Assembly: GCA_041690295.1 (NCBI GenBank)
Contig: JAWLHR010000019.1
Location: 1-62,797, forward strand
Origin: Bdellovibrionales bacterium
GTDB taxonomy: Bacteria > Bdellovibrionota > Bdellovibrionia > Bdellovibrionales > UBA1609
DNA: 62,797 nt
Direction of reading: 5' to 3'
Positions within the stretch are counted from its first letter, which is position 1. Every line of letters begins with the position of its first letter. This document shows positions 1 to 62,797 of this stretch, piece after piece. Position numbers and translations under genes: made by a program. The notes beneath the pieces were generated by a model. It saw nothing but the letters and a program-made list of their open reading frames with translations. It had not been told where the DNA came from and did no database searches.

Positions 1-40
1 CGCTACACTCCCTCCAGGGCATAGACCTTCCTCCTATGCC

Positions 41-97
41 CAAAAAGTGTAAACTATGTGTCCGGTACAAAATGTAAGCTATGTGTCGGAACGTTCA
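41..97. mobile_element. Probable IS481-like element end with two imperfect internal repeats; rest of the element is outside the window
   Basis: TGTAAACTATGTGTCCGG (48-65) and TGTAAGCTATGTGTCGGA (73-90), then ACGTTCA. Tandem TGT-A-CTATGT repeats resemble IS481-family termini as I remember them. No transposase in the window. Confidence 0.45.
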
Positions 98-1694
98 CTC
101 TATCTAAACCTTTTTTCCTCTCGGCCACAGGTTGGGTGGAAAGCCGGGGTTGCCCGAAAAATTGAATCTCAAGCTGATTGTTGGACCGCAGTATGATCCG
201 TTGAACTAGTTTGCTCATGATACTTCGGCGCTCGGTTCCGGTAAGGCCATCAAACTTCTTCAGAAAGTCCATAGATAGCTTTCTCAAATCTGAGAGGCCC
301 GCGCTCTCCACAAGTGTCGCCTTCGATTGCCTAAGCAGCTCAAGCTCCGTATTCGCCTGTTCACGCCGGCGTGACAGCTCCTTAACCTCGCCCTCAAGCC
401 ATTCCATAAATCCAGTCTGACCGCGCTTCTGCTGGTCCAAGAGTTGTTCGCGCAGGTGGAGAGACGCACCCTCGAGATCCGCAACCACTTTTTCCTGGTC
501 GCGAATCTTTTCCTCCAGCGCGGGGAGGTTTGCCTGGCGGCGTTTGGTGGCATCTTTGACCATTTCGCGAAACTGCGAATCGTCCAAAATTGTAGCTTTA
601 ATTTTGTTCACCACTACCTTATCCAACTCTTCACAATGGACCCGCAGCTTGTGCTTATCGTTGTAATAGTAGCGGTAACATTTGTTTCGTCCGTTGCCCG
701 GCTGGCCGTAAAATCGTGAACCATCTTCTTGGTATAACAAGTGCGACAAGAGGTAGACATAATTGTCCTTTCCAGCGCGCATCTTGTGTTTAAAAGTTGC
801 CGTAAGTTTTTCTTCCACTGAGTCGAGCAAAACTTTGTCTCTGATAAGCGGTCCATGTGGCAGCTTGATTACTTGATAGCGTTTTGATTCAGGCAACAGA
901 TCTTGATCGAGGTCTCTGTTGTCGCCATTGGCGTACCAGAGCCCTCGGTAGCGCCACTTTACATTCTCGAGCATGATGTCCAACATGTGCGCGGTGAATT
1001 CGCGACCATTTTTCCCGGTAAGTCCCAGTTCATTGGCCACGGCGAGGACTTTTTTCTTACTAGAAAGGCGGATGAAGAGGTGAAGGATCTTTTCCACTTT
1101 GACCATCTCCTCATGGTTGATGAGAAAGTGGCCCTTTTTCTCCGGGTCACGGTCCAATCCCAGGATCTCTGCCGCGCCGTTAATCTTTCCGTCCTTCAGC
1201 AGGCGAGCGAGCGCATTCTCCCGAACACGGACTGCAGTCATCTCTCTTTCAAACTGGCCAAGGGCGACCAAAATTATTACGATCACTCGGCCGAACGGAT
1301 TCGAGGTGTCGAGATCAAGGCCGATAATCACGAGATCGACTTTATGATGTTCGCAGTGGGAGACGAGGTGGAGGAAGTCGATTACCGAACGGCTCAAACG
1401 CGAAAGGTCTGTTGCCATCACAGCATGTATTTTTGATGAACCAATCAGATCCCAGAGCTCTTGATAGCCAGGTCTGTTGGTGTTCTTGCCGGAGTAGGCA
1501 AGGTCAGAGATATGCTTGTACAGAACCCATCTCTGGCCCGTCTTTTGGGACATGAACTTCATGTGACTTAGGCAGCGGTGGCGTTGCGCTTCGGGCGATG
1601 CGTCTGTGCGAACAGTTCCATCACCGTTATATGCCTGATCGATCGTGCTGACTCGATCATAGGTCGCTACCAATTTAACCTTCTCCTCTTTCAC
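54..1694 (-). CDS. Large serine recombinase (integrase)
   Basis: N-terminal YDRVST catalytic motif, YSGKNTNRPG, DLSRLSR and EREMTAVR, then a recombinase domain and coiled coil. The ORF track starts at 1721; GTG 1694 or TTG 1673 is a more likely start. Confidence 0.9.
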   Translation of the reverse strand: MKEEKVKLVATYDRVSTIDQAYNGDGTVRTDASPEAQRHRCLSHMKFMSQKTGQRWVLYKHISDLAYSGKNTNRPGYQELWDLIGSSKIHAVMATDLSRLSRSVIDFLHLVSHCEHHKVDLVIIGLDLDTSNPFGRVIVIILVALGQFEREMTAVRVRENALARLLKDGKINGAAEILGLDRDPEKKGHFLINHEEMVKVEKILHLFIRLSSKKKVLAVANELGLTGKNGREFTAHMLDIMLENVKWRYRGLWYANGDNRDLDQDLLPESKRYQVIKLPHGPLIRDKVLLDSVEEKLTATFKHKMRAGKDNYVYLLSHLLYQEDGSRFYGQPGNGRNKCYRYYYNDKHKLRVHCEELDKVVVNKIKATILDDSQFREMVKDATKRRQANLPALEEKIRDQEKVVADLEGASLHLREQLLDQQKRGQTGFMEWLEGEVKELSRRREQANTELELLRQSKATLVESAGLSDLRKLSMDFLKKFDGLTGTERRSIMSKLVQRIILRSNNQLEIQFFGQPRLSTQPVAERKKGLDRVNVPTHSLHFVPDT

Positions 1695-2211
1695 ACAAAA
1701 CTCCCGACAGCACCCGCTCAATCAATTCCTTATAGCCAGCCATGTAGTTATTGCGGCCATCCGACCCTCCAATCTCGATGATGATCAGATCGGAAACATT
1801 GAGCACGTGGCCACTGGGGCGCTGAGTGCGTTGCCGCGTGCTTTTCTGTTTCTTATACCTGGCAGAGCGTTGATTAGAACGGCATTCCTTGCACCAGCAA
1901 TCTCGTTTGCCCCACGCTTGCCAGAATGGCCCCTCGACGCCCTTTACCTTCCAATCAAATTGGTCAGAAGGCTTTTCGCGTTTGCATTTGGAGCAAATTT
2001 TCTTTCGATAACAATTCTTAAACCACTTGCGCCCATCCTTGATCGGACCGTCGCCGATCCGATAGTGCGTGAATACGCCAGCGGTTTTTATTAGCTCAAC
2101 ATCCCCTCCGAGCCAGTGAAGAAAGCCTAGGTCCGGCGGGTAGGCTAGAGTTGAAATTACCCTCAGTACGTGAGCAACAACGCAATCGACTTCGGTTGAC
2201 CCTGCATTCAC
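1675..2211 (-). CDS. Hypothetical protein with CxxC...CxxC zinc finger
   Basis: KICSKC and CWCKEC motifs; ATGA overlap with the helicase stop codon. Confidence 0.6.
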   Translation of the reverse strand: MNAGSTEVDCVVAHVLRVISTLAYPPDLGFLHWLGGDVELIKTAGVFTHYRIGDGPIKDGRKWFKNCYRKKICSKCKREKPSDQFDWKVKGVEGPFWQAWGKRDCWCKECRSNQRSARYKKQKSTRQRTQRPSGHVLNVSDLIIIEIGGSDGRNNYMAGYKELIERVLSGVLCERGEG

Positions 2212-3671
2212 TGCAGCGTCCCTTCCCTTACGTCGGCAGCACCATTGCCAATAGATTGAGACGACTGAGCATCTGACGAATTTAACGAATTAGACGAATT
2301 ACCCTCATTGTTGGGCGGTTGCTCAGGGACCACGGCGTTAGTCGAATTAGTCAAATTCGTAACTTGATTGAGGTCCCGCGCACGATAGAGAAATTTCTTA
2401 GGGCCGTTGTCCTGAACCTCCTTAATTTCGATGAGGCGCGCTTCAAAGAGTATCTTGATCGCCTTGTTAATTTCTTCAGCGGTTTTGTTATTGTCGAAGT
2501 GATTGATGATCGCTGTTTTAGTACGTTCCTTTTTGCTGGAGCGTAAAAATTTGAGTAGCTCGTCAGCAATCGGATCGCCCAATGAGTCGCCATAAACGAA
2601 ACGCCAGGAGTCCTCGGCGTATTTCCAGACGTGATTAGCCGCAATAAGGTGTGCTTCATCGATCTTTTCAACGCCATCATAAAACGCGAAGATCATGGCA
2701 ATCCTGACAATCATAGGTTCAGTGCGAGCAGTGAGAGATCCTAGCATCCCTTGTAGCTCGTTGGCGGCGTAGTGGCGATAGAGCGAGTCCCAGTATTTTC
2801 CCGCCGCCTCAGTGAATTTAAATTGTGGTTTTGTCTTGGCGATTTCAAAGGACTTCAAGCGCATTTTAGAGACCTCTTTTGCGAGCACATCGAGATGGTT
2901 GTCGTCGATTTCACCGCCCATCGGCTCGATGCGCGTGCGCTGCGAAAGGGCCGGGAGAAAGCGATTCGCGTAGCCATTCGCAATCTCAACTGCATTCATG
3001 GTCTTCAGCAACTCGTCAATCGTGATGTTGGTAAAGACAGAAACCAGAGGACGTGTTGACCGTATCGGAGAATTTTTGTTCTCCACGGCGACATCCTGAG
3101 CATCCCACAAATCTCTCAGCACCGGCGACACCGTGTTGCCCATCCGCTCCATAACCTTGAATAGCCGTCCGCCCTCCGATTCGTTAATGACTATGATTTT
3201 TTCCTCTTCTGTCCGGGTGACAAGATCGACGCCGGGCCCTTTTTTCTGCTTCTTTTCGTAGACGTCACTCACCATTGAGACAAGTCCCTCGCCGGACGTG
3301 ATGCCCGTTCTCATTCTCTTTTTGACGTTAGGATCAATGAGTTTGAAGAACTCCACGGCCAAATTTTTTGCGAAGCCTTTGCGTCCTTTTGCTGATTTGC
3401 CGATAACTTTGAGAAACAAAATGGGGTAATGGATATCCTTCGCGATCTTGAAATACCTCATGCCGTTCATAAAACAGCCGGCCAAAACCAAGAGGCAGCC
3501 CAGAACCGCCGCTTGACTAGCCTCTGTATGATCGGTGAGTGCCCTAGTTACGCGACCCCAGACGCCATAGAGGGCGCCTTGGTTTAATTGCGGCAATTTG
3601 TTGTTCGCATCTTTTGGGTCGAAAACCTTCCACTCACCCACGGCGTCCTCCTTTGCCGTAACGGGAAGCAT
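2208..3671 (-). CDS. DUF3987/YfjI-like P-loop helicase
   Basis: Walker A-like GKSAKGRKG, GITSGEGL, Walker B-like IVINESE, LRDLWD and GYANRFL; follows a primase. Confidence 0.8.
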   Translation of the reverse strand: MLPVTAKEDAVGEWKVFDPKDANNKLPQLNQGALYGVWGRVTRALTDHTEASQAAVLGCLLVLAGCFMNGMRYFKIAKDIHYPILFLKVIGKSAKGRKGFAKNLAVEFFKLIDPNVKKRMRTGITSGEGLVSMVSDVYEKKQKKGPGVDLVTRTEEEKIIVINESEGGRLFKVMERMGNTVSPVLRDLWDAQDVAVENKNSPIRSTRPLVSVFTNITIDELLKTMNAVEIANGYANRFLPALSQRTRIEPMGGEIDDNHLDVLAKEVSKMRLKSFEIAKTKPQFKFTEAAGKYWDSLYRHYAANELQGMLGSLTARTEPMIVRIAMIFAFYDGVEKIDEAHLIAANHVWKYAEDSWRFVYGDSLGDPIADELLKFLRSSKKERTKTAIINHFDNNKTAEEINKAIKILFEARLIEIKEVQDNGPKKFLYRARDLNQVTNLTNSTNAVVPEQPPNNEGNSSNSLNSSDAQSSQSIGNGAADVREGTLQ

Positions 3672-4551
3672 TCTTGATGAAGGTCATCAGCTCGGCCTCG
3701 GACCACGGCGGCTGACATTTCGGATTGAAGACATCGCGGAGAATCGTGAAAGCAGACGATTCGCTAAGTCCAAAGTCCTTCACGAGACGGCAAGCGACCA
3801 CGTAGGTGCTCTTATTGCCTTTGTTGCCCGACACAGCCCCCGGCACCTTTTCAATGTATTTTTCCGCGCGCACGTACTGTTCCTCTCCAGTCGAACCAAA
3901 ATTCGACAGGACCAAAACGCGCTTCGGTTTGGGTGGATCAAACCAATTTAAGTCGAAAGCAGGAGCCTTGTTAATATCAGACCAATCACCAATGGGCTCG
4001 TACCAAATTCCGCAGCTCTCGGCCCACGCGGTTTTTTCATCGAACGACAAAGCCTCATATTCTATTTCATCCATCAGGTGTTTTGCAGGATGAAGTGAAT
4101 AGGGACCGACGGCGTATCCTCCCTCGCCAAGTTGGTCGACGGCGATCTCGTGGCCATCAAGCTCAACACGAATTCGCCGTGGAACTTCCTGACCTGGTCT
4201 GATCTGGTAATACCAGTGCTCCATCTTCCCGGTTTTGACTCTAAGCGGTGTGGCCGGCAGGCGTTGTTCAAGGAGTTCTTTTGACGCCAAGTCCTCAATG
4301 TCTACGATGACAAAGCCGGAAGTGCGACCGGTAACGATCCCGAAGTTTTTCTTCGGAACCGACAAAGCTCTGCGGATAACTTCGGCCGGTGCACGAGTGG
4401 ATTTGTAGCTGCCCCATAATCCCCTCGGTGTTTTGAATGGGTACATTAGCAAGATCACGTTGAAGCCATGAGCGAGGAGCATTTCATAAAACTCCAAGCG
4501 CATTCTTAACCAATAAGACGAAAAAACCGAACGCTCGCCCTCTGCGGACAT
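3634..4551 (-). CDS. Bifunctional DNA primase/polymerase (Prim-Pol) with C-terminal PriCT-like domain
   Basis: NFGIVTG...IVDIE, HWYY, GGYAVGPYSLHP and C-terminal NPKCQPPWSEAEL; SD AAGGAGG before the ATG. Confidence 0.85.
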   Translation of the reverse strand: MSAEGERSVFSSYWLRMRLEFYEMLLAHGFNVILLMYPFKTPRGLWGSYKSTRAPAEVIRRALSVPKKNFGIVTGRTSGFVIVDIEDLASKELLEQRLPATPLRVKTGKMEHWYYQIRPGQEVPRRIRVELDGHEIAVDQLGEGGYAVGPYSLHPAKHLMDEIEYEALSFDEKTAWAESCGIWYEPIGDWSDINKAPAFDLNWFDPPKPKRVLVLSNFGSTGEEQYVRAEKYIEKVPGAVSGNKGNKSTYVVACRLVKDFGLSESSAFTILRDVFNPKCQPPWSEAELMTFIKNASRYGKGGRRG

Positions 4552-4920
4552 GTCGCCTCCTTACGGCTGAAAATGCCATTGCCGCAGTTGCAGCTAAGGC
4601 ATCGAATTAGTTGTTTGGGTTTTGCCGGAGGGCTCGGTTTTTATCGGTTAACAATCACTTTTCGGATTGCCGCTCTCGGTACGATGAGAATCTGCCCAGG
4701 GTTTTCGAGACTTTGCTCAAAAAGATAGGCGATTGCACTCGAAGAGGGTGCTACAAAATGGCGGGAAAGTTAAAGCTAAAAAATAAATCCCATGAAATGG
4801 GACTGCATCGGATTGAAGAAAAGCCAATGAAATCAAAAGGGATATTGTCGCCCAATACTTTCAATGAGCGCTGCGTAAACGATGAAAGCGAGGTCCTCTT
4901 CCCTGAAGACCCGGATTCAA

Positions 4921-5142
4921 TCAAACGACTTTGCGGTCACGGATAGGAACAATGTTCCCATCGTCGACGTTCTTTCTGGATGGATGTGATCCAACGGCAT
5001 AGTTCACCGCATGACCTGCGAGTGCCGAACCGAGACCCATCGCCATTGCGACCGCCACTTTGAACCCGAGTTCGCGCCAATCGATGTCGTACATCGTGCG
5101 TTTTGACGAACCTCTCTTAGTTGTTTGATCATGGTCTGACAT
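4921..5142 (-). CDS. Small hypothetical protein with one hydrophobic segment
   Basis: SD AAGGAG before the ATG; hydrophobic stretch VAVAMAMGLGSALAG. Confidence 0.55.
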   Translation of the reverse strand: MSDHDQTTKRGSSKRTMYDIDWRELGFKVAVAMAMGLGSALAGHAVNYAVGSHPSRKNVDDGNIVPIRDRKVV

Positions 5143-5182
5143 GTTTGCTCCTTGCCCGTTCAGGGCGGTTATGCCGTGACGA

Positions 5183-5746
5183 TCACGGCTGGTTACTTTT
5201 TACGATTCGATAAAAACTGCTCTTCGCAATTTTCAGACTGCGACAGATGCTTGCAACCGAGTTGCGCGGATCTTCTAGCAGCCGTCTCGCAGTCGCAATT
5301 TGTTCATCCGTGATCGCGCGCGGCCGTCCACCTACGCGACCCCGAAGTCTAGCGGCTTCAATTCCGGCCTTGGTCCGCTCGATCAAAATTTCTCTCTCCA
5401 TGCTGGCCATGGCTCCGAGCACAGTAAGTAGGAAGCGCCCCGATGGCGTTCGTGAATCGACAGCTTCCGTTAATGACCGGAAGCCGATTCCCCGATCTTG
5501 AAGAGAGAGTACAGTATTGAGTAAGTGGGAGACGCTGCGGCCGAGCCGGTCGATTTTCCACACCACTAAAACATCGCCATCAGATAGGCGCTGAAGAAGC
5601 GAATTCAGTCCGGGGCGATCGTCGCGAACGCCCGACATTTGATCGGTAATGATTTCGTCGCAACCCGCGGATCGCAAAGCATCAAGTTGAAGTGAAAGTG
5701 ATTGTCGGCCGTCCGAAGACGACACGCGCGCGTATCCCCATTGCAT
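5183..5746 (-). CDS. Resolvase/invertase-type small serine recombinase
   Basis: GYARVSS, DRPGL, KIDRLGR, ERTKAG, GGRPR and a C-terminal HTH. Confidence 0.95.
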   Translation of the reverse strand: MQWGYARVSSSDGRQSLSLQLDALRSAGCDEIITDQMSGVRDDRPGLNSLLQRLSDGDVLVVWKIDRLGRSVSHLLNTVLSLQDRGIGFRSLTEAVDSRTPSGRFLLTVLGAMASMEREILIERTKAGIEAARLRGRVGGRPRAITDEQIATARRLLEDPRNSVASICRSLKIAKSSFYRIVKSNQP

Positions 5747-5835
5747 CTTGCCTCCTATGGGACAGTTTGTTTGAAACGGGATTTGTGGGACAGGTTCTGA
5801 TATTAATTGGTAGAGGTTATGTACGGGCTCGACTG

Positions 5836-5863
5836 CGGTCTCAAAACGAAGGTTTTGAAACCG
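5836..5863. promoter_or_regulatory. res-like inverted repeat upstream of the resolvase
   Basis: CGGTCTCAAAAC-GAAG-GTTTTGAAACCG, an 11/12 inverted repeat about 90 bp upstream of the resolvase start. Confidence 0.6.
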
Positions 5864-5866
5864 TGC

Positions 5867-6061
5867 TCATACTCGATCGTGAATATTAAAAAGTGACTGC
5901 AGATTTGGTCTATTTGAAAATTCGGCTTGGTACATCGGCATTCGACCGTTCTCTGCAAGTTCGAGCAAGCCCGCGATCGTAAGGCAAGCGCCGCCCATTA
6001 TCCCCAGGAAATGTCCAAAAAGCGCCCACTTTTGAGCAGTGCTCAAATGATGCATCGTCAT
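5867..6061 (-). CDS. Small membrane protein
   Basis: SD AAGGAG before the ATG; hydrophobic stretch WALFGHFLGIMGGACLTIAGLL. Confidence 0.5.
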   Translation of the reverse strand: MTMHHLSTAQKWALFGHFLGIMGGACLTIAGLLELAENGRMPMYQAEFSNRPNLQSLFNIHDRV

Positions 6062-6183
6062 GATGTTCTCCTTGATTTTGAGTGGCGTTGCGCCACCTAT
6101 GTACTTATACCTCCTTTAGAAATGGAAATATCAGCACACGCCTTTGGTGCTAGTGGACGTAGGTCGAGACCGTGTAGCGAGGA

Positions 6184-7278
6184 TTGAAAAATTCCGATCA
6201 GTTTGAATATATGGACGACACATGGTTTGCCGATGGGCCAGTACACTTGTTTATAGATACGTCATGCCTTGTTTCAATGGGCTTCAATTTTTCACACAAG
6301 GGTTTTGTAACCATTGAGAACGGTGTTTCGGCCGGCGACTTAAAGGTCATCTCGACTCAAATTTTAAAAGGCGAATTTTTGAAGCATGCTGCTGCCGCGA
6401 TTGGATCGGACCTTGAAAAGCTCGGCCATCTTCACGCAATTCGAAGTCTATCAGCCGACAAAATTACAGAGATAGAGCGGGTCGCGAAGGAAGCAACTGG
6501 ACAGACCATCTGGGGCAAATTTGAAGCAATGTTTGCGCCAGAAGACATCTCTCGCAATGTAAACTGGCAAGGCGTTTTCGAGGATTACTTTGCGCTGAGA
6601 CCACCGTTCACGCTCAAAAAGAAAGACGAGTTCCCTGACGCTTTCAATTTGAAAATGATTGAAGGGCTAAATCCGGCGCGTTTGATTCTGATTTCCTCTG
6701 ATGGTGACTTTGAGCGATGGATTGCGGGTCGACAAAACATCGTCCTTTATAAAAAACTAAATGAATTTACAGATGCCTACTTGAAAATTCGGGATCCAGC
6801 ATTTGCTGCTGCAGCCATTACCGGTTTTAGAACTCTAAAAGACCAAATCCTTGAACGCCTAAAAGATGAATACAGCGCGGATCACCATTACTCGGTGAAC
6901 TGTTACCACTCGACAGTGCAATCGGGGGAAGTTACTGATTTGTCCGTCGTCTCCCATACATTAACCGCGACAGATCATGAACAAGAGTTTGCGGTATTCC
7001 AAGTCAGGGCACGAGGAACTGCAAACCTGGAACTTGATTGCCCGGTGGTTTCTTGGGATTCGATCGACAAAGAAGAAATTTTCCACGGCTCGAATCAAAA
7101 AACAACGGACGTCGACATCGACATTGAGGCGACCGTGACAATATTTGTAAATCAACAAGATCCGACTGATTCGGATTTCGAAATCAGTGATTCGACTATT
7201 CACGCCGCGGAATTTGATGTCCCCGATGCTTGGGTTTCGTTCTTAGACGATGCAGGCGATGAACACGAGCAAGGTTAA
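6184..7278 (+). CDS. PIN-like domain protein (DUF4935-like)
   Basis: LFIDTS, KKKDEFPDAF and ISSDGDF acidic PIN motifs; acidic, beta-rich C-terminal domain. Confidence 0.75.
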   Translation: MKNSDQFEYMDDTWFADGPVHLFIDTSCLVSMGFNFSHKGFVTIENGVSAGDLKVISTQILKGEFLKHAAAAIGSDLEKLGHLHAIRSLSADKITEIERVAKEATGQTIWGKFEAMFAPEDISRNVNWQGVFEDYFALRPPFTLKKKDEFPDAFNLKMIEGLNPARLILISSDGDFERWIAGRQNIVLYKKLNEFTDAYLKIRDPAFAAAAITGFRTLKDQILERLKDEYSADHHYSVNCYHSTVQSGEVTDLSVVSHTLTATDHEQEFAVFQVRARGTANLELDCPVVSWDSIDKEEIFHGSNQKTTDVDIDIEATVTIFVNQQDPTDSDFEISDSTIHAAEFDVPDAWVSFLDDAGDEHEQG

Positions 7279-7799
7279 ATTTTTCCGACTTCCCCCACTG
7301 ATTGCTGGGCGACGTTGACTGAGAACAGCCCGCGCCGAACTAAAACGTCCATCCAAAAGTTGCCCACCTCCAAAAAGTGGTGATGTAGTTTCTGCGCGTC
7401 TGAGACCTGAGCGAAGGCTTGGAAGATGGGCACGAAATCAAGAATGATTTGACCGAAGTTCCAACCCTTTTCATCCATTGCAATTTGACCGCGGTGGTAC
7501 GTGAGATGCGCCACTTCTTTGCCGACGCGCTTTTGCACTCTGCGCAACGCCGGACTCAAATTGGGCCTCACTACTGCCCATATGATGTCAGACTTCATGA
7601 AGTGCTGCGCGAACGCATCGTCGGGTTGCACGGCGCCGGGATAAAAAAAGAAAAGAAGCGATCGTGCGTGAACGAGAAACGATTCCAAGAGCGCGTTTTT
7701 GACGTTGCCGCTCATTTTTCCATCGGGGAACATCTGTTCTACGGCAGTCGCAAAGAACATCTCCAGTTCATAGGCGAGATGTTCGCCGCTGAATTCCAT
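7275..7799 (-). CDS. HEPN-like helical protein
   Basis: NALLESFLVHARSL and RVGKEVAH (R/K-x-H type HEPN signature); 174 aa. Confidence 0.55.
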   Translation of the reverse strand: MEFSGEHLAYELEMFFATAVEQMFPDGKMSGNVKNALLESFLVHARSLLFFFYPGAVQPDDAFAQHFMKSDIIWAVVRPNLSPALRRVQKRVGKEVAHLTYHRGQIAMDEKGWNFGQIILDFVPIFQAFAQVSDAQKLHHHFLEVGNFWMDVLVRRGLFSVNVAQQSVGEVGKI

Positions 7800-7913
7800 C
7801 AGCGCCTTATCAGCCGGCGTTTTTATGTCTCACCTCCAGCGTCGCAGATTCTCACGGCAGACGTTGCCAAGCAAACGTGGAGACGGTAAAAAGCCGACAT
7901 GTCGCTGGTGTTC

Positions 7914-8021
7914 TTGTTCCCGGGCCGCGCTCGCTGAGCGATGGTGCCGTGGCGCTGAATGAACGCCCTGGCCGCTTGAATGAAAGCGCCAGGTTGGCAG
8001 GTGATGAAAGTCGCAGGCCAT
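7914..8021. repeat. 108-bp direct repeat, copy 1
   Basis: TTGTTCCCGGGCCG...GTCGCAGGCCAT; 107/108 identical to 8257-8364. Confidence 0.95.
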
Positions 8022-8125
8022 CAGGACACCTGACCGCCTCAATCAGTCTGCAATTGGTCATAATCCAGGGAACTCACCGGGTGGCCGCAGATATTAAAGC
8101 CCGGGGCGGCTGGGGCTCCGCGTCG

Positions 8126-8152
8126 TTGACAAAAACCCCAAAAAGCTAAGCT
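8126..8152 (+). promoter_or_regulatory. Possible sigma70-type promoter inside the spacer
   Basis: Perfect TTGACA (8126-8131) and TAAGCT (8147-8152), but the spacing is only 15 nt. Confidence 0.3.
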
Positions 8153-8256
8153 GGATGGGGGGTCGATCATCATGCGAGCGATAGGTTCCGTTCGAGTTGG
8201 CGCGATGTCCCGAGCGCTGACGCAGCTTGTAGGGCTGTTGGGTTTGGTTGCGCTCA

Positions 8257-8364
8257 TTGTTCCCGGGCCGCGCTCGCTGAGCGATGGTGCCGTGGCGCTG
8301 AATGAACGCCCTGGCCGCTTGAATCAAAGCGCCAGGTTGGCAGGTGATGAAAGTCGCAGGCCAT
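8257..8364. repeat. 108-bp direct repeat, copy 2
   Basis: Same as 7914-8021 except GAATCAAAG versus GAATGAAAG, a change in a hairpin loop. Confidence 0.95.
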
Positions 8365-8435
8365 AGCGAACACGGGGCTTCAGGGGGGATTGAGGCTGGG
8401 TGAATCGGTGAGCTCGAGCCGCCAGAAAGTTTGAT

Positions 8436-9653
8436 GTGGCTGGAGAATTTAAGCGGCTGACAGGTACAAATCATCTCGAGCGCGCCTTCCGCATCGTGGA
8501 AGCTAACTCACTTCAATCGTCATCCGAATTGACGAAAGAACAAGTTCGCAAATTCAAGTCTAAACAAGGCCATTACATCAAGAGCATCAGTCAGCAACTC
8601 AACCGCGGAACCTTCGAGTTCGATCAGTCGGTGGGATACCCGAAGAAAAAATCCAGTGGGTCTTCACGCGGAATTGTCTCGACGACGCCCAAAAACAAAG
8701 TTGTGCAACGTGCGCTGCTTGAGGTCCTTCAAGGCACTCAAAAACTCCGGCCATTCTTCGACACGCCAAACAGCTTCGGCGCAGTTGAGGGCCGGAGCGT
8801 GCCGGAGGCTGTCACGGCCGCCCAGAAGGCAATTCGCAATGGCGCGACGTTTTTCTACAAATCAGACATTCGAGATTTTTTTCCCACGGTGGGCCGACAG
8901 TCGGGCCTCGACCGCGTGGCCTCTGTGATCGATGATGCTCGCTTCATGAATGTTCTTCGCGAAGCGCTCATCACGGAGTTATCAAACCTTGAGGAACTCG
9001 GCGAGGATCGCAATCTATTTCCCCTCGGCGAAGACGGCGTCGCGCAAGGCAACTGTCTCTCAGCGCTATTCGGTAACATCTACCTTTTTGATTTTGACCA
9101 GATCACGAACACTGCGGACGTAGTCTGCATACGGTTCTTGGACGACTTCATCATCTTTGGCCCGACCGCTGCCGCGGTTCAGGCCGTGGCACGGAAGGCG
9201 CACAAGGAGCTTAAACGCCTTGGCCTCAAAGCACATGAACCGAAAGATAAAACTGACAAAGCCAAGTTTGGATCGACGAAAGAGGGAGTTGAGTTCTTGG
9301 GATGCTTCATACATTCCGACTTCGCGAAGCCGGCAAATAAATCGATCGGCAGATTGAAGGAGAGCATCGAAGGCATTCTTGAACAGAGTTTGGCGCTTGC
9401 GCGACGGGGCGGCAGCGACATTCAGTTTCAGCGAGCGACCGAGGCCCAAGTGAAATCAAAGGTTGCAAACAAGTGCATCGGCTGGTGGGGCCAGTACCAG
9501 TTTTGCGAGATGCCGGACTTACGTGCATCGATTTCGCGGGACATCTCTGAAATGCTCGATCACTATGATGGTGAACTGGCCAAAATCAAAGCGCGTCTGC
9601 CGGTGCTAGAACGGGCCAGAATTCAGGGAATCTTGCCGAATCAGGGGTGGTAG
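8436..9653 (+). CDS. Group II intron-like reverse transcriptase (G2L4-like), no endonuclease domain
   Basis: RT motifs KVVQRALL, SFG, KSDIRDFF, GVAQGNCLSALFGNIYL, CIRFLDDFII and EFLG; 405 aa. The RT call is firm; the subfamily is inferred from the upstream repeats. Confidence 0.9.
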   Translation: MAGEFKRLTGTNHLERAFRIVEANSLQSSSELTKEQVRKFKSKQGHYIKSISQQLNRGTFEFDQSVGYPKKKSSGSSRGIVSTTPKNKVVQRALLEVLQGTQKLRPFFDTPNSFGAVEGRSVPEAVTAAQKAIRNGATFFYKSDIRDFFPTVGRQSGLDRVASVIDDARFMNVLREALITELSNLEELGEDRNLFPLGEDGVAQGNCLSALFGNIYLFDFDQITNTADVVCIRFLDDFIIFGPTAAAVQAVARKAHKELKRLGLKAHEPKDKTDKAKFGSTKEGVEFLGCFIHSDFAKPANKSIGRLKESIEGILEQSLALARRGGSDIQFQRATEAQVKSKVANKCIGWWGQYQFCEMPDLRASISRDISEMLDHYDGELAKIKARLPVLERARIQGILPNQGW

Positions 9654-9654
9654 A

Positions 9655-10389
9655 ATGATCTCAATATTTTTGGCTCTCGCATTCAATTCCGCCATGGCCA
9701 TGGGACCGGACGGTTTTACAGAAGTTGATCCTTATCCTCCCGGATCAAATGAAATGTCATGCGCTAATTACAGCAACGACGAATGGAAAGTTGGTCTTGA
9801 ACAAGGAAAACTTAAAATTGGCAAATCTGCTTATAATCATACGGTTTCTGTGGAGGTCGCAGATGGGACCATGTTTGGCCGCAATAAAGGTGAATTTGGT
9901 GGAGAGCTCGAGTTCGTAAGGGCGAAGGAATCTCAGAAGATCTTTAAGAAAAATATTTCGGCACTATTTCTCCTTCCCGAGCAGAAAGTCGCGGCATTTG
10001 GTGGTATGGCTCACATGGGAATCGATGAAGGTTATATGCTTGTGCTGGGCGGGCCGCCGGCCGTGTCGAAATGGAAGATTGAGAAGAACGTGAGACTTCC
10101 AGCGAACCCCTATGCGGTCGTCCCCAAAGATGAGGAAAAGTTTTTCTTTGTCACTGGAGATGGGCTGCACTCAGTGGATTGGAAAACAGGAAGTGTCGAC
10201 AAGCTCATCGCATCTTCAATCACGGGCCTGTATCCCAACAGCATTGTTGTTGCCGATGGTGGACATGTCTACGTTGGAATGAGGCACGCGGTCGCGCATT
10301 ACATTCCTGAAAAGAACGGATATAAGGTGAAGTGGCTCGTTAAGAAGAAGTGCACCGGTATCAAATTGTTTGATGGTGTGCCTCATTAG
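9655..10389 (+). CDS. Secreted hypothetical protein, beta-rich
   Basis: Signal peptide MISIFLALAFNSAMA; starts 1 bp after the RT stop. Confidence 0.75.
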   Translation: MISIFLALAFNSAMAMGPDGFTEVDPYPPGSNEMSCANYSNDEWKVGLEQGKLKIGKSAYNHTVSVEVADGTMFGRNKGEFGGELEFVRAKESQKIFKKNISALFLLPEQKVAAFGGMAHMGIDEGYMLVLGGPPAVSKWKIEKNVRLPANPYAVVPKDEEKFFFVTGDGLHSVDWKTGSVDKLIASSITGLYPNSIVVADGGHVYVGMRHAVAHYIPEKNGYKVKWLVKKKCTGIKLFDGVPH

Positions 10390-10392
10390 AGC

Positions 10393-11268
10393 ATGACCGT
10401 GATCGGCTGGCTTCTCAAGAATATCGTGCCTTCGTTTGTAACGGACTGGTTACTTCATCGACACACTGAGAATGTAATTCGCCGCTATCCGAACCTCGGA
10501 AAAATCATTCCGGCAAAATGGCCGAGGGGCAATGAGTACGGCATTACCAACAGGAAAATGCACGAGTTTCAGGCGCAGCGATTGGTTGACGACAACTCAA
10601 TCGATGGGATGAATCTTCCTCTGCTGATCCACAATATCGACTCTCGACTCACAGACGAAAAATCCAGACAGGTGTGGACCTCGATTATGGATCACTTTGA
10701 CTGGTTTGCGCGTGAATTTGCAGATACTCCTGGTTTTCGGCGAGTCTTGGAACCTCTTTGGGATGATTCATGGAGCCCAATGCGACTGTGGGCGGTAGCC
10801 GCGGAAATCTACTTGAGTCGTTTTTTGAAAGAGAATGGCTTCCAAATCGACGGTTTTGATAGAACAATTTCAGGCGCCAAAAAAACTGCGGACATAGCAA
10901 CCATCTGGAAGGGCACCCGCACGTGGATTGATGTGGAAACTCATCGCCTTACAAAACCAGTAGAAGGAGGCCCCGACGACTTTAGAAAGCTCGTAGAGGG
11001 GCGGGCGCTTAAGAAAATTGACGCCAAGTTCAAAACCCTAGCAGCTAATGAAATTGGCATCGTTGCATCGGTTTACTTGGTGAATAAGCGGGCGTTGCTA
11101 CCAAGATTTTCCTATATGAACGATGAGACAAAGCCAGTGCCCGGAAGATCTGCCAACGTTTTCTCGTCAGTTTACTGGCTCATCATAGGCACTCCGTTGG
11201 AAGGGCCACATCGATTCGGCCTCCATCTCATTGACCGAACATTAAAAACTGAGCGAGTTACGAGCTGA
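10393..11268 (+). CDS. Hypothetical protein with PD-(D/E)XK-like nuclease motif
   Basis: AAEIYL...KTADIATIWKGTRTWIDVET; starts 3 bp after the previous stop. Confidence 0.5.
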   Translation: MTVIGWLLKNIVPSFVTDWLLHRHTENVIRRYPNLGKIIPAKWPRGNEYGITNRKMHEFQAQRLVDDNSIDGMNLPLLIHNIDSRLTDEKSRQVWTSIMDHFDWFAREFADTPGFRRVLEPLWDDSWSPMRLWAVAAEIYLSRFLKENGFQIDGFDRTISGAKKTADIATIWKGTRTWIDVETHRLTKPVEGGPDDFRKLVEGRALKKIDAKFKTLAANEIGIVASVYLVNKRALLPRFSYMNDETKPVPGRSANVFSSVYWLIIGTPLEGPHRFGLHLIDRTLKTERVTS

Positions 11269-11697
11269 TCAATCTTCCTTGAGGATCGCACCGCCGGTGA
11301 GCCAAACCAATGCCTGCCCGCAGGAGGGGCAGGCGTCTTCCATTCTGGTTGCGTCCTTAAGGCATGCGGGACACAAGTCTCCTGAGACTTCTCGCTGAAA
11401 CACTCGTCGCCAGTTGTACTGGAAGTTGCGCCACATCGGTGTTTTTGCCCAGACGCGAATTCCATCTTCAATGGGCCATATCGCAACTACTTCAAGTTCG
11501 AACCGCGATACTAATCGGTTTAGCTGCCAAACATCTGATGCTTGCTTCAAGGATAGTCGGCTTAACAATGCCGTACTGAGGTCCACCGATGGATCCTCGA
11601 ATTGGTGTTTAGTGAACTCTTCCATCGAAATACCCAGCGGGGCCAGGAAAAACCGAACCTCCGAAACCAGATCAAAACTTACGAAGTGCCTCTCCAT
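11269..11697 (-). CDS. Hypothetical protein with C-terminal zinc ribbon
   Basis: CPAC...CPSCG; SD AAGGAG before the ATG. Confidence 0.65.
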   Translation of the reverse strand: MERHFVSFDLVSEVRFFLAPLGISMEEFTKHQFEDPSVDLSTALLSRLSLKQASDVWQLNRLVSRFELEVVAIWPIEDGIRVWAKTPMWRNFQYNWRRVFQREVSGDLCPACLKDATRMEDACPSCGQALVWLTGGAILKED

Positions 11698-11727
11698 ACG
11701 TTGCTCCTTTATTACTTTTAGGTTGAA

Positions 11728-12249
11728 TCAGTGGTCTGAAGACGGTGGCTGCTCCATCACCTTCTGAACGCTCCTCGCGTGCCATTTCCCGCGGCGGGTC
11801 TTGGTGGGCACACCCATTGTGTTCAAGACATCGGCGATCTTCCAAAAGCTGAAGCCTTGGCTTCTTAGGCTTTTGATTCGCTCAATGGCTTCCAGCTCTC
11901 GTTTATGGTTCACGATTTGGCGCTGGCGGTACGCCTCACCGAAACGAAGTTGTGATCGATTCCGCGGTAGGTCTTCCTGAGTCTTTATTGGAATGCCGAA
12001 GCGCTTCAATCCATTGCGAACCGCGCATCGGGTGGAAAAAATCTGCCGTGCGATTTCAGCAATTGTGAGCCCTTCAACAACATATTTCTGGTGGAGGAAA
12101 CTCTTGTCTTTGTAGAGCGGAAAGGGCGAATATATAGCGATTGCAATGGGTTGCAGGGGTGGAAAAAGTGGTTCAGATACCGACCCCGATGGCGCCCCAA
12201 TTTTTCGAAGTGATCGAACCTGATCGCGTGAAATTTGGGATTCATTCTG
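11728..12249 (-). CDS. HTH plus recombinase DNA-binding domain protein, no catalytic domain, start uncertain
   Basis: The frame stays open upstream of the TTG at 12009 (LYKDKSFLHQKYVVEGLTIAEIARQIFSTRCAVRNGLKRFGI), then GFSFWKIADVLNTMGVPTKTRRGKWH. Confidence 0.65.
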   Translation of the reverse strand, partial: QNESQISRDQVRSLRKIGAPSGSVSEPLFPPLQPIAIAIYSPFPLYKDKSFLHQKYVVEGLTIAEIARQIFSTRCAVRNGLKRFGIPIKTQEDLPRNRSQLRFGEAYRQRQIVNHKRELEAIERIKSLRSQGFSFWKIADVLNTMGVPTKTRRGKWHARSVQKVMEQPPSSDH

Positions 12250-12282
12250 CTACCGCGTGTAGCAAGTCTTCGGCGCAATTCT

Positions 12283-12399
12283 CTAGAGTAAACCGACCCT
12301 CACCGCCCAATCCGACACTTCAGCTGAATTTGAGAAACCAAATTTACGCATGAGATTCGCCTTGTTCCTCGGATCGGCTAGTCTTGGATTCGTACCCAT
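12283..12399 (-). pseudogene. LuxR-type HTH C-terminal remnant
   Basis: Hand translation gives MGTNPRLADPRNKANLMRKFGFSNSAEVSDWAVRVGLL*, resembling the last LuxR helices. Confidence 0.45.
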
Positions 12400-12543
12400 C
12401 TGCGGTCGCTTGCTTTTGGCCGAATAGGTTGTGTCCTTGATTAACCCGGCTTTCGTAGATCAAGGCGATGTACTAAGTCTGACTGTGTGTAAATGCGATA
12501 CAGTTTATCTTCTACTTCCGCTTCGGAAGTTGCACTGCATTCA

Positions 12544-13320
12544 CTATGTACTGGGGAGAGTTCGGCGTTCTCTTACTAGGCGGAAGCCGGTGAATCGGTA
12601 ATCTGGTTTTGGGTAGGCGCCGTGTCTTCTGGCGCCTCGGCTTAGGTCACCGCCTCGGTGGAAGCTGCCGCCTCTTAGGATAAAGTAGTTTGCGCCGAAA
12701 ACTTCGTACAAGTCGTCCTTGATCAGTTCGCCGCCGGGATAGACCCAGTATCGGGTGTCCACCCACTCTTCTACGTTTCCGGCCAAATCCAGATGTCCGA
12801 ATGGGCCCGGAGCGTGGGCGTACTCAAGGACTGGCGTTGTGGTTCCAATATTTGATTCAACGGTGTTGGCCTTGCTTGGATCAAATGTAGGGCCGTATGG
12901 ATATTCGAGTCGCTCGGGTCCTCGTGCGGCCGCTTCCCATTCGACTTCTTTGGGCAAGCGGTAACGATAAACCGGATCGTTTGCGGACATCCAGGCGCAA
13001 AAAGATTTGGCCTCTGAAATATCTAAACCCCAAGCCGGATGATCGGCGGGCTCTCCCTCGACGAGCGACTCGCAAAGGGCGGCACCGGTGGCTGCGGCAA
13101 ACCGGAGATAGTTCGCATTGGTCACCAAGGTGCGAGACATTTCAAATCCCTCAACCCAAATTTTTAATGACGGGAATTCTTTGCGAAACCAACATTCAAT
13201 GTCTTGGCGAGTGAAATTTTCTAATAATCGATTTTGCCAAAATTCGATCGCCCGGTCCATTTCAGCGGCATCGGTGCCGATTGTGTAATGGCCGGCGGGG
13301 ACGGAAAGAAACTGGTTCAT
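12544..13320 (-). CDS. toxD: Formylglycine-generating enzyme/SUMF1-fold protein, ToxD-like
   Basis: VTNANY, RLPKEVEWEAAARG, DLAGNVEEW, LRGGSF and GFRL; next to WD40 and GTP cyclohydrolase II genes. Confidence 0.75.
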   Translation of the reverse strand: MNQFLSVPAGHYTIGTDAAEMDRAIEFWQNRLLENFTRQDIECWFRKEFPSLKIWVEGFEMSRTLVTNANYLRFAAATGAALCESLVEGEPADHPAWGLDISEAKSFCAWMSANDPVYRYRLPKEVEWEAAARGPERLEYPYGPTFDPSKANTVESNIGTTTPVLEYAHAPGPFGHLDLAGNVEEWVDTRYWVYPGGELIKDDLYEVFGANYFILRGGSFHRGGDLSRGARRHGAYPKPDYRFTGFRLVRERRTLPST

Positions 13321-14990
13321 CAGGGACTCCTGATCGGATAAACGCCTCCATCGTAGGAAGCCGCATAGAATGTTTGATCTTCTGGCCGATAAGCGATCGA
13401 ACTGATCCCTGACCGAGTCGGGCGCTCATTGTAAGTCCACTTTTTCGCTTCGGTGTCGAAAACCGCGACCTGCCCCCCGTAGGACCCAACCGCGATACGC
13501 TTTCCATCGGTCGCAACGCACTTCGCTGAATGATTGACTGGAGTTGGAATGACTTCGACCCGGTCCGATCCGAAAGTGAAAATTCTCAAAAGTCGATCCC
13601 GGCTGACGGATACGAAAGTCTTTTCCCGAAGAAATGCACACCCGTTGGCGATTTTAGCGTGAGCCTCTTCCACGTATTGAATCGGTTCTCCCGTTTCCGG
13701 GTTAAACCAGCAAAGATCCCGTGCGGCTCCCACCGCAAGACCCAGATGATCCGATAGGGCGATCGACTTGATGGCATTCTTTAAAATTCTATTTTGAAAT
13801 AGAATGGCTCCGGTTTCAGTGGACAAGATAAAAATCTCACCGGTGTATCCGCCGACGATAAGATTTTTTCCATTGGTGACGCCGCAGTTCAGCGGCTGCA
13901 TCAGATCGGCGAAAAGACTTCCGGAGGGATAGGTGTAAATCCGCCCCGTTTGTCCGCCGACAAAAAACCGGTCATGAAAAGGAACGATGAAATTGCAAAG
14001 TTCGTTGAAGTTAAAAAGCTGTTTTGCGGCGCCGGCATTGTGAATCTTCAAACAGCCGGCATCGCCAACCGTGATCAATCCGTCGGGCGAGTTTTGAATC
14101 GTGTTGATTCCAAAGGTCTCACCGATGTGATCGGTTTGAAATTTTCCGGTTGGTAAATCCAATTTGGCATAGGTGTCGCCGAAGGATCCAAAAATAACCG
14201 TATGCGGGTCCATAAAGGAGGCGGATCGGGCCCATATCGATGTGGGATAGGGGAGCCGATGCGTTTGAGCCAGCCGACCTTCGTCCACGTCGAACACGCA
14301 GAGATGCCGATCGTAGCTGAGGCTTAGCAGTTGGCGTTCGTCGCTCGATAAAACGAGTCGTTTGATGCCGGCCGAATGGGCTTTGACTCTCGTGAGAGTT
14401 CCGTCTTTTAAAACACAAATTTCACCGTTGTCATTGCCGGCAACAACTGTTCGGTCTCCCGTTATCGCCACAGTGTCGGTCTCCACACCATCCAATTGAA
14501 TTCGTTCAAGTTCGCTGAACTCCGTGACGCTCCAGAGGCGAACGGTTCCGTCATCGCTGCTGGAGATGATACTCTTTCCATCAGCCGACCAGGCCAACGA
14601 CGTGACGTCCGCGGTGTGCCCCTTTAACGTCGCAAGCAAACTCCCTTTTTGGTCGAAGACGCGCACGCAGCCATCGCGGCTGGCGGTGGCGATCATGGAT
14701 CCATCGGGAGAGAAGTTCGCCATTTCAACGTCATCTTCGTGGCCGTGGAGCGTGGCAACCAGTTCGAGAAACGGAACGCGCCAAACACGCGCGGTTCGGT
14801 CGCTGCTGGCGGTCACTAAAAGCTCTCCGGAAGGATGAAAATGACAAGCGTTCACCAAATGATCGTGGTAATTTACGGCGACGCTGTTGCCTTCATCCCA
14901 AAGAATCACGCGATTGTCGTAGCCGGCGGTAGCAATCCAGCGACGGCCGAACGCGGCAACACCGCTAATCGGACTTTTATGCGTTGGCAC
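13320..14990 (-). CDS. toxC: WD40-repeat protein, ToxC-like
   Basis: Repeats HKSPISG..ATAGYDNRVILWD, HDHLVN, GHEDDVEM and GHTADV; 556 aa. Confidence 0.8.
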   Translation of the reverse strand: MPTHKSPISGVAAFGRRWIATAGYDNRVILWDEGNSVAVNYHDHLVNACHFHPSGELLVTASSDRTARVWRVPFLELVATLHGHEDDVEMANFSPDGSMIATASRDGCVRVFDQKGSLLATLKGHTADVTSLAWSADGKSIISSSDDGTVRLWSVTEFSELERIQLDGVETDTVAITGDRTVVAGNDNGEICVLKDGTLTRVKAHSAGIKRLVLSSDERQLLSLSYDRHLCVFDVDEGRLAQTHRLPYPTSIWARSASFMDPHTVIFGSFGDTYAKLDLPTGKFQTDHIGETFGINTIQNSPDGLITVGDAGCLKIHNAGAAKQLFNFNELCNFIVPFHDRFFVGGQTGRIYTYPSGSLFADLMQPLNCGVTNGKNLIVGGYTGEIFILSTETGAILFQNRILKNAIKSIALSDHLGLAVGAARDLCWFNPETGEPIQYVEEAHAKIANGCAFLREKTFVSVSRDRLLRIFTFGSDRVEVIPTPVNHSAKCVATDGKRIAVGSYGGQVAVFDTEAKKWTYNERPTRSGISSIAYRPEDQTFYAASYDGGVYPIRSP

Positions 14991-15579
14991 TTTTGATCTC
15001 CATTAGTAAGAAGTGTCCTTTTTCCTGTTTGGATTTCAAATAGTTGTAATTTTCTTTACAAACATTGGCGGAATGCTGAACCACGCCGCTCACTGTAATG
15101 CCGGCGGCTTCGATCTGTTTGATCTTATCTGGATTGTTAGTAACCAATCGGATCGTGCTGAGCTTCATGGCTTTTAGAATTTCGGCCGCCACGCTGAACG
15201 TCCGTTCGTCGTCATTGAACCCAAGCATGCGGTTGGCTTCAAAGGTGTCGATATTTTTTTCCTGTAATCTGTAGGCCGCGATTTTATTGTAAAGGCCGAT
15301 TCCCCGCCCTTCTTGGCGAAGATAAAGGAGGACCCCACCTTCGGCGACGGCCTGTTTCATAAAGCGATCAAGCTGTGCGCCGCAATCGCACCGAAGTGAG
15401 CCGAAAGCGTCTCCCGTCAAGCATTCCGAGTGAATGCGGACGAGTGGAGTTTGGAGTTTTTCTTGATCTCCAAAAACAACCGCCACATGTTCCTTGCCGT
15501 CACTCAAGTTGTTGAAGGTCAATAATTTGGCCGCGCCGTATTTGGTGGGAAGCTGGACTTCGTCTCGAATGGTCACCAT
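14977..15579 (-). CDS. ribA: GTP cyclohydrolase II (RibA/ToxB-like)
   Basis: VRIHSECLTGDAFGSLRCDCG, RQEGRGIGL and TNNPDK; SD AGGAG before ATG 15579. Confidence 0.95.
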   Translation of the reverse strand: MVTIRDEVQLPTKYGAAKLLTFNNLSDGKEHVAVVFGDQEKLQTPLVRIHSECLTGDAFGSLRCDCGAQLDRFMKQAVAEGGVLLYLRQEGRGIGLYNKIAAYRLQEKNIDTFEANRMLGFNDDERTFSVAAEILKAMKLSTIRLVTNNPDKIKQIEAAGITVSGVVQHSANVCKENYNYLKSKQEKGHFLLMEIKSANA

Positions 15580-15661
15580 TGGATCTCCTAACCCTTTGCC
15601 TGCCGATGGAGATTTCAAGATTTGTGCCTAAAGAACCTGTATTAAACGGCGAGACGGCAGC

Positions 15662-16858
15662 TTATGATCCAAGCGTTGAGACAGTCTCGTCTGGGGATTT
15701 GGACTTAGTTCTTTGATTGAACAGCGGCACGGTAATGAGGACGCCACCCACCAAAGTGACCAGGGTTAGGATGCCGAACAATTGGGCCAATCCGTTGTGG
15801 TCGACCATTTTCCCGGCAAGAGGCGCCGCCACGACAAAGATAGAACGGGAGCCCATGCTCACAACTGAGTTTCCGAAGGCACGATTGGCCGGAGGCAATT
15901 GGCTATTTAACTCGGCGTTAATCCGTCCGTTGATCAAACCTCTTTCCGCTTCAAAAAGGAGCATGAAAAGCGCTCCCATGATGCCAATTTTAAGTGCGAA
16001 TGCGGAGCCCAAAAATCCGATTACCGGAATCAAAATCACGCTGCCGAACAAAACTGAGAACGAAATCCTGGAGTCCCACTTCACGGACATGCGGCTGAAG
16101 ATAATGCTGAGCACGCTGTGGCCGGCCCAGAGTACGCCAAACCAACCGATCGGAATTTTCAGTGCGGACCAAAAAATTTGAATCTGAGCGACCTGTAAAA
16201 GCAGGATCGCCGAGAAAAATATACGATGCGGAATTAAGTAACGAATAAATCGATTTTGCCAGCAGATTTTTTTAAGTGTCTGCCCAAAATGCACCAAATG
16301 ATTGATTCGCGGTGGCGATTGAGTCGGCGTTTCCTTCAGAGTAAGAGCGAGAAAAAAGGACGACCATGCCACCACGGCATTCACCGCAATCGCCAAGTCA
16401 AGGGAGTGTTGGGCCAAAAGACCGCCGATAACAGCCGAGCTGGCGGCTCCCCATTGGGACCACTGAAAGCGGGACGCGTGTGTGGCTGTCCAATTCGTCC
16501 TCTTGTCGGCGCCGTCATAGAGAAGGGCGACATCAGTTCCCGAGAACAAACTGTTTCCGACTCCAATGAAAACAAACGCCCAAATAAAGCCGTGGAATGA
16601 TGGCCAGTAGTAAAGAAGCGTGCCACCGATGCCCTTGAACAGTCCGGCGAGAATAATGGCGCGCCTTCGCCCGAAGGTGTCGGCGATATATCCGGTCGGC
16701 AAATCGAGAAGAAGAAGACAGGCGGAGAAAATGGAGCCGATCAGGCCGATTTGTTCGTACGACAGGCCCTTTGACCGATAATAGGGAACCATGATGGCCT
16801 GAACCACCAAGAAGGACCAGGCGAAATTGAGATACAAAATTTTTTTTATGTTAGACAT
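15662..16858 (-). CDS. MFS transporter
   Basis: About 12 hydrophobic segments; motif A GYIADTFGRR; SGTDVALLYD. Confidence 0.9.
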   Translation of the reverse strand: MSNIKKILYLNFAWSFLVVQAIMVPYYRSKGLSYEQIGLIGSIFSACLLLLDLPTGYIADTFGRRRAIILAGLFKGIGGTLLYYWPSFHGFIWAFVFIGVGNSLFSGTDVALLYDGADKRTNWTATHASRFQWSQWGAASSAVIGGLLAQHSLDLAIAVNAVVAWSSFFLALTLKETPTQSPPRINHLVHFGQTLKKICWQNRFIRYLIPHRIFFSAILLLQVAQIQIFWSALKIPIGWFGVLWAGHSVLSIIFSRMSVKWDSRISFSVLFGSVILIPVIGFLGSAFALKIGIMGALFMLLFEAERGLINGRINAELNSQLPPANRAFGNSVVSMGSRSIFVVAAPLAGKMVDHNGLAQLFGILTLVTLVGGVLITVPLFNQRTKSKSPDETVSTLGS

Positions 16859-18069
16859 GATTCCTCATGGTAAATGGGCTGGAGCTTCTGGAAGATGAAA
16901 TCTAAACGCCGTCTGGCCTGGTCCGCGTCACATCCCCACACCACGATGTAACCATGCCGCTGTTCATTGTTCAAAGGCCGCGGAAGCTTTTGTCCCATGC
17001 GTGCCCAAATGTTCATTTTGATAACATAGGGATGCTGTTTAATTTCATCTAAATTCTCTATGGCTTCCAGGATTCGGCCGCTTTCAAATTTGACAATGCC
17101 AAGGATCGCAACTCCGTTTTTGTAAGGACGGTAGGTGTCGCGCTTCCCAGCCAAGTATTCCAAGTAAAACTCATTGACATCGACTCCATGTGCCCCCTCG
17201 ATGAGAAACGGAATCAGCCCCCCCACGCGCGCGTTGCTTTCGACGATTTTGACTCCCGAAGAAGTCGCGATGACTTCGGTATGCGTGGCGCCGTTTTGAA
17301 AACCAGCCCGATTCAGAAAGCGGGTTACGGTCGAGATGATTTCTCCCGCGAGTTCCTCTGAAATCTGAGCTGGAAAGACGCCGCCATTTTCAATATAGGT
17401 GGGCGGTAAGACCGGAAATTTTTCGGTGATGCCGAGGATCGCATGGCGCCCGTCTTTCGAAATCGCTTCGACGCTGAACTGCGGCCCCTCAAAACACTCT
17501 TCAAGTACCAAACCAAACGGTTCCGGCGACTCACTCCATTTTTCATAGACGGACCGAAGATCGTCGGCTGATTCGATAAATGAGATATTTTTACTTCCGG
17601 ATGAGCAGGCGGGCTTCAATATAGACGGAGGCAGAGGGTTTTGCATCAGCGCAACGAAATCAGCCTTGGTTTCGACTGAAGTGTATCTCACGCCTAGTTC
17701 GGGATCGTCTTGAAGAAGATGACGGAGCTGCAACTTACTTTTGAAGAACTCATAAGTCGAAAGTGGATTGGGCAGGCGATTCAGTTCACTCGCCGTTTTT
17801 AAAAATGCGGGTAAAAATTCATCTGGAACTCCGGGGATTAAGATTGTTTCCGGATATCGGTTAAAAATCGCCTTCAGTCGATCGATCCAGCCGGACCCGC
17901 TCAGAAGATCATCTTGGATAAATTCGTCGGAAAGGCGTTTGACGTCTTGAATGATGGCTTCAAAAAAATTGGGACCCTCAAAACGGTGCCATACGGAAGT
18001 GACGTGATAGCCGAGGCGCTTGGCCGCTTCGACTTGGATCGTAATGGGCGTAAAAAGGACGATGCGCAT
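16846..18069 (-). CDS. ATP-grasp ligase (L-amino-acid-ligase-like)
   Basis: ILKPACSSGS, LEECFEGPQFSVE, HTEV and VESNARVGG. Confidence 0.9.
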   Translation of the reverse strand: MRIVLFTPITIQVEAAKRLGYHVTSVWHRFEGPNFFEAIIQDVKRLSDEFIQDDLLSGSGWIDRLKAIFNRYPETILIPGVPDEFLPAFLKTASELNRLPNPLSTYEFFKSKLQLRHLLQDDPELGVRYTSVETKADFVALMQNPLPPSILKPACSSGSKNISFIESADDLRSVYEKWSESPEPFGLVLEECFEGPQFSVEAISKDGRHAILGITEKFPVLPPTYIENGGVFPAQISEELAGEIISTVTRFLNRAGFQNGATHTEVIATSSGVKIVESNARVGGLIPFLIEGAHGVDVNEFYLEYLAGKRDTYRPYKNGVAILGIVKFESGRILEAIENLDEIKQHPYVIKMNIWARMGQKLPRPLNNEQRHGYIVVWGCDADQARRRLDFIFQKLQPIYHEESCLT

Positions 18070-18071
18070 GG

Positions 18072-18689
18072 TTAGGTTTTTTCCGCCAGAGCAATGAGAT
18101 AGGTGCCGCCATGGGTGGAACTGACCACGCGTTCGGAGTACAAAATGCGAAAATCGGCGAGAGTGGCTTTCAGTTGATCGAGCCTGTAGGCCGTTGCATG
18201 GCGGCCGTCGGCCATTTTCATCGAGACTCCTTCTCTACTGGGGTCATTCGGAGAGTAAACGTTGAGACACAAGAGGCCCCGCGGCCGCAGCAGTGTCCAT
18301 ATTTTGTTAAGATAGGATGGTTGCTCGTCGGGGGGTTGGTGGTGAAAGCACCCATTGTCCAAAACGGCGTCAAAAGATTCCAGTGGAAGATGGAGGGACT
18401 GAAAATCGCCAGCCTTAAAAGAGGCTCTCTCCCCGTGAACATGACTTATGTGGTCCCAATTGGAATGTTTCACTAGGTCGAGGCCGTAAACCGAATGCCC
18501 TTTTTTTAAAAGAGCGAGGCTGTCGATTCCGGAGCCGCAGCCGATATCCAGCACTAACGATGGCTTAGTTAAATGATCATGCAGAATATCAACGGAGCGC
18601 CTTAATCCCAGGTCCTTTGACCACACATCGCGGCTCTGATCGTAGTAACGGGAGAAAATTTCTGTCATAAGATTCAAGTACGTTTTCAT
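18072..18689 (-). CDS. Class I SAM-dependent methyltransferase
   Basis: VLDIGCGSG and FDAVLDNGCFHH; ATG 18689 overlaps the upstream stop (ATGA). Confidence 0.9.
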   Translation of the reverse strand: MKTYLNLMTEIFSRYYDQSRDVWSKDLGLRRSVDILHDHLTKPSLVLDIGCGSGIDSLALLKKGHSVYGLDLVKHSNWDHISHVHGERASFKAGDFQSLHLPLESFDAVLDNGCFHHQPPDEQPSYLNKIWTLLRPRGLLCLNVYSPNDPSREGVSMKMADGRHATAYRLDQLKATLADFRILYSERVVSSTHGGTYLIALAEKT

Positions 18690-19774
18690 AGGGACGAAAT
18701 AAGGTGTCGCCCGGCCGAAGCCGTACGACACCCTTCCTCATTTACTGACCGGTGTTCATGTGTGACCTCCTTGTTTGTTTTCAGCCAAACGCTCTCCTCA
18801 TCACTTGGCTTCGACGGGAAGACCGTGGCCAGTTGCTCATGGCCGAATTCGGCGGCGGCTTTGATGCAACCAAGAAGATTGGCGGCGGCCGAGCTGCCGA
18901 TCTTGAGACCGGTTTGAAGGTAAAAGTCGAGCATCATCTGCCGGCACTGATCATATGAAAAATGAAAGTGGGTGGCCTTGGGGTCGATGGCCGTGACGAA
19001 CTTCTGTTTTTTCCCATAACCCAATCCTCCGGCGCCAATGAACTTCGGTTTGGAATTGGGGCCGCTTTCAGTTCCGAACGGCATCTCCGCCGGCGTCACG
19101 ATGTAGCCTTTCAATTTAGGGAAGCGTCGTCTCAATGCCGATAAAACCCCGCAATAGGTGCCACCCGTTCCAACCGCGGCGACCCAGCCGTCGATGTCGG
19201 CGCCATCAAGTTGGCTTAAAACTTCGGTTCCGGTAAATTCTCGATGCATGTTCAAGTTAGCGGCATTCTCGTGTTGAAAGAGGAAGGAATATTCGGGATG
19301 GGCGCGACTTAACTCAAACGCCTTGTTCATTACGCCCCAGAAGCCTTGTTCTTTATCGACAATGTGGAGTTCACAGTCGAGGAGCCGAAGTCTTCCCACC
19401 ACGGAAGCCGGAGTGGATTCGCTCAAGACCAGGGACATCGGAATGCGCAGTTGATGGCAAATTGAGGCGAGCGCGAGTCCAAGACTTCCGCCCGTGTATT
19501 CGAGAATTCGTTTTGGCCGCTGGTGTCCGCGCAATAACAAGTCATGAAGCATGCCCAAAACAGCGCGATCTTTTACCGTGCCTGAAGAATTCTCCCACTC
19601 CAACTTGGCGAAGATACGGGCACGGTTGACGCGCAATTCGAGAATCGAAGTGCAACCGACCGTCTCGGCATACTCGGAAAGTTTCGGCCATTGTGCCCGA
19701 ATTTCGGGATGGCAAACGAAGCGAAGCCGGCGGGGGGCCGCGACGTATTGAATCAGTTCAATTTTTGTAGACAT
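18686..19774 (-). CDS. PLP-dependent cysteine synthase-family (beta-replacement) enzyme
   Basis: AKLEWENSSGTVKDR (PLP lysine), YTGGSLG, VGTGGT and GSSAAANL. Confidence 0.9.
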   Translation of the reverse strand: MSTKIELIQYVAAPRRLRFVCHPEIRAQWPKLSEYAETVGCTSILELRVNRARIFAKLEWENSSGTVKDRAVLGMLHDLLLRGHQRPKRILEYTGGSLGLALASICHQLRIPMSLVLSESTPASVVGRLRLLDCELHIVDKEQGFWGVMNKAFELSRAHPEYSFLFQHENAANLNMHREFTGTEVLSQLDGADIDGWVAAVGTGGTYCGVLSALRRRFPKLKGYIVTPAEMPFGTESGPNSKPKFIGAGGLGYGKKQKFVTAIDPKATHFHFSYDQCRQMMLDFYLQTGLKIGSSAAANLLGCIKAAAEFGHEQLATVFPSKPSDEESVWLKTNKEVTHEHRSVNEEGCRTASAGRHLISSL

Positions 19775-19943
19775 TGGCCCTCCACAGAGGTGGGCAAATA
19801 TCAATTAAGGTGCCAGGACAAATGGCGGTTGAATAAGTTTAAAGAGGGGATCGAGATGGATTTTCGCATGAAAGTCTAAAATTCCGGACAAGAAATTAGG
19901 ACTGTGGCTTGAACCAGGTATTTTCGACGGTAGATAAAAAATC

Positions 19944-20171
19944 ATGAATTTGCATATCGTCACCGGTGGTTCACGGGGGCTTGGAGCGGCGCTGGCGGAG
20001 TATTTTGACGGACTTGGTGATGATGTTGAGTCTTCGGTGGCTCGGAACATTGCGGTCAACCTTATCGCGCCTATTGTTCTTACAGCCGCGTTTTTAAAAT
20101 ACACCTTCGAATTTAAAGGAACTCGAGTGCAACCTCTGACACAGGCTTCGGTTTACGACCTCATTAATTGA
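19944..20171 (+). pseudogene. Internally deleted short-chain dehydrogenase (sepiapterin/benzil reductase-like)
   Basis: IVTGGSRGLG is joined almost directly to ARNIAVNLIAPIVLT; no YxxxK; 75 aa. Confidence 0.6.
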
Positions 20172-20346
20172 ATATCGTAGGTCCTTTGCGACTATCTGTG
20201 GAAATAGGTGCAAAGGCCTTTTTTATCACGTAGATCCGGCCAAATTTTTTTCATCATCCAAGGCGAAAGTCGAGAGTGAGATTTCACGTTAAGCGCTCGC
20301 TTGTTATGCTGAAACGGTAATCCTAGTTTGTGTAGCGAGGGTGGGG

Positions 20347-21258
20347 ATGCGTTTTGTCTCGTTGATTCTTTTTACGATTTTCCTTTCAAACCTTCATGCC
20401 GAAACCATCGCTCCGGGCGGCGGATATGGCGGGATGTCGTCGAACAGTGATCCCGCGGTGAACCAGGGATGCGACATCGCCTACGGCGCGCGACTTCTGC
20501 TGGCTTCGATCTATGGCGACTGTGATGCGCCGGCGGCGGCCAAGGGTGGTGGAGTGCCGGCGGATTCAATGTGTCAGTCCATGCCCAAGGAGAACCCGGG
20601 CTCATTGGCCCAAGTATGGGCGGGGCCAAAAGATTGTCCGAGTCCGTATAAATCCAAACCGAAATACTCGCAGGCGGGTGCGAGAATGAAAGTCGATGGA
20701 AATCAAATTGATCCAGCGCCCGGAGGTTCAACTGATTGCTCGGGATTTTTTTCGGGAGTGGCGGCTCGCCTTGGAATGCGGTTGGAGCCGGGAAAAGACA
20801 TTACGGCTCCGACCACCACAGCCCAGCTCATTCAACTTTTAAAAAGCGGAAATTCCTGTTGGGATTTGGTGAACGACGGCCTTCTTCCCGGAGACATGGT
20901 GGTGTGGAACGACGGAACAAAGGGCCACGTTTATTTGATTGATCGAATTTCCTCGGGTGGGCCCGGCAGTTGCGAATTTTCCATTATAGAATCCAGTGGA
21001 GGCAGTGATGCGCAGTACGGCGGGCCTCGCGTGGTGGTGAAAGGTGGCGAGCGCGGCGGCAGCGTGGTGAGTGATGCCATGGGAACCGCTATGAATAGGA
21101 TGTCCAAGTCTTGCGTGGCCAAAGACGGCAAGGACGTTAAGACCGCGCGATTCAACCCGAACAAGCCCGGCTGCAAGGGAACTCCAAAAAAATTCAAAAA
21201 CGAGGAGTGCGTGAGAAAATGCGACAATCTCGGAAAAACCAGTTCACTGTTCATATAA
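20347..21258 (+). CDS. Secreted Cys-rich NlpC/P60-type cysteine peptidase/amidase
   Basis: Signal peptide; TDCSGF, LLPGDMVVW, GHVYLI and IIESS. Confidence 0.75.
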   Translation: MRFVSLILFTIFLSNLHAETIAPGGGYGGMSSNSDPAVNQGCDIAYGARLLLASIYGDCDAPAAAKGGGVPADSMCQSMPKENPGSLAQVWAGPKDCPSPYKSKPKYSQAGARMKVDGNQIDPAPGGSTDCSGFFSGVAARLGMRLEPGKDITAPTTTAQLIQLLKSGNSCWDLVNDGLLPGDMVVWNDGTKGHVYLIDRISSGGPGSCEFSIIESSGGSDAQYGGPRVVVKGGERGGSVVSDAMGTAMNRMSKSCVAKDGKDVKTARFNPNKPGCKGTPKKFKNEECVRKCDNLGKTSSLFI

Positions 21259-21752
21259 CCGGTTGGTTGGCGGCCACGATTTTTCTGATGGGCTCCGCGT
21301 TGGCCGCGGGCGAGTTTAATCCCGATTTGCATCAAACTCGGTGCAAAAACATTAGGGCGGTCGCGCAGGAGGCCGTTCAGTATTCGCTTTTGGGTGCGTG
21401 GGAACCGTACACCACCAAAGCCTGTTTCAAGGGAAAGCGTTACCGCTACTTCAATCCCCACGCGGCTTACCCGGAAGGCGATTTACTGAACGCCGATGGA
21501 ATTTTATTTTTCAAACAGGGCCGTGATTCATTCAAGATCAAAAACGTCCGGAAAATCGAAGACGAATACTCCATAGACGTGGAGTTCAAGATCAAAGGAA
21601 AGTCACTTAAAACAGTTTACAACTACGTGCCCGATCCCAAGTACACCGGCCGCACCGGCATTTGCGGGTTCGTGACGAATTCCCAACATAAGATCGTCCG
21701 GTCGGATTGTGTGGATCAGAAGAAGTTGAAAATTCCAGCCGCGAAACTTTAA
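21219..21752 (+). CDS. Secreted hypothetical protein, possible partner of the NlpC/P60 enzyme
   Basis: Signal-like WLAATIFLMGSALA; four Cys; overlaps the 3' end of the upstream gene. Confidence 0.65.
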   Translation: MRQSRKNQFTVHITGWLAATIFLMGSALAAGEFNPDLHQTRCKNIRAVAQEAVQYSLLGAWEPYTTKACFKGKRYRYFNPHAAYPEGDLLNADGILFFKQGRDSFKIKNVRKIEDEYSIDVEFKIKGKSLKTVYNYVPDPKYTGRTGICGFVTNSQHKIVRSDCVDQKKLKIPAAKL

Positions 21753-21761
21753 ATGCTTAAC

Positions 21762-23003
21762 TCAGTGAGTTGGGACCGTGAGAGAAACCGTGGTCCCAAC
21801 TTGTTCCTTGGACTCAATTGCCCATTTTCCGTGAAGAGTACTCGCTAGATCTCTGACTTGTTTTAAACCGAGCCCGTTTCCCGAGGGTTTTCCAAAAGAA
21901 CCCCCCTCAGTTCTAAGCTTGGACAAAACCTCACTCGGAATGCCTCGCCCATGATCCTTGCAATTCATTCTAATACTCGAGGCATCAATCTCAAGTGTAA
22001 GGATTATTGGCTGACTGGGGGTGGACGCCTCAACTGCATTCGTCAATAAGTTCGAGATCATTCGGCACCACTCGTCTTTGTCGATACTAACGGGGGTTGT
22101 CTCATCAATGGTGTTCTTTATCTCAAGTTCGAAAATGTAATCGGGTTCACTTATATTTTTTTCGTCGATGGCCTGTTTAGTGTGTTTGACAATTTCTCCA
22201 ATGGTGGAATGTGGAATATGATAGCTTCTGGATTTTTCCAAAAGATCATCGGCAATCGTTAGAATTCGTTCTGAGACTTGCTTTATTAGGGTGAGTTCGG
22301 ATTGAGGCAAAGATTCTGCCTTTCGTTGGACAAACATTCTCAAAGCTGAAATAGGCGATCGAATATCATGAGCAACCTGGCGAGCAAGGTCTGAAGTTGC
22401 CTTTTGTTTTTCCAGCGCTATTAGTCGCTCCCTTCGAGCCTTCATTTGTTCGAATTCAACAATCTTCATAGACTCCAGGCTATCGAAATCTGTGGAAATC
22501 GGTGTGACAAGCTCGGTCTCAAATCGCCGATCCAGCCGCCGAATCAAGATAATTGCGATTCCTGATACAAGAGAAGTGAGTAGAAACGTTAAGACTATTG
22601 GAAAATTTAATTTAATCAACGGGCTTTGAATGATTAATTTATACTCCTGAAAACCAGGAATTATTTGAGTATCACTCATTTTGAAAAAATTTTTATCGTT
22701 TAATCCACAAATCTCCAGATTAGCCGGAAAGCTCATTATTGCGGTGTTATTCTTGCAAATACCAATTCCACTAAGAAGGACATTGTCGGCTGCATTATGA
22801 ACTAAAGCTTCCAGCATGATCCGATTTTTCTGCAGGAGTGCAACTTGGATAACCTTAATCATTGAATCCACGGAGGAGCGATATTTTTGATGATTTTCAG
22901 AGAGAACTAAAAAAATATAAAAAAGCTGAATCAAAAGAATGGAAAGCACAAAAAGCACTAGAGGGCGTTTTCCAAATTTTGAGTACCATTCTTTCAGAGA
23001 CAT
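21762..23003 (-). CDS. Membrane sensor histidine kinase
   Basis: Two TM helices; H-box QVAHDIRSP, N-box NLLTNA, DHGRG and GNGLGL. Confidence 0.95.
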   Translation of the reverse strand: MSLKEWYSKFGKRPLVLFVLSILLIQLFYIFLVLSENHQKYRSSVDSMIKVIQVALLQKNRIMLEALVHNAADNVLLSGIGICKNNTAIMSFPANLEICGLNDKNFFKMSDTQIIPGFQEYKLIIQSPLIKLNFPIVLTFLLTSLVSGIAIILIRRLDRRFETELVTPISTDFDSLESMKIVEFEQMKARRERLIALEKQKATSDLARQVAHDIRSPISALRMFVQRKAESLPQSELTLIKQVSERILTIADDLLEKSRSYHIPHSTIGEIVKHTKQAIDEKNISEPDYIFELEIKNTIDETTPVSIDKDEWCRMISNLLTNAVEASTPSQPIILTLEIDASSIRMNCKDHGRGIPSEVLSKLRTEGGSFGKPSGNGLGLKQVRDLASTLHGKWAIESKEQVGTTVSLTVPTH

Positions 23004-23009
23004 ATTAAA

Positions 23010-24561
23010 TCACAGTGGCGAAAACATAGTAAATTGATTGGATTCTCTTTCCTTAACTGAGTCCACCAGTCTGACTCGATTTCGGTTGTATGCGTGCATT
23101 CCACGCACAAATCCAACATGTACGTAAGGGACCTCTTCAAGAAACTTGATCGACACTTTTTGATAGTGTGAATCAAGATCATTGAGGTTAAGAATTGATC
23201 GACCTTCGTCTAATAGATTTGATACTTCTTCACGAAAGAACATAGGCGAGTGAATCGCGCCATCCTTCGCTAGAGAGTGAAACAATCCATCTGGATCACC
23301 GGATGCAATTGATGATCCGCCGACTAGAATGTCAGGTTCAAAGGTTTTATAAAACATTTTGTATTCGTTGCCGTGTCTCAATCCAACCTGAATTACTGGT
23401 GAATTTGACTCCTAGTTTTTCCATCAAATCTTGAACCCAATTGTTCATTTCCGACGTGACAATGAGTAAAGGATTCTTTTGGGTGGCTCTCACGAAAGCG
23501 GGTACAAACGGTTTCCCTTTTGCAACAAGTTCTTGAACCAAAGAGTCATCTAGGCGACCTGCTTGGAGTGGCAAATATGGTTGAGGGTCCAGAGTAAGAT
23601 TTTGCTGATAGTTTGGCGGAAGCTTTTCAAGCTTGATGTGTTTATGAATTAAATATTGGAAAGCAAGTCGATGTTCGCGATTGGAAAAAAAACGATTTTT
23701 GAGTCCGTTTAGTGTCAGTGTTAAATGGCCAGATTCCATGCCGGAAACACATGAAATTGAAGTCACTTTTCCAGGTCCACAAGCCGGAATATTGGCGCGG
23801 TCTGCAAAAGCATACACGTCGATTTCCCCGGATTCAAGGGCGTGCATTGCTGATTGTGGATCAACAATCGTAACTTCAACCTTTGAGTATCCCGCTTGGT
23901 CTTTAAAATATAAATTGCGTCGGAAGGTCAGTTTCGAGTCATTGGATGAATCAATAATGTACGGCCCAGTTCCTATTTGTAAATTGTTAGAAATTTTAAA
24001 TATCGCCATTCGGCCCGTAGCAAATTCGGAGAGCGCGGTGCGAAACGGCTTTTTAAACCGAATCTGAATCGTTGCCTTGTCGATTACTTTAATTCCGCGC
24101 AGTGATTTGGTGTGAGTGAACTCTTCGAATCCTTCGACTAAATAAAGAACATCTTGCAAACTGCTATTGGCGGATTGTGGCGTTAAGCTTAATCCATGCT
24201 CCCATGCTTTTTTTACATCCTGTGCGCTCAATGAGGTTCCATCTGAAAATTTGCGAGAAGTATCGAGAGTAAACGTGAAGGTTGTCAGGTCCTCAGAAAC
24301 TGTCCAACTCTTCGCGAGTCCAGGCAGTATAGTGCCACCACGACCTTCGCGCACCAAGCTTTCGAACTGATTTGAGAGCAGTGCATCCGCGTAAGCTGTG
24401 TGTTGCAATGCGGGGACTAGATTACCCCAATAGGTGGGGCAGCCTACGCGAAGTGTTGCTTCCATATCGGATCCTTTTTTAAAGGCCAAATGATTTTCAC
24501 AATTCCCATAAATCCAAGCTGAAGCTAGTAGCGTTACGAATAGTATTAATACTTTCGCCAT
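23010..24561 (-). pseudogene. Family 5 (OppA/DppA-like) solute-binding protein split by a 1-nt frameshift (real or sequencing error)
   Basis: PGLAKSWTVSED, FSDGT and IGTGPY. Removing one T from TTTT at 23357-23360 joins ...RIQ to MFYKTFEPD... (ORF 23010-23381). Confidence 0.75.
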
Positions 24562-24866
24562 TACCATACACTTCGAGTGGCGTCCGAGCCTGCCATAATG
24601 GCTTTGTCTTCTTTGTACATCTCAATCAGTTGATTCTTTAATTGTTGATCAGCGAAGACAAGTTCATCAATGCTTGTTATTCCGTGGGAAGCCAGGAATT
24701 CATAGTAGAATGCCGGCATTCTGTTATTTGCAAGTTTGTGGAGTACCTCTTCCCAGCTGGATTCAACTAATCTGCCAGGAGGTTCATTTGTACTTTGTAC
24801 GGCTGCAAATACCGTTGATGTGGGAAGTAGTAAGCAAAGTGAAACCAGAATTTTTCTTAATGGCAT
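24561..24866 (-). CDS. Small secreted protein, candidate peptide precursor
   Basis: Signal peptide; C-terminus ...AIMAGSDATRSVW; TAATG overlap with the binding-protein gene. Confidence 0.7.
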   Translation of the reverse strand: MPLRKILVSLCLLLPTSTVFAAVQSTNEPPGRLVESSWEEVLHKLANNRMPAFYYEFLASHGITSIDELVFADQQLKNQLIEMYKEDKAIMAGSDATRSVW

Positions 24867-24882
24867 GGTAGCATCCCTTCGT

Positions 24883-25920
24883 TCAGTTGTTAGACTTTAC
24901 CCAGCAACCGTTATCAAATCCCAAAAAATCGCCTGTAGTGGAGTACGCAAAGCTCCGATCTCCTCCACACTTTCCTAGATATTTGCATCCTGAACAGCCT
25001 TTTATTTTTCGATTCCGCAAATCAGAAAATAATCGACTTGAAAAATAGAACTTAGAAAGTTCTGTCGTCCGTATTTCTCCAAGCTTAAGATCTGTGCGAC
25101 TTGAAGCTTTAATTTGTCCGTCATATCCGATAACAAGTCCCTGAAGACCGGGGTGACCCGAAGAGCCCAATTGTTCATCAATCAAACAGTAGAGCGGTTT
25201 ATCGGTATTCGTTGGCAGTTGTGTTTCTCGAGACCATTTCACCACCGCAATCATTGCTTCCTTTAGGTCGGCTCCTGTTAATGTGGAGTCCGCACTGTTG
25301 AAATGATGTTTGCCCGCGCCACTTGGAATAGCTCTGGTGTAATTTAGGCTGTCGACGCCTAGCTCCTTTGCAAACCGAAACATTTGCGGAATTTCATCTT
25401 TGGTTCGAGTAGAGAGAATCACCAAAACGTGAACGTCGAAGCCGTTTTCTTTTAGAGCCTTAATCCCATCTATGGCCTTTTTAAAACTGCCCTTTCCGCG
25501 AATGGCATCGTGCGCGGTTTCGTTTGGACTTTCTAATGAAACCTGAAAGAACAGAGGATAATCAACAAGCTTATGGATCAGTCGCGGAACTAGAGTGCCA
25601 TTGGTGGTAATGTGTACAAAGGTGCGATTCCATTTCTGGGTGATGTAATCGAGGAGTGGAAATAAGTACGGCGAGGCTAGCGGCTCACCGCCACAGATCA
25701 TAATGTTCGGGCGCGCACGGACTAGGTTTAGCAAACGTGCGTAGTTATCGATTGTTGACTTCCAGTCCTCAAGGCTCATCGCCCTGTCGTTCTTGTGGTG
25801 TGGATGGTAGCAATGAGCACAAGAGAGGTTACATGCGTTGGTGATGTCGAACTGAATTGAAATTGAGTTTAATCCAAGGCCTTGAATAATGGTTTTTTCG
25901 ATAACGGAGGTTGCGGCCAC
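24883..25920 (-). CDS. Radical SAM enzyme with SPASM-like C-terminus
   Basis: CNLSCAHC, GGEPL, TTNG and HDAIRGKGSF; C-terminal CSGCKYLGKCGGDR...GC. Confidence 0.92.
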   Translation of the reverse strand: MAATSVIEKTIIQGLGLNSISIQFDITNACNLSCAHCYHPHHKNDRAMSLEDWKSTIDNYARLLNLVRARPNIMICGGEPLASPYLFPLLDYITQKWNRTFVHITTNGTLVPRLIHKLVDYPLFFQVSLESPNETAHDAIRGKGSFKKAIDGIKALKENGFDVHVLVILSTRTKDEIPQMFRFAKELGVDSLNYTRAIPSGAGKHHFNSADSTLTGADLKEAMIAVVKWSRETQLPTNTDKPLYCLIDEQLGSSGHPGLQGLVIGYDGQIKASSRTDLKLGEIRTTELSKFYFSSRLFSDLRNRKIKGCSGCKYLGKCGGDRSFAYSTTGDFLGFDNGCWVKSNN

Positions 25921-26286
25921 AAACGTCTCCTAGGGAGTAATGAGGCAATCCTTATAGCAATTTATAGACCCAGGGTTAGCCAAGTAGATTTAATCTGATT
26001 ACGTTTAGTCCTGTAATTTTTGCATGAGGATCTGGACTGTGCGCACTTGTGGACAGGTAGAGGCACTTCCTGGCTCTTTATAGAGCGATTCGAGGGTGTA
26101 GCCCTAGAAGCCTCGACTGAGGTTGTGTGCTTACGACTTAGTCGCTAAAGGTGTCTCGTTTTGAGCCAATAGCGCCCAATTTGTTGAGGTATTTTGAGTC
26201 GCCGTCTCCGGTCATCCCCACTTAATTAGGAACTTCATTTGCACATAGGATAGTATAAAAATTAGTGACCAAAATTGTAGATGACA

Positions 26287-27961
26287 TGCGATTCTTCATT
26301 CCGCTTTCTTTGATGGCCTTGCTTTGTGGACAGTGGTCGTATGCCAATGAAACCACACCGGTAAATGGAATTGTTATATCGGATCCCGACACCAGTATTA
26401 CAGTTCCAGACTCTCTACTTGGGACACGCCGTCGGATCTTTCGGAATGTTTGGCCAAAGTACAATCCGCGAGCTCAAAGGACTCGGCTTATTTCCTTTGT
26501 TACTCATGTACCTTGTCTCAACCCATGTGTAACGAGATGGCGGAATCCTGGTGCAATTCTAAGCCGAATAAATGCTCAATCCCTGGATGCGCAGATAGTA
26601 GTTGTAGCGGGGATGATGGGTATGGCGATGAACGTTTTTGTCAGCCGGGACTGGCGAGAAATTCATCCGGAGACTGTATCTGTCCAGGTACAAACAAGGT
26701 AGCCGGACGAGTTGAAGAGTGCACAACTGCTGGCGGCAGCCCATCCACGGGCAGTCCTCCAGGCAGTTCCGCGCCGCCTCCCGGTGATCCCGCCCAAAAG
26801 CAAAAGGACATTCAGGCCTGTTTTCAGCAGGAGCAACAGGCGAGCGATTGCTGTGCAAACCCGGTTGCTTGTATTGGAGGAAGTATTTCTGGTGCCATCA
26901 GACTGAGGCCGGGCGAAGGTATAGCGGAAACCTGTCGGCGAATGCAGGAGGCGAGTCTGAGAGACGCGCAGATTCGCAATCAAGCGGCCAATGCCTGCAC
27001 GCAGCGCCAGTCCGCTTGTAAATCGTCCTGTCAGTCGGCACTGAGTAAATGGGGCACCGATAGTTCGGCAAAGTCGCTTCTTGAACAGCGGCTTCAATCC
27101 TGCGAATCGTTTACAACCAGCCGTGTGCTTCTGGGTATGGCGGGTACGAATTCAGCGGAGAATTCGGCGCTTGCGGAGCGCTGTAATCAAGTCACAAGAT
27201 CAGATCTTCAGAGTACGGGAGGATCTCCCACGAACCGAGATGGAACTTCACCCGGTGCGGGTGGTGGGTTTCCGTCACTTGGCGGATCCCCTGGCAGTCC
27301 GGGATCGGACCCCTACAATTCGCCCTATCAACAGGCCATGCAATACTGTGAGTTCAACCCCAACGACCCACGTTGCCGGGCTTTGCAAGAGACACCTGAA
27401 ACGCCAAAGGGCAAGGTGGGATTTGAAACCGGAGGTGTTGGAGGAGCGCCCAACTTTGATCTTAGAGGCGGAGATGGACCTAAAACACAATTCAATATGG
27501 CCGAAAGCTACGATGCCAAAAATCACGCTCAAGTGAATCCGGTTGCCAATAATGCGGGCGGTGGAATTCCCGGGCAAGGGAGTCAGGGCATGGGGGCCCG
27601 TATGGATCAGCCTCATCGGGGTGGTGCGCCCCCGCCCAGCTACACAACGGATGTCTTGAAAGGCTTCCAAGGTGGTGGCGGCGGCAGTGCTCCAGCCAAC
27701 GCGATGAATGCGAACGCCGAAGGCGGTTGGTCATCCTACGGCAGAGGCGGGCCCCGGCGAGGACCGGCCAGCATGGACAAAGGCATCGATTTACGCCAGT
27801 TTCTTCCGGGCGGTTCCCGCGATCCTCGTATGGTCGGCGGACGCGTTCGTCATGCGGGACTTGGAAAAGGTATTCATCCTCGCTCCGTGAACTTGTTCCA
27901 TCGCATTTCGACAAAGTTTCGCGAAAAATGCCGTTTAGGGATTCTCGCCGACTGCCGGTGA
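26287..27961 (+). CDS. Secreted Cys-rich/Gly-Pro-rich protein, copy A (apparent 1-nt frameshift after the signal peptide)
   Basis: Signal peptide MRFFIPLSLMALLCGQWSYA is in one frame and the body in another. Adding one A at 26350-26352 joins them. Paralogue of 29852-31531. Confidence 0.75.
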
Positions 27962-27962
27962 A

Positions 27963-28838
27963 TCATTTTTGATTCAGTTTTTCGTATATGGCTTCGAGGA
28001 AGTCGCCTTCAACGCCTCGGCTGACATTGAAGTGGACATAGGGATCATAATCTTTGCCGGGTTTTTTGTTATTACTATCACTATCGCCGACGTGAATGGC
28101 AGCTAACACGAGATTGCCTTTATCATCTTCAATAAATTGTCCAGCGCCGGAGGCCCATCCTCCCGAGTCGCAGTCAGTTTTTAGATGTAGTTGTTTTGTG
28201 TGGTTCTTATGTCGTACAGTACATCTATTCAAGTTGAAGGGATACTCGCCGTTAACCTGGAAATTGATTGTGCTGGCGGCAGCCTGCAGAACGACAGTGC
28301 CCTCCTTAATGACGAAGTTGCGATTAGGTACTTTATAGGGCTTTACATTAGGCACGGCTTCCTGGAGTTCCGCGATTGCCCAATCGTTGATGAAGTTTCG
28401 ATCTTGCCGATTGCACGCGGCAGTTACCAATGAGCCGCGCTTTATCTTATAAACTTTTTTGGGACGACTAGAGAAAGGGAACTCAATTTCGCAGTCGTTT
28501 TCAGAAATTCGGTCGCAATTAGCCAAATGAAATGCGTGTCCGGATGTTGTAATAATATTCCGTTTTCCAGTTAACTGGACGGTACTTTGGCCTGTCCTGC
28601 AATACATTATTCCTGTTGCCGCAAACTTCTTTTTTGCTTGCGAGATAGATATTCTGTTCTTTTGTGCATACTGTTCGATCGTGAGGCGATTTTCATCGCC
28701 AATAATAGCGATTTGGTGAAGAAGTTCAGCATTCCGAGTAAATGCCGTGCTGTTGCAGTCGGGAACTGGTAGGGGCGGTGCTGCATAACTAACTGATGTT
28801 GCGATTAGGGAAGCGAGAAAGAGCAGGAGAGATTTCAT
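27963..28838 (-). CDS. Secreted trypsin-like serine protease, copy 1
   Basis: Signal peptide; TTSGH (His), DWAIAEL (Asp), CDSGGWASGAG (Ser) and LAAIH. Confidence 0.8.
   Translation of the reverse strand: MKSLLLFLASLIATSVSYAAPPLPVPDCNSTAFTRNAELLHQIAIIGDENRLTIEQYAQKNRISISQAKKKFAATGIMYCRTGQSTVQLTGKRNIITTSGHAFHLANCDRISENDCEIEFPFSSRPKKVYKIKRGSLVTAACNRQDRNFINDWAIAELQEAVPNVKPYKVPNRNFVIKEGTVVLQAAASTINFQVNGEYPFNLNRCTVRHKNHTKQLHLKTDCDSGGWASGAGQFIEDDKGNLVLAAIHVGDSDSNNKKPGKDYDPYVHFNVSRGVEGDFLEAIYEKLNQK
28003..28493. repeat. 491-bp tract identical by eye to 28887-29377
   Basis: Manual comparison found no mismatch; identical shadow ORFs occur at offset 884 in the ORF track. Confidence 0.9.
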
Positions 28839-28846
28839 TTAAAAAC

Positions 28847-29728
28847 TCACTTTCGCTCCAGCTTTTCATAAATGGCATCGAGGAATTCGCCTTCAACGCC
28901 TCGGCTGACATTGAAGTGGACATAGGGATCATAATCTTTGCCGGGTTTTTTGTTATTACTATCACTATCGCCGACGTGAATGGCAGCTAACACGAGATTG
29001 CCTTTATCATCTTCAATAAATTGTCCAGCGCCGGAGGCCCATCCTCCCGAGTCGCAGTCAGTTTTTAGATGTAGTTGTTTTGTGTGGTTCTTATGTCGTA
29101 CAGTACATCTATTCAAGTTGAAGGGATACTCGCCGTTAACCTGGAAATTGATTGTGCTGGCGGCAGCCTGCAGAACGACAGTGCCCTCCTTAATGACGAA
29201 GTTGCGATTAGGTACTTTATAGGGCTTTACATTAGGCACGGCTTCCTGGAGTTCCGCGATTGCCCAATCGTTGATGAAGTTTCGATCTTGCCGATTGCAC
29301 GCGGCAGTTACCAATGAGCCGCGCTTTATCTTATAAACTTTTTTGGGACGACTAGAGAAAGGGAACTCAATTTCGCATTCCTCTTCAGATATTTTCTCAC
29401 AATTCGCTAGATGGAATGCATGACCAGAGGTAGTAATAATATTTTGTTTACCGGTGAGTTGAGCAGTTCCTAGGCCCGTCGTGCAATAAATTAGTCCAGT
29501 GGCAGCGAATTTCTTTTTTGCCTTCGCAACTGAAATTTTGTGCTCCCGCGCGTACTGTTCAATTGTGAGTCTGCTTTCGTTTCCGATGATGGCAATTTGG
29601 TGAAGTAATTCAGCGTTGCGTATGAATGCAGTGCTGTTGCAATCGGGGATGATTATGGGGGCCGCCTGAACAGCTATTGGAGCCCCGGACAATACGAAGG
29701 AAAAGACAAAGAGCACAAGATTTCTCAT
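28847..29728 (-). CDS. Secreted trypsin-like serine protease, copy 2
   Basis: Same triad motifs; signal peptide from ATG 29728 (MRNLVLF). Confidence 0.8.
   Translation of the reverse strand: MRNLVLFVFSFVLSGAPIAVQAAPIIIPDCNSTAFIRNAELLHQIAIIGNESRLTIEQYAREHKISVAKAKKKFAATGLIYCTTGLGTAQLTGKQNIITTSGHAFHLANCEKISEEECEIEFPFSSRPKKVYKIKRGSLVTAACNRQDRNFINDWAIAELQEAVPNVKPYKVPNRNFVIKEGTVVLQAAASTINFQVNGEYPFNLNRCTVRHKNHTKQLHLKTDCDSGGWASGAGQFIEDDKGNLVLAAIHVGDSDSNNKKPGKDYDPYVHFNVSRGVEGEFLDAIYEKLERK
28887..29377. repeat. 491-bp tract identical by eye to 28003-28493
   Basis: Second copy of the tract, offset 884. Confidence 0.9.
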
Positions 29729-29740
29729 ACGACCAACTAG

Positions 29741-29757
29741 TATCTCATTTTGAGATA
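29741..29757. promoter_or_regulatory. Perfect palindrome TATCTCA-TTT-TGAGATA, candidate operator
   Basis: Lies in a divergent promoter region; similar sites at 26153, 39571 and 40316. Confidence 0.4.
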
Positions 29758-29851
29758 GGCCAGTCCACTCTCTGTGGTCAACTGAGACATCTTTTTGGAA
29801 GTTTTCCATTTGATGATGTTTATGAGCTAAATCGGTATATTATAGTAACTA

Positions 29852-31531
29852 GTGGCAAATCGTTTGATCTGGACCTATGTTCCGCGAATTTTACTTCTTG
29901 TACTTTTGACAACAGGTCATCTTGCCTTTTCGCTTGAAGGTACGAATAATGTCGATGGCTGTCTCAATCAATCATACTCAGGGACTCATAAAGAAGAAAT
30001 TATTGGGAAATGTTTGCTCTGCTTAAACGAAGCGGGGGCGATGAACCAAAATCGGGCAATGATGTGTGAGCAGGCAGGGATTTCCTGGTGCAATGCTAGA
30101 GCGGATAAATGCACCAATCCAGGGATTGGCTGTAGAGATAAGAGTTGTGGAGCCGTCGATTACAATGATGAATGTCCGCCGGGTTCGGCTCTGAACTCCG
30201 CAGGCGATTGCGTTTGCTCAGGTACAAACAAAATTGCTCTTCGACCCGAGGACTGCGCGACCGCCGGAGGCGGCGGTGGCCCAGGCTCGGATCCGAAACC
30301 CCCAGGGAGCACTCCGCCCGCGGACGATCCGGCGCAGAAACAGAAAGATATTCAAGCCTGTCTTCAGCAGCAGCAACAGGCCAGTGATTGCTGTTCAAAT
30401 CCGATTGCCTGTATTGGGGGGAGCCTTTCAGGTGAAATCCGCCCGAAGCCCGGTGAGGGCATAGCGGAGACCTGTCGGAGGATGCAGGAGGCGAGTCTCA
30501 GGGACTCGCAGATTCGCAATCAGGCGGCCAACGCCTGCACTCAGCGCCAATCCGCTTGTAAGTCATCCTGCCAGTCGGCCCTAAGTAAATGGGGATCCGA
30601 CGCTTCGGCCAGATCGCTCATCGATCAACAGATTCAGGCCTGTGACTCGCTGACGAGTAGCCGGGTGCTCCTTGGCATGTCTGGGATGAGCTCGACGAAA
30701 AATTCCGCCCTGGCGGACCAGTGTAACGAAGTGGCTCGCTCGGATCCGCAGAGCACGGGTCCAGGGGGATCCTCCCCATCTAATCAAAACGGCCAGCCGG
30801 GTGGCGGGACTTCGCCGGGAGCCGGTGGAGGCTTTCCCACTCTGGGTGGCTCACCGAGTACGCCAGGAATGGGCTACAACTCGCCCTCGCCCTATCAGCA
30901 GGCCATGCAGTACTGTGAATTCAACCCCAATGATCCGCGCTGTCGGGCCTTACAAGAAAAGACGGAAACTCCTAAAGGCAAAGCGGGATTTGAGACAGGC
31001 GTCAGTGATGTGGATCCCACGTTCAATTTCGAAGGGGATGATGGGCCCCGTACGCAATTCAATATGGCCGAAAGCTATGATGCCAAGAACCATGCGCAAG
31101 TGAGCCCCATCACCAATAATTCGGGTGGTGGGATTCCCGGGCAAGGCGGCCAGGGAATGGGGGCCCGCATGGATCAGCCACGTCGAGGAGGCGCGCCTCC
31201 GCCCAGTTACACCACGGATGTGCTTAAAGGCTTTCAGGGTGCGGGCGGCGGGAGCGCTCCGCCTGGTGCGATGAATCCCAACAGTGAAGGTGGGTGGTCG
31301 TCCTACGGAGGAGGAGGGCAGCGCCGTCGAGGGCCGGCCAGTTTAAATGGCAGTATTGATTTACGCCAGTTTCTCCCGGGTGGAGCGCGGGATCCGCGCA
31401 TGGTGGGCGGACGCTATCGCCATGCCGGCCTCGAGAAAGGGATTCACCCGCGCTCGGTGAACCTGTTCCATCGCATTTCAATTAAGCTCCACGAGAAATG
31501 CCGCTTAGGCGTTCTCTCCGACTGCTGGTGA
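29852..31531 (+). CDS. Secreted Cys-rich/Gly-Pro-rich protein, copy B
   Basis: Signal peptide; shares QKQKDIQAC, YCEFNPNDPRC and HPRSVNLFHRIS with copy A. Confidence 0.85.
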   Translation: MANRLIWTYVPRILLLVLLTTGHLAFSLEGTNNVDGCLNQSYSGTHKEEIIGKCLLCLNEAGAMNQNRAMMCEQAGISWCNARADKCTNPGIGCRDKSCGAVDYNDECPPGSALNSAGDCVCSGTNKIALRPEDCATAGGGGGPGSDPKPPGSTPPADDPAQKQKDIQACLQQQQQASDCCSNPIACIGGSLSGEIRPKPGEGIAETCRRMQEASLRDSQIRNQAANACTQRQSACKSSCQSALSKWGSDASARSLIDQQIQACDSLTSSRVLLGMSGMSSTKNSALADQCNEVARSDPQSTGPGGSSPSNQNGQPGGGTSPGAGGGFPTLGGSPSTPGMGYNSPSPYQQAMQYCEFNPNDPRCRALQEKTETPKGKAGFETGVSDVDPTFNFEGDDGPRTQFNMAESYDAKNHAQVSPITNNSGGGIPGQGGQGMGARMDQPRRGGAPPPSYTTDVLKGFQGAGGGSAPPGAMNPNSEGGWSSYGGGGQRRRGPASLNGSIDLRQFLPGGARDPRMVGGRYRHAGLEKGIHPRSVNLFHRISIKLHEKCRLGVLSDCW

Positions 31532-31532
31532 A

Positions 31533-32417
31533 TCATTTTTGATTCAGTTTCTCGTAGATGGCTTCGAGGAATTCGCCCTCAACACCTCGACTGACATTGT
31601 AATGGTAATTCGGGTTGTAATCCAGCCCGGGGCGCCCATCGTTCTTATCCGCACTACCGATGTGAATGGCGGCTAAAGTTAGATTTCCATTTTTGTCCTC
31701 GATAAATTGGCCGGCCCCTGAAGCCCATCCTCCAGAATCACAATCCGTTTTAATAGGAATTCGAACGGTATGATTTTTATCTCGCACCGTACATGTGTTT
31801 ATATTGAATGGATATTTATCATTAATTTTAAAGTTATTTGTGCTTGCGGCCACTTGAACAATGTTCGTGCCCTCTTCGATGACAAAGTCACGGCCTGGAA
31901 CTTTGTAAGGTTTCACGTTAGGAACAGCTTCTTGAAGTTCCGCGACAGCCCAATCATCATGAGCATTTCGACTTTTGCGGGTACAGTTTCCAGTCACCAG
32001 TGAGCCGGGCTTTATTTTATACATTTTTTTCGGACGATTGGAGTAAGGGAACTCAAGATAGCAGTCTTGGTCTGAAATTTGGTCACAATTATTTAAAAAG
32101 AAAGTATGTCCAGCGGTTGTGATCACATTATTTTTTCCCGTGAGCTGAGTGGTGCCTGTGCCAGTCCTACAATGAATAAAACCAGTCGCCGCAAATTTCT
32201 TTTTAGCCTGCTTGATGGTCATTTTGTGCTTGCGTGCGTACTGTTCGATCGTGAGGCGGTTTTCGTCGCCAATGATGGCGATTTGGTGGAGGAGTTCAGC
32301 GTTACGAGAGAAAGCCGTGCTGTTACAATTAGGAGGCGATATAGGGGCCGCGTGGGCCGTTAAAGCGCCGAACTGGAAGACGATGAAGAGCAAGCTGGGG
32401 ATCAATGCGTTTTTCAT
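31533..32417 (-). CDS. Secreted trypsin-like serine protease, copy 3
   Basis: TTAGH, DWAVAEL and CDSGGWASGAG; signal peptide from ATG 32417. Confidence 0.8.
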   Translation of the reverse strand: MKNALIPSLLFIVFQFGALTAHAAPISPPNCNSTAFSRNAELLHQIAIIGDENRLTIEQYARKHKMTIKQAKKKFAATGFIHCRTGTGTTQLTGKNNVITTAGHTFFLNNCDQISDQDCYLEFPYSNRPKKMYKIKPGSLVTGNCTRKSRNAHDDWAVAELQEAVPNVKPYKVPGRDFVIEEGTNIVQVAASTNNFKINDKYPFNINTCTVRDKNHTVRIPIKTDCDSGGWASGAGQFIEDKNGNLTLAAIHIGSADKNDGRPGLDYNPNYHYNVSRGVEGEFLEAIYEKLNQK

Positions 32418-32698
32418 TGGTAAAGAAATTATCTCATCTGAAAATCGGTCAGTCCACTGGATGTCACCGGCGGTTGGGGAATTAGCGGAGTACATACATT
32501 TTGTACCAGTTGATCGTTTCGATGGGAACGTAGGTCGAGGCTTTGGGGTCCAAGGCAATGTAAGCGCCTAATTCCGCAAAAGTTTCCAATGGGCCGCCAA
32601 GGACACTATAAATTGTGGGATAGCCGGATTTGATGATTTTGGAGCGGGCGCGGAGGAAAATTTCCCACGGGCCAAGTTTTTGTAAGAGTGGGCTAAGT

Positions 32699-33607
32699 TC
32701 ATTTTTGATTTGGTCCAGTTCGAAAGTTTTGATCCGTGAATTTACAAATTGGGGATAATTGGGGGCTTTTACCGTCTTGTTGGTCTTGATTCGTTTTAAA
32801 AAAGATTTCAATTTGTTCAGAATACTTTTTAGGCTGATCAATAAACCCAAAATGACCGGCATTTTCAATAAAAATTGTTTTTGTTTGGTTTTTGCGATTT
32901 TTACATAGGTCATTGAAGTATTCAGGATAGATCACCTGGTCATTCAGGCCTCCAATGACAAGAAAGGGAGCCTTTGAACACTCAAAAAAGCTTTTTAGCG
33001 TAAGGCCGCTATTTAATTCATATTCTATTGCGGAGCTGACTTGGGGATAATAATTGATTTTGTTGAGGATCAGTCGCCCTCTTTCCCGACCCGCAGGTGG
33101 AAAATATTGATTAAGATATTTCAACATACGTGCACGAAGCGCCTCGACCGAATCTGTCATTTTTTGAGGGTCTTCTAACTCGTGTGTCTGAGTCGTGCGC
33201 ACCGAAGTATTTTTGTTCCTATAAATTTCAAGCCAGTTCATATCCGCCACGGCAGATATGAATACTGTAGGAGAAGCACCAAATCGAGCGAAGTAATCGA
33301 GGAGAATTAGAGCGCCCCCGGAGTGGGCTACGAAACCAATACGCTTCGTAGCATGGACTTCAACCAATTGCCGAAGCTCGTCGGAAAGCTTCCGAAGGGA
33401 AATATTTTTGAATCCCGAGCTGTAGCCTGGCGTATAGTAGATCAAACGGAAATCTCTTTCCAGGCTGTGAAATGCCCCGGGTAGATATTCATGACCTAAT
33501 CCTGGTCCCCCTGGCAAAAACACAATTGTGTCAATTATATTATCAGGGCCTCGAACATCAACATACCCGATTAGTTTACCTTTTTGGCTAGAAGACTTGA
33601 TTGTCAT
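32699..33607 (-). CDS. Alpha/beta hydrolase (proline iminopeptidase-like); may continue into 32482-32800 through a 1-nt frameshift
   Basis: LPGGPGL, AHSGG nucleophile elbow, GLNDQV and AGHF. Confidence 0.8.
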   Translation of the reverse strand: MTIKSSSQKGKLIGYVDVRGPDNIIDTIVFLPGGPGLGHEYLPGAFHSLERDFRLIYYTPGYSSGFKNISLRKLSDELRQLVEVHATKRIGFVAHSGGALILLDYFARFGASPTVFISAVADMNWLEIYRNKNTSVRTTQTHELEDPQKMTDSVEALRARMLKYLNQYFPPAGRERGRLILNKINYYPQVSSAIEYELNSGLTLKSFFECSKAPFLVIGGLNDQVIYPEYFNDLCKNRKNQTKTIFIENAGHFGFIDQPKKYSEQIEIFFKTNQDQQDGKSPQLSPICKFTDQNFRTGPNQK

Positions 33608-33824
33608 GAGCCCTTTCGCAGTAATCCGGCGTATTGGGCCAAGCTATCCTCGGTATGAATATCAAAATAAAAGCGAACACAATACGCACTCCAAGCGGAT
33701 AAGCAAAAACTATTCCGGCTACGTGCGGGGGGCTACGTAACCCAGTGGTTCCAAACGGATCTTGATGATCTTGAGACTGCAACGATGGAAAGATTGAAAG
33801 GGCGCAGATGGCAAGGAATTTTAC

Positions 33825-34697
33825 TCAGGGCATTTTTGCATCAAAAGAAATTCTAGCTTCAGCCGGTTCATCTAAAACCGACCCGCGCCAGTAATCTTTT
33901 ACGTGCAGTTCGAATACGGTCTTTTGGGTTCCCGTGTAATCGTAAGGCCCGAGTTTAAAATAATTGGTGCAATCCTCGTAGCCGAGGGGGCCTTTGTAAT
34001 CCCCAATGAGTCGGCCATTCATATGAACACGGGCCGCGCCGTCAACGCCCGCCTTCGCGTGAATGGTGAACTCGTGCCATTCGCCGGGTTGAAAATAAAC
34101 CCGTGACAGGATCACCTCATGACCGTTGTCCTGAGTTCCGTTCTTATTGAATAAGTGGCGAGCAGTAACGACCAAATGACTGTCTTTCTTAAAGCGAAGG
34201 GCGAGAGTCGGGCTCATGGCGTTGGTGGCGTGCCATTGAGCCAACACGATGGAACCATTATCCGTGGTCAGGCGAACCCAGAGAGGAATTCGCAAGCTGA
34301 ATCGAAACGTCGTCCAATCGTCGATCGGGGCCTCATACGGATCGCGGACCTCGGCGCGGATTTCGTTGGGCCAAAGGCGAAAGATCATTCGTGATTGACT
34401 CATGTAACACGAACGAAGACCTGAGCATCGTTTGAAACTGAGCGCGCCGGGGTCATTGCGGGAGAAATCGGGAAGGCAATCATCCGAACGGTGAGCGCAA
34501 TATTTCAGGATCGGCTCATAATAGTATGTCGTGCATTTGGGTCCGCCGTGAAGCAGAACGCACCTTTGATAAAGACTGATTTCCGGCTGCGGTCCCGTGG
34601 CTTGGGTATTCCCGTCGGATGAAAAACCAAAGACAAAAATCGATATGAGCAGGCATTTCCACGTTATCAGTGGGCGCCGCGTACGACATTCAGGCAT
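33825..34697 (-). CDS. Secreted polysaccharide lyase-like protein
   Basis: Signal-like N-terminus; RAEV, IVLAQWH and NYFKLGPY. Confidence 0.7.
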   Translation of the reverse strand: MPECRTRRPLITWKCLLISIFVFGFSSDGNTQATGPQPEISLYQRCVLLHGGPKCTTYYYEPILKYCAHRSDDCLPDFSRNDPGALSFKRCSGLRSCYMSQSRMIFRLWPNEIRAEVRDPYEAPIDDWTTFRFSLRIPLWVRLTTDNGSIVLAQWHATNAMSPTLALRFKKDSHLVVTARHLFNKNGTQDNGHEVILSRVYFQPGEWHEFTIHAKAGVDGAARVHMNGRLIGDYKGPLGYEDCTNYFKLGPYDYTGTQKTVFELHVKDYWRGSVLDEPAEARISFDAKMP

Positions 34698-35241
34698 TCT
34701 TGGTGACCCCCCTATTGATCCCTACCAATAAGCCTTTGCCCGGAACCTGTACCTGACAAATCAAGAGCTTTCCAATTCTTTGTTGAGATTTAGTAAAGAA
34801 CCGGTTTCGCTTCGCGATGAAATTTAAAAATCGTTAGCATTCGGCCCGGGAAGCACTAGGTCGCTCGCTTGACAAATTCCTGATTTATCGACTTTGGGGG
34901 CGCCTTTCCAATTGGGCAGGGTTCTCGCGTTGGGCCCAGGGGACCGATTCGCTCAATATCCTCGGTCGCGCTCAAGAGCCCTCAATCCTATCCATGGATC
35001 ATGGCCACGGCGATTAAAGCCGTTTCGTTTGTCGATTGTGGGATAAATTTCATTTGTCTTTCATGCTGGATATCGAAGGCCACTCCGGAGTCGGATCATC
35101 GGAAGGAACTTACGTCTTGGCGTTTCATAAAAGCGGTAAAGGAGTCACGGTGCCAATAAACTCTGTTTAGGTTGCTATGTCGGCAGATCATGTGTAGGAC
35201 GGGTGCTCCAGCTAAATTCTGGAGTGTGGGAGGTGCGCTGA

Positions 35242-36675
35242 GTGAGCATGAAGCGGCTTTTTTTCAAGCTGTTTTTGCTTTCCACGGCACTGACGCTTGC
35301 GACAGTCTTCGCTCTGATTATCTTCATGTCACGGATGGACGACAGTTTGGCGACAATGTTCGACGCCATGAAGGCGGTGCGTGCGGCGGAGCGGGTGCAG
35401 ATCCAGCTCTATAAAATGAGTCGCGAGAACCTCCTCGAATATTCGACCTACAACAAACCCGGAGTTTCAAAAGCCAAGCGCGAGCTTCGGGAGGCCATTG
35501 AGAAACTACGCCCGTACATTGTTTCCAAAGAAGAGCGCAACATCCTCCATCACCTGAGCGAGGCCGCGCGGGAATACGAAGAGACCTCGACGGATTTGCT
35601 CAATAAAAATGTTCCACCGGTTCACACCGAGCCGGTGCTAAAGCCTTCGTTAACGGAAGTTTATCGAATGGCGGAACGCCTGGCCATGATGAAACTGGAG
35701 CAGGCGAAGACGGTGGGAGAAGCCTCTCATCAGGATATCAAAGGCGCGGCCATCGTGGCCGGGTTTATCGGTTTGCTCTCGTTTATCGGTGTATTGGTCA
35801 CGTGGTTTGTCGTGCGGCAGTTGTACGAGGCGCCCATTCGAAAACTCGCCAATCAGATCCGCTCTGTTTCGGGAATTTGGTGGCAGGGCGGGTTTCCCAA
35901 ACAAGGCGCCGCGGAAATTCAGGCGATCGCCACCGCGTTTGAAGACTTGCTCAATAAACTCAATCACCAGCGGAATGAAGGCCTGAAGTTCATTTCTTCC
36001 GTCGCCCATGATTTGCGAAATCCGCTGAGCGCGATTCAGATGTCCGTGCAGTTGCTCTTGGAACAGAAACACCTGTCTCGCGCGGACCAGGAGATCATCG
36101 AAATCATTTCCCGGCAGGTTTCCCATCTGGACCGAATGGTTGGGGACTTTTTGGATGCGGGACGAATTGAATCCGGCCGTCTCGAGTTTAAAAAATCCAA
36201 CGAGGACTTGCGCGTGATCGTGGAGCAAAGTGTCCGCTTGCATCAGTCGGTTTCGGACAAGCATGAGATCCATTTTGAGGCCCCGAATTTTCCAGTGGTT
36301 TGCGAGTGCGATTCGCTTCGTATCGGGCAGGTCTTGAATAATCTCATCAGCAACGCGATCAAGTATTCGCCCAACGGCGGCCGCATCGCCGTCAAAGTGT
36401 CCGCTGAACCAAGATTCTGCCGCTTGACGGTGGAAGATCAAGGCATCGGCATTAACGAGAAAGATCTGGACAAAATTTTCGAGCCGTTCTCGCGATCCGG
36501 ATTGGGAGATTCAGATATTCCGGGATTGGGGCTTGGACTTTCTGTCACGAAGAAGATCATTGAAGCGCATCATGGACAAATCGACGTGAAGAGCCGGCCC
36601 GGAGAGGGTTCTGAATTCATCGTGAAATTACCGAAGAAGCAATCCTTCGATTCTTTAAGTCCGGCCGTCGTCTAG
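35242..36675 (+). CDS. Sensor histidine kinase
   Basis: Two TM helices, HAMP-like linker, SVAHDLRNPL, NLISNAIKYS, DQGIG and GLGLGL. Confidence 0.95.
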   Translation: MSMKRLFFKLFLLSTALTLATVFALIIFMSRMDDSLATMFDAMKAVRAAERVQIQLYKMSRENLLEYSTYNKPGVSKAKRELREAIEKLRPYIVSKEERNILHHLSEAAREYEETSTDLLNKNVPPVHTEPVLKPSLTEVYRMAERLAMMKLEQAKTVGEASHQDIKGAAIVAGFIGLLSFIGVLVTWFVVRQLYEAPIRKLANQIRSVSGIWWQGGFPKQGAAEIQAIATAFEDLLNKLNHQRNEGLKFISSVAHDLRNPLSAIQMSVQLLLEQKHLSRADQEIIEIISRQVSHLDRMVGDFLDAGRIESGRLEFKKSNEDLRVIVEQSVRLHQSVSDKHEIHFEAPNFPVVCECDSLRIGQVLNNLISNAIKYSPNGGRIAVKVSAEPRFCRLTVEDQGIGINEKDLDKIFEPFSRSGLGDSDIPGLGLGLSVTKKIIEAHHGQIDVKSRPGEGSEFIVKLPKKQSFDSLSPAVV

Positions 36676-36703
36676 GTCTCGGTCTTGCAACAAATTTAAA
36701 GTT

Positions 36704-37177
36704 ATGATGAAGCTGATCGTTTCCATACTCCTTGTGACGCAATCAGCCTGGGGAAGTAATTATATCGACAAGCTCGGCCGGGAGTGGATGCGCTTGGATC
36801 AAACCTTTCAGATTTCCAAGCAAGTTCCCGCGCTTTGTCGTCCGCAGTGTAGTGGCAAGGTCGGAGACGTGAGTTTGGACGGTTGGATCTGGGCGGACCG
36901 CGCTGAAGTTCAATCGCTCTTTGATGAATTAAGGCAAACCTTCCTGATTTTCTTCGGTACGTCCTACCAAGTGCTGAAAGGCCGAACGCTTGTGGCGGGA
37001 GCCTACGGTTCCACTTCGTCGATTCACCCGACGAACGGACTTCGATTTTACGGCGTTTATCACGAAACCCAGCAAGCGGATTTATTTCATTTCAGCACGG
37101 CCTTTGTGGTCGGCCCCGACTCTTGGCCCGAAGAAGCGCAAATCGGGGCCTTTCTTTATCGGCCGATGGTGCGTTGA
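36704..37177 (+). CDS. Secreted hypothetical protein
   Basis: Signal peptide MMKLIVSILLVTQSAWG. Confidence 0.65.
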   Translation: MMKLIVSILLVTQSAWGSNYIDKLGREWMRLDQTFQISKQVPALCRPQCSGKVGDVSLDGWIWADRAEVQSLFDELRQTFLIFFGTSYQVLKGRTLVAGAYGSTSSIHPTNGLRFYGVYHETQQADLFHFSTAFVVGPDSWPEEAQIGAFLYRPMVR

Positions 37178-37189
37178 ATTCGTGAACGG

Positions 37190-39577
37190 TCAGCAGTGCG
37201 GGTGAAGCGGCGAGGGGTCCGGTCCGGTCCACAACGCCGGACGTTCCGAAAGCCCAAGTGTAATCCTCAACACATCCTCGATGCGATCCACGAATTCAAA
37301 TTTGATCTCCGACTTCACTTCCTCGGGGATGTCGGCGAGATCGCGTTCATTGCGAGAGCAAAGAATGATGCGTTCAATTCCCGCCCGGTGAGCGGCGATC
37401 ACTTTTTCTTTAATGCCGCCCACGGGTGTCACCGCTCCACGCAAAGTGATCTCGCCCGTCATGGCCAGTTTCGGATCGACGGCGCGTCCAGAGACGACCG
37501 ACGCCAGACTCGTTAACATGGCGATACCCGCTGAAGGCCCATCCTTGGGGATCGCACCCGCCGGTACGTGCAGGTGAACATCCTGTTTGTCGAAATCAAA
37601 ACCGGGCAAATACGGCGCCAATCGCGAGCGCACCAGAGACAAAGCGATTCGAGCCGACTCCTTCATCACATCGCCCAGTTGACCGGTTAAGGTCAGATTT
37701 CCTTTACCTGGCATAAGAGTCGATTCAATGAATAGAATCTCGCCGCCCTGGGGAGTCCAAGCCAGACCCGTCACCACACCGGGAATCACGGATTTTTCGG
37801 CGACTTCATGCTGAAATCGCTCGGGCCCCAGCGCTTCATATAGATCCTTTTCATCAATCACCACCGGACCTTCGGATTCCAAAACTTTTTCCGCATTGGC
37901 CCGGGCCAAGGTGGCCAACTGGCGTTGCAAATCCCGCACGCCCGCTTCGCGCGTGTAGTTGTTGATGATCTTGTTGAGCGCGGCATCAGTGATTTGCAGA
38001 CGATCCGGCTCAATTCCATTCTCCGGGAAAACCCGAGGGATCAAATGGTTTCTCGCAATGTGGACCTTTTCAGCCGTCGTGTAGCCTGAAAGTTCGATCA
38101 CTTCCATCCGATCCAGCAACGGCCCCGGGATTCCCTCGAAACTGTTCGCCGTGGCGATAAAGAACACGCGCGAAAGGTCAAAGGGCACATCCAGATAATG
38201 ATCCATGAACGTGGCGTTTTGCTCCGGATCCAGAACTTCCAATAAAGCGGCGGCCGGATCACCGGTGAAGCCGCGGCCGAGCTTGTCGATCTCGTCCAGC
38301 ATGAACACCGGATTGTTTTCGCCAGCGCGGCGAATACCTTGAATAATCCGTCCCGGCATGGCGCCGATATAGGTGCGGCGATGACCGCGGATTTCGGCAT
38401 CGTCGCGCACGCCACCCAGACTGCCGCGGACGAATTTTCGGCCCAGCGCTTTGGCGACACTTTGTCCCAGAGAAGTTTTACCGACACCGGGCGGCCCGAT
38501 CAGAAGCAAGATGGAGCCTTTCTCGCTTTTCTTGAGTTTCATGACGGCCAAGTGTTGCAAGATGCGCTTTTTCACTTTTTCCAGGCCGTAGTGGTCCTCA
38601 TCTAATATGCGGCGGGCCTCATTGAGATCCAGTTTGGATAAATCGAATTCCGCGGACTTGTTCCACGGCATGGCGCAGAGCAAATCCAAATAATTGCGAA
38701 TGACGTGACCTTCAGGCGAGGTGTTGCCGATGTTTTCCAGACGCTTCAGTTCATCTTCAGCCACCTTGCGCACTTCATCCGGCATTCCCGCTGATTCGAT
38801 TTTTTTGCGGTAAGTTTCTCCGGTTTGAGTGGTGGACTCGGTTTCACCCAACTCTTCGCGGATGGTCTTCAGCTGCTCACGCAAAATGGCTTCGCGTTGG
38901 CCTTTGCCCAGTTTTTGCGAAAGACGGCTTTGGATTTCGCTTCGCACCTGCAATTCGTCCTTCTTCTTGGATAACAAATCCAACAGTCGCAGCGTGCGGT
39001 TTTTCAGCGAAGTCATTTCGAGAATTTCTTGCTTCTCATTCAACGGTAAATCCAAGTGAGCGCTCGCGAGATGAGTCATCAACGTCAGGTCATCGATTCC
39101 GCGAATAATTTCTTTCAGCTGCGTGACGTTGACCGGGAGATAATCGACCAACTCCTCGGAGACCTGCTTCAAGCTATCCAGAAGCGCCTGTTCGGTGCGT
39201 TCATTGATGTCTTTTACATCGGGAAGAGGGGCCGCCATCGCCGTGATAAAACGGTTTTCAGCCGATTCGAATTGGATCACTTGAACGCGCTCTTCGGGCT
39301 GAACCAGAATTTGGTAGCCTTGTGCATCGGATCCTTCAATGGATTTCAGCTCCGCTAACACGCCCACTTTCGGAAGTGTCTCGGGGCTGGGCGGTGTATC
39401 GGAGAGCTGTGTGACGATGATCACCCAGTTGTCCGTCTCCTGCCGGGCGTGATTCATCGCCGCGATGCTTATCGGTCTCCCAACGATGATGGGAAGATTT
39501 ATGCCGGGAAACACGTGAGTGTTTCGCAGCGGTAATACGGGTAATGGTTTTTGATAATCCGGTTTCACATGTCTCAA
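37190..39577 (-). CDS. lon: ATP-dependent Lon protease
   Basis: LON N-domain, [19 protein letters not shown] and catalytic PKDGPSAG. Confidence 0.98.
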
Positions 39578-39699
39578 GATGAGGTCGAATCCGCCGTAGT
39601 CAATGTGGCAGTGTTTAGATCGTATTCAGCCAGATCCAATTTGTACCGGGTACACTCGGCACGTATTGTGATGAAGCTGCACGTGACTGGGGGCGCTAT

Positions 39700-40314
39700 A
39701 TGAAAATCATCGTTTTGATACTGGCGGCCGTCATGGCTCAAACCGCCACGGCCAAAACCAAAGTGGATGTTCCAGTGTTCGCGAATAAAACAGTGGCGCA
39801 TTCATGTTCGGCGGTGGAGCCCTGGAAAAAAGACATCGACGTGGCCTTCCAGTATCAATTGATTAACAGCCTCAAAGAAACCGGCCAATTTGAGATTTTG
39901 CAGCCCGAGCTTTTGAGACGCGAAAAACGGGCGGCGCTTTTTGATTCCGGCGTGTCCACCATACACAAGAAGAGCTCATTCAGGGTGACTCATTATTCGA
40001 TCCTGGGGGCGTTGAAGACCTTTAATCTCTGCGATGGACAGGCTGTGGTGGAAGTGGAGATCAAAGTGGTTGATGCCAAAACGGGACAGGTGACACAAAC
40101 CTTTGTGAGTCGGGGAGTCGCTCCCAACAAATCGCCGGATCGTTCCTACATGGGAGCGACCTTTAACACGGGTGTTTTCCGTGATTCTCCGATCGGACGC
40201 GCGACCGTCGCGGCGATCGGAGACGCCACTGATCGTTTGAAGAAAGCTTTTCCCAATAACGAGGTGGCTTCGTCGGATCTTCGTGTGAAAACCATCCGTC
40301 GCGGTCGCCGCTGA
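39700..40314 (+). CDS. Secreted CsgG-like protein
   Basis: Signal peptide; LKETGQFEIL, VEIKVVDAKTGQV and SPIGRATVAAI. Confidence 0.55.
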   Translation: MKIIVLILAAVMAQTATAKTKVDVPVFANKTVAHSCSAVEPWKKDIDVAFQYQLINSLKETGQFEILQPELLRREKRAALFDSGVSTIHKKSSFRVTHYSILGALKTFNLCDGQAVVEVEIKVVDAKTGQVTQTFVSRGVAPNKSPDRSYMGATFNTGVFRDSPIGRATVAAIGDATDRLKKAFPNNEVASSDLRVKTIRRGRR

Positions 40315-40441
40315 TGTCTCGAACTGAGACGCTGTCGTCTAGCTAATATATTGATGCTTAAAAGTTGGTCGTCCAGATCGAAATTGAGGGCTCTCAGCGG
40401 GAACAGAGCTTGCTCAATCTACGGGTAAGGGGAGGACTGTC

Positions 40442-40954
40442 ATGGACAAGCTAATGGTGGGCCTTTTGGTCATTGCCATGCTGCCAATGGTAGGATGTAG
40501 CAAAAAGAAAAAGAACAAAATCAGCCAACAGGCGGCGATCAACGCCTGTCTTTGGGACCCAACCGGCAATTGCCCCCGTCAAGCGGCGGCTTTGGCCGCG
40601 GCGAATGCTCCAGCCGTGCTTCCGTACCTGGGTCAGTATAACAATTTGGCTCAACCGCAACCTCCGGCCGCGATTCCTCCGACTCCCGCCGTGGTGACCA
40701 CGCAATCCATTGAACAACAGATCCGCCAGCAGGCGGCCATGGTTCAACAGAAGATCAAAGAGGACTCTTTGAATCCGAATTCCATTCATTATGATCCGCC
40801 TCAACCCATCACTCGAGCCTCGGCTTCGGTGTCGGCGCCTCCGCCAGTGGCTCGCACGGCGTCCGCGCCAACAATGTCTTTGGAAGAACAATTCGAGGCG
40901 ATCATTCCGGATTACGGTCCACCCACGCCAGGCGGGGCGGACTCGGTTCGGTAA
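40442..40954 (+). CDS. Pro/Ala-rich lipoprotein
   Basis: Lipobox MVGC; SD GGAGG. Confidence 0.75.
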   Translation: MDKLMVGLLVIAMLPMVGCSKKKKNKISQQAAINACLWDPTGNCPRQAAALAAANAPAVLPYLGQYNNLAQPQPPAAIPPTPAVVTTQSIEQQIRQQAAMVQQKIKEDSLNPNSIHYDPPQPITRASASVSAPPPVARTASAPTMSLEEQFEAIIPDYGPPTPGGADSVR

Positions 40955-40958
40955 AAAA

Positions 40959-41930
40959 TTAATTCAGCAGAAGCTTTTCCGCCTGTCTCCGTAAGGAGCG
41001 GTTTTTAAACTGCTCGAGAACGGGGCGGCGGTCGCCCACGCGCTCATCCAGGCGCGCCTTCAAAATTTTAATCATTTCGAGCTTCGCGCTTTCCCGGGAA
41101 AGTTCGGCGATCACCAGTCCTAACTGATCCACGGCGATGGTTTTATCATTCTTGATCATTTCTTTCTCGATGCCGCGGAAGTACGTGAACAGCGCCTGCA
41201 TGACCTTTTCGCTGTACGCTTTTCCGTGCTTGTCATCCTTGGTGTAGGCCTCGTAATAGCGGGTGACCGCGACGAACTGGCCAAGAGCCACGGGGCCGAT
41301 CATCTTGGGATAATCAAGGCGGTGCTCGGGTCCAATGGGACCGAGATCTTGCAATTGCGGATTTTCATCGTTGGAGTTGTCGCTCTTGGTGCCGCTGTTA
41401 TTGTTGTTGTTCGAAATGGTCTGAGCCAGTTGAGAGGACGAAGAGGAGCCGCTGGTTGCCAAGGGATTGGTGCCCGGACGGATCTGTCGGACGATTTGCA
41501 ACAGTTGGCGCGATTCCAAGTATCTTTCGAATCGATTTCCATTCAAGCAAACATAGCCGCGAACCGCGAGCTGGCGGCCTGTTTCCGCCGCGATTTCAAT
41601 TTGCCCGGTTTGGCGATTACGCAATGTATGGATATAGGAGAGACAGTCGCGACCATCTTTATGTTTGTAAATCGCCTCCAGTTCGAACGTGCCTTTGTAG
41701 CGATCATTCATCCAATGGAAAGCTTGAACATCTTTGCTCAGATCCTGATTTAAAACCCGGTAACGGGCTTTACCCATTTCGATTTGCCCTTGTTGACCTA
41801 ATGAAGCGTAAACATCTTTGGGGATCAACGATCCTTCAAGAGCACTCACATCAAAATTCGTGGTCTGCGCTCCGGCGTTCAGCGCGAAAAATAAGGCCAG
41901 AGCCAACATGGGTCGACGTGCGATTAACAC
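40959..41930 (-). CDS. Secreted hypothetical protein
   Basis: Signal peptide; central Ser/Asn linker. Confidence 0.75.
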   Translation of the reverse strand: MLIARRPMLALALFFALNAGAQTTNFDVSALEGSLIPKDVYASLGQQGQIEMGKARYRVLNQDLSKDVQAFHWMNDRYKGTFELEAIYKHKDGRDCLSYIHTLRNRQTGQIEIAAETGRQLAVRGYVCLNGNRFERYLESRQLLQIVRQIRPGTNPLATSGSSSSSQLAQTISNNNNNSGTKSDNSNDENPQLQDLGPIGPEHRLDYPKMIGPVALGQFVAVTRYYEAYTKDDKHGKAYSEKVMQALFTYFRGIEKEMIKNDKTIAVDQLGLVIAELSRESAKLEMIKILKARLDERVGDRRPVLEQFKNRSLRRQAEKLLLN

Positions 41931-42090
41931 GGAATCCTCCTCAATAAATTTTCGATCTGCCCCTGAACATACAATTTCAATACCAAGGTCGCGGCGTACG
42001 TATTGGTCGGAGGGCTGTCAGGCACCGAAAGCGAGTGACAAAAATAGGCACTTTTCTAAAGCGACCGGAATTTGCTGCCGATTAGACGGC

Positions 42091-42810
42091 ATGAGCTCAC
42101 TTCTAAGATATAAAAAAGCCGGTGGCTTTTCCCAGCTATTATCCTTGGTTGAAACTTTTGGTCCGCAAAAGAAAGAAAAGTTCCTTGAAATTATCGAAGC
42201 GGAAAGCCCGGTGTGGGCGAAGGCGATCCGCGAGAAAATGATCACGTTTGAACGTCTCTTCTCATGGCCTGAGCAGGTCGTGGTCGAGGTTTTCCGGCAG
42301 CTTCAGCCGAAAACCATGGCCTTCGCCCTTCAGGGTTTAAAAGAAGATCAACGCGCGAAAATCCTGGCTTACTTCTCCCATGCGGAAAAGCGCCGGATGG
42401 ATGATATCTTGCTCGAAAGTCAGCCCAAACCTGACGAAATCGCCGCCACTTTGGTGAAAGTGGTCGAGCAAACCCGCAAGATGTTGAAGAACAGGGAACT
42501 CCACGCTGAAAAATTCGATGAGGCGTTGATCATTCCGGAAGATTTTGAAGTCAAACTCGAAGAAATGGCCGCCGCCGAACAATTCAAACACTTGGCCGGC
42601 GAAGGGGATGACGTGATTCCCGCCAACACGGCGCAACCCGAAGCCACCGCCGCTCAGCCGGCCGCCCAAGCCGCGGCTCAAGAAGCGACCAGCGCGGATA
42701 TCATTCAGTTACAAAAGAAGGTCGCTCAGATTTTGAAGGAGAACAAGCAACTCAAAGATGAGGTCGCTCTCCTTCGCGGCAAACTCGAACAAATCAAAAA
42801 AATCGCTTAA
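42091..42810 (+). CDS. FliG C-terminal-domain-containing protein
   Basis: MSSLLRYKKAGGF...AIREKMITFERL...MAFALQG; C-terminal coiled coil. The ORF track's earlier start overlaps the opposite-strand gene. Confidence 0.7.
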   Translation: MSSLLRYKKAGGFSQLLSLVETFGPQKKEKFLEIIEAESPVWAKAIREKMITFERLFSWPEQVVVEVFRQLQPKTMAFALQGLKEDQRAKILAYFSHAEKRRMDDILLESQPKPDEIAATLVKVVEQTRKMLKNRELHAEKFDEALIIPEDFEVKLEEMAAAEQFKHLAGEGDDVIPANTAQPEATAAQPAAQAAAQEATSADIIQLQKKVAQILKENKQLKDEVALLRGKLEQIKKIA

Positions 42811-44088
42811 TCACCACTTGGTGTCTTTGCCCGTGGCCTCGACCGGGGTGACCCGGACTTGGATCTTGTCGTTGGCGTGCTTTTCCCAGTCGATTTTTTG
42901 CGCGTAGATGATGATCTTTTCGGATTGCACGTCGTGATCCCAGTGAACACCTTTGGTCAGTTCGGTTTCGCCAAGCACCACTTTCAGTTTTTGTTTCGGG
43001 TCCTGGCTGATTTGGGCGAGCCCCGGCAAGACATACTCGATGTCCTTAAGCGCGTCTTGTTGAATTTGCGTTCCGAACTTCGCCAGCATGTCGCCGTAAT
43101 CGCCACAGATGTTCAAAAGGTGGCCTTCAGGAACCGACGAATGGTCTTCCGTTAAAGAGGCCAGTGTGGCGAGCGGGTTGTCGCCGGGTTTGATTTCGTA
43201 GTTCCGTGGCCACTGGTAACGGGTTTGACCGTAAACCGTGCGTTTGGACTCGGCGAACGCCGGGTCCGGTTTGCAATCGGCGAACCCGGGAACATCCGTT
43301 CCGATTTTCATCTTCGGGATAAAACCGACGGTGAAGATCCGGACTTTTTTGTCTTCGCCGATCGCGGCTTTGATTCTCGATAAAGTTTGTTCGGGCGTGA
43401 GGTTGGACGCGTCTTTGGCGTCACTTAAGAGAATCGCCACGAAGAGAGCGCCTTTACGGCGAAAACCTTTGTTGGTGCCATTCACGACGACCGGATTTTC
43501 AACCGAACCCAAAAGCGGAGTGAAAAGTTCTTCTTCTTCCGGGCCCGAGGCGCAAGGATTCTGGGCATTTTTATCAACCAAGAGTTTGATCAGGACTTCG
43601 CGGTTCTTCACCGGATCCAACGAGTTTTTCAGGATTTGCGTGAAGTCGTCGTCCCGGGTCACATAGCGGCGGCCATCGGCGGGGAGATTTTCACCCTTTA
43701 ACGGTTGCAGCGTTCCAGGTTCATCAAAGTGAATTTTGCCGCCGCATTCCCGTTGAACAATGGAACCATAACGGGAGCTATCATGCACGACCGTGTAACC
43801 GATATGAAAGTCGATGGCCTTGATCTTCGCCAAAGCGTCGACAAAGCGGTTGATATTGGCGCTTAATTTCTGCTGATGTTTTTCCATGGAGCCGGAATTG
43901 TCGATCACGAACAAAATGTCGACCCGGGGATCCATGTCGATGGTCAGGCCTTGGATCGGTCGGTCCACGGGAGCCCGCTCGATCTTGGAGATCGGCGCGC
44001 GGGGCGGCCCCGAAAGTGGCGGACTGTCGTTTTGGCACGCGACCATCGCGAAAAGCGCGATCGCCGCTAAGACAATCTTTGAGTTCAT
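42811..44088 (-). CDS. vWA-domain lipoprotein (CglB-like)
   Basis: Lipobox MVAC; MIDAS DILFVIDNSGSM; LLSDA; last gene of the glt-like operon. Confidence 0.8.
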   Translation of the reverse strand: MNSKIVLAAIALFAMVACQNDSPPLSGPPRAPISKIERAPVDRPIQGLTIDMDPRVDILFVIDNSGSMEKHQQKLSANINRFVDALAKIKAIDFHIGYTVVHDSSRYGSIVQRECGGKIHFDEPGTLQPLKGENLPADGRRYVTRDDDFTQILKNSLDPVKNREVLIKLLVDKNAQNPCASGPEEEELFTPLLGSVENPVVVNGTNKGFRRKGALFVAILLSDAKDASNLTPEQTLSRIKAAIGEDKKVRIFTVGFIPKMKIGTDVPGFADCKPDPAFAESKRTVYGQTRYQWPRNYEIKPGDNPLATLASLTEDHSSVPEGHLLNICGDYGDMLAKFGTQIQQDALKDIEYVLPGLAQISQDPKQKLKVVLGETELTKGVHWDHDVQSEKIIIYAQKIDWEKHANDKIQVRVTPVEATGKDTKW

Positions 44089-45581
44089 AAACTCGCCTCC
44101 TTGATACTCGGGCAATCCTTGACCCGGGCCTTATAGTTGTCGAGTTCATCAAACCAAACTTCGTCGGACGTGTAGGGAAAAACCAGGACATCTTTGTCTT
44201 TGACTTCGGTTTTCGCCAGATTCGGACGTTTTCCTTTTAAGTTTTCATCCACGTGGAGACGATGAATCACTTCGGCTTCCACGATATGCATTTTGTTTAA
44301 GATGTCGCGAAACTCTTTGACCTCTTTACGGGCCAGGACGCGAAGTCGTGAGATGGCTGTTTGGCGGGCGTTATCCGCTTTCACCGTGGCTTCGCCCATG
44401 CTTTTCGACAACAAGGTGGACTCGCCGAGGATTCGGGTGAAATCCCGCACTTCGCTGGCGGTTTTTAACTCGCGCAAAACGTGGCGGCGCAGGTCCATGG
44501 CCTTGATGAATTCTCGATCCCTGAAAGCGGCGCGGGGAATGGAATCCACCGTGGCGCCGACCGCTTCAAGGTTCACACCCTTGGTTTCCATTTGGCCGAT
44601 GGCCTTTAAAAGTTTATCGTTGTTGCCCGTGTTGGCCAGCTTCTGGATTTCAGTCAAACGCTGACGCTGGTGTTTTTTGAAGTTCTCGCTGTTCTTGAAA
44701 ACGCGCGGATAATCGCAGGCTTTCAACGCCATTAGGTGAACGAAAAAGTAACTTTCGGGTCCGACGAGCGCGGCCAAGGCCGGAGAGACCAAAGTGATGG
44801 AATCACCTAAAGCGCTATCGAAATCATCGGAGCGTAAATGGGTCCAGGCGCGTTCTTCGAGAGCATCGGTCCAAAGGATCGAGGATTTGGGCACCTCGTT
44901 ATAAGCCTTGATGGCCGCCTGTAAATCGCCTTTTTGATAAAGCACGCGGCCACGCGCCAGCGCGATCTGGTCCTGGCCGATCACACTTTGACCGGACTCA
45001 CTTAGAAGCTTAAGGGCGCGAAGCGCATCATCGAGCTGATTGATTTGCGGCGCCATGGTGGCGATCTGCCACCAAATTCGCGCTTTGTAGTTCACTTGAT
45101 CCTTGGGCGCGCGATTGGCGCGCAAGAAAGCCGCGTTGATGTCGCGTTTGTTTTTGATCCGAACCGTGGCGGACTCGTTGTTGACGATCGATCGCCAGCC
45201 GCCGGCGAGCGGAATATATCCCTTTTGGATCAAGGGCGAATTTTTCAGCGAGACCTCAAGGACTTTGACCAAAGAAGGTTTAATTTGTTTCGGCTTCGTC
45301 TGATGCACCAGCAGGTTGAACCCGAGATAGGGTAATCCGTTTTGAATCAACAAATAGGAATAGGTCGCGATTCCGGACGGTGACGTTCCAAAATCGGACT
45401 TCTCATGGGCGGATCCCCAGGTCATGAGCGCCTGACGATAGTTTCCGGCTCTCATCAAGTCGCGGAATTCTTTCTCAGCCCCGTTCGACTGGGGTAGAAA
45501 ATCAAACGGCGATGCCGTTTCGGCCGAGGCGAACGAGCCGCTCAATAAAATCAAGAGCGCGAGAAGCGATCGGGCTATCAC
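44085..45581 (-). CDS. TPR protein (GltC-like)
   Basis: Signal peptide, TPRs and C-terminal FPYTSDEVWFDELDNY. Confidence 0.75.
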   Translation of the reverse strand: MIARSLLALLILLSGSFASAETASPFDFLPQSNGAEKEFRDLMRAGNYRQALMTWGSAHEKSDFGTSPSGIATYSYLLIQNGLPYLGFNLLVHQTKPKQIKPSLVKVLEVSLKNSPLIQKGYIPLAGGWRSIVNNESATVRIKNKRDINAAFLRANRAPKDQVNYKARIWWQIATMAPQINQLDDALRALKLLSESGQSVIGQDQIALARGRVLYQKGDLQAAIKAYNEVPKSSILWTDALEERAWTHLRSDDFDSALGDSITLVSPALAALVGPESYFFVHLMALKACDYPRVFKNSENFKKHQRQRLTEIQKLANTGNNDKLLKAIGQMETKGVNLEAVGATVDSIPRAAFRDREFIKAMDLRRHVLRELKTASEVRDFTRILGESTLLSKSMGEATVKADNARQTAISRLRVLARKEVKEFRDILNKMHIVEAEVIHRLHVDENLKGKRPNLAKTEVKDKDVLVFPYTSDEVWFDELDNYKARVKDCPSIKEASL

Positions 45582-46297
45582 AGCAACACTCCAATCGTGA
45601 GTCCAAGCACGGTTTGGTTGATGTTCCGATTATGGCTTTGAAAGCCGTCATAGATCTTATCGCCGTAGCCTTGCCAGCGCGCTTCAAGTCGGGTGGAAAA
45701 ATGTTGAGTGAGCCAAAGACCGACACCGCCACCCGCGGTATAAAGCGGCACGGCTCCGCTGGAAGCGAGATTGATCTGACCGGCGCCGCCCAGTACGTAA
45801 ATGTCAAACTGGGAGATTCCCGCATTAAAGAGATTCATTTTCCCGTAAATGGGATACCAGTTCACCACGGCCAGCCAGCTTTCCTTGGCCCAGTCGATTC
45901 CGGGCTGGCGAAAACCGGTTTCACCCGCGGCCCGGCGGGCTTCAGCATCGTCAAAGACTTTGCGGCCTTCGGAGTTCAAATTGTTGCTGGAGTTGTAATA
46001 GCGCGCGCCGACCGACCAGCGGGGCGTGATGTGAAAGTCAATATGTCCGCCGAGCAAAGTGGTGTTCACATAGGGGTCGCCACCCGCGACGCCAGCTCCG
46101 TTCAGGCCGATTTCCAACCGAAGCCGCCGGTCCACTTCGCGATTCTGAACCACTTGAACGCGATTTTTCGGATCAATGGCTTTGGCTTTTTTCAAAAGGT
46201 CTTTGTTCGCGCCAAGGGCGTCCATTTCCTTGGTCAAATCCGCGGACCAAGCGTTCAAAGACAAAAGCGTGAGGGTGAGTATGGCGAGCGTTTTCAT
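45578..46297 (-). CDS. Outer-membrane beta-barrel (GltA/B/H-like)
   Basis: VVQNR, WYPIYGKMNLF and FDIYVLGGAG. Confidence 0.8.
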   Translation of the reverse strand: MKTLAILTLTLLSLNAWSADLTKEMDALGANKDLLKKAKAIDPKNRVQVVQNREVDRRLRLEIGLNGAGVAGGDPYVNTTLLGGHIDFHITPRWSVGARYYNSSNNLNSEGRKVFDDAEARRAAGETGFRQPGIDWAKESWLAVVNWYPIYGKMNLFNAGISQFDIYVLGGAGQINLASSGAVPLYTAGGGVGLWLTQHFSTRLEARWQGYGDKIYDGFQSHNRNINQTVLGLTIGVLL

Positions 46298-47268
46298 ATT
46301 TCTACTCCTTCAACCGACGCAGGCGCGGCCGGCTTGAATTCCACCATGATGTGGACGGGGATCGGATCCGAGTATTGCTTGTTGGAATCGCTTATGGCCG
46401 TCAGGAAGAAGACGGCGGTGATTTTTCGGCCGGAGTTGATCAGTTCCGAACTGGGATCCATGTTGGATATATGAAAACGGCACTGGAACTGCCATTTGTT
46501 ATCCCCGAGGTGCATGGGAGTGTTCCAGACGCAGGTGACCAGCTTGGATCCGTCGTAAACATCGCGCTCGGCGTTCTGCGCCGAGCGGCGGAACTCGGCT
46601 GGCAATAATTTGGGGGCGAGAGGCGCGGTGGGCGATCCGGCGCGATCATGTACGACAACCGTGAAGTAAACGTCGTTGGCTTTGTTGTAAACCACGGGAA
46701 CCTGGGGCACTCCGATCGCTTCCACGGTGGGTTTTTCCTTGTTGTTTTCAACGATCAAATTGAGTCTCTCGGTGGCGATGGCGTTGTCACATGTCTTTTT
46801 AAGATCATCCGAGTCGAATTTTAAAACCAAGACGTATCTGCCGTTGGCCGGGCTTTCCGGTTTCCACGTTAATTGATAAACCGCGACCGCCTGATCCTTG
46901 GCTTTCAAGGCGAATTTCGCACCGGCGGGCAATGGGTTCGCGGTGACGGTGAAATCGGTGTTTCTCGCCATGTTGTTGCGGATCTTGATCTCGTAAACAC
47001 TTTCTGCTCCCGCGGTGAATGACATCAATCGATCGCCTTCTCCGCCTTCAACAAATACCGAAAACGGGAACGAACAGACCTTTTGAGAGTTGTCGGCATC
47101 TTCGACCGGATCGAACTTGGTGCCGTAGGGAACCAAGTTCTTCTTTTCTTCGATGGATTTGTTCACGTTGGGGTAATTCCGCACGGGATTGCTTTGACGC
47201 TTGAACGGGTTTTGCCCTTGGCAGGCAGCCAGCACTAAAGCGGCCCCGATCAAAATCAGATTTTTCAT
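46294..47268 (-). CDS. Lipoprotein with Ig-like beta domains
   Basis: Lipobox LAAC; PLPAGAKF...LTWKP. Confidence 0.75.
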   Translation of the reverse strand: MKNLILIGAALVLAACQGQNPFKRQSNPVRNYPNVNKSIEEKKNLVPYGTKFDPVEDADNSQKVCSFPFSVFVEGGEGDRLMSFTAGAESVYEIKIRNNMARNTDFTVTANPLPAGAKFALKAKDQAVAVYQLTWKPESPANGRYVLVLKFDSDDLKKTCDNAIATERLNLIVENNKEKPTVEAIGVPQVPVVYNKANDVYFTVVVHDRAGSPTAPLAPKLLPAEFRRSAQNAERDVYDGSKLVTCVWNTPMHLGDNKWQFQCRFHISNMDPSSELINSGRKITAVFFLTAISDSNKQYSDPIPVHIMVEFKPAAPASVEGVEI

Positions 47269-47284
47269 TAAAGACTCCTTGGAA

Positions 47285-48523
47285 TTAACCATGATTCACC
47301 CGCTTTAAAACGAATGGATAGGTGACCTTCACGTTGACGCCGCCCACGGGTTTGGGAAAGGACCACTTGCGTAAGCGGTTCAAAATGCAACCTTCCACGC
47401 TGGGGTCACCCAAAGAACTTGATCCGACACCGGCCGCGCTCACCCGGCCCTGACCGTTGATCGTGAAATTCACTCCAACCCGTCCGCTCAACTTGGGTTT
47501 GACCTGCAAACCTTTTTCGTAACAGTAAATCACTTCACCGATGTGCCGGTTGATCACGCCGGCGATTTGATCTTTGGTCAGACCGCCTTCCACGAGAGCT
47601 TCTTCGGTCACCGGCTCGAAGTAAGCGGCCGCGGTTCCGCCGAGATTCATGTCCCCATATCCGGGGCGACCGCCACCGGCCTGGCCGCGGGTTCCATATC
47701 CGCCGCCGCCCTCGACTTTTCCGCCCTGACCGGACGCCGCGACGATCAGACCTTTTCCATGAACGGCGCGTTCCATTCCGCCGGCGCCACCGGCTCCAGC
47801 TCCCGACCAGGAAGTGCCGCGAGAATTGTTTCGCGCGTTCAAATAAAATCCAGCGGAATTTTTCGATCCCGTTTTCATTCCTCCGAGAGCCCCCAAAGCC
47901 CCCACTTTATCGACCTTGATCTTCGTGCGAAGGGGAGCGTTGGCTTTCACCGGAGACTTGGCTTTGGCCGTCAATGTTTTCGAGACGGGCGTTTTGGGCT
48001 TAACAACTCTTTTGTTGGCGAATTTCTTGGGCACGACTTTTTTATCGGAAGGGCTGACGGTCACGCGCTCCACTTTGGGGATGTATTGTTGCGGAATCAC
48101 CGTGACGACTTCTTCGACATCTTTTTTAACGAACAAAGGTTCGATCAAAAGTCCCAGGATCAAGATGAGCGCCATAACGCCCAACTGAACATAAGCGGTG
48201 TACTTGTAGATGGTTTTTTCCTGATCGTCGGAGTCGGTTTCCAGATGGGTGAGCGATACGGTTTTGGCGATGTGATCCGTATAGCGGAAACGGCCGCCGT
48301 TCGCGAGCGACACGGAGCGGTTCATGGCGGTCTTGGCGGATGTCTTTTTGAGCACGTCAAAGGAAACGCCGTTTTCCTTGAGTTGATTAATGTCGGAAGT
48401 CACCTCGACCCGGCGGGTGTCGTGCCGGTAAATCACGTAAAACTCTTCCGAGTCGATGGCGAAGGTTCGTACGACTTCGCCTTTTTCATTTTCGAGTACA
48501 AAGCGTCCTGCCATCATACTCAT
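47285..48523 (-). CDS. AgmX/PglI (GltG-like) protein with TonB-C-like domain
   Basis: One TM, Gly-rich linker, and C-terminal CYEKGL..PKLSGRV...CIL..WSFPKPVGG..VTYPF. Confidence 0.85.
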   Translation of the reverse strand: MSMMAGRFVLENEKGEVVRTFAIDSEEFYVIYRHDTRRVEVTSDINQLKENGVSFDVLKKTSAKTAMNRSVSLANGGRFRYTDHIAKTVSLTHLETDSDDQEKTIYKYTAYVQLGVMALILILGLLIEPLFVKKDVEEVVTVIPQQYIPKVERVTVSPSDKKVVPKKFANKRVVKPKTPVSKTLTAKAKSPVKANAPLRTKIKVDKVGALGALGGMKTGSKNSAGFYLNARNNSRGTSWSGAGAGGAGGMERAVHGKGLIVAASGQGGKVEGGGGYGTRGQAGGGRPGYGDMNLGGTAAAYFEPVTEEALVEGGLTKDQIAGVINRHIGEVIYCYEKGLQVKPKLSGRVGVNFTINGQGRVSAAGVGSSSLGDPSVEGCILNRLRKWSFPKPVGGVNVKVTYPFVLKRVNHG

Positions 48524-48527
48524 TTCC

Positions 48528-48788
48528 TCACTCTTGTTCCGCCGCTTTTAACAAGCGGTCTTTAAAGTGCTTGCGAATCCCGATGAGATCCTTGAGCACT
48601 TTTTCGTTTTCCACTTTGGCCATGGCTTCGGTGGGCGTTTGATAGCGGCCGTGGAGAACGGAGTCGTTAAATCGCACGTCCGTTTGCAATTCACTTTTGC
48701 GAACTTCGATCTTTTTGACGGACGACTCCGAGGCCCAGGCCCCTGCAACATGCAATCCAATTAGAAAAATTACCAAAAACGACCTCAT
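48528..48788 (-). CDS. Small periplasmic GltF/CglF-like protein
   Basis: Signal peptide; VRFNDSVLHGRYQTP...LIGIRKHF. Confidence 0.7.
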   Translation of the reverse strand: MRSFLVIFLIGLHVAGAWASESSVKKIEVRKSELQTDVRFNDSVLHGRYQTPTEAMAKVENEKVLKDLIGIRKHFKDRLLKAAEQE

Positions 48789-51763
48789 AACTTCTGCCCC
48801 TTGCGCATTTGCGCGATTCTCTCGTCGAGATAGACCACCATCGCCGATCGTCCGGCCATCGCTTCAAGCTCCCGCAAACGCTTTGCTTTTGAGGGATCAA
48901 AGGGATTGGATTGAAGCTCACGTCGGGCCACGAGAATGTCTTTTTGCGAAGGCCGGCGGTAAGGGGTGTTCAACAAATCACGTAGACGTTTTTGGTCACT
49001 TTCAGGCGCAACTTTGGCCAGTTCTTTAATCTCGGCGCGATATATTTTTTGCAACTCACTGGTCGAAGACATCATCGCCGTCTGTAAGTTTTGAAAGGAG
49101 CGGGTATCACGCCATAAGCGGCCGAGGTCCGTCTCGATGGCGGCGGCGCGATTCAGATAGGATTGGCTTTTTTCTTTGAGCAAGCGCGTGTATTCGGATT
49201 TTTGTTGCGCGTTCAGGTTGCGTGGAACGGGAAGAGCGAGAACATCATTGTACATGCGGCGGTTTTCGCGCGCGACGATCGAAAGTGTATAAAGCTGTAA
49301 GGTCCAGTCCGCTTGCTTGATCGCTTGAGCCGCCAGTCGCTCACTTTCACCCAGCAGTCGCAGTCGCTCGCGGATGGAGTTCTGCATGACTTTTTCGTTG
49401 TAAGCGTACAAACGATGCCCGCTGATCTTCGCGTTGAACTGAGCCAGTGATTTCAGTTCAATGTGCCGGTGGAGCGTTTGCCCGGCGGGATGGGATTTAA
49501 CGCCCGCTATTTTTAAAATCGCCTTGGCGCGGGCGAGATCGGCTTTGCGGGCGAAGGTCTCGAGTGTAATGCCGGCGAGAAGATCGGGAGTTTTTCGCAG
49601 TTGATCGCGGTGACGATCGAGTTCCTTCCAGGGATTTCCCGAGCTTCGGATCAAGCTCACGCGGACAAGGTTCTTGGCCCGTGTGTTTTTGGAAAGCTTT
49701 AAGATCGCTTCGTTATGTTTACGGGCGTCGAGTCCCGCCAGCTCGGCGAGCAGGGCGAGCCGAAGTTCCCGATCCGCTTTGGACAAGTGCGGAAAGCTCA
49801 TTTTCAAGCTGAGGCGGTAGGCGTCGGCGAAGTTCAGTTTCAGTTCGGAGACCCAGACTTTTTGCGACATCGCCCATTCGCGGTCGGTGTCCGAGAGTCC
49901 GGGGACTTTCAAAAGTTGATCGGCGGTGGCGAATACGGCATCCAGTTCCAAGGCTTTTTGCGCCACAATGATTTTGTTGCGGTAAAATTTGATTTTTTCC
50001 TTGTCGTCCGCGCCGTCAAGATTGACCTGATTGAGCGTGGCCAGGTTTTCCTTATAAACCGAGCGATTTAGATTTTCGCGGTTCAAATTCGCCGCCACGA
50101 TATTGAGCGTGGCCGTGCGCGAAATTTTCAAATACTCTTTCTTTCGTTGAGGAAAAAGGCGGGCGTATTCGAGGGCCCGCAGCTGAATGGCGGGATCGTC
50201 TTTTTGCGCGACGAGCGCGTCCAGTGCCAAGTCGGCGGATTTCACTTTCAAGTCCGAGCTGTCTTTACCCGGTCGATTGGCGATTTCGTGAAACTCGGAA
50301 TAGGCTTCCTTATGGCGTTTACTCTTATAGTAAACATTCGCGCGCAGAAATTTGATTTCCAGGGCGCGCGGGCCGTTCGGGTTCACCGTCAGATAATTCG
50401 TGTAGGCGGATTCTTTGGCCTTTTCGTCCTTGGCGCTTTCGGCCATTTCGATTTCGCCCAGGAGAGAACCTTCGAAGATGTTCTTCAGTGATTTATTGCT
50501 TGGATCCTTGCCAAGCTCGAGACGGGCTTGGTCGGACGCCTGGCGGAAGAGCTGACCGGCGATTTTATACTTCTTAAGTTCACTGGCCACCTGGGCGGCC
50601 CAGTGAACCATGTCGGTTTCGGGAAAAACTTTGATGTACGCCTGGTAGGACCGGAGAAGGGCAGTGGTGGGCTTGCGGCTTTGTGCCTTATGCCAGCCGG
50701 TCACGAAACGACGTAAAGCGGATTTGAGCTCATTGCACTTGTCCGCGTCCGAACAGCCGTTTTTAGTCCAGATTTGCAGTGCCTGTTCATACTCATTGGT
50801 GGCGGCTTCCAGTTGATTGAGATCATAGTGGATCAGCGCCAGTCGGACTTTAATTTCAAGTTTTTCAATCGGCGAGACTTCGCCTTCTTCCGCGTAGGCG
50901 GCCCAGGCTTGGATCGCGACTTTTTTCTTTCCCAGCCGGTCACATTCTTCCGCGAGAACTTTAAGATTGTTTTTACGGACCGGCTCCGGACTTAATTCCT
51001 TGAGCCGTTCAATTTGACGGCGGTCGACGGAAACGCGGGCCATGAATCGCGCCAGATCCGCGGAAATGTCCTGGGCGAATGTGGAGTCGATTTGGTCTTG
51101 CGAGCCGCTGTAGGTGGACAGGATTTTGGGGTTTTGCAAGAGATGACTCAGGGTTTTCACGGCCGTTTGGAATTGGCCCAGGTTAAATTGGCACCAAGCC
51201 AGGCGGAATTCATTGAGCGCGCGATTACGGAGATTTTCACGGCCGGCTTGTTCGAAATAGGACTTGGCCTTTTTGAAATCGCCTTTTTGAAACTCGATTT
51301 CGCCGAGACTGGCGAGCGCGACCGCTCTCACTTCGGACGAGTAAGTTCGACCGGCGGCGAGTTTTCGGTAAATGGCGATGGATTTTTCGGGTTGGCCCTG
51401 CAGTTGGTGAAGGTGGGCCAATTGCACAAGCACCTCACCATGACGTGACTTTTCGATTCTAGGCAGGGCCAGATTGTAAAGCTCGATAGCGCGGAGGCGA
51501 TCGGCCCGGGAGGCCTTGCAGTTGTCTTTGCATTCACCCGAAAGCTCATTCATGGCTTTCAGGCGGGCGCGGTCGGCATAGAGATCCGCCAAGCGAAGAA
51601 GAACACCGGGGCGCTCTTCGGCCTTCGGGTCCATGGACTCAAGACTGATCTCCAGACGCTGGATCACCAGATCATGAGTCGCTTCATCCATTTTGACGGC
51701 CCAGGCGCTATCCAGGGAAATGGTAAAAATTAGAATCACCCACGCCGCGCGGCACACGTTCAT
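48785..51763 (-). CDS. Large periplasmic TPR protein (GltD/AgmU-like)
   Basis: Signal peptide from ATG 51763, LLRLADLY and many TPRs; first gene of the operon. Confidence 0.75.
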   Translation of the reverse strand: MNVCRAAWVILIFTISLDSAWAVKMDEATHDLVIQRLEISLESMDPKAEERPGVLLRLADLYADRARLKAMNELSGECKDNCKASRADRLRAIELYNLALPRIEKSRHGEVLVQLAHLHQLQGQPEKSIAIYRKLAAGRTYSSEVRAVALASLGEIEFQKGDFKKAKSYFEQAGRENLRNRALNEFRLAWCQFNLGQFQTAVKTLSHLLQNPKILSTYSGSQDQIDSTFAQDISADLARFMARVSVDRRQIERLKELSPEPVRKNNLKVLAEECDRLGKKKVAIQAWAAYAEEGEVSPIEKLEIKVRLALIHYDLNQLEAATNEYEQALQIWTKNGCSDADKCNELKSALRRFVTGWHKAQSRKPTTALLRSYQAYIKVFPETDMVHWAAQVASELKKYKIAGQLFRQASDQARLELGKDPSNKSLKNIFEGSLLGEIEMAESAKDEKAKESAYTNYLTVNPNGPRALEIKFLRANVYYKSKRHKEAYSEFHEIANRPGKDSSDLKVKSADLALDALVAQKDDPAIQLRALEYARLFPQRKKEYLKISRTATLNIVAANLNRENLNRSVYKENLATLNQVNLDGADDKEKIKFYRNKIIVAQKALELDAVFATADQLLKVPGLSDTDREWAMSQKVWVSELKLNFADAYRLSLKMSFPHLSKADRELRLALLAELAGLDARKHNEAILKLSKNTRAKNLVRVSLIRSSGNPWKELDRHRDQLRKTPDLLAGITLETFARKADLARAKAILKIAGVKSHPAGQTLHRHIELKSLAQFNAKISGHRLYAYNEKVMQNSIRERLRLLGESERLAAQAIKQADWTLQLYTLSIVARENRRMYNDVLALPVPRNLNAQQKSEYTRLLKEKSQSYLNRAAAIETDLGRLWRDTRSFQNLQTAMMSSTSELQKIYRAEIKELAKVAPESDQKRLRDLLNTPYRRPSQKDILVARRELQSNPFDPSKAKRLRELEAMAGRSAMVVYLDERIAQMRKGQKL

Positions 51764-51920
51764 CAGACACCCCACGAATTTTGCTCCAATTCGCAAGGTC
51801 TGTGCCGCAAACAAAAACCGCCAGGTGTCGATTTCCTGGCGGTTCGCGAACTCCCGTTGCCAATTCTTGTCACTCACTGTCGCTTTTGGTTACGGGGTAA
51901 ATTTTTTAAAATGATTTCCG

Positions 51921-52871
51921 TTACTTTGTGTCGTTCTCTTTCGTCTTGTTGAGCTTTTCCCGGAGTTGTTCTTTCGCTTTCTCGATATCTTCGCGGCTTA
52001 TCTTCACGACCTCGATTTCATGATTGGCGCCTAAAACCACGTTACTTACGCAATTGATGTAAAGAGGAATGGTTTCGGTCACCCGGCAGTCTTCTTCGGC
52101 CGGCTGATTGAGTAGAAACTCCATGGCCCGCTTCTTATACATAAACCGACGAGCTCGGCATATCTCCGAGTTGTCCAGGTAGTCGTAACGGGTGGCAAGA
52201 ATGGCGGCGTTCTCAGTTGAAATTTCATGGTGAATCAAAAAGTCATAAAACTTTTGATCCAGGCGCGATTGATCTGTCCATCGGCTGGCGCACTCTTTAT
52301 CGGATTTCTTCTGGATTTCTTCCATGGAAGATTTTCCGAAGTCCATGTTATATTCGTCGAGAAAGCCTAACTCAAAATCGCTAAGCTGATAGGTTTTCTG
52401 ACCTTGTTGGCTGTTCTGAAATTGTTCAGGAACGGGTGGAACGGGTCTGCTTGCTCCGCCGTCATTGATGCGCACGTACTCCAAAGTGGCTGGTTTGGGT
52501 TGGCTCACCTTGATGGTGAAGCCCTCGTCGGTAGGAATGAGATCACCGCTCAATGGACCGTCTTCGTCAGTGCCTTTGATTTTGATTTTATTCTTGGTGC
52601 AAATCGCGGTGGCGTGGAACTGCCCATCTTTTGAAGTTTGGGTTTTGCCGTTCACAACGATGGGTTCGCCGGAGTCAATTTGTATCACCAACTCACCCGC
52701 CTCGTTCAGAGTGATTTCCGCAAGGAAGTCAATGCTGTCCGATAAGTGATACCGGCCGACGACATCCGGGCACTCCGAGGGCTTATGGGTGAAATCCTCG
52801 TTTGATTTCCCTTTTTTTGAACAGCCGGCGATCAGCAAGCCGACCAATAAGCACGAAATAACCTTATTCAT
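51921..52871 (-). CDS. Hypothetical lipoprotein
   Basis: Lipobox IAGC after MNKVISCLL. Confidence 0.75.
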   Translation of the reverse strand: MNKVISCLLVGLLIAGCSKKGKSNEDFTHKPSECPDVVGRYHLSDSIDFLAEITLNEAGELVIQIDSGEPIVVNGKTQTSKDGQFHATAICTKNKIKIKGTDEDGPLSGDLIPTDEGFTIKVSQPKPATLEYVRINDGGASRPVPPVPEQFQNSQQGQKTYQLSDFELGFLDEYNMDFGKSSMEEIQKKSDKECASRWTDQSRLDQKFYDFLIHHEISTENAAILATRYDYLDNSEICRARRFMYKKRAMEFLLNQPAEEDCRVTETIPLYINCVSNVVLGANHEIEVVKISREDIEKAKEQLREKLNKTKENDTK

Positions 52872-53034
52872 GCAATGCACCTCTTTTTGTTTAGCCAATA
52901 TAATTTTTATCAGAGCGTCGGCTGAATTGGCACATCCGCCGCCTTAAGCTACGGTCCAATCGTTCCGGACTCAAGTGAGGTGGAACGGAAATCAATGTTC
53001 GTGCCGGGGATGAAGGTGACGGAAACCTGAATAA

Positions 53035-53613
53035 GTGATTCAATGTTATATCGGTATGACTCATCGGAAGCGGACTCTTTTTATTGGCGTTAGACCGAGC
53101 GGATTGGAAGAGAACCGCGCGCTGAGAACGTTGATTTCCAAGATGAAACGCACATTGAATCAGCGCGAGGTGGAAAGTCGGTGGATTCCGCCGGAACTTT
53201 GGCACATGACTCTCCTTTTTCTCGGACCCGTCGGTGACGAGCGGGAGATTCTAGAAAAATTCGGTCAGTGGTCTCCACCTGCCGAAGAATTCGACATGAT
53301 TATCGAAGGCGTGGGCGCTTTTCCCGAGCCGCGATCCGGACGGGTGTTATGGCTCGGCGTCCGTCGCACTCAAGCGTTACTGAATCTTCAGACCCACTTG
53401 GAGGAGCATTTTCAAATCGAGGATCGGGAGTTCGTGCCGCATATTACCTTGGCGCGATTCCGCAATCTGAATTCTTTGGAAGATTTGGTCCAGCTTGGCG
53501 GTAGAAAATCCATGGGGGCCTACCCGGTGAGCGAGGTTGTGCTTTTTGAATCCGTTCTTGAAGGCGCAATGGTCAAGTACGTTCCTCTTTCTCGTCGGCC
53601 CATAAAGGCATGA
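53035..53613 (+). CDS. thpR: RNA 2',3'-cyclic phosphodiesterase (2H family)
   Basis: HMTLLFLG, PHITLAR and GAFP. Confidence 0.9.
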   Translation: MIQCYIGMTHRKRTLFIGVRPSGLEENRALRTLISKMKRTLNQREVESRWIPPELWHMTLLFLGPVGDEREILEKFGQWSPPAEEFDMIIEGVGAFPEPRSGRVLWLGVRRTQALLNLQTHLEEHFQIEDREFVPHITLARFRNLNSLEDLVQLGGRKSMGAYPVSEVVLFESVLEGAMVKYVPLSRRPIKA

Positions 53614-53703
53614 TGGGTTCATATCCGCCAAAACACTTGTAAGCGCCTCGGGCTCTCGGGTACGATTGGTGTCATCGCTGCTGCGATTCATGGGGAGTGG
53701 GCC

Positions 53704-54456
53704 ATGTCGGTTTTCAAAAGGAAATTTGCGTTTTTAAAAATGGCGGCCGTGCTCTTGCCGGCGCTTGCGTTAATCACCGGCTGCAATCCCAAGCCGAAAG
53801 ATTTGGATGAACGGGGAGCTTACGCCTATGGCGTGCAGTTCGGGCGGAATATGAAGCGGCAGGAAGTTCAATTGGATCCCCGGTTTCTGGCGAAAGGCGT
53901 GGTCGATGGTTACACCGACAATCTGGTGATGACGGATCAGGAAATTCAAGACGCGCTCGCCGACATGTCGGATGAGCGGCGCAAAATTCAAAGAGAAAAG
54001 GCCGACGTCAATCTTAAAATCGCCGACGATTTTATCGAAAAGAACAAGACCGCCGAGGATGTTCAAGAAACCGCCAGCGGTTTGCAATACAAAATCATCG
54101 AGCCGGGTTCGGGGCCTTCACCGAATGAAAATTCCATTGCCGTGGTGAATTACAAGGTCAAATTGATCGACGGCACTGAGGTGGAGTCGACGGAAAAACG
54201 AGGTCGTCCGGCGGAACTGCCGCTTCGAGCCATACCGAAAGGATTGGCGGAAGGATTGCAATTGTTGAAGAAAGACGGGAAAGCGGTGTTTTGGATTCAC
54301 CCGAAAATCGGCTACGGCGATCGCCAACGTATTCGCATGCCGCCCAATTCACTTTTGATTTATGATGTGGAATTGGTGGACGTAAAATCCGCGCCCCCGG
54401 CGAAGCGGGCTCAGGCACCCGGGGCGAAGCGGCCTCAGCCGCGGACCAGGAATTAA
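53704..54456 (+). CDS. FKBP-type PPIase (FkpA/Mip-like) lipoprotein
   Basis: Dimerisation domain AYAYG, TASGLQY, GYG and PPNSLLIYDVEL. Some active-site positions look substituted (VEST for FDSS, GLAEG for GWDEG). Confidence 0.88.
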   Translation: MSVFKRKFAFLKMAAVLLPALALITGCNPKPKDLDERGAYAYGVQFGRNMKRQEVQLDPRFLAKGVVDGYTDNLVMTDQEIQDALADMSDERRKIQREKADVNLKIADDFIEKNKTAEDVQETASGLQYKIIEPGSGPSPNENSIAVVNYKVKLIDGTEVESTEKRGRPAELPLRAIPKGLAEGLQLLKKDGKAVFWIHPKIGYGDRQRIRMPPNSLLIYDVELVDVKSAPPAKRAQAPGAKRPQPRTRN

Positions 54457-55454
54457 GCGTTCTTTTCAAAGAAGTTGTTGAAGGTCGCCACCACCGGATA
54501 ATGATCGGACGGCAGGTAAAGCCGTTGCTCCAAAGTGGTTGGCAGTGGTAGCGGCAGATTGAGTTCACTTCGGTAGCGAAAGATCTCGCATTCGTCGGCG
54601 ATCAGGTGATCTTTCAGTTCAGGTGAAACGAAAATATAATCAATTTGCAAAGGTTGAATGGTCCCGTTTCTTTGGAACTGCAATTGCGTCCCGGTTTGCT
54701 CGCCGCCGCGGCCGAGGATATCCATCACGCTATCCAGATCCGTCGTGGTTAAAGCCTGAAATTCAGGAGCGAGATTGCTGCGAGTGGCGCAACCATTGAA
54801 GTCACCGGCCAAGATCACCGGAACGGGCGGCGAAAACTCGGCCCGAAGTTGCTGGTAGATCTCGATCACGGCATCCACTTCCGCTTTGCGGCGGTCCTTT
54901 CCTTCCGGATCGATCCCGTCGGGATCCAATTTGGATTTGAAATGAACCGAAAGACAAATCAGGTCCGGCCGTGACGAGCCTGGCCGGTGGATTCTCAGTT
55001 CCGCGCAGTCGCGCGAAAAATAATGGGTCCGTGGCGCGTCGACTTCGTGCGGGTACACGAGTTTCAACGGCCGGTCCTTGTAACTGCGCAATTCACACTG
55101 AAAGGGAAAGTCTTGGCGAACAAGGTATCCGACATCGATTCCCCGGTCGGAATTGCCTTCCACCAGGTACGGCTTGTACTTGTCTTGCAAAAAATGGTGG
55201 GCGAAATTGCGTAAGGATTCTTCGCCGCCGACCTCGCAAATAAAGACGAGATCGGCGTTTATGGCCAGCAGGCTGTCCGCCAACCACAACGTTTTCACCA
55301 ACGATTTGTTGGGAACCGTCGCATGCGAAAGCTTCTGCCACTCTTTTTCGGATAACCGGCGCCAATCCCGTGGGGTGTTGTCGTCGAGAAACAGAAATAG
55401 ATTTTCGGCGTTGAGCTGCGCGATTTTAAAAGTGTTTGGCCAGACCCCGCCCAT
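54453..55454 (-). CDS. Endonuclease/exonuclease/phosphatase-family protein
   Basis: NAENLF, CEV, HFKSK, AGDFN, IDYIF and SDHYP. Confidence 0.92.
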   Translation of the reverse strand: MGGVWPNTFKIAQLNAENLFLFLDDNTPRDWRRLSEKEWQKLSHATVPNKSLVKTLWLADSLLAINADLVFICEVGGEESLRNFAHHFLQDKYKPYLVEGNSDRGIDVGYLVRQDFPFQCELRSYKDRPLKLVYPHEVDAPRTHYFSRDCAELRIHRPGSSRPDLICLSVHFKSKLDPDGIDPEGKDRRKAEVDAVIEIYQQLRAEFSPPVPVILAGDFNGCATRSNLAPEFQALTTTDLDSVMDILGRGGEQTGTQLQFQRNGTIQPLQIDYIFVSPELKDHLIADECEIFRYRSELNLPLPLPTTLEQRLYLPSDHYPVVATFNNFFEKNA

Positions 55455-56917
55455 ATGACTATGATAGCCGCAATCCCAGGGGAAAGGAAATTATGGCTTC
55501 GAAAAAGTATTGGGGATTGGAACGCGGACCTTTGCTCGCGCGCTGTTTGTCGCAAGCGGGCGGAAAATCACGAAGGCAGGCCGTCGTCAAAGTATTGCCC
55601 GGAGTCAAGAAGGGAGCGCTCCTCGGCGTGACCGGGGACGAACAGCGGCTGAATGTGACCATTGTGCCGGCGGGAAATGGGGAAATCGAAAAGGAGGCGG
55701 CGCTTAAGTCGCCTTTGGAGGTCAGAATCCGCGATGCCATGGGATCATTGGTTGGAGTGTTGGAGAAGTACGAAGTGGACTTCGCCACGATCGATCTCGA
55801 CGGCTCGGTCAAATTGGTCGACGCCATGGCTCTCGGGCTGGAGTTGGCCCTTTACCGATACCTTCGGGTTTTGAAAGGCGAGGAGCCCAAGTTCAAACTT
55901 GAAATCAAGTGCAAAGGACGCTCACTGCCCTTAAAAGCGCTTCAGCCGGGAATGAATTTGGGCTGGGCCACGAACATCGCGCGGCACCTGACCAATCTTC
56001 CGCCCAATGTTTTGAATCCGGTCACTTATGCCGACTTCGCCGTCTCATTCATGAAGAACATGAAGGGTGTCAAAGTCGAAGTTTGGGATGAGAAGCGCTT
56101 GGCGGCGGAAAATATGAATCTCCATTTGGGCGCGGGCCGAGGTGGCGCGGCGGCTCCGCGCTTGGTCCGAATCCGTTATTCGGGAGCCGCGAAAAAACCG
56201 CATATCGCTCTCGTTGGGAAGGGTGTGACCTTTGATTCCGGCGGCCTGGATATCAAGCCCGCGAACGGGATGCGGTTGATGAAAAAGGACATGGGTGGGT
56301 CGGCGGCGGTTTTCGCCACCTTATATTGGGCCGCGCACACCAAGGCTAAATGCAACCTCGACGGCTATTTGGCTCTTGCTGAAAACGCGATCGACTCCGG
56401 AAGTTTTCGTCCCAGTGACGTGCTGGTCGCGCGCAACGGGCTGAGCGTGGAAATTCATAACACCGACGCCGAAGGGCGATTGGTTTTGGCCGACGCACTG
56501 GATGTGGCTGTCAGTCAGAAACCCCGTTGCGTGATCGATGTGGCCACATTGACGGGCGCGATCAAGGCGGGGCTTGGCTCGCAAATCGCCGGGCTCTTTG
56601 GCAATGACCGGCGGCTCACATCGGCTTTACAAAAAGCCGGGCAACAAAGTGGGGATTTGAATTGGCCTATGCCCTTATTCCAGCGCTACATGTCTCAGCT
56701 CAAATCCAACTTCGCCGATTTGGTGAACTGTTCGGATGGTTTTGGTGGTGCTGTCACCGCGGCGTTGTTTTTGGAAAGATTCACCGGCGATGTGCCTTGG
56801 GCCCACTTGGATATTTACGCCTGGAAAGATGCGCCGGAAGGGGCGTGGCTTGAATCCGGCGGAAGCGGCCAAGGGGTGTTGTGTTTATCCCAGTGGTTGC
56901 GCGATCACGGGCGGTAA
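55436..56917 (+). CDS. pepA: M17 leucyl aminopeptidase
   Basis: VGKGVTFDSGG, MKKDMGG and NTDAEGRL. Confidence 0.9.
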   Translation: MARPRPYDYDSRNPRGKEIMASKKYWGLERGPLLARCLSQAGGKSRRQAVVKVLPGVKKGALLGVTGDEQRLNVTIVPAGNGEIEKEAALKSPLEVRIRDAMGSLVGVLEKYEVDFATIDLDGSVKLVDAMALGLELALYRYLRVLKGEEPKFKLEIKCKGRSLPLKALQPGMNLGWATNIARHLTNLPPNVLNPVTYADFAVSFMKNMKGVKVEVWDEKRLAAENMNLHLGAGRGGAAAPRLVRIRYSGAAKKPHIALVGKGVTFDSGGLDIKPANGMRLMKKDMGGSAAVFATLYWAAHTKAKCNLDGYLALAENAIDSGSFRPSDVLVARNGLSVEIHNTDAEGRLVLADALDVAVSQKPRCVIDVATLTGAIKAGLGSQIAGLFGNDRRLTSALQKAGQQSGDLNWPMPLFQRYMSQLKSNFADLVNCSDGFGGAVTAALFLERFTGDVPWAHLDIYAWKDAPEGAWLESGGSGQGVLCLSQWLRDHGR

Positions 56918-58308
56918 CCGAAGAGCTGCCGCTCTTCAATCAGTTGCCGCGCCTTATCGGGCACAAGCTTTCGCCAATTGGGATCGCGTTTTTCGAGAAG
57001 TTCCCGCACATATGATGAATGAACCGAGGTGTCCAGATCATCGCAGTTCAAAACATCGGTGATCCATTCATTCGCCATCAAATATTTGTAGAGGTGGTGC
57101 AATTTCTCGGGCGGATTGAAACTACCCGCGGTCAGGCAAAGGTTTTGTTCTTTGTACGGATAAACAAACATCCGCGTTCGCTCATCGAATAACCGGCTCA
57201 TGCCTTCGAGAATCCCGCCTGGGAGTTCGCGGTAATATTGTTCGTCGAACATGCGCTCTAAAAGATGGGCGCCGACGACAATGCCGATCGCTTGGTCCGT
57301 GCATTGCCGTAAGAAGCTTTTCATCTGGTAAAACAACCGGAAGTTCGACACCAAAACTTCGTAGTTGAGAGCGGAAAGAGTGTCCACGCGGTGGAGAAAA
57401 TCCTCATCATCCACATGTCCCGATTTCCCCTCAAGTGAGGACATCGTGATTTCAAGGAGCACTTTGGGGCCGGCGTCTTTGAGCAGAGGATGCTTATTGA
57501 ACTGCTCTTCCACCTTGCGCAAAACTTCAAGGTTGGAGTTCGTCACCGGCCGGTAGGTTCCACGCATGATCAAAATCGGTTGGCGGTATAGATCATCACC
57601 GGCATGAAGGATTTCGCTTTTGGTGCCGAATAAAACCGCTTCGGTGAGATGCTGTTTCACCAGTTCGAGATTCATCAACCGGTTATCCAGATGTTGGAGA
57701 TCCGGTCCGGTGAAGCGGATCATGTTCACTTCAATCCGTCGCGTATTCAAGCTATCGAGCAGACAGGTGATTCTTTCCTCGGGCTGATCGGGCGGGAAAA
57801 ACGCCATGTGGATCAAATTCACGCCGAGGATGCCCAGAGCCTCTTGTTGCTGAAGACGGAATCGATCCCAGAGCTTCACATGAAGAACAATGTCGTTATA
57901 AGGGCCCTCGGGTTTGGTTTGGAAACGAATGCCCAACCAACCATGGGAGCGGCCCTGGCCATCATCTTGGGATGCGGTGGCCACCGTGTTGGCGAAGGCG
58001 AAAAAGCGGGTTGTGGAACCGCGTTTCTGGCGCAGACGTTCTTGCAGCAACGAGAACTCGTGATCGAGCATTTTCAAGAGCCGGGGTTCGCAAACATACC
58101 GGTTCTCCTTGCCGTAGATCTCGTCACTAAAGGTCATGTCGTAGGCTGAGATGGTTTTGGCGATCGTCTGTGAGGCGCGTCCCGCTTGGAAAAAGTGTCG
58201 GGCCGTTTCCTGGCCCGCGCCGATTTCCGCGAAAGTGCCGTAGATGGATTCTTCAAGGTTGATTTGAAGGGCTTTTTTAAATGGGCTTTCGTCACGATGT
58301 GTGGTCAT
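56905..58308 (-). CDS. Conserved nucleotidyltransferase-like protein (nicotinate/nicotinamide-nucleotide adenylyltransferase-like family)
   Basis: YGTFAEIGAGQE, AKTISAYDM and RGTYRPVT. Confidence 0.65.
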   Translation of the reverse strand: MTTHRDESPFKKALQINLEESIYGTFAEIGAGQETARHFFQAGRASQTIAKTISAYDMTFSDEIYGKENRYVCEPRLLKMLDHEFSLLQERLRQKRGSTTRFFAFANTVATASQDDGQGRSHGWLGIRFQTKPEGPYNDIVLHVKLWDRFRLQQQEALGILGVNLIHMAFFPPDQPEERITCLLDSLNTRRIEVNMIRFTGPDLQHLDNRLMNLELVKQHLTEAVLFGTKSEILHAGDDLYRQPILIMRGTYRPVTNSNLEVLRKVEEQFNKHPLLKDAGPKVLLEITMSSLEGKSGHVDDEDFLHRVDTLSALNYEVLVSNFRLFYQMKSFLRQCTDQAIGIVVGAHLLERMFDEQYYRELPGGILEGMSRLFDERTRMFVYPYKEQNLCLTAGSFNPPEKLHHLYKYLMANEWITDVLNCDDLDTSVHSSYVRELLEKRDPNWRKLVPDKARQLIEERQLFGYRP

Positions 58309-59978
58309 TAGCCCACTCCGGATTGGCGCAGTTCCCGCCTGAGAATTTTACCCACATTGGATTTCGGAAGATCCTCGCGAAACTCCACATGGCGGGGAAC
58401 TTTGTAGCCGGTGAGACTGTTCTTGCAGTGCTGGATCACTTCTTCCTTGGTGAGAGATTTGTCCTTGGGCACGATGAACACTTTCACCGCTTCCGTTGAG
58501 TGGGGATCGGGGACACCGACCGCCGCGACTTCAAGAACTTTCGGATGGGACGAGACGACTTCCTCGATTTCATTGGGATAGACATTGAATCCCGAAACCA
58601 GGATCATGTCCTTGATCCGATCGACGATGCGAATGAATCCATCCTCGTCCATGATTCCCACGTCACCGGTTCTCAGCCATCCGTCCTCGCTTAAGACTTT
58701 CGCGGTCTCATCCGGACGCTGCCAGTAACCCTTCATCACTTGCGGGCCGCGAATACAGATTTCGCCGGGTTCGCCGAATTTAACTTCGTTACCGTCGGAA
58801 TCGACCAACTTAATATCGGTTGAAGGAACGGGAATACCGATGGTGCCGGCGCGATCCGTGCCGTCGATGGGATTCACGCAAGCCACGGGCGACGTCTCAG
58901 TCAGACCGTAACCTTCAACCAGCGGTGATTTGGTGAGTTGCAGCCACTTTTCAGCAACCGTTCGCTGTAAAGCCATCCCGCCGGCCACGCTGATTTTAAG
59001 ACCGGAAAAATCAATTTTCGTGAAATCCGGATGATTCATCAGCGCGTTGTAGAGCGTGTTCAGGCCGACGAACAAAGTGAACGGGTTTTTACGAAGTGTT
59101 TTGATGAATCCCGGAATATCGCGCGGATTCGTGATCATGAGGTTGGTCGCCCCATAGGCCATCATGGCGAGCGCGTTCACTGACAGCGAAAAGATATGAT
59201 AAAGCGGCAAAGCGCAAACCGCGGTTTCATTTCCTTCAATCAAACGCGGGCGCATCCATTCGAAGATCTGCAAGGCGTTGGCGATGATGTTTCGATGGGT
59301 GAGCATCGCGCCCTTGGCCACGCCGGTCGTGCCGCCTGTGTATTGCAAGAACGCCAAATCCTCGGGTTCCACTTTGACCGGTTGAAAACTGGAATCCGCG
59401 CCGTAGTCCATGGCTTCAAACCAGGAGTACGCGTTGGGAAGGTCGTAAGCCGGCACCATTTTTTTGACGTATTTGACCATTGAGTTCACAACCAGGCTTT
59501 TGGGAAAGCCGAGCATGTCGCCGACTTCAGTCACAACCACCGTTTCAATCGGCGTGTCTTTGATGATCTGCTCAAGCAAATGGGCGCTATTGGCCAAAAT
59601 CACGATGGCCTTCACGCCGGCGTCGCAGAACTGGTGTTTCATCTCGCGGGCGGTGTAAAGCGGATTGGTGTTCACCACCACCAACCCGGCCCGAAGCGCG
59701 GCGAAGAGCACGATCGGATATTGCAGTAAATTCGGCATTTGAATGGCGATGCGGTCGCCTTTTTGAAGGCCGGCGATGTTTTGCAAAAACGCGGCGAAAT
59801 CGGCGGAGAGATAATTCAATTCATCGTAAGTGAGCGAAGCCCCCATATTGATGAAAGCGGTGCGATCGCGGAACTTCTGCACGGATTCATCGTAGAGGTC
59901 GATGATCGAGGGGTAGCGATTGGTGTCGATTTCGTGAGCGACTTTGCTGGGATAACTCTTAAGCCATGGCCTCTGCAT
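58308..59978 (-). CDS. fadD: Long-chain fatty acid-CoA ligase
   Basis: MQRPWLKSYP start, LQYTGGTTGVAKG, EGYGLTE and SNVGKILRR. Confidence 0.95.
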   Translation of the reverse strand: MQRPWLKSYPSKVAHEIDTNRYPSIIDLYDESVQKFRDRTAFINMGASLTYDELNYLSADFAAFLQNIAGLQKGDRIAIQMPNLLQYPIVLFAALRAGLVVVNTNPLYTAREMKHQFCDAGVKAIVILANSAHLLEQIIKDTPIETVVVTEVGDMLGFPKSLVVNSMVKYVKKMVPAYDLPNAYSWFEAMDYGADSSFQPVKVEPEDLAFLQYTGGTTGVAKGAMLTHRNIIANALQIFEWMRPRLIEGNETAVCALPLYHIFSLSVNALAMMAYGATNLMITNPRDIPGFIKTLRKNPFTLFVGLNTLYNALMNHPDFTKIDFSGLKISVAGGMALQRTVAEKWLQLTKSPLVEGYGLTETSPVACVNPIDGTDRAGTIGIPVPSTDIKLVDSDGNEVKFGEPGEICIRGPQVMKGYWQRPDETAKVLSEDGWLRTGDVGIMDEDGFIRIVDRIKDMILVSGFNVYPNEIEEVVSSHPKVLEVAAVGVPDPHSTEAVKVFIVPKDKSLTKEEVIQHCKNSLTGYKVPRHVEFREDLPKSNVGKILRRELRQSGVG

Positions 59979-60023
59979 ATGTCCTACCTTTGATGTGCAT
60001 ATCAAAATAATGCGCAATTTTCC

Positions 60024-60674
60024 TTGCTCATGGCAAGTGCGGTTGGGCATATAGGCCGCATGCGTGTCAGTGTGGCGTACCGCTACTGGAATAACTTGTG
60101 GAGTCATTCGCGAAATGCCGAAATGTACGGCCGTTTCGCCTCGGAATCGGGATTGGGCGGTAATTTGGGAGTGGATATCACGGGTGAAGGCGACCTTTTG
60201 CCACTTCAGCAAAAAGCCAAAGCACTTTTGGATCATCGCTGCCTCTTCACCGATGTGCCTGACTTTGTTTACCGGCCGTCCACATTGGAGGCCATGACGG
60301 TTTTTATTTTTGATCGTCTCTCAGAGGACGGCGAAGGTTTAAAATCGGTCATGCTCACCGAAAACGGCCAGTGGCGATGCCGCAAAGTCAGGGGAGACGA
60401 CCAACTGGAGCTATCCCTTTCCTATCGGAATCTGGAATTGACCGTCAGAGGCCCGCTTGATCCGGAAAGCGCGCTGGTCGCACGACGTGAGGATTTGATC
60501 TCGGCGGTGGATGGCGTTTTTTCGCGTCAACCGATTATGCGGGAGAACGAGATCACTTGGGCGCGGGAACTCTTCTCGGAGCTGAAAAAAAGAATCGAAA
60601 TTTTGCATTACCTCATGATTGACTTGGGTCGTCATAAGATCCGTGTGGACGAATACGAGGCGTCTTTTGGATAA
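60024..60674 (+). CDS. QueD/PTPS-fold protein, degenerate
   Basis: LDHRCL and PSTLEAM resemble the PTPS LDH/PTxEN motifs; no HGH. Confidence 0.5.
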   Translation: MLMASAVGHIGRMRVSVAYRYWNNLWSHSRNAEMYGRFASESGLGGNLGVDITGEGDLLPLQQKAKALLDHRCLFTDVPDFVYRPSTLEAMTVFIFDRLSEDGEGLKSVMLTENGQWRCRKVRGDDQLELSLSYRNLELTVRGPLDPESALVARREDLISAVDGVFSRQPIMRENEITWARELFSELKKRIEILHYLMIDLGRHKIRVDEYEASFG

Positions 60675-60705
60675 TGCCCTTTCTTTACCATTACGGGGGA
60701 GAAAT

Positions 60706-61272
60706 ATGACTTTGAAACTGATTTTGGCCGCTTCGATTTTGGCTGTTCTAGGTGGATGCAGATCAAATCCGCACAAAGCCCGTAGCATCGAAACCAAAAT
60801 GGACAACGTTCAAGCCGTATCGGCCGGTGAAAATCTGGGAATTAAAGACGGCAATATGGTGGTGCAAAAGAAAGTGGCCATGAACGAAGAACTTCGCAAA
60901 CTGCAATACGAAGTCTTCGAGCTCGAAGATCGGGTTTACGGTAACCGAAAATACGGTTCCAAGGGTCTTTACGGAGCGCTCAAAGCCTGCCGTGAGGAGT
61001 TGGTTTCCAAAAAGCTTGGCGGAACCGGAAAACTCATGTGGACCGAACCGGCGGATCGCGTGACGGACAAAGAAACGGAATTCAACATTGGCGTGGATGA
61101 AACCGACAAAATCGTGGCGGTCAGCGAGGAATTTTTGAAAGACCGCATCGCCCGTTTCTTGAAGTACCGCTCGACTTTGCAAAAACGGCAGGATGAATAC
61201 GAAGAGAAACTGGAAATTTGTGACGCCGAACTGAAAGCCAAGAAGGAAGGGATGTCCAGTGCGATGGAGTAG
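60706..61272 (+). CDS. Hypothetical lipoprotein
   Basis: Lipobox LGGC; coiled coil. Confidence 0.8.
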   Translation: MTLKLILAASILAVLGGCRSNPHKARSIETKMDNVQAVSAGENLGIKDGNMVVQKKVAMNEELRKLQYEVFELEDRVYGNRKYGSKGLYGALKACREELVSKKLGGTGKLMWTEPADRVTDKETEFNIGVDETDKIVAVSEEFLKDRIARFLKYRSTLQKRQDEYEEKLEICDAELKAKKEGMSSAME

Positions 61273-61879
61273 TCTCCTCGTTCTCGCCGTGATTTTGACG
61301 GGAGAAAGCCTGTGGGCGGCTCCCGTTCTTGAAGCCAGCAGCCATTGTGTGGCGTACAAAGCCAGAAAAACCATGCTTTTTGTCCGCAAATTGTCCGTGG
61401 TCGGGCGCAATTGCGATGTTTCGGCTCAGGTTTTGCCCGAGGTGGGCGGTCTTTATAACATCGAAGTGAACGTTCCCATTCGCAGTTTCAATAGCGGAGA
61501 CAGTGAACGCGACAGGGATGTTATGAAGATTCTTAAGGCGGACGTGCGGCCGGAACTGACGTTTAAAACCGCTGCGAAAACGGCCGACCAGTGGCGTGAA
61601 CTCTTCGCGAAAAAGGATTTTGAGTTGGAAGGCGAGTTGTTCATCGGTGACAAGTCCTACCCACTCCGTATGAAATCCTCGTACATCCAGGGTGATGAGG
61701 CCGATGAAATTTCCGGTTGGGCCCAGGTGCGCTTTCAGGATTTCGGCTTGAAACCGCCCAAAGTGGTGGCGGGAATTCTGGTCAGCGTGAAACCGGAGCT
61801 GGAATTGTATTTTAATTTCGTCAGCACGCGGATTCTCGGTGCTGACTCGATTCGATTGCAAAAAGAGGGAAAACAATAG
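61259..61879 (+). CDS. YceI-like secreted protein
   Basis: [14 protein letters not shown] and DFGLKPP. Confidence 0.8.
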
Positions 61880-62622
61880 TGCCGCGACTAGTTTTGATTC
61901 GTCATGGGGAAAGTCTTTGGAACAAGGAAAACCGTTTCACCGGATGGGTTGATGTTGATCTGAGTGAAAAAGGCCGTCAGGAAGCCGCCCAAGCCGGCCG
62001 GCTGATCAAAGAGGAAGGACTTGATTTCGATGTCGTGTTCACCTCGGTCTTAAGACGCGCGGTTCGGACCTTGTGGATCGCCCTTGATGAAATGCAGTGC
62101 TTTCACTTGCCGATTCAAACCTCGTGGCGGCTTAACGAGCGCCACTACGGCGCGCTTCAGGGATTAAATAAATCCGAAACCGCCGCGAAATACGGTGAAG
62201 AGCAGGTGAAAATCTGGCGCCGAAGCTACGATACGCCGCCACCGCCGCTCGGTGACGCCGAGAGGGAAGAACAGCGGCGCTTGCCTCCGTTCAAATCCAT
62301 TCCCGAGGCCGATTTCCCGCGCGGTGAAACTTTGAAAACCACGCTGGATCGCCTTTTGCCGCTGTGGAATGGAGAAATCGCGCCGCGGATCCGAAAGGGA
62401 GAAAAAGTTTTGATCGTGGCCCACGGCAATTCGATTCGCGCGCTCGTTCAGCACCTTGAAAAGCTCACGCCCGAACAAATCATGGAAGTGAATATTCCGA
62501 CGGGAACACCGCTGGTGTATGAACTCGGCGACGATCTGACATTCAAAAGCAAACGCTACCTTGGCGATCCGGAAGCCATCGCCCGGGCGCAAGCCGCCGT
62601 CGCCGCCCAAGGGAAAAAGTAA
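61879..62622 (+). CDS. gpmA: 2,3-bisphosphoglycerate-dependent phosphoglycerate mutase
   Basis: [22 protein letters not shown] and AHGNSIRAL. Confidence 0.98.
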
Positions 62623-62797
62623 AAAACTGCCCCACTAGCCTGCAGCTAATGGCCCAGCCCGAATCATATTATTGTGATAAACCGCATAGATGGCGAGGTG
62701 AAGGCGCAATCTATTAGGAATTTTCGTTGTGCACCAAGTCTTCCGCACTAGCCTATTGATATTGGCTCGAAGCATCGCACACGTGTGATTCAAACTA

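Follow-up and report, generated by a model that had tools for sequence, protein, structure and literature searches.

What purpose is served by two nearly identical repeats in front of a bacterial reverse transcriptase (RT) gene? The question is raised by a locus in a 62,797-nucleotide stretch of DNA from a Bdellovibrionales bacterium (contig JAWLHR010000019.1, assembly GCA_041690295.1), hereafter the window. The earlier note on this DNA had described two 108-bp direct repeats with one loop mismatch, ending 71 bp before an RT of 405 aa; coordinates, period, and gap were all confirmed. The repeats, R1 and R2 (108 nt each), start 343 nt apart and enclose a spacer of 235 nt. Their sole mismatch, G7982/C8325, lies within a hairpin loop, and the gap of 71 nt separates the end of R2 from the RT start at 8436. 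No further copy of the repeat sequence was found anywhere in the genome searched. Features of the locus are given in Table 1.

Table 1. Features of the RT locus (window positions)
Feature	Position	Strand	Description
Predicted upstream promoter P1	7864–7892	+	TTGCCA-17-TAAAAA; start near 7900, about 14 nt before R1; weak in the window
C-terminal half of the hidden gene	7913–8149	+	R1 and 5' part of the spacer; 78 codons; stop TAA 8147–8149
Repeat 1 (R1)	7914–8021	+	Predicted 5' end of the leader RNA; codes for the middle part of the hidden protein
Long-range helix, 5' strand	8036–8044	+	Pairs with 8388–8396; pair probability 0.95–0.98
Conserved spacer helix	8056–8086	+	8056–8060 with 8082–8086; RNAalifold consensus
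Predicted internal promoter P2	8126–8152	+	TTGACA-15-TAAGCT; overlaps the end of the C-half
G-rich ribosome site of the N-half	8157–8162	+	Precedes ATG 8172
N-terminal half of the hidden gene	8172–8366	+	ATG 8172; R2 in frame; stop TAG 8364–8366; 64 aa
Repeat 2 (R2)	8257–8364	+	Second 108-nt copy
3' structured element	8388–8417	+	Local hairpin, or partner of the long-range helix; putative RT binding or priming region
G2L4-like reverse transcriptase	8436–9653	+	405 aa; FLDD; without DNA-binding, endonuclease, or RNase H domain; Pfam RVT_1 only

The closest solved relative of the RT was G2L4 (PDB 9D5X, 9D4S; E 2e-55, residues 5–399), and the next best was the group II intron RT GsI-IIC (E 3e-15), which bears out the likeness to G2L4 proposed before. 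The active site is FLDD, not the YIDD of G2L4; relatives sharing the same leader also show FIDD, FVDD, YVDD, and YLDD. In passages of PMC11761039 the RT3a knot of G2L4 is defined by a 9-aa insertion with R190/R191. The window RT has this insertion, 2 aa shorter and without both knot arginines, as do most non-Pseudomonas relatives. In a FastTree reconstruction of 66 rows, 56 formed one clade with support 100 against 10 distant viral RTs, with no group II intron or other G2L references included. The window RT was a deep, long branch in this clade, which also holds a YIDD enzyme of P. aeruginosa whose locus has the repeats. Because of the FLDD site, the shorter insertion without arginines, the deep branching, and a tree without group II intron references, we name the RT G2L4-like rather than strict G2L4. 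No other RT match was found in the genome of the window, and none of 60 related genomes searched contained the RT. Among the relatives, all 15 long RTs having a repeat pair carried RNase H, and the 10 such forms placed in the tree formed one clade.

Known RT systems were compared as well. The window RT scored 39.5 bits with the Drt2 model (cut-off 390) and 35.8 bits with PADLOC Drt2. A group II intron was rejected: there was no Rfam match at E up to 1 in 7000–10500, and the score with TIGR04416 was 115 bits (cut-off 300). A retron was rejected since the leader has no listed inverted repeats bounding an msr-msd and the retron St85 model gave 41.5 bits (cut-off 235). For a DGR, adenine-directed differences between the repeats would be expected; a single G/C mismatch was present in the window, and median repeat identity in the family was 99.3%.

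The set of loci comprised 164 related loci plus the window and was not dereplicated; 119 of these had at least 800 nt upstream of the RT. Retention of the repeats in homologues had been named beforehand as a test, and a repeat pair was present in 92 of the 119 loci, the window included. Of the remaining 27, 16 keep one repeat with the spacer lost, and 24 match the profile of the 3' element; the single-repeat loci may represent real deletion or assembly collapse. Repeat length in the family was 108–150 nt. Sequences diverge between loci; within a locus, the two copies had the above median identity, and 71 of 84 pairs were at least 98% identical. Four loci, one locus with ambiguous bases, and loci with a repeat shorter than 100 nt were dropped from the later counts, which left 84. 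No conserved partner gene was detected among 132 neighboring ORFs, only scattered restriction, toxin–antitoxin, and mobility genes. Besides one locus already in the set, a motif search of viral contigs picked up two unrelated phage contigs, and these matches were put down to chance.

Several single loci deviate from the common layout. In a Pseudomonas subgroup (L009, L024, L109, L127, L132, and L146) the period is 485–492 nt, with a diverged duplication of about 100–115 nt inside the spacer. In L146 (2249–4027) the G2L4-like RT is immediately followed by another RT, which is itself fused with a trypsin-like peptidase. In L163 (2658–6268), on a phage contig, the RT and the repeat pair are flanked by a lambda-type portal gene on one side and a major capsid gene on the other. 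In one relative's contig (run X2, record 4, aligned to 8258–8431), a sequence like that upstream of R1 is joined straight to one repeat and the 3' element, by deletion or assembly collapse.

The locus is part of an island that also carries a large serine recombinase, a primase-polymerase, a DUF3987 protein, a resolvase, and a PIN protein. Most of these form an integrative-element core at the contig edge (54–5746: large serine recombinase, DUF3987 protein, primase-polymerase, resolvase), with recombinase fragments near 11728–12009. A PIN_12 domain protein of 364 aa (6184–7278), without a PADLOC match, adjoins the RT leader. At 12544–19804 there is a cluster resembling a biosynthesis and export operon, its genes named from translations alone (formylglycine-enzyme-like, WD40, GTP cyclohydrolase II-like, MFS, ATP-grasp, methyltransferase, and cysteine synthase-like). 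An identical 33-nt weak match to the leader occurs at 27009 and at 30549, 3540 nt apart, and hints at a repeated sequence.

The earlier note had drawn each repeat as a chain of four hairpins. Three of them were present in the minimum-energy structure, and GGCG-ctgaatgaa-CGCC was absent. Folding of the isolated repeats was modest (z −2.3 and −2.1 versus shuffles), and no inverted repeat of at least 12 nt was listed in the leader, so the repeats are not palindromes. A long hairpin at 7815–7896, which had been considered part of the system, folds as drawn, but its z was −1.8 and 12 of 200 shuffles folded equally well. With little conservation in the upstream alignment of 73 loci, it was rejected as a piece of the RNA.

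Across homologous leaders, covarying helices were found in the repeat, in the spacer, and at long range, in agreement with a structured leader. Two repeat helices were 87% paired with 68 two-sided changes versus 20 in shuffles (0/500), and the long-range helix, joining bases after R1 with bases after R2, was 84% paired with 83 two-sided changes versus 30.7 (0/500 row shuffles); relatedness among the loci inflates both of these tests. The spacer helix had up to 14 two-sided changes per pair (RNAalifold, 45 sequences). The long-range helix was part of the minimum-energy fold of just 29 of the 84 full leaders. The leader had no match in Rfam. Contigs from two RNA-library runs cover 7921–8189 and 8113–8423 and do not show strand or level. 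The proposal that the leader is the cognate template RNA of the RT stands as far as the conserved folded RNA, the repeats kept in homologues, and a terminal redundancy that fits strand transfer are concerned, and it is not supported for the hairpin at 7815–7896.

Periods in the family cluster in steps of three: among 90 distinct units, the period modulo 3 was 1 in 59, 2 in 20, and 0 in 11. Because of this clustering, we searched for a reading frame. In the window, a frame opening in the spacer (the N-half) reads through R2 and stops at its end, with a hydrophobic segment at residues 16–30 (hydropathy 2.45). Read in R1, the same frame extends over 42 further codons of the spacer's 5' part before it meets a stop (the C-half). 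The halves lie in reversed order and are not contiguous; a tandem or circular unit would give 106 codons. The C-half has a single in-frame start, a GTG at 7877; it lies before the predicted start of transcription and lacks a Shine-Dalgarno sequence. The C-half frame of the window matched the family profile with E 1.6e-4 in a small database. The P. aeruginosa locus L202 has the same two halves, the promoter motif, and the stop at the repeat end; in RefSeq, the N-half alone is annotated in P. aeruginosa, as a hypothetical protein.

The frame is kept across the family. The following counts out of 70 refer only to loci having the start motif, the window excluded. In unjoined DNA, the 111 nt after R1 were stop-free in the N-half frame in 68 of 70 loci versus 7 and 13 in the other frames; after thinning to RTs below 60% identity, the values were 45 of 47 versus 7 and 10. 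When the unit was circularized, 68 of 70 loci had 95 or more open codons in this frame, versus 1 and 3 for the other same-strand frames. The opposite-strand frames were open in only 2, 7, and 5, by which a minus-strand gene was ruled out. An endless ORF of the DRT2 type was ruled out by the period and the stop codons. The hydrophobic segment occurred in the hidden-gene frame in 64 of 68 loci versus 1 and 0 in the other frames. A stop in the genomic frame within −6 to +21 nt of the R2 end was present in 45/70, compared with 46/140 for the other frames; the codon is TAG in the window and TGA and TAA in two near-identical relatives (single low-depth contigs). In one such relative, also a single low-depth contig, five of seven changes in the N-part were synonymous. 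Just 9 of 65 loci had 75 nt or more of open C-half frame upstream of R1, that is, no start of the C-half is conserved. DNA-only alignments of 45 leaders (the window and 44 of 75 distinct loci, mostly forms without RNase H) gave one frame class in 45, 37, 43, 43, 41, and 43 leaders for six coding segments, and spacer lengths changed by triplets in all 45. After R2 the length classes of the same leaders split 20/14/11, and the frame is not kept there.

At the amino acid level, conservation was weak. Over 20 disjoint pairs, pN/pS of the hidden gene was 0.85 (shifted frames 1.01 and 0.87), and there was no excess of third-position changes (374/363/400). The RT gene in the same pairs had pN 0.19 and pS 0.68, and synonymous divergence of the hidden unit was 0.20. 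From the pN/pS value, the lack of third-position excess, and a synonymous divergence far below that of the RT, it follows that the unit is constrained mainly at the nucleotide level. Many conserved residues of the hidden protein fall on promoter or helix bases. At the protein level, frame and hydrophobicity seem to be what is under selection. There was no match in Pfam, NCBIfam, or Atlas, and the structural model was unusable (pLDDT 53, an N-terminal helix only). Taken from sequence analysis, the presence of a circularly permuted gene in the leader is well supported; its product is predicted to be membrane-protein-like, about 110 aa in the family and 106 aa in the window. This gene was missed by the earlier note and would give the template jump a purpose.

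Putative expression signals were found before R1 and in the spacer. P1 of the window was read from the sequence, and a strict promoter scan detected nothing there. A −10-like hexamer, TAnnnT, occurred within 30 nt of R1 in 61 of 76 loci versus 20.8 expected, with a peak at −10 to −14. Its position just before R1 makes it likely that the RNA starts with R1, as expected of a repeat used for strand transfer. TTG-N15/16-TAnnnT was present at the end of the C-half in 55 of the 70 loci with the start motif. When the best of several candidate starts was taken, 67 of 68 loci had a +1-frame start preceded by a Shine-Dalgarno match of at least 4/6, and such a match preceded the ATG beside the conserved motif in 19 of 68; all 21 loci without the motif-adjacent ATG have the +1 start. 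Since the Shine-Dalgarno matches favor the +1 start and all loci without the ATG have it, a −1 shift at C-AAA-AAC is suggested, and most relatives probably enter the hidden frame in this way. The window has no start motif, and its N-half starts directly in frame. The tetramer A_AA.C is missing from the six frameshift tetramers that passages of PMC4066793 name as efficient in E. coli. In 20 of 48 loci with a period of 1 modulo 3, the stop of the C-half overlaps the +1 start as NTGA; this stop–start coupling matters only in tandem units. The 3-bp hairpin of the conserved ATGCAAAAACGTGCC motif never covaries. The sigma-54 consensus has a GG-GC spacing of 10 nt, and an antisense sigma-54 promoter was rejected for this motif, in which the spacing is 9 nt.

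We also looked for the joined gene itself. A profile of natural C-halves gave 138 protein matches among 1.8 billion representatives. With one more match added, 8 of 139 were full-length hidden proteins from the start motif to the C-end. Four of these came from contigs of 507–525 nt, one from a contig of 893 nt, and one from a contig of 1116 nt; two proteins had no contig. Lengths of 507–525 nt correspond to about one unit plus a k-mer overlap, which would fit stand-alone loops and can equally result from assembler behavior. Locus L001 has three repeats, a tandem duplication, and an intact gene copy; only two repeats are present in L081, which appears to be this locus in a different assembly. 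The tiny contigs and the third repeat of L001 can be assembler loops. No repeat joint was found in four public runs, of which the low-depth contigs cover 7921–8431, small shares of the stretch, and none the RT gene; this missing cover carries no weight as evidence.

With a somewhat better than even chance of being correct, we propose that the RT reverse-transcribes the leader RNA and switches from one repeat to the other, which would give concatemeric or circular DNA with the intact gene. The supporting features are those shown above by sequence comparison: the layout, the shared frame, the stop at the R2 end, the triplet changes, the covarying helices, the promoter and ribosome motifs, and the RNase H fusion of one clade. 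P1 would transcribe an RNA from R1 to beyond the 3' element. The RT would start near the 3' element and copy R2, the spacer, and R1 up to the RNA 5' end. RNase H, fused or from the host, would then remove the RNA, the cDNA end would anneal to R2 with the aid of the helix that pairs the repeat ends, and copying would continue. On the double-stranded product, expression from P2 would yield a single protein made up of N-half, repeat, and C-half, with a length of 106 aa in the window. In most relatives, the −1 shift at C-AAA-AAC would act as a second brake, and the window gene would start directly in frame. The weakest step is the last one, a membrane-targeted, growth-limiting effector released upon phage infection or stress; we hold it to be possible, with somewhat more against it than for it, and a role in defence is a guess. 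Passages of Park et al. (2022; bioRxiv 10.1101/2022.03.14.484287) report that G2L4 prefers DNA over RNA templates and uses primers of at least 10 nt poorly on generic substrates. This preference for DNA templates and short primers counts against the favored route, unless the cognate RNA changes it. For RTs of the G2L4 clade in general, which are known as DNA-repair enzymes, we consider it an even question whether they are gene-assembling RT–RNA systems, in which retrovirus-like strand transfer at terminal repeats would turn a silent permuted gene into a membrane effector expressed from circular or concatemeric DNA, with the frameshift as a second lock and stop–start coupling between units.

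The permuted gene could instead be rebuilt in DNA, where recombination by RecA or by RT end-joining would either duplicate the unit in tandem or release it as a 343-bp circle, without any cDNA. Near-identical repeats of more than 100 bp suit such a process, as do the 16 of 27 pair-less loci with one repeat and no spacer, the tandem duplication in L001, and the end-joining of G2L4 on DNA described in passages of Park et al. (bioRxiv 10.1101/2022.03.14.484287). We nevertheless regard it as unlikely. Recombination does not need R1 at the transcription start (61/76), covarying RNA helices, an RNase H fusion, or a constant linkage to the RT, and the single-repeat loci can be assembly collapse. The halves might also be joined in RNA, the long-range helix guiding RNA circularization or a backward ribosome hop and the RT only copying or chaperoning the RNA. 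The helix does bring together exactly the two points to be joined; for this join, however, one repeat copy suffices, so 99% identity over 108–150 nt is left unexplained, and no ligase or nuclease is conserved nearby. We judge a join in RNA to be very improbable.

Another reading takes the RT as a stand-alone DNA-repair polymerase, as proposed by Park et al. (bioRxiv 10.1101/2022.03.14.484287) and in accordance with the knockout and biochemical data in passages of that paper. The repeats would then act as a regulatory RNA and also encode a leader peptide of 64 aa, and constraint on RNA and promoter would leave the C-half open as a side effect. The pN/pS of 0.85, a joined protein without family or fold, and the RefSeq annotation of the N-half alone in P. 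aeruginosa speak for it. Yet RNA constraint chooses no frame, and the N-half frame is open after R1 in 45 of 47 divergent loci; spacer length changes by triplets in 45 of 45 leaders; the C-half has no conserved start, being open at least 75 nt upstream in 9 of 65 loci; and the identity of the two repeat copies is left unexplained. This reading also appears improbable to us.

The proposed copying of the leader RNA with strand transfer between the repeats resembles two known systems. In retroviruses and LTR elements, minus-strand transfer uses the R region, a repeat that begins at the RNA 5' end and recurs near the 3' end. Similarly, R1 lies at the predicted RNA 5' end and recurs near the 3' end, and an RT–RNase H fusion exists in one clade. 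In contrast, the RT is of a non-LTR type, the repeats enclose only 235 nt, with the RT gene outside them, and the unit has no integrase or capsid, so the element would not copy itself. With DRT2/neo (Tang et al. 2024, as reviewed in PMC13434031; see also PMC12039810) the locus shares an RT beside a folded RNA and a permuted gene completed only in tandem copies, here according to sequence analysis. Weak amino acid conservation, hydrophobic bias, and low-confidence models, as described for the Neo product in passages of PMC12039810, are common to both. The RT clades differ, however, and the jump occurs via ACA trinucleotides in DRT2 and is proposed to occur via 108-nt repeats here. In the window the gene is sense to the RNA, with an intact internal promoter. 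The DRT2 unit is a multiple of 3 with an endless ORF, whereas the period here is mostly not a multiple of 3 (343 in the window) and the protein is finite, of about 110 aa. The proposed mechanism would combine a DRT2-like logic with retrovirus-like terminal repeats.

The P. aeruginosa G2L4 locus shares with the window the two-repeat layout, a spacer of about 240 bp, the mobile-island setting, and probably the RT clade, and both RTs lack a C-terminal DNA-binding or endonuclease domain. The two differ in the active site (YIDD versus FLDD), and the window has repeats of 108 bp and a direct in-frame start. In passages of Park et al. (bioRxiv 10.1101/2022.03.14.484287), about 70% of G2L4 genes are reported to be preceded by repeats of about 140 bp with spacers of about 240 bp, with RNA depth over the repeats 20-fold above the RT gene and a modulating effect on survival of damage; the repeats are given no function, and the same passages mention no gene, structure, or template role for them. 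By term search, the repeats are not mentioned in the 2025 structure preprint (PMC11761039) or the 2026 imaging paper (PMC13728195), nor is G2L in the consulted parts of the 2026 review (PMC13434031). Our literature search, mainly of non-subscription papers, found none that gives these repeats a gene or template role; the supplements of Park et al. could bear on this. The RT clade and the repeats are already known; to these are added a permuted gene with good support and a proposed gene-assembly mechanism.

Gene callers detect the halves only, and the family is therefore invisible in annotation. If the proposal is true, it would explain repeats described in 2022 without a function and offer a direct test. 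It suggests that a structurally solved "domesticated repair" RT would have a cognate RNA and an output gene. Independently of DRT2, bacteria would have a second route for hiding a gene from the linear genome, and their strand transfer would parallel that of retroviruses.
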